From: Candidatus Woesearchaeota archaeon
GTDB taxonomy: Archaea > Nanobdellota > Nanobdellia > Pacearchaeales > GW2011-AR1
DNA length: 12,915 bases
Reading direction: 5' to 3'
NCBI GenBank assembly: GCA_964530955.1
Contig: CAZHCL010000017.1
Location: 1-12,915 of the forward strand
Part shown: one piece after another, positions 1 to 12,915 of the stretch
Numbering within the stretch: the stretch's first letter is position 1
How the letters are laid out: every line of letters starts with the position of its first letter
Notes under the pieces: generated by a model
The model's database searches: none
What the model was told of the DNA's origin: nothing
What the model saw: only the letters and a program-made list of their open reading frames with translations
Program-made: the position numbers and the translations under genes

Positions 1-27
1 AACGCAGTACCATTGTGCCACGTGCGC
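1..27 (-). tRNA. 5' fragment of a tRNA, truncated by the window edge; isotype not determinable (GCG start and D-arm compatible with tRNA-Gly)
   Basis: Reverse complement reads GCGCACG-TG-GCA-CAATGGTAC-TGC-G-TT: 7-nt acceptor strand, U8, 3-bp D-stem GCA/TGC with a TGGT D-loop. The anticodon lies outside the window. TTTAAATA box on the minus strand at 88-95. Confidence 0.75.
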
Positions 28-208
28 ATCTCTCTGCAAAAACATATAGAATGTCTCTGCACAGACACAATTCAATAATAAAATGCTTATTTAAAGATTT
101 AGGAATAAGTAAAATGAAGATAATTTTATCTATAAAAAGCACCTAGATAATGGATTATAACTATTAAAAAACACAATCATATATAAATAAAAAAATAAGA
201 GATAAAGA

Positions 209-2035
209 ATGACAGGACAATGTCTGCCATCACAAAGGCTTAGGCAGAAGATAGTTAAAGGAGAGATAAAAGTAGAAAATATTTCTTTAGCTAAAGATGA
301 AAAAGGATGGTTTTCAAACACAGATCTTGAATCAAGAATACAACCAGCTTCATTTGAGCCAACAATTGGTGATGAATTATATATTTTAGATACGGAGCTA
401 CTTGGAGGTTTTAGACCAGGAAATAATGAGACTGTACGCCGTTCTCTTCTTAGGCTACCACAAAGACAAAGACTGAAAGTTCAAATTGACAGTTCGGGCT
501 TTGAATTAAAAACGGGCTTTACTTACCTCTTTCCGCTTGAAGAAAGAATTAGCTTAAAAGAAGGAGAAAGAGTAGAATCCTCGCCAAAAAGTAGTACTGG
601 AAGAGTTTTTCTAAGAACTCGCATGTTGGCTGATTGTAATCCTACCTACGAAGAAATACATTATTCTGAAGGATGTAGTAATTTTTTACAGCCTTGGCTT
701 TTGGTACAACCTCTTACATTTAACACAATCATAAGACCTGGAGATTCTCTAAATCAATTAAGATTTTTTGAAGGAGATAACGCAATGCTGACTTCATCTG
801 AAATAAGAATGGAAATGGAAAAGCACCCTATTGTAAGAAAAAAGGGTGAAAATGAAAAAGTAAAACCCAATATTACTGATGGCATTCAAATCCACGCAGA
901 TTTTACGGGGGAAAATATGGAAGGAATAGTGGGTCTACGTGCAAGAAGAAATCCCCTGCCAATTGACCTAAGAAAGATTGGAGTTTATGATGCAGAAAAC
1001 TACTTTGAACCTATAGTAATAAGAGATGGTAAAGTAGAAATAAAGAGAGGAGAGCATTACCTATTAACCTCTGCAGAAGTTCTTTCTATACCTCCTCATC
1101 TAAGTGTTCAATTAAAAAGGCACTCAATTATAGGTCTTTCAGGACCAGTAGATTTCGCTGGATTTATAGACAATGGATTTGAGGGAGATTTAGTATTTGA
1201 GTTAAGATCAGACGAACCAAGAAACATTACCGCAGAAGCAGGATTATTGCCTGTAAGTAAACTTGAAATTTTCAGGTCAGAAGTGCCTGATAAAATCTAT
1301 GGAAAAAGCATTGGATCGAGCTATCAACAACAAACAGGAATAAGGCCTGCAAAAGGTTTCAGGAAGTTTGATTATGGACTTGCAGCGAGAAATTATGCTA
1401 AACTTAACAGAGATGTTTTGGTTATGGATGCAAAAGATATTTTGAAGCATCATCAAACAAAGGAACCATTTTCTTGGATATCTGAAGCAGAAGGCAAAAA
1501 TCTATTAAATTGTATAAAAGAAGGATTTTTCCATTCAAGATATGATTGTGAATCGGATGAAATGATTCTGCAGCCAATACCCTATGTCCTAATTTTGGGA
1601 GAAGGAGGAAAAATATTCTCCTACGTAAGATCAAAGGAAATAAAAGATTATGGAGATACGAGATTATTTGGAAAACATTCAATAGGATTAGGAGGGCATA
1701 TACAAAGAAAAGATGCTCCAGACTATATTGAAAGATGTCTTTCAAGAGAAATAGGTGAAGAAGTAAATATCCACGGAAAATCTTCTCCACCAAAACTAAT
1801 TGGCACATTAATGGCCTACGACAAACCAGTAGACCGAGTTCACTTCGGACTTGTTTACGTTATCCCTCTTGCTAAAAGAGGCTACGTAGCTCCAAAAGAA
1901 GCTTCAATCATTACAGGAAGAATGATTTCTTTAGATGAAATCGAAAAGGATAGGCAAGCACATGAAAAATACGAAACCTGGAGCAATAAATTACTCCCTC
2001 TTCTTCCAGAGATATACTCAAGGACATTCAAATAA
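209..2035 (+). CDS. dcd: dCTP deaminase (duplicated-domain DCD type) fused to a C-terminal NUDIX-family phosphoesterase
   Basis: IQPASF, PKSSTGR, GFIDNGFEG..VFELRS and YG..IGSSYQ.Q motifs match the long DCD_N/DCD_C dCTP deaminase family. The C-terminal ~200 aa has QPIPY, R..GKHSIGLGGH, REIGEEV and VDRVHFGLV, typical of the COG4112-like NUDIX phosphoesterase. TATAAATA at 182-189. Confidence 0.85.
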   Translation: MTGQCLPSQRLRQKIVKGEIKVENISLAKDEKGWFSNTDLESRIQPASFEPTIGDELYILDTELLGGFRPGNNETVRRSLLRLPQRQRLKVQIDSSGFELKTGFTYLFPLEERISLKEGERVESSPKSSTGRVFLRTRMLADCNPTYEEIHYSEGCSNFLQPWLLVQPLTFNTIIRPGDSLNQLRFFEGDNAMLTSSEIRMEMEKHPIVRKKGENEKVKPNITDGIQIHADFTGENMEGIVGLRARRNPLPIDLRKIGVYDAENYFEPIVIRDGKVEIKRGEHYLLTSAEVLSIPPHLSVQLKRHSIIGLSGPVDFAGFIDNGFEGDLVFELRSDEPRNITAEAGLLPVSKLEIFRSEVPDKIYGKSIGSSYQQQTGIRPAKGFRKFDYGLAARNYAKLNRDVLVMDAKDILKHHQTKEPFSWISEAEGKNLLNCIKEGFFHSRYDCESDEMILQPIPYVLILGEGGKIFSYVRSKEIKDYGDTRLFGKHSIGLGGHIQRKDAPDYIERCLSREIGEEVNIHGKSSPPKLIGTLMAYDKPVDRVHFGLVYVIPLAKRGYVAPKEASIITGRMISLDEIEKDRQAHEKYETWSNKLLPLLPEIYSRTFK

Positions 2036-2039
2036 AGAG

Positions 2040-2114
2040 CGCCCCCGACAGGATTTGAACCTGCGACCCTCAGATTAGAAGTCTGATGCTCTATCCAGGC
2101 TGAGCTACGGGGGC
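2040..2114 (-). tRNA. tRNA-Arg(UCU), no encoded CCA, no intron
   Basis: Reverse complement GCCCCCG..TCAGA-CTTCTAA-TCTGA..GGTTCAAATCC..CGGGGGC-G folds as a full cloverleaf with anticodon TCT. Confidence 0.96.
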
Positions 2115-2138
2115 TTACAAATGAGACAAAAATTACTT

Positions 2139-2146
2139 ATTTAAAA
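2139..2146 (-). promoter_or_regulatory. TATA box of tRNA-Arg
   Basis: TTTAAATA on the minus strand, 25-32 nt upstream of the tRNA 5' end. Confidence 0.65.
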
Positions 2147-2174
2147 GTTCCCCTTGGAAGAAATTATAGAAAAA

Positions 2175-2489
2175 CTAACCGCCTAAATCAAAATTTATTA
2201 TCTTTCTTTTAAAAGGATGGCTTTCAGAGTTATAATCACTTAGAAAATCTTTCTCTCTATGTTTCTTGAAATGGTTAAAAACAAATGCAAGAACAAGAAT
2301 GAACACAAAAAAAGACAGCCAAAAAACAAGAAAGTTCTGGTTTATAGGCTCAGAAGTGGTTCTGTAATTAACTGGATTGGAAAAAGTTACAAAGCCCAAT
2401 ATACTTCCATACCTCAGCACAGCTATACTAGCCATTATACCAGCAAATAAGATAAGCAAAACAAAGAAGCTTATCACCTTCCTTTTCAT
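2175..2489 (-). CDS. small hypothetical membrane protein (104 aa)
   Basis: ATG start, two strongly hydrophobic segments (aa ~6-35 and ~53-73), TTTATAAG box ~25 nt upstream. No family recognised. Confidence 0.65.
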   Translation of the reverse strand: MKRKVISFFVLLILFAGIMASIAVLRYGSILGFVTFSNPVNYRTTSEPINQNFLVFWLSFFVFILVLAFVFNHFKKHREKDFLSDYNSESHPFKRKIINFDLGG

Positions 2490-2569
2490 ATTGTGAAAAG
2501 GGAGCCTATTCTTATAAATGTTGCCCCAGAATTAGGAATCTATTTAAACAAGATTTCATACTTAGCGAT

Positions 2570-3469
2570 ATGGAAAAGGTAAATTTAACTTTTTTAGGTA
2601 CTGGAAACGCAATCCCTACTGAGAAAAGAAATCATACAGGAATATTAATGAATTTCAAGGATGAATCTCTGTTATTTGACTGCGGAGAGGGAATCCAAAG
2701 GCAGTTCAAAATAGCAGGAATTTCTCCTTCGAAGTTAACAAGATTATTCATAACCCATTGGCATGGAGACCACATTCTAGGTCTTCCCGGTTTATTTCAA
2801 ACACTTGCAATGTCAAATTATAATAAAAAGCTTAGAATATACGGTCCATTAGGAACAAAAAGGTTCATCGCAGTAATACAAGAGCTGCTGATGCACATAA
2901 ACATTAATTTAGAAGTTCATGAATTTACAGAAGGAGTGGTTGTGGATGAAAAAGAGTTCAGAGTTGAAGCTAAAGCAATGTCTCACGGAATTCCAAGCCT
3001 TGCTTACTCTTTGATTATAAAAGAAAAAGTAAGACTTAAAAAAGATAAATTGAAAAAACTAAAGCTTCCAAATTCTCCACTCATAAGAAAACTTATTCAG
3101 GGAGAGGATATAATATTCAATAAAAAGAAAATAAAAGCCTCCCAGATTATTTGGAAAGAACCGCAGAAAAAAATAACTCTTGTCCTAGATACAAAGATGA
3201 ATAATAAAGCAATAGAATTGGCAAAAGATGCAGATTTGCTTATAGCTGAATCAACTTTCTCAGAAAGCGAAGCTGAAAAAGCGGCAGAATATAATCATCT
3301 AACTGCAAAAGACGCAGCAACAATAGCAAAAAAAGCAAAAGCAAAAGCACTTATTATAACTCATATTTCCCAGAGATATGAACATAACCTCCAAGCAATA
3401 GAAAAAGAAGCAAGAAAAACTTTCAAAAATACAAGAATTGCAAAAGATTTTGATTCTTTAGAATTATAA
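2570..3469 (+). CDS. rnz: ribonuclease Z (tRNA 3'-processing, metallo-beta-lactamase fold)
   Basis: LTFLGTG, FDCGEG.QRQ, THWHGDHILGL, D.LIAESTF, HLTA and THISQRY motifs. Confidence 0.97.
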   Translation: MEKVNLTFLGTGNAIPTEKRNHTGILMNFKDESLLFDCGEGIQRQFKIAGISPSKLTRLFITHWHGDHILGLPGLFQTLAMSNYNKKLRIYGPLGTKRFIAVIQELLMHININLEVHEFTEGVVVDEKEFRVEAKAMSHGIPSLAYSLIIKEKVRLKKDKLKKLKLPNSPLIRKLIQGEDIIFNKKKIKASQIIWKEPQKKITLVLDTKMNNKAIELAKDADLLIAESTFSESEAEKAAEYNHLTAKDAATIAKKAKAKALIITHISQRYEHNLQAIEKEARKTFKNTRIAKDFDSLEL

Positions 3470-3480
3470 AAAAAATAAAA

Positions 3481-3729
3481 TTATTTCTTCAAACTTGTTG
3501 AAGCAGGAGAAATATAAATGATAGTATCTCCTCTTAGAAAAGTTAATCCTATATTTTTCTTTACCTGTCCATCCTGCATTTCCTTCGCATTATCAAGAAC
3601 AACATTAATATGTATATCAAAAGCCGCAAGAGTACCAACAAACTGCTTCTCTCCCTTTAATTGCACTAAAACTTCCTTTCCCTTTGATGCATTCAAAAGG
3701 TCAAGTGGTCTCTCAATTCCATTTGTCAT
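3481..3729 (-). CDS. lsm: Sm-like archaeal protein (SmAP/Lsm, snRNP-type)
   Basis: RPLDLL..SKGK.V.V.LK....GTL.AFD.HINVVL and LRGDTIIYISP (Sm1/Sm2 motifs). The ATG at 3729 is preferred over the track's TTG at 3741 because TTTAAATA (3751-3758) lies 22-29 nt upstream of it. Confidence 0.93.
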   Translation of the reverse strand: MTNGIERPLDLLNASKGKEVLVQLKGEKQFVGTLAAFDIHINVVLDNAKEMQDGQVKKNIGLTFLRGDTIIYISPASTSLKK

Positions 3730-3750
3730 AATTCTTTTCAACTCTCAGCA

Positions 3751-3758
3751 TATTTAAA
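3751..3758 (-). promoter_or_regulatory. TATA box of lsm, 5 nt from the transposon target duplication
   Basis: TTTAAATA on the minus strand, 22-29 nt upstream of the ATG at 3729. Confidence 0.7.
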
Positions 3759-3762
3759 TGTA

Positions 3763-3771
3763 TCGCTGGAT
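3763..3771 (+). repeat. left target-site duplication TCGCTGGAT
   Basis: Exact 9-bp direct copy at 9767-9775; both copies directly abut the inverted ends. Confidence 0.9.
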
Positions 3772-3796
3772 GGGAGTGTCTAACTTGCGTGGCTTT
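3772..3796 (+). repeat. left terminal inverted repeat GGGAGTGTC-TAACTTG-CGTGGCTTT
   Basis: Matches the reverse complement of 9742-9766 in two blocks. The outer block resembles IS6-family termini (IS26 begins GGCACTGTT). Confidence 0.88.
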
Positions 3797-5039
3797 CTAT
3801 CATTTTCTCCTCACGTGTCAAGTTCGTGGCTTTTTCTTGTTTAATTGATTGTAATAACATAGCATTCCATCTGTTTCCATTAACGCCAATTCCACATTTA
3901 TCCGCAGGGGTTAGCTTTTGTCTTGCAGATTTTCTTATAAAATTATGAAAAACTTTAAAGCCATCTTGATAGGTTTGAGTTTCTGTTACTCCTCTTCTAA
4001 TCTTATGAAATTCTTTCTGATGGGAATGATGAGATTCTATTGCATTGTTATTGACTATTTTTCTTTTACCCATTATTGTGGTAAATTTAACTTTCCGTTC
4101 ATTACCCCAATTTCTAAAAGTCTTTCTACATCCATCTTGATAACAAGGGTTACCATCAACTATAATTTGATATGGTATTTTTCCGTTCTGTTTTAATGCC
4201 TCTGTGAAAACCTTTTGTGCGTCTTTGCTATTTCTACTTCTGCCTGAATTGATAGAAGCAAGTAAGAATTTAGTTTTATTATCCATTACATTCCAGACAT
4301 AATCATATTCCTTATTTTGATTGTTCTTATTTTTCCTATCTATTCCTCTCTTGCTTAAAACAAGTGTTTCATCTGCATTCCATACATTACTTTGAGTTTG
4401 TGGTTTGATTGTTTCGCTATATTTTTCCATAGTTTGTGAAAATCTTAAAACCCAACTTCTTATAGTTTCGTGAGAAAGTTTTAATCCATAAAATTGTTGA
4501 AATTGGTCGCTTATGTCTCTATAACTTAATCCCTTATAGTAGCAGTCCATAGCAAGGCAAACAAGTTTAGTGTTTCCTTTAATCTGTTTGATTGGCTCTA
4601 AAATAAATCTTCTTTTACAATCCTTACAACAGAATAATTGTTTAAATCCGAGTTTAGTCTTACGTGTGCCTCTCTTAAACAGCTGTTCAGAGGCACAGTA
4701 AGGACAATTATCTCTTTTTTGTCCCTCAATTATTAACTCTACTTCTTTCTCTACTTGTGGCTCTACTTCATATTTTGCCTTAACCTTTTTAAATAATAAA
4801 ATAGCCTTAATGTGTTTGCAATAGAGATTTTTACCCAGACATCTTCTCTTAAAGTCTTCACACTCACAAGCATAACTATCTAAGTGTGTTACTCTATACT
4901 TTTTATGACTATCAAATTGAGATGGAACTAAATAAGTAAACTCATCTAATATTTGAGGGTTGCCTTTCTCTAAGATAATCTCTGCTCGTTTATTTCTCCA
5001 TTCAGAGAAGTTTTTAAGATATTGTGCTGTGTTTTCCAT
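3780..5039 (-). CDS. IS6/IS240-like DDE transposase with N-terminal SWIM zinc finger, C4 zinc ribbon and HTH
   Basis: SWIM C58-x-C60...C74-x-H76. Ribbon C112xxC115...C138xxC141. HTH GLSYRDIS...SHETIRSWV. Catalytic WNAD223E, IIVD295G and NNNAIE335S, plus YVWNVMD. The stop codon lies inside the left inverted repeat. Confidence 0.9.
   Translation of the reverse strand: MENTAQYLKNFSEWRNKRAEIILEKGNPQILDEFTYLVPSQFDSHKKYRVTHLDSYACECEDFKRRCLGKNLYCKHIKAILLFKKVKAKYEVEPQVEKEVELIIEGQKRDNCPYCASEQLFKRGTRKTKLGFKQLFCCKDCKRRFILEPIKQIKGNTKLVCLAMDCYYKGLSYRDISDQFQQFYGLKLSHETIRSWVLRFSQTMEKYSETIKPQTQSNVWNADETLVLSKRGIDRKNKNNQNKEYDYVWNVMDNKTKFLLASINSGRSRNSKDAQKVFTEALKQNGKIPYQIIVDGNPCYQDGCRKTFRNWGNERKVKFTTIMGKRKIVNNNAIESHHSHQKEFHKIRRGVTETQTYQDGFKVFHNFIRKSARQKLTPADKCGIGVNGNRWNAMLLQSIKQEKATNLTREEKMIESHAS
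3815..3833 (+). repeat. internal copy of the end motif (GTGTC-AAGTT-CGTGGCTTT) inside the transposase 3' coding region
   Basis: Same two conserved blocks as the terminal repeat, with a 5-nt spacer. Confidence 0.8.
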
Positions 5040-5046
5040 AATATAC

Positions 5047-5084
5047 TTAGGTGCCCGAAGTATATAAACATTTCGGTGCCCTAA
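5047..5084 (-). promoter_or_regulatory. transposase promoter: TATA (5061-5068) flanked by two 13-bp palindromic operators (5047-5059, 5072-5084)
   Basis: TTAGG-TGC-CCGAA and TTCGG-TGC-CCTAA, 25 bp apart, around TTTATATA (minus strand). Confidence 0.8.
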
Positions 5085-5108
5085 ATATATAATGCAGAAA
5101 TGTTTATA

Positions 5109-5159
5109 AGTCCTTAATTACTCACTTATAAGATATTAAATAGTGATTAAATAAGGACT
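5109..5159. promoter_or_regulatory. 51-bp imperfect palindrome directly upstream of the RHH gene (putative operator)
   Basis: Arms 5109-5126 (AGTCCTTAATTACTCACT) and 5142-5159 (AGTGATTAAATAAGGACT) pair at 16/18 positions without gaps, around a 15-nt AT-rich spacer. Confidence 0.65.
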
Positions 5160-5306
5160 ATGCAAAAACAGATTAAAATAACAGTTTCAGAAAAGCTTTA
5201 TAAAATCATAGAAACTAAAGCTAAGAGTATGGGCACAAAGACATCTACTTATTGTTATAACATCGTTTTTTCAGATGTAAAAAAAGAGGCAGATAAAAAT
5301 GATTGA
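5160..5306 (+). CDS. ribbon-helix-helix (CopG/Arc-like) DNA-binding protein, 48 aa, absent from the ORF track
   Basis: Hand translation: MQKQIKITVSEKLYKIIETKAKSMGTKTSTYCYNIVFSDVKKEADKND. Alternating beta-strand, helix A ending in G, then helix B. The stop overlaps the next start (ATGATTGA). Confidence 0.8.
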   Translation: MQKQIKITVSEKLYKIIETKAKSMGTKTSTYCYNIVFSDVKKEADKND

Positions 5307-5946
5307 AATTTTAAGTTCGATATACACTTTTTGGGGTTATATAGATGACGCCAATTATTTAAGAAAATTATTCAAGGTTATAGGTAAGTGGTTTAGTTTT
5401 CTTAAATGGTATTGGAAAAATCCAGAAATTCAAATAAAATATTCCAGACTTATTACTTGTCAATATGAGAAAAATACAATAAATAGCATACATACTACTC
5501 TAATAAATAAAAAAAAGAAATTTAGTGATGGTTTTAGCAAATCAAACAATCAAATGCAGTTTGAGATTGAAAATTCTAAGCTTAATTATCGCATAACGGT
5601 TGATAGAGTTAATCAGGAACAACAGAATATTTTATTTGAGAATAAGTATCTTTCTTTTTATCCTCTTAGAAAATTCAAGAGTTTAAACGCAATCACTAAT
5701 GAATTTAATGAAATATACGAAATAATATCAAATCCTCTATCTATTGAAAATAATAATAAGATTATTACGGTTGATGTTAAAGAGATAGATAACTCAAATA
5801 AAGAACAGATTAAGTTTGTAAAATCAAATGCTCAAATATCTTTTAAAGGCAACAGAATCCAAATAAAAAACTTTAATGGCACAGAACATGGAGAATTTTT
5901 ACTTTTCTTTATTATGAAATGGCTTACCGAATATAGAACGTCCTAA
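5299..5946 (+). CDS. hypothetical protein (215 aa), transposon cargo
   Basis: Long ORF in very AT-rich DNA, translationally coupled to the RHH gene. Aromatic/Trp-rich N-terminal helix. No family recognised. Confidence 0.7.
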   Translation: MIEILSSIYTFWGYIDDANYLRKLFKVIGKWFSFLKWYWKNPEIQIKYSRLITCQYEKNTINSIHTTLINKKKKFSDGFSKSNNQMQFEIENSKLNYRITVDRVNQEQQNILFENKYLSFYPLRKFKSLNAITNEFNEIYEIISNPLSIENNNKIITVDVKEIDNSNKEQIKFVKSNAQISFKGNRIQIKNFNGTEHGEFLLFFIMKWLTEYRTS

Positions 5947-6710
5947 TCCTCTATCCAATCTGTTAAAGGTTTTAGTTGGTCAATCAGTTTTTCAGGTATT
6001 TTTTCTTGATAATTTGAATAGGGGAGAAATGTTTTTACTATCTCTTTGTTTAGTATCAATTCATCTTTAAAATCTTTCATCTTTGTTTTACATAACAATG
6101 TGCCTTCTAAGTAAATAGCTACTTTTAGAGTATACCCAAAACTACTTACAAATTCTACACCTATGCCCATTCTATCATCAGGATTATCAACAAAATCATC
6201 ATCGTCATCAATTTCGTGACCGAATTGTCCAGAATATTGTATTTTGCCATCAAATCTAACACCATTAAACCATACATTCTGAAATATGCCTTTCTGTTTA
6301 GCTTCTAATACTTTTTGAGGTATAAAAAGAACAGAACCAATCTTGCCCGATTCTCCAAATAATACATTGCTTAAAATCTCTATCCCAAACAGTTTAGCTC
6401 TATCTTTTGAAGTAAAGCTTATGATTTTCAAATCTGGAAATATGATAAAATTAACTTCATCGTATAAAAAAGCTTCATTTGGCTTCTTTTCAATTTCAAA
6501 CTCATCATCAATATTGAACAAAAAGTCATCAAAACTTCTTTTAACTGCTATCTTTCCATAAACATAACCGTCATCTTTATCACTTATTATAAAATTACCT
6601 ATTGTAAAATTATTAACTTTAGGTATTTTAAGAGTTTGAGAAATATTTTTGAGAGCATACACTATTTGGTCTTTAGTTAAACTTCCTTCATATTTTGATA
6701 TGAATGCCAT
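5943..6710 (-). CDS. hypothetical protein (255 aa), transposon cargo
   Basis: Long ORF with its own TTTATATC box (6731-6738) 21-28 nt upstream. Acidic stretch EIDDDDDFVDNPDD. Convergent 4-nt overlap with the 215-aa gene. Confidence 0.75.
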   Translation of the reverse strand: MAFISKYEGSLTKDQIVYALKNISQTLKIPKVNNFTIGNFIISDKDDGYVYGKIAVKRSFDDFLFNIDDEFEIEKKPNEAFLYDEVNFIIFPDLKIISFTSKDRAKLFGIEILSNVLFGESGKIGSVLFIPQKVLEAKQKGIFQNVWFNGVRFDGKIQYSGQFGHEIDDDDDFVDNPDDRMGIGVEFVSSFGYTLKVAIYLEGTLLCKTKMKDFKDELILNKEIVKTFLPYSNYQEKIPEKLIDQLKPLTDWIED

Positions 6711-6740
6711 AAAAATGCCAGACAGTATACGATATAAACC

Positions 6741-6911
6741 TTATTCTTTCTTCTTATCTTCTTCTATGATAATTTTATTATTCTTAGTAGTGATTTTTAG
6801 TTCTTTGCCTATTAAACCAGATTCTTCGGCTACTGCTTTCGGCAAAGGTGCCCTAAACTTATAATATTCGGTTTTACCTACGGTCTTATCATACGTCTCT
6901 ATTATTTTCAT
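6741..6911 (-). CDS. AbrB/MazE/SpoVT-like DNA-binding protein, 56 aa, absent from the ORF track
   Basis: Hand translation: MKIIETYDKTVGKTEYYKFRAPLPKAVAEESGLIGKELKITTKNNKIIIEEDKKKE. The LPK..AE..GL.G.EL.I....NKIII pattern fits the swapped-hairpin fold. TATA-like CTTAAATA 22-29 nt upstream. Confidence 0.82.
   Translation of the reverse strand: MKIIETYDKTVGKTEYYKFRAPLPKAVAEESGLIGKELKITTKNNKIIIEEDKKKE
6844..6856. promoter_or_regulatory. fifth operator-like copy (AAAGG-TGC-CCTAA) inside the AbrB-like gene
   Basis: 11/13 match to TTAGG-TGC-CCTAA; lies exactly 75 bp (3 x 25) from the 6919 copy. Confidence 0.5.
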
Positions 6912-6918
6912 AAGATAA

Positions 6919-6956
6919 TTAGGTGCCCTAACTATTTAAGTCTTTAGGTGCCCGAT
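6919..6956 (-). promoter_or_regulatory. AbrB-like gene promoter: TATA (6933-6940) flanked by two 13-bp palindromic operators (6919-6931, 6944-6956)
   Basis: TTAGG-TGC-CCTAA (perfect arms) and TTAGG-TGC-CCGAT, 25 bp apart. Offsets from the ATG are identical to those at the transposase promoter. Confidence 0.82.
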
Positions 6957-6958
6957 AA

Positions 6959-12915: not shown

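Follow-up and report, generated by a model that had tools for sequence, protein, structure and literature searches.

Archaeal transposons encoding a transposase with a predicted N-terminal SWIM zinc finger insert beside TATA boxes

Among transposases, the SWIM finger has been recognised in the Mutator-type elements of eukaryotes, which count FHY3 and FAR1 among their relatives. The MULE/Mutator enzymes are DDE transposases in which the SWIM finger lies C-terminal to a catalytic domain with an IS256/Mutator-type core, and MULEs produce 9-bp target duplications, prefer the 5′ ends of genes and frequently capture cargo. Insertion directed to promoters is known from Ty3, which inserts at Pol III start sites via TFIIIB, and from Tf1, which inserts at Pol II promoters.

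Transposases of the IS6 family are mostly 213-254 aa long and are encoded by simple ISs of 0.7-0.9 kb (PMC7986276, PMC6807381) that generate 8-bp target duplications (PMC7986276). Within this family a zinc-finger extension is found in Clostridial clades only, proteins of the ISTet2 group (453 aa) are extended by another 100 aa, and ISDsp3 is the only member recorded with a passenger gene (PMC7986276, PMC6807381). Bacterial restriction-modification (RM) units enclosed by imperfect inverted repeats with 8-bp target duplications have also been described, one of which combines a type IIG gene with a transposase remnant (Furuta, Abe and Kobayashi 2010, PMC2853133).

In a 12,915-nucleotide stretch of DNA from a Candidatus Woesearchaeota archaeon (GenBank assembly GCA_964530955.1, contig CAZHCL010000017.1; hereafter the window), we find a unit transposon of 5,995 bp at positions 3772-9766, with its transposase gene at one end (Table 1). 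The encoded enzyme is built from four modules: a predicted SWIM zinc finger, a C4 zinc ribbon, an HTH region and an IS6/IS240-type DDE core. It belongs to a large archaeal family of SWIM transposons that is apparently unpublished; literature searches found no description of an archaeal SWIM-transposase family or of TATA-guided transposition. We consider it likely that the account developed below holds as a whole, that is, a unit transposon with a four-module transposase, insertion next to a TATA box and a division of labour among the modules.

Table 1. Features of the transposon and its insertion site in the window.
Feature	Positions	Strand	Basis or details
TATA box of LSm gene, TTTAAATA on - strand	3751..3758	-	sequence; same box at empty sites
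Target-site duplication copy 1, TCGCTGGAT	3763..3771	.	junction comparison with empty sites
Transposase-proximal terminal inverted repeat, GGGAGTGTC...CGTGGCTT	3772..3797	+	end alignment
Transposase gene, 419 aa	3780..5039	-	one intact ORF; Pfam/NCBIfam matches, alignment
Two subterminal CGTGGCTT motifs, 3788-3795 and 3825-3832	3788..3832	+	candidate transposase-binding sites
DDE catalytic core, residues ~220-370	3930..4382	-	Pfam/NCBIfam matches; D223, D295, E335, K342 invariant
HTH region, residues ~156-208	4416..4574	-	NCBIfam IS6 match starting at 156; helices 157-208 in low-confidence model
IS1/InsA-type C4 zinc ribbon, residues 110-147	4599..4712	-	profile matches, alignment
Predicted SWIM domain, residues 35-85	4785..4937	-	profile, alignment, model
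Transposase promoter	5047..5092	.	TATA box 5061-5068 (- strand) between two operator-like repeats
48-aa RHH/NikA-like small gene, cargo	5160..5306	+	Pfam NikA-like E 8.7e-5, below threshold
215-aa cargo protein	5299..5946	+	no Pfam family at threshold, no PADLOC match
255-aa cargo protein	5943..6710	-	no Pfam or PADLOC match
56-aa AbrB/MazE-like small regulator, cargo	6741..6911	-	Pfam MazE_antitoxin E 0.0035, below threshold
903-aa type IIG restriction-modification enzyme, cargo	6959..9670	-	Pfam Eco57I, N6_Mtase, TaqI_C
Distal end: terminal inverted repeat 9741-9766, reverse complement begins GAGAGTGTCAAGG	9716..9766	-	end alignment
Target-site duplication copy 2, TCGCTGGAT	9767..9775	.	junction sequence

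The limits of the element follow from its insertion between the genes for LSm and S8e, where the two duplication copies sit directly outside imperfect inverted ends. In an ungapped alignment these 26-bp ends agree at 18 of 26 positions, and they start G[GA]GAGTGTC, and each element end holds two copies of an 8-bp subterminal motif. At the proximal end the transposase stop codon (3780-3782) falls inside the inverted repeat and the subterminal motifs overlap the last codons of the gene, while the distal end has two AAGCCACG motifs (9716-9723 and 9743-9750). A reading made from the sequence alone, without database searches (the sequence-only reading), had implied a simple 1.3-kb IS. Such an element is ruled out: inverted repeats directly flanking the 1.26-kb gene were not found, and the other inverted end lies 4.7 kb past the transposase gene, beyond the cargo. 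An ungapped search for inverted repeats with duplications returned AT-rich noise and missed the window's own ends, and was replaced by an end-motif search.

Five genomes of the same genus have the empty site, with the gene order RNaseZ-LSm-S8e-TFB-NAD kinase and an LSm-S8e spacer of roughly 100-420 nt, versus ~6 kb in the window. The transposase is present in one copy in the 761-kb genome (83% complete); extra copies were sought in the same genome to define the ends, and none was found. Likewise, neither cointegrates nor directly repeated copies were seen for this single-copy element.

At the junction, the 9-bp duplication adjoins the element end, and the LSm gene's TATA box comes next after a spacer of 4 nt. 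This box lies 29 nt upstream of the LSm ATG (3729-3727) and is also present at the empty sites of all five same-genus genomes. The sequence-only reading had placed the insertion 5 nt upstream of a TATA box; the adjacency stands, with the spacer corrected to 4 nt and the duplication to 9 bp. The figure of 5 nt is the count obtained with an 8-bp duplication.

The cargo occupies the space between the distal end and the transposase promoter. Its largest gene encodes the type IIG enzyme, which also matches the PADLOC REase_MTase_IIG model (E 9.5e-83). The operator-like repeats of the transposase promoter contain GGTGCCC (5050-5056 and 5075-5081), and the same repeats are found in the promoter region of the gene for the 56-aa regulator (6847, 6922 and 6947).

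The order of modules originally read from the letters, with SWIM followed by an InsA-like ribbon, an HTH and an IS6-type DDE core, is borne out by profile matches and invariant residues. The DDE_Tnp_IS240 profile (PF13610), proposed as a check, scores above threshold on the transposase (37.2 bits versus 27). Positions 7-201 of the 202 in the NCBIfam IS6 model NF033587 align to residues 156-368 (E 1.4e-27), with a score of 96.8 bits that misses the equivalog cut-off of 125. The ribbon, with cysteines C112, C115, C138 and C141, is matched by NF050000 (IS1/IS1595 zinc ribbon) over residues 112-147 at 23.7 bits versus a cut-off of 28, and by weak Pfam zinc-ribbon profiles over residues 110-146; matches to Zn_ribbon_InsA and Zn_ribbon_IS1595 in relatives are sub-threshold. 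Transposase_mut aligns only over the HTH (residues 156-208; E 0.0058, 16 bits versus 21), and the IS256 model gives 29.7 bits versus 150. The four SWIM ligands (C58, C60, C74 and H76), the four ribbon cysteines and D223, D295, E335 and K342 are all invariant in 34 homologues of 66-80% identity. An AlphaFold model of the full-length protein (pLDDT 50) was too poor for use. This architecture is indeed atypical for IS6, as had been noted, published members being mostly 213-254 aa (PMC7986276, PMC6807381).

The assignment of the N-terminal segment was examined most closely. Residues 35-85 contain all of the strings that had suggested a SWIM domain (YLVPSQ, KYRVT, CECEDF and CKHIKAI), and the putative zinc ligands are encoded at 4812-4868. 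The Pfam SWIM profile (PF04434) reaches E 0.01 and 15.8 bits on the window transposase, below the gathering score of 19.6, and a precomputed PF04434 match is present in ~14 of the 120 close homologues (the best 120 of 390). A profile of residues 1-100 compared with 1.8 billion representative sequences recovered 244 proteins. Among these 244, five divergent proteins of the same architecture (363-416 aa) exceed the SWIM gathering score (21.3-32.1 bits), with the match preceding a DDE_Tnp_IS240 core; three of the five additionally show a sub-threshold match to an InsA-type ribbon. Across 66 diverse N-terminal sequences, with identity down to ~25%, C58 is invariant and C60, C74 and H76 are each at least 90% conserved.

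An AlphaFold model of residues 1-100 built from these 66 sequences (pLDDT 87) has three strands followed by a short helix, with one long helix before and another after them. Compared with 48,161 PDB representatives, the model is matched best by ZSWIM8 (Z 5.5, rmsd 3.3 Å, 75 residues aligned) and second by Shu2 (Z 4.1, rmsd 4.3 Å, 81 residues aligned), both with modest Z-scores. A Foldseek search of the PDB with the same model gave no significant match, with ZSWIM8 at rank 14, and a profile search of PDB sequences gave no match. The sub-threshold Pfam score on the window protein and the absence of anything significant from Foldseek would be expected if the CxC...CxH segment were a chance or unrelated zinc knuckle. 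We consider this highly improbable, since the ligands are invariant, divergent relatives score above the SWIM threshold and SWIM proteins rank first and second among the 48,161 structural comparisons. Taken together, the invariant ligands, the profile hits in divergent relatives and the structural matches confirm the segment as a predicted SWIM zinc finger despite modest scores. The original call thus stands, although the window protein's own PF04434 score is sub-threshold.

A homologue search returned 390 matches at E ≤ 0.001, and the best 120 of these are ~380-460 aa long. Named sources among these 120 are Pacearchaeota, Nanoarchaeota and unclassified-archaeon assemblies; Woesearchaeota were also among the loci gathered for bounding of elements. 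Both termini could be placed for 32 elements, comprising 14 from genome contigs found by the conserved end motif, 16 from 80 metagenome loci and two with a small insert beside a truncated transposase gene. All 32 are flanked by perfect 9-bp duplications. Their ends begin G[AG]GAGTGT and extend to ~26 bp with subterminal repeats, and their sizes of 2,348 to 7,084 bp mean that every bounded element carries cargo. Most of the cargo in the family consists of RM or defence genes. Relatives of the window element carry type IIG, type III and AlwI-type systems and Dam-, Dcm- and EcoRI-like methyltransferases, as well as GmrSD-HNH, Fic, RelA/SpoT and EVE proteins.

Some copies of the transposase gene (396-408 aa) apparently lack ends. 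Among 22 such loci, the downstream end was found at four and both ends with a 9-bp duplication at two; at these four loci an insert of 0.4-0.65 kb separates a truncated gene from the original end. A more distant SWIM clade (L162, L078) differs in its ends and is flanked by 8-bp duplications; one of its elements likewise has a type IIG gene as cargo, and its distance from a TATA box is 13 nt. Ends were not found at the locus of a 378-aa SWIM relative (L164).

The high conservation of the transposase raised the idea that it is a domesticated, immobile host gene derived from a transposase. Identities of 66-80% extend across many genomes, most clusters come from single contigs, and the window's genome has a single copy. 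Nevertheless, full-length copies are confined to some genomes of the genus (one is interrupted by an internal stop, another is a fragment), the neighbouring genes differ between homologue loci and relatives retain empty sites. Intact inverted ends with perfect duplications in 32 elements also stand against domestication, as does a 4,117-bp element whose copies at two sites are 100% identical but differ in their duplications, a sign that the whole unit moved recently. We rejected domestication on the differing neighbours, the patchy presence, the empty sites and the identical copy at two sites, and regard it as the least probable of the explanations weighed here.

The position of these insertions relative to promoters was assessed in several sets of sites. 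In the first set, TTTA is found exactly 4 nt past the duplication on one side at 12 of 14 sites, versus 3% of intergenic positions. Because this motif had been defined after looking at the same 14 sites, the tests were rerun on 41 new unique sites, where every test was strongly enriched (p ~5e-10 to 3e-14). When a TATA box is required to match TTTAWAWA in at least seven of eight positions at the exact offset on one side, 28 of the 32 bounded elements have one exactly 4 nt past the duplication, versus 2.4% of intergenic positions; the independent bounded set alone gives 13 of 16. A position matrix of the sequence upstream of these boxes shows a BRE-like pattern resembling that of archaeal promoters, and position -3 is A in 30 of 32. 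An outward ORF begins within 200 nt of 30 of the 40 targeted boxes, and the modal distance from TATA to ATG is 29 nt, as for LSm in the window.

In the SWIM family, then, the duplication is placed 4 nt upstream of the BRE/TATA, or 13 nt from the element tip, and elements face either way relative to the promoter. Owing to the 9-bp duplication, insertion leaves both the BRE and the TATA box whole. These data confirm that promoter-proximal, gene-sparing insertion holds across the family, in agreement with what had been proposed from the single insertion in the window. TATA adjacency could in principle reflect the survival of harmless insertions rather than targeting, given that the host genomes are compact, AT-rich and gene-dense, that their intergenic DNA is mostly promoters and that intragenic insertions would be lost. 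Selection of this kind cannot fix the spacing to one position, however, and the exact offset in 28 of 32 elements makes survival alone a very improbable explanation.

Relatives without SWIM (~295 aa), which start at the zinc ribbon, occur in the same archaeal order. Their ends were not found in 1.5-kb flanks; termini were found via end fragments repeated within one genome and finish in CAACAATGCA. One SWIM-less element of 3.6 kb (L177, 10414-14057) carries a DNA methyltransferase gene and a 387-aa gene without assigned function. It is flanked by an 8-bp duplication, and 13 nt separate one of its ends from a TATA box. Two further elements have 9-bp duplications, one of them with a mismatch. Ends gathered with one end motif in 301 genomes amounted to 26 distinct ends, with only three elements bounded. 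A TATA box starts 14 nt past the terminus at 12 of these 26 ends (p ~7e-17 at this offset, 3e-8 allowing any of seven offsets), and a proportion of about half is expected when almost all elements have a TATA box next to one of their two ends.

Judged from these comparisons, TATA-proximal insertion and RM cargo are common to SWIM-bearing and SWIM-less relatives. SWIM appears unnecessary for TATA targeting, since relatives without it also insert near TATA boxes, and it is probably not what picks the target. The suggestion that SWIM selects targets is therefore not supported. In the comparison of insertion sites proposed along with it, homologue sites are non-random relative to promoters, and the SWIM-less group is TATA-proximal as well. 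Because the spacing differs by one nucleotide (14 nt at SWIM-less ends versus 13 nt in the SWIM family), SWIM could still tune the geometry.

A targeting role in which SWIM binds TBP, TFB, RNA polymerase or the BRE/TATA DNA itself nevertheless deserves consideration. The domain is conserved like the catalytic core and is constant across end types, as expected for an invariant host contact, and TATA-proximal insertion in the family is very precise. Moreover, the solved SWIM proteins Shu2 and ZSWIM8 use this domain in protein complexes. Against this stand the cargo transposons encoding ~295-aa SWIM-less enzymes, with their 8-9-bp duplications and TATA boxes at 14 nt from half of their ends, and we judge SWIM-based targeting to be unlikely.

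Clues to the roles of the other modules come from covariation among 38 distinct transposases, grouped by type of subterminal motif (GCCAC or CTCCC), with alignment columns ranked by mutual information. The top columns comprise C-terminal residues encoded by the motif itself and zinc ribbon residues 111-148, with none in residues 1-100; shared ancestry confounds this analysis. Because the covarying columns concentrate in one 38-residue module, the zinc ribbon is the probable reader of the subterminal end motif.

We propose that the ribbon reads the element's own subterminal repeats, whereas the DDE core would make the 9-bp staggered joins. Since relatives without SWIM have it as well, recognition of the TATA region may reside in the ribbon-HTH-DDE body or in the bent promoter with TBP bound. 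SWIM is conserved whichever type of end an element has and would contact something equally invariant, and this points to a protein partner, either a transposase subunit or a host factor, rather than to the choice of target sequence. By exclusion only, binding of a protein partner is the most likely function of SWIM, and the recruitment of a host factor suggested by the sequence-only reading is possible.

A more specific scheme, of which we are somewhat doubtful, is that the ribbon-HTH-DDE group reads the promoter, either as a TBP-bent TATA box or as BRE/TATA sequence, while SWIM tethers the transpososome to a host protein. Integration would then occur 13-14 nt upstream of the TATA box, and a SWIM tether to TBP/TFB or to a replication or repair factor would fix the 9-bp stagger and the 13-nt spacing. 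If true, the group would consist of TATA-guided DNA transposons able to disseminate restriction-modification systems while leaving genes unbroken.

The family resembles several described systems without matching any of them. As in MULE/Mutator elements and FHY3/FAR1, a DDE transposase is combined with a predicted SWIM finger, and the 9-bp duplication, the cargo and the preference for the 5′ ends of genes are MULE-like. Unlike in MULEs, the finger is N-terminal and the core is IS6-like, with Transposase_mut giving only a weak, sub-threshold match over the HTH. As with Ty3 and Tf1, insertion spares genes and keeps a short, constant distance to a landmark of the core promoter. Those elements, however, are LTR retrotransposons of eukaryotes that use integrases and have known host tethers, whereas the present family consists of prokaryotic DDE DNA transposons and its landmark is the archaeal BRE/TATA.

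The zinc-finger-extended IS6 clades share the HTH, the IS240-type DDE core and a stop codon inside the inverted end, and IS6 clade i/VIII also combines an N-terminal zinc-finger extension with a further N-terminal module (PMC7986276, PMC6807381). Those elements are bacterial simple ISs of 1.2-1.8 kb with 8-bp duplications, whereas the window family is archaeal, spans 2.3-7.1 kb and makes 9-bp duplications. Other IS6 traits, namely a cargo-free IS of ~0.8 kb (up to 1.8 kb), short inverted ends starting GG and an 8-bp duplication, are absent. Also unlike IS6, the family carries cargo in every bounded element and targets the TATA box. The bacterial RM units likewise enclose RM genes within imperfect inverted repeats and short duplications, but they are isolated cases, mostly without an intact transposase and with no target rule noted (PMC2853133). 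The archaeal family, by contrast, is large, encodes an autonomous transposase and has a defined promoter target.

These findings place a predicted N-terminal SWIM finger on an IS6-like transposase of a prokaryote, the cases known otherwise being those in Mutator-type elements of eukaryotes. Since SWIM appears neither to read the ends nor to be needed for TATA targeting, attention shifts to possible protein partners. The defined gene-sparing landing site and a cargo capacity of 2-6 kb may make these elements of interest as an archaeal genetic tool. The single exact insertion position upstream of the BRE/TATA offers a clean and testable case of promoter-guided DNA transposition in archaea, in a family whose members carry defence genes, including restriction-modification systems, from one tiny DPANN genome to another.

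Among relatives of the window's transposon, one 4,117-bp family member is present on metagenome contigs at two different sites (loci L138/L140 and L139) in copies that are 100% identical end to end. The target-site duplication is TCGTTGAGG at one site and GTTATTGTA at the other, and in both a TATA box lies 4 nt past the duplication on the distal side, the element end away from the transposase gene. At another locus, L066, no ORF follows the targeted TATA box in the right flank; the sequence there resembles the start (5′ portion) of a tRNA gene. Judging from this one site, RNA-gene promoters may also be among the targets.

Elements in one subgroup (L067, L110, L088 and L130) have a transposase gene of 396-412 aa that has lost its C-terminal codons. 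An insert of 0.4-0.65 kb with a small reverse-strand ORF separates this gene from those original codons and the element end; in the elements bounded at both ends the 9-bp duplications are still perfect. Genomes of the same genus also contain the element in decay, as a full-length copy with a single TGA interruption and as a C-terminal fragment of 54 residues.

Two further groups of transposons were identified. A sister clade of SWIM-bearing elements (L162 and L078, the latter with a transposase at ~44% identity) has 8-bp duplications and ends that start CTTAATGTC. The cargo of L162 is a 900-aa type IIG RM gene, and its end lies 13 nt from a TATA-like box; for L078 no clear TATA box was seen. 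A second family of cargo transposons is characterised by SWIM-less transposases of ~295 aa. Its members terminate in CAACAATGCA, generate duplications of 8-9 bp, include an N6/N4 methyltransferase among their cargo and have one end 13-14 nt from a TATA box.

Features of the transposons and their relatives
Feature	Location	Remark
SWIM-less elements	L177 10414-14057 (G004:C6); G004:C16 and C8; G171:C42
Sister-clade SWIM-bearing transposon	L162 124-4971
Sister-clade SWIM-bearing transposon	L078 7032-9300
Insert-bearing elements	L067 6060-11651; L110 7844-11895; L088; L130
Interrupted full-length copy	G013:C88:2571-3755
C-terminal fragment	G007:C33:733-897
GGTGCCC, 2 copies	window 5050-5081	either side of transposase TATA box
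GGTGCCC, 3 copies	window 6847-6953	around promoter and start of 56-aa AbrB/MazE-like cargo gene

Among the proteins recovered with a profile of transposase residues 1-100, P0125 (495 aa) and P0185 (646 aa) have eight and five tandem stretches, respectively, that match the SWIM-region profile. Both lack a transposase domain and are arrays of SWIM-like units.

Directly upstream of the transposase genes at loci L047-L077, most elements have a divergent gene of 60-88 aa, and the palindromes around the transposase TATA box differ by element (for example, GCATGC repeats in L003). In the window, GGTGCCC occurs five times, versus 0.2 expected by chance. The promoters of the transposase and of the AbrB/MazE-like gene may both be under a cargo-encoded regulator.

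What the first reader, a model, noticed from the sequence alone, without database searches (positions are those of the whole stretch)
5047..6956. Shared operator code: transposase and a hidden AbrB-like gene have identical promoter geometry
Seen: a 13-bp palindrome, consensus TTAGG-TGC-CCTAA, occurs at 5047, 5072, 6919 and 6944, plus 6844 inside the AbrB-like gene. For both genes the copies lie 8-20 and 33-45 nt upstream of the ATG (5039 and 6911), with the TATA box at 22-29 nt, so the core promoter and BRE position are sandwiched by two operators 25 bp apart. Established knowledge: AbrB/SpoVT-fold proteins commonly autorepress. Inference: the 56-aa AbrB-like protein represses itself and the transposase, giving the element its own control circuit for mobility, which is unusual for an IS6-type element.
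Basis: partly seen in the sequence, partly recalled or inferred. Interest (0 to 1): 0.85.

Follow-up and report, generated by a model that had tools for sequence, protein, structure and literature searches.

The report
Transposon's own repressor and operator sites
A 6-kb jumping gene in a tiny-genome (DPANN) archaeon carries a 56-residue AbrB-type DNA-binding protein whose palindromic docking sites bracket the TATA box of both its own gene and the transposase gene, and the same protein-plus-sites cassette recurs in about 65 related archaeal elements, even with unrelated transposases, so it is most likely the element's built-in off-switch.

Summary
GGTGCCC occurs five times in the window, all on one strand, where 0.2 is expected, and only six times in the other 748 kb of the genome.

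Four copies form two identical modules: site, BRE/TATA, site, then ATG 7 nt later. One module precedes the transposase gene, the other the 56-aa gene.

The TATA-to-ATG distance itself is the host's general leaderless rule. Only the flanking dyads are special.

Both genes lie in a 5,995-bp IS6-like cargo transposon (3772-9766) with imperfect inverted repeats and a 9-bp target duplication. The site is empty in four relatives.

In 65 Woese-/Pace-/Nanoarchaeota loci the same small gene sits beside a transposase behind the same module.

- The site core differs between elements but matches between the two promoters of one element.
- The core follows the small protein (partial Mantel r=0.62, p=2e-4), not the transposase (r=-0.08).
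- The transposases belong to two unrelated families, IS6/IS240 and DDE_Tnp_1.

The protein models confidently as a beta-beta-alpha-beta-beta AbrB/MazE-like swapped-hairpin dimer.

Autorepressor plus transposase repressor is therefore well supported by computation, but binding is untested. Earlier notes of this scan report the same kind of module in other genomes. No paper describing it was found.

The parts
3763..3771 (.). Left copy of the 9-bp target-site duplication TCGCTGGAT
   Evidence: Exact repeat of 9767-9775. The two flanking genes are adjacent, about 120-140 nt apart, in four same-genus genomes.
3772..3795 (+). Left terminal inverted repeat GGGAGTGTCTAACTTGCGTGGCTT. It overlaps the transposase stop codon, and an inner sub-repeat TGTCAAGTTCGTGGCTTTT lies near 3815-3836.
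   Evidence: Aligns with the reverse complement of 9743-9766. Homologous end blocks occur in the G008 and G001 elements. These ends differ in sequence from the operators.
3780..5039 (-). Transposase, 419 aa: SWIM-like Cys/His motif, zinc ribbon, then an IS6/IS240-type DDE domain
   Evidence: Pfam PF13610, 37.2 bits against a cut-off of 27. It is single-copy in this assembly. Homologues at 63-73% identity occur in three same-genus genomes.
5047..5059 (-). Proximal operator of the transposase promoter. It reads TTCGGGCACCTAA on the gene strand and spans -20..-8.
5061..5068 (-). TATA box of the transposase promoter (TTTATATA on the gene strand, -29..-22). The BRE-like GAAATG lies at 5069-5074.
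   Evidence: Read directly from the sequence. The position matches the host-wide TATA peak at -29.
5072..5084 (-). Distal operator of the transposase promoter. It reads TTAGGGCACCGAA on the gene strand and spans -45..-33. Its 3' half-site overlaps the BRE.
5160..5306 (+). Cargo: a 48-aa ribbon-helix-helix-like gene, divergent from the transposase gene, preceded by its own 18-nt-arm inverted repeat (5109-5159)
   Evidence: Weak Pfam NikA-like hit, E 8.7e-5. Inverted repeat I16. Homologues were found only in L039 and L041, so it is not the general binder of the dyads.
5299..5946 (+). Cargo: 215-aa protein of unknown function
   Evidence: No Pfam family above cut-off. Conserved in L039 and L041 at 79-83% identity and weakly in L094.
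5943..6710 (-). Cargo: 255-aa protein of unknown function, downstream of the AbrB-like gene. It has its own TATA (6731-6738) and no operator.
   Evidence: No Pfam family. Conserved in L039 and L041 at about 80% identity. The TATA was read from the sequence.
6741..6911 (-). The 56-aa AbrB/MazE-like gene, the proposed repressor
   Evidence: AF2 model with pLDDT 92.5 and beta-beta-alpha-beta-beta order. The top Foldseek hits are MazE, VapB, C68, AbrB and C56, all with weak E-values. PF04014 is matched by 41 of 67 family members. A homodimer model scores 0.50 against 0.00 for the best control.
6844..6856 (-). Fifth, intragenic copy (TTAGGGCACCTTT on the gene strand). It lies in the codons for Arg20-Ala21-Pro22, 56-68 nt downstream of the ATG (gene-strand positions +56 to +68).
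   Evidence: GGGCACC is kept at this place in 4 of 7 genes of the same protein class, so its function is uncertain.
6919..6931 (-). Proximal operator of the AbrB-like promoter. It reads TTAGGGCACCTAA on the gene strand and spans -20..-8.
6933..6940 (-). TATA box of the AbrB-like promoter (CTTAAATA on the gene strand, -29..-22)
   Evidence: Read from the sequence. The position fits the host rule.
6944..6956 (-). Distal operator of the AbrB-like promoter. It reads ATCGGGCACCTAA on the gene strand and spans -45..-33. It begins 2 nt after the stop codon of the R-M gene.
6959..9670 (-). Cargo: 903-aa type IIG restriction-modification fusion protein with its own operator-less promoter
   Evidence: Pfam Eco57I 1.4e-31, N6_Mtase 1.5e-30 and TaqI_C. 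Its upstream region shows no dyad. Homologues lie directly upstream of the AbrB module in L079 and L074.
9743..9766 (-). Right terminal inverted repeat (GAGAGTGTCAAGGATTCGTGGCTT read inward), with an inner sub-repeat
9767..9775 (.). Right copy of the target-site duplication TCGCTGGAT

Best explanation
The 56-aa protein is an AbrB/MazE-type swapped-hairpin dimer encoded by the transposon. One dimer binds each 13-bp pseudo-palindrome, TT(A/C)GG-GCA-CC(G/T)AA.

At both its own promoter and the transposase promoter, one site overlaps the BRE (-45..-33). A second site fills the stretch between the TATA box and the leaderless start (-20..-8). Occupied sites would block TFB/TBP binding and RNA polymerase recruitment.

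The protein would therefore hold its own level steady by negative feedback and keep the transposase low in an established host. A burst of transposase is expected when the element enters a cell that lacks the repressor.

Shown here: the sites, their geometry, their conservation, their co-variation with the protein, and the predicted fold. Inferred: binding, repression rather than activation, and the entry-burst consequence.

The cassette of repressor gene plus two operator-flanked promoters is portable. It serves IS6-like and DDE_Tnp_1 transposases alike, and its specificity has diversified between elements.
For: (1) Non-random sites in identical geometry at both promoters, found nowhere else in the genome.

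(2) 65 related loci were found in Woese-/Pace-/Nanoarchaeota genomes. 43 of the 68 small genes examined, and the gene of at least 120 aa in 37 loci, lie behind the same module with the ATG 7-8 nt after it. All of those larger genes that were checked are transposases.

(3) The core differs between elements: GGGCACC, GGGTGCC/GGGTTCC, CAGGTACC, CATGTACC, GTGGTACC, CGGATACC. It agrees between the two promoters of one element. Core identity is 0.80 within an element and 0.68 between elements (p=1e-4). The promoter-type-specific non-core bases stay distinct, which argues against simple homogenisation of two duplicate promoters.

(4) The core follows the small protein and not the transposase. The partial Mantel r is 0.62 (p=2e-4) against -0.08 (p=0.83) over 36 elements.

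(5) The same GGGCACC core and the same protein class (RAPLPK) serve three transposases: a SWIM-IS6 type (window), a short IS6 type (L040, L041) and an unrelated DDE_Tnp_1 type (L039). G008 has a transposase 73% identical to the window's but a small protein only 45% identical, and its cores differ.

(6) Arg at residue 20 goes with CGG cores in 11 of 11 elements. Ile or Leu goes with CA(T/G)GTAC or GTGGTACC cores in 24 of 25, the 25th being a frame-shifted core read.

(7) In L042 the centre of the proximal site is inverted relative to the gene. This fits recognition by a symmetric dimer.

(8) Fold: AF2 pLDDT 92.5 with beta-beta-alpha-beta-beta order. The top Foldseek hits are all AbrB/MazE/VapB/C68/C56. 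PF04014 is matched by 41 of 67 members.

(9) The homodimer model scores 0.50 against a best control of 0.00. That mark was reached by 20 of 30 proteins solved as pairs of one chain and by 1 of 23 solved as single chains. The runs agree in 100% of contacts, and pLDDT is at least 77. Similar dimers are solved, so the pass may come from memory.

(10) Established knowledge: AbrB-fold regulators and antitoxins autorepress through palindromes. C68 of pSSVx binds a site overlapping the BRE of its own promoter (PMC5569661). Archaeal repressors act by occluding the BRE/TATA or the region just downstream.
Against: The window protein itself is below the Pfam cut-off (17.7 against 24.7 bits). A family profile finds no solved structure by sequence, and the Foldseek E-values are all 0.2 or worse.

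The small gene lies physically between the two modules. Co-inheritance of one DNA block would therefore also make the cores follow the small gene. Related elements are not independent samples, so the permutation p-values overstate the case.

The host encodes five other PF04014-domain proteins.

One close relative of the transposase (G001, 73% identical) has neither this small protein nor these sites. The circuit is therefore dispensable.
Confidence: 0.75

Rival explanations
1. The dyads are bound by the transposase itself, through its zinc-ribbon/HTH N-terminus, or by a host factor. The AbrB-like protein would then do something else.
For: Some transposases and their truncated forms repress their own promoters, for example IS1 InsA (established knowledge). 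The host has five other AbrB/MazE-domain proteins. No binding data exist.
Against: Identical cores occur with three transposase types, including an unrelated DDE_Tnp_1 family. The core shows no residual correlation with transposase distance. The transposon ends, which the transposase must recognise, have a different sequence. Elements in genomes of one genus have different cores, which a conserved host factor would not explain.
Confidence: 0.07
2. No dedicated binder exists. The two modules are simply duplicated copies of one strong promoter, and the GG..CC blocks are inherited promoter sequence.
For: The two 49-nt regions are 80% identical. BRE, TATA and the spacing are the generic host promoter.
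Against: General host promoters carry no information at -46..-37 or -21..-8. The cores are palindromic, perfectly kept (14 of 14 bases in the window) and co-vary within elements, while the BRE/TATA flavour stays typical of each gene. The orientation of the centre can flip (L042).
Confidence: 0.05
3. The protein binds the dyads but acts as an activator, or as a dual switch, rather than a pure repressor. For example, the distal site might help recruit TFB.
For: Archaeal activators are known to bind just upstream of the BRE (established knowledge). The distal AbrB-promoter sites are more degenerate than the proximal ones.
Against: The second site lies between the TATA box and the start, where bound proteins block polymerase recruitment. 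The promoters already have near-consensus BRE/TATA sequences and should not need activation.
Confidence: 0.07
4. The protein is primarily the antitoxin of a toxin-antitoxin or addiction pair with the downstream 255-aa gene, and the transposase sites are incidental. A variant is that the modules are mainly recombination junctions for swapping cassettes.
For: PF04014 is an antitoxin family. The 255-aa gene follows 30 nt downstream. The 1.92-kb block conserved among W, L039 and L041 ends exactly at the two modules. TA pairs embedded in Tn3-family transposition modules are known (PMC7157771).
Against: In most elements the small gene is followed directly by the transposase with no candidate toxin. 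The 255-aa gene has its own TATA and no toxin-family match. AbrB-fold proteins have no recombinase chemistry.
Confidence: 0.06

Closest known systems
C68 of the Sulfolobus plasmid-virus pSSVx (PDB 3o27) and C56 of pSSVi (PDB 7xi6)
   Same: A small archaeal AbrB-like swapped-hairpin protein of about 7 kDa, encoded on a mobile element and lacking a C-terminal oligomerisation domain. C68 binds a site overlapping the BRE of its own promoter, next to a divergent RHH (CopG-like) gene (PMC5569661). Both proteins appear among the top structural matches.
   Different: C68 recognises a non-palindromic TATG(C/GG)TTTTC motif and sits on a plasmid-virus of Crenarchaeota, with no transposase under its control. 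Here paired palindromes bracket the TATA box at two promoters, one of them a transposase promoter, in DPANN transposons. Sequence similarity to C68 is not detectable.
Tn3 TnpR acting at res between tnpR and tnpA; also IS1 InsA
   Same: It works like them. An element-encoded DNA-binding protein binds sites that overlap both its own promoter and the transposase promoter, giving autoregulation and low transposition (established knowledge; summarised in PMC7157771).
   Different: TnpR is a serine recombinase whose sites double as the resolution site, and InsA binds the terminal repeats. Here the protein has an AbrB fold with no catalytic domain. The sites are separate from the transposon ends, and the logic is occlusion of an archaeal BRE/TATA promoter.
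IS6/IS26 family insertion sequences
   Same: An IS240-type DDE domain. The ends have a GG tip and a (c/g)TGT(c/t) motif, as described for the family (PMC7986276). The target duplication is short.
   Different: The family is described as single-ORF, with one passenger-carrying member in ISfinder and no regulator gene (PMC7986276). This lineage carries a second, regulatory ORF in its minimal 1.3-kb form, and here it also carries 4 cargo genes. The duplication is 9 bp rather than 8. The transposase has a SWIM-like N-terminal extension.
Type II antitoxins of the MazE/VapB (AbrB-fold) type and R-M controller (C) proteins
   Same: A small dimeric DNA binder that autorepresses through palindromic operators in tandem. 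Here it lies next to an R-M gene.
   Different: Most elements have no toxin partner. C proteins are HTH proteins that control the R gene, whereas the R-M promoter here lacks the sites.

Membership tests
AbrB/MazE/SpoVT swapped-hairpin superfamily (Pfam PF04014 clan) | Sequence match to a family model above the curated cut-off | tested here: inconclusive
   The window protein scores 17.7 bits against a cut-off of 24.7 (E 0.0035). Of its 67 family members, 41 match PF04014 at E<=0.1, with a best E-value of 7.4e-7. A profile search of PDB sequences finds nothing.
AbrB/MazE/SpoVT swapped-hairpin superfamily (Pfam PF04014 clan) | Beta-beta-alpha-beta-beta order of secondary structure in a domain of about 50 residues | tested here: met
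   The AF2 model has pLDDT 92.5, with strands at 4-11, 14-20, 38-43 and 46-51 and a helix at 25-31.
AbrB/MazE/SpoVT swapped-hairpin superfamily (Pfam PF04014 clan) | Structural similarity to solved members | tested here: inconclusive
   The top Foldseek hits are MazE (2mrn, 1ub4, 1mvf), VapB, C68 (3o27), AbrB (1yfb, 2k1n) and C56 (7xi6). However, E-values are 0.2-3.6 and TM-scores 0.3-0.5. A lone chain of an intertwined dimer aligns poorly.
AbrB/MazE/SpoVT swapped-hairpin superfamily (Pfam PF04014 clan) | Intertwined homodimer | tested here: met
   The two-copy model scores 0.50 against a best control of 0.00, with a symmetric interface through residues 16-25 and 45-51. The mark was reached by 20 of 30 solved homodimers and 1 of 23 single chains. 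The pass may come from memory of solved relatives.
AbrB/MazE/SpoVT swapped-hairpin superfamily (Pfam PF04014 clan) | Sequence-specific DNA binding | not testable with these tools
   Indirect evidence only: the operator core co-varies with the protein.
IS6/IS26 family | DDE transposase with an IS240-type catalytic domain | tested here: met
   PF13610 scores 37.2 bits against a cut-off of 27.
IS6/IS26 family | Short terminal inverted repeats with a GG tip and a cTGTt motif | tested here: met
   The window has GGGAGTGTC... and GAGAGTGTC.... The minimal relatives have GAGCTGTTAAG. The motif is as described in PMC7986276. The repeats are imperfect, 17 of 24 bases.
IS6/IS26 family | 8-bp target duplication | tested here: inconclusive
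   The direct repeat TCGCTGGAT is 9 bp. It could be 8 bp plus one chance base.
IS6/IS26 family | A single transposase ORF filling the element | tested here: not met
   The minimal relatives have two ORFs, and this copy has six.
Transposon-encoded repressor of transposase (Tn3 TnpR/res type) | Repressor gene inside the element, with its sites overlapping both its own and the transposase promoter | tested here: met
   Both genes and both modules lie within 3772-9766.
Transposon-encoded repressor of transposase (Tn3 TnpR/res type) | The repressor is also the site-specific recombinase, and its sites form the resolution site | tested here: not met
   The 56-aa protein has an AbrB fold only and no recombinase domain.
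Type II toxin-antitoxin pair (MazE/VapB antitoxin) | An adjacent cognate toxin gene | tested here: not met
   The downstream 255-aa gene has no toxin family and has its own TATA. In most of the 65 loci the next gene is the transposase.
R-M controller (C) protein / C-box | An HTH protein whose operators control the restriction gene's promoter | tested here: not met
   The fold is not HTH, and the R-M gene's upstream region has no dyad.

The most novel reading that the evidence does not exclude
The small repressor gene with its two operator-flanked promoters is an autonomous, portable control cassette. Two unrelated transposase superfamilies of DPANN archaea, IS6-like and IS4/IS5-like DDE_Tnp_1, have captured it repeatedly.

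Its near-invariant promoter modules serve as the junctions at which transposases and cargo blocks are exchanged. Its recognition code (residues 17-22 against the operator core) has diversified into mutually orthogonal 'immunity groups'. Co-resident elements would then not silence one another, as with phage immunity or plasmid incompatibility.
Probability: 0.3. Interest if true: 0.8.

Novelty: new variant of a known kind. Interest (0 to 1): 0.62.

Why it matters
Regulation of transposition in archaea is almost unstudied, and DPANN archaea cannot yet be manipulated genetically.

This finding gives a compact system that can be tested in vitro. It needs one 56-residue protein and 13-bp sites at two promoters. 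Natural specificity variants exist, and one residue-to-base correlation is clear: Arg20 goes with CGG cores, Ile or Leu with CA(T/G)G or GTGG cores.

The system could show how a minimal AbrB-fold protein reads DNA. It could also show how an archaeal BRE/TATA promoter is shut from both sides.

The IS6 family is described as single-ORF elements without a regulator (PMC7986276). A lineage with a built-in repressor, which also carries restriction-modification cargo, extends that picture. The same cassette on unrelated transposases suggests modular, plug-and-play evolution of mobile-element control.

Tried and rejected
- A profile of the 67-member family against PDB sequences gave nothing meaningful; the best hit was PCNA at E 0.31.
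- Foldseek on the single-chain model gave only weak E-values, although the top hits were consistent with one another.
- The first nine-sequence alignment was too diverse for the search for related loci. A five-sequence alignment worked.
- A scan of viral contigs for the small protein found no relative.
There is therefore no expression evidence.
- I looked for the operators at the transposon ends, to test whether they are transposase-binding terminal repeats. They are not. The ends have their own bipartite repeats, TGTC-N-CGTGGCTT.
- The RHH protein as binder was rejected, because it is present in only 3 elements.
- An R-M controller role was rejected, because the R-M promoter has no site.
- An antitoxin role was rejected as the general function, because most elements have no toxin candidate.
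- Literature searches found no description of this arrangement. The term sets were IS6+archaea+AbrB, insertion sequence+AbrB+repressor+archaea, and DPANN+transposase+AbrB.
Full report
**1. The observation**

The 13-mer occurs at 5047, 5072, 6844, 6919 and 6944, with at most two mismatches to TTAGGTGCCCTAA and always on the + strand. Shuffles give 0.27 such matches, and none of 200 reaches five.

- The invariant core GGTGCCC occurs five times against 0.20 expected.
- The whole 761-kb assembly, of which this window is contig 17, holds only six further copies. None of them is paired.

On the coding strand the two promoters read:
- Transposase (ATG at 5039): TTAGGGCACC-GAAATG-TTTATATA-C-TTCGGGCACCTAA-GTATATT-ATG.
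- Small gene (ATG at 6911): ATCGGGCACC-TAAAGA-CTTAAATA-G-TTAGGGCACCTAA-TTATCTT-ATG.

**2. What is generic and what is special**

The organism is an archaeon with a small genome. A TFB gene lies at 10355-11284, and the assembly is 83% complete at 0.76 Mb.

Among 432 ORFs of 200 aa or more, a TATA-like 8-mer starts exactly 29 nt before the ATG in 79. Leaderless transcripts with TATA at -29..-22 are therefore the host's rule.

In those 79 promoters, information is confined to -36..-32 (the BRE) and -29..-22 (the TATA). Positions -46..-37 and -21..-8 carry none. Only the transposase promoter has GG..CC dyads on both sides. The small gene is too short to be in that set.

The identical TATA distance is thus ordinary. 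The dyads that flank it are the real feature.

**3. The setting**

Both genes lie inside a 5,995-bp element, 3772-9766.
- Its imperfect inverted ends are GGGAGTGTCTAACTTGCGTGGCTT and GAGAGTGTCAAGGATTCGTGGCTT, each with an inner sub-repeat.
- It is flanked by a 9-bp direct repeat, TCGCTGGAT.
- G+C falls to 0.25-0.30 inside the element, against about 0.35 outside.
- In four genomes of the same genus, the flanking 86-aa and 121-aa genes are neighbours about 120-140 nt apart. This is an insertion.

The element carries six genes:
- the 419-aa transposase, with a SWIM-like motif, a zinc ribbon and an IS240-type DDE domain;
- a divergent RHH-like gene followed by a 215-aa gene;
- a 255-aa gene;
- the 56-aa gene;
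- a 903-aa type IIG restriction-modification gene.

The ends differ in sequence from the dyads, so the dyads are not the transposase's terminal binding sites.

**4. Comparative evidence**

Searching 40 relatives showed that homologues of the small protein lie next to transposase homologues in at least eight genomes, sometimes with other genes between them.

A scan of one genome per species returned 65 loci, all but one from Woese-, Pace- or Nanoarchaeota bins. The exception is a 3.8-kb contig binned as a bacterium.

I scanned the loci with a template that scores only the constant parts of the module (TT-N6-CC-GAAAG-N-TTTAWATA-N-TT-N6-CC-TNA).
- The module precedes 43 of the 68 small genes examined, and the gene of at least 120 aa in 37 loci. 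The ATG follows 7-8 nt later.
- The same scan of the host genome finds the window's two promoters (three hits, because the module is nearly symmetric). It finds only three other, borderline hits without dyads.

The minimal element is about 1.3 kb: left end, module, small gene, module, transposase, right end.

**5. Who reads the sites**

The core varies among elements: GGGCACC, GGGTGCC/GGGTTCC, CAGGTACC, CATGTACC, GTGGTACC, CGGATACC. Within one element it is the same at both promoters.
- Core identity is 0.80 within elements and 0.68 between them (p=1e-4 when the pairing is shuffled).
- Non-core positions barely differ (0.78 against 0.76). They keep a gene-specific flavour: GACAa-TTTAAATA before the small gene and GAAAGG-TTTATATA before the transposase. 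This argues against simple homogenisation of two promoter copies.

Across 36 elements, operator distance correlates with distance between the small proteins after controlling for the transposase (partial r=0.62, p=2e-4). It does not correlate with transposase distance after controlling for the small protein (r=-0.08, p=0.83).

The transposases behind the module belong to two unrelated Pfam families.
- 30 are IS6/IS240-like (PF13610), in three length classes.
- 6 are DDE_Tnp_1 (PF01609).

Three natural swap cases bear on the binder.
- A 1.92-kb block, window 6955 to 5034, runs from the distal site of the small gene to just past the transposase ATG. It is about 80% identical in L041 and L039.
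- In L041 that block is joined to a short IS6 transposase, and in L039 to a DDE_Tnp_1 transposase.
- G008 has a transposase 73% identical to the window's but a small protein only 45% identical, and its cores differ.

G001 has a 73%-identical transposase but lacks both this small protein and the dyads. The RHH gene occurs in only three elements.

The small protein is therefore the only element-encoded candidate that always travels with the sites.

Residues 17-22 and 4 co-vary most with the core.
- Arg20 goes with CGG cores in 11 of 11 elements.
- Ile or Leu goes with CA(T/G)GTAC or GTGGTACC cores in 24 of 25. The 25th is a core read out of register.

In L042 the asymmetric centre of one site is inverted relative to the gene, as expected for a symmetric reader.

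Two caveats apply.
- The small gene lies between the two modules, so linkage alone makes the sites follow it.
- Related elements are not independent samples.

**6. The protein**

- Pfam gives only a sub-threshold MazE_antitoxin hit for the window protein. 41 of its 67 relatives hit that family, with a best E-value of 7.4e-7.
- AlphaFold2 with the family alignment gives pLDDT 92.5 and beta-beta-alpha-beta-beta order.
- The top Foldseek matches are MazE, VapB, C68 of pSSVx, AbrB and C56 of pSSVi, all with weak statistics.
- A two-copy model scores 0.50 against 0.00 for the best of three controls. That mark was reached by 20 of 30 solved homodimers and 1 of 23 single chains. The runs agree in 100% of contacts, and pLDDT is at least 77. 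Like dimers are solved, so this shows likeness more than proof.

**7. Mechanism**

The distal site's inner half (CCGAA) overlaps the BRE. The proximal site fills -20..-8, between the TATA and the leaderless start.

Proteins bound at these places in archaeal promoters block TFB/TBP binding or polymerase recruitment (established knowledge). C68 likewise binds over the BRE of its own promoter (PMC5569661).

I therefore read the protein as an autorepressor that also represses the transposase. It works like TnpR at res in Tn3, or like InsA in IS1, but with a different fold and with archaeal promoter logic. The sites are 25 bp apart centre to centre. Whether the two dimers cooperate across the TATA is unknown.

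**8. The fifth site**

The intragenic copy lies in the codons for Arg20-Ala21-Pro22. GGGCACC is kept there in 4 of 7 genes of this protein class. The other three use synonymous codons that break it. It may be a weak auxiliary site or an accident of codon choice.

**9. Novelty**

- The IS6 family review describes single-ORF elements, one passenger-carrying member and no regulator (PMC7986276).
- TA pairs embedded in Tn3 transposition modules are the nearest published idea (PMC7157771).
- Three literature searches found no account of an AbrB-type repressor in archaeal insertion sequences.
- Earlier notes of this scan describe the same kind of module on other genomes. Within the scan this is therefore a further instance.

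**10. Verdict**

Binding and repression remain to be shown at the bench.

Noticed in passing
window 5034-6955; L041:3957-5876; L039:1961-3862: A 1.92-kb block is about 80% identical in three elements whose transposases differ (SWIM-IS6, short IS6, DDE_Tnp_1). The block comprises the small gene, the 255-aa gene, the 215-aa gene, the RHH gene and both operator modules. Homology starts and stops exactly at the two promoter-operator modules, as if these were the junctions of exchange.
   Followed up: partly
window 6959-9670; L079:1205-3949; L074:371-3079: Homologues of the type IIG restriction-modification gene (49% and 35% identity) lie directly upstream of the AbrB-like module in two other elements. 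Those elements have different repressor classes and different transposase families. In L079 the gap to the module is only a few nt, as in the window.
   Followed up: partly
L028 (G001:C4) 4248-9770: This element has a transposase 73% identical to the window's and homologous ends, but a different small AbrB-like protein of 53 aa. Its promoter carries three TTAACGTTAA-type palindromes. The transposase promoter instead has a CATTAG...CTAATG inverted repeat. The regulator seems to have been replaced.
   Followed up: no
L033 (G013:C88) 1636-2600; L034 (G004:C3) 3475-3740: A more distant subfamily of the small protein begins MKLQK..SRKVG. In one case it is fused to a C-terminal part of about 220 aa (273 aa in total). 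It lies divergent from the transposase, with four TAGGCGCC/TAGGTACC-type sites in the shared intergenic region.
   Followed up: no
L048:4164, L054:3583, L037:5440-5550, L097:5613-5714: These are decayed elements. The small gene is intact, but the transposase promoter is cut off after the TATA, or the transposase is reduced to a stub of 34-37 codons.
   Followed up: no
window 5109-5159: An 18-nt-arm inverted repeat (AGTCCTTAATTACTCACT / AGTGATTAAATAAGGACT) ends at the ATG of the RHH gene. It is a likely separate operator for the RHH protein. A similar sequence stands at the same place in L041.
   Followed up: no
window 3742-3771 and 9767-9888; L109-L112: The site is empty in relatives. The 86-aa and 121-aa genes that flank the transposon are adjacent in four same-genus genomes. 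A TATA-like ATATTTAAAT lies 12 nt outside the left end.
   Followed up: partly
G000 contigs C14:10173, C4:33885, C2:4465, C11:14049, C7:11939: The host has five other AbrB/MazE-domain (PF04014) proteins above the Pfam cut-off. Three of them lie inside open frames of 310-362 aa.
   Followed up: no
window 6711-6740: The 255-aa cargo gene has its own BRE/TATA (GGTTTATATC on the gene strand, with the TATA at 6731-6738) 20 nt before its ATG. It has no dyad, so it is probably transcribed independently of the repressor's operators.
   Followed up: no
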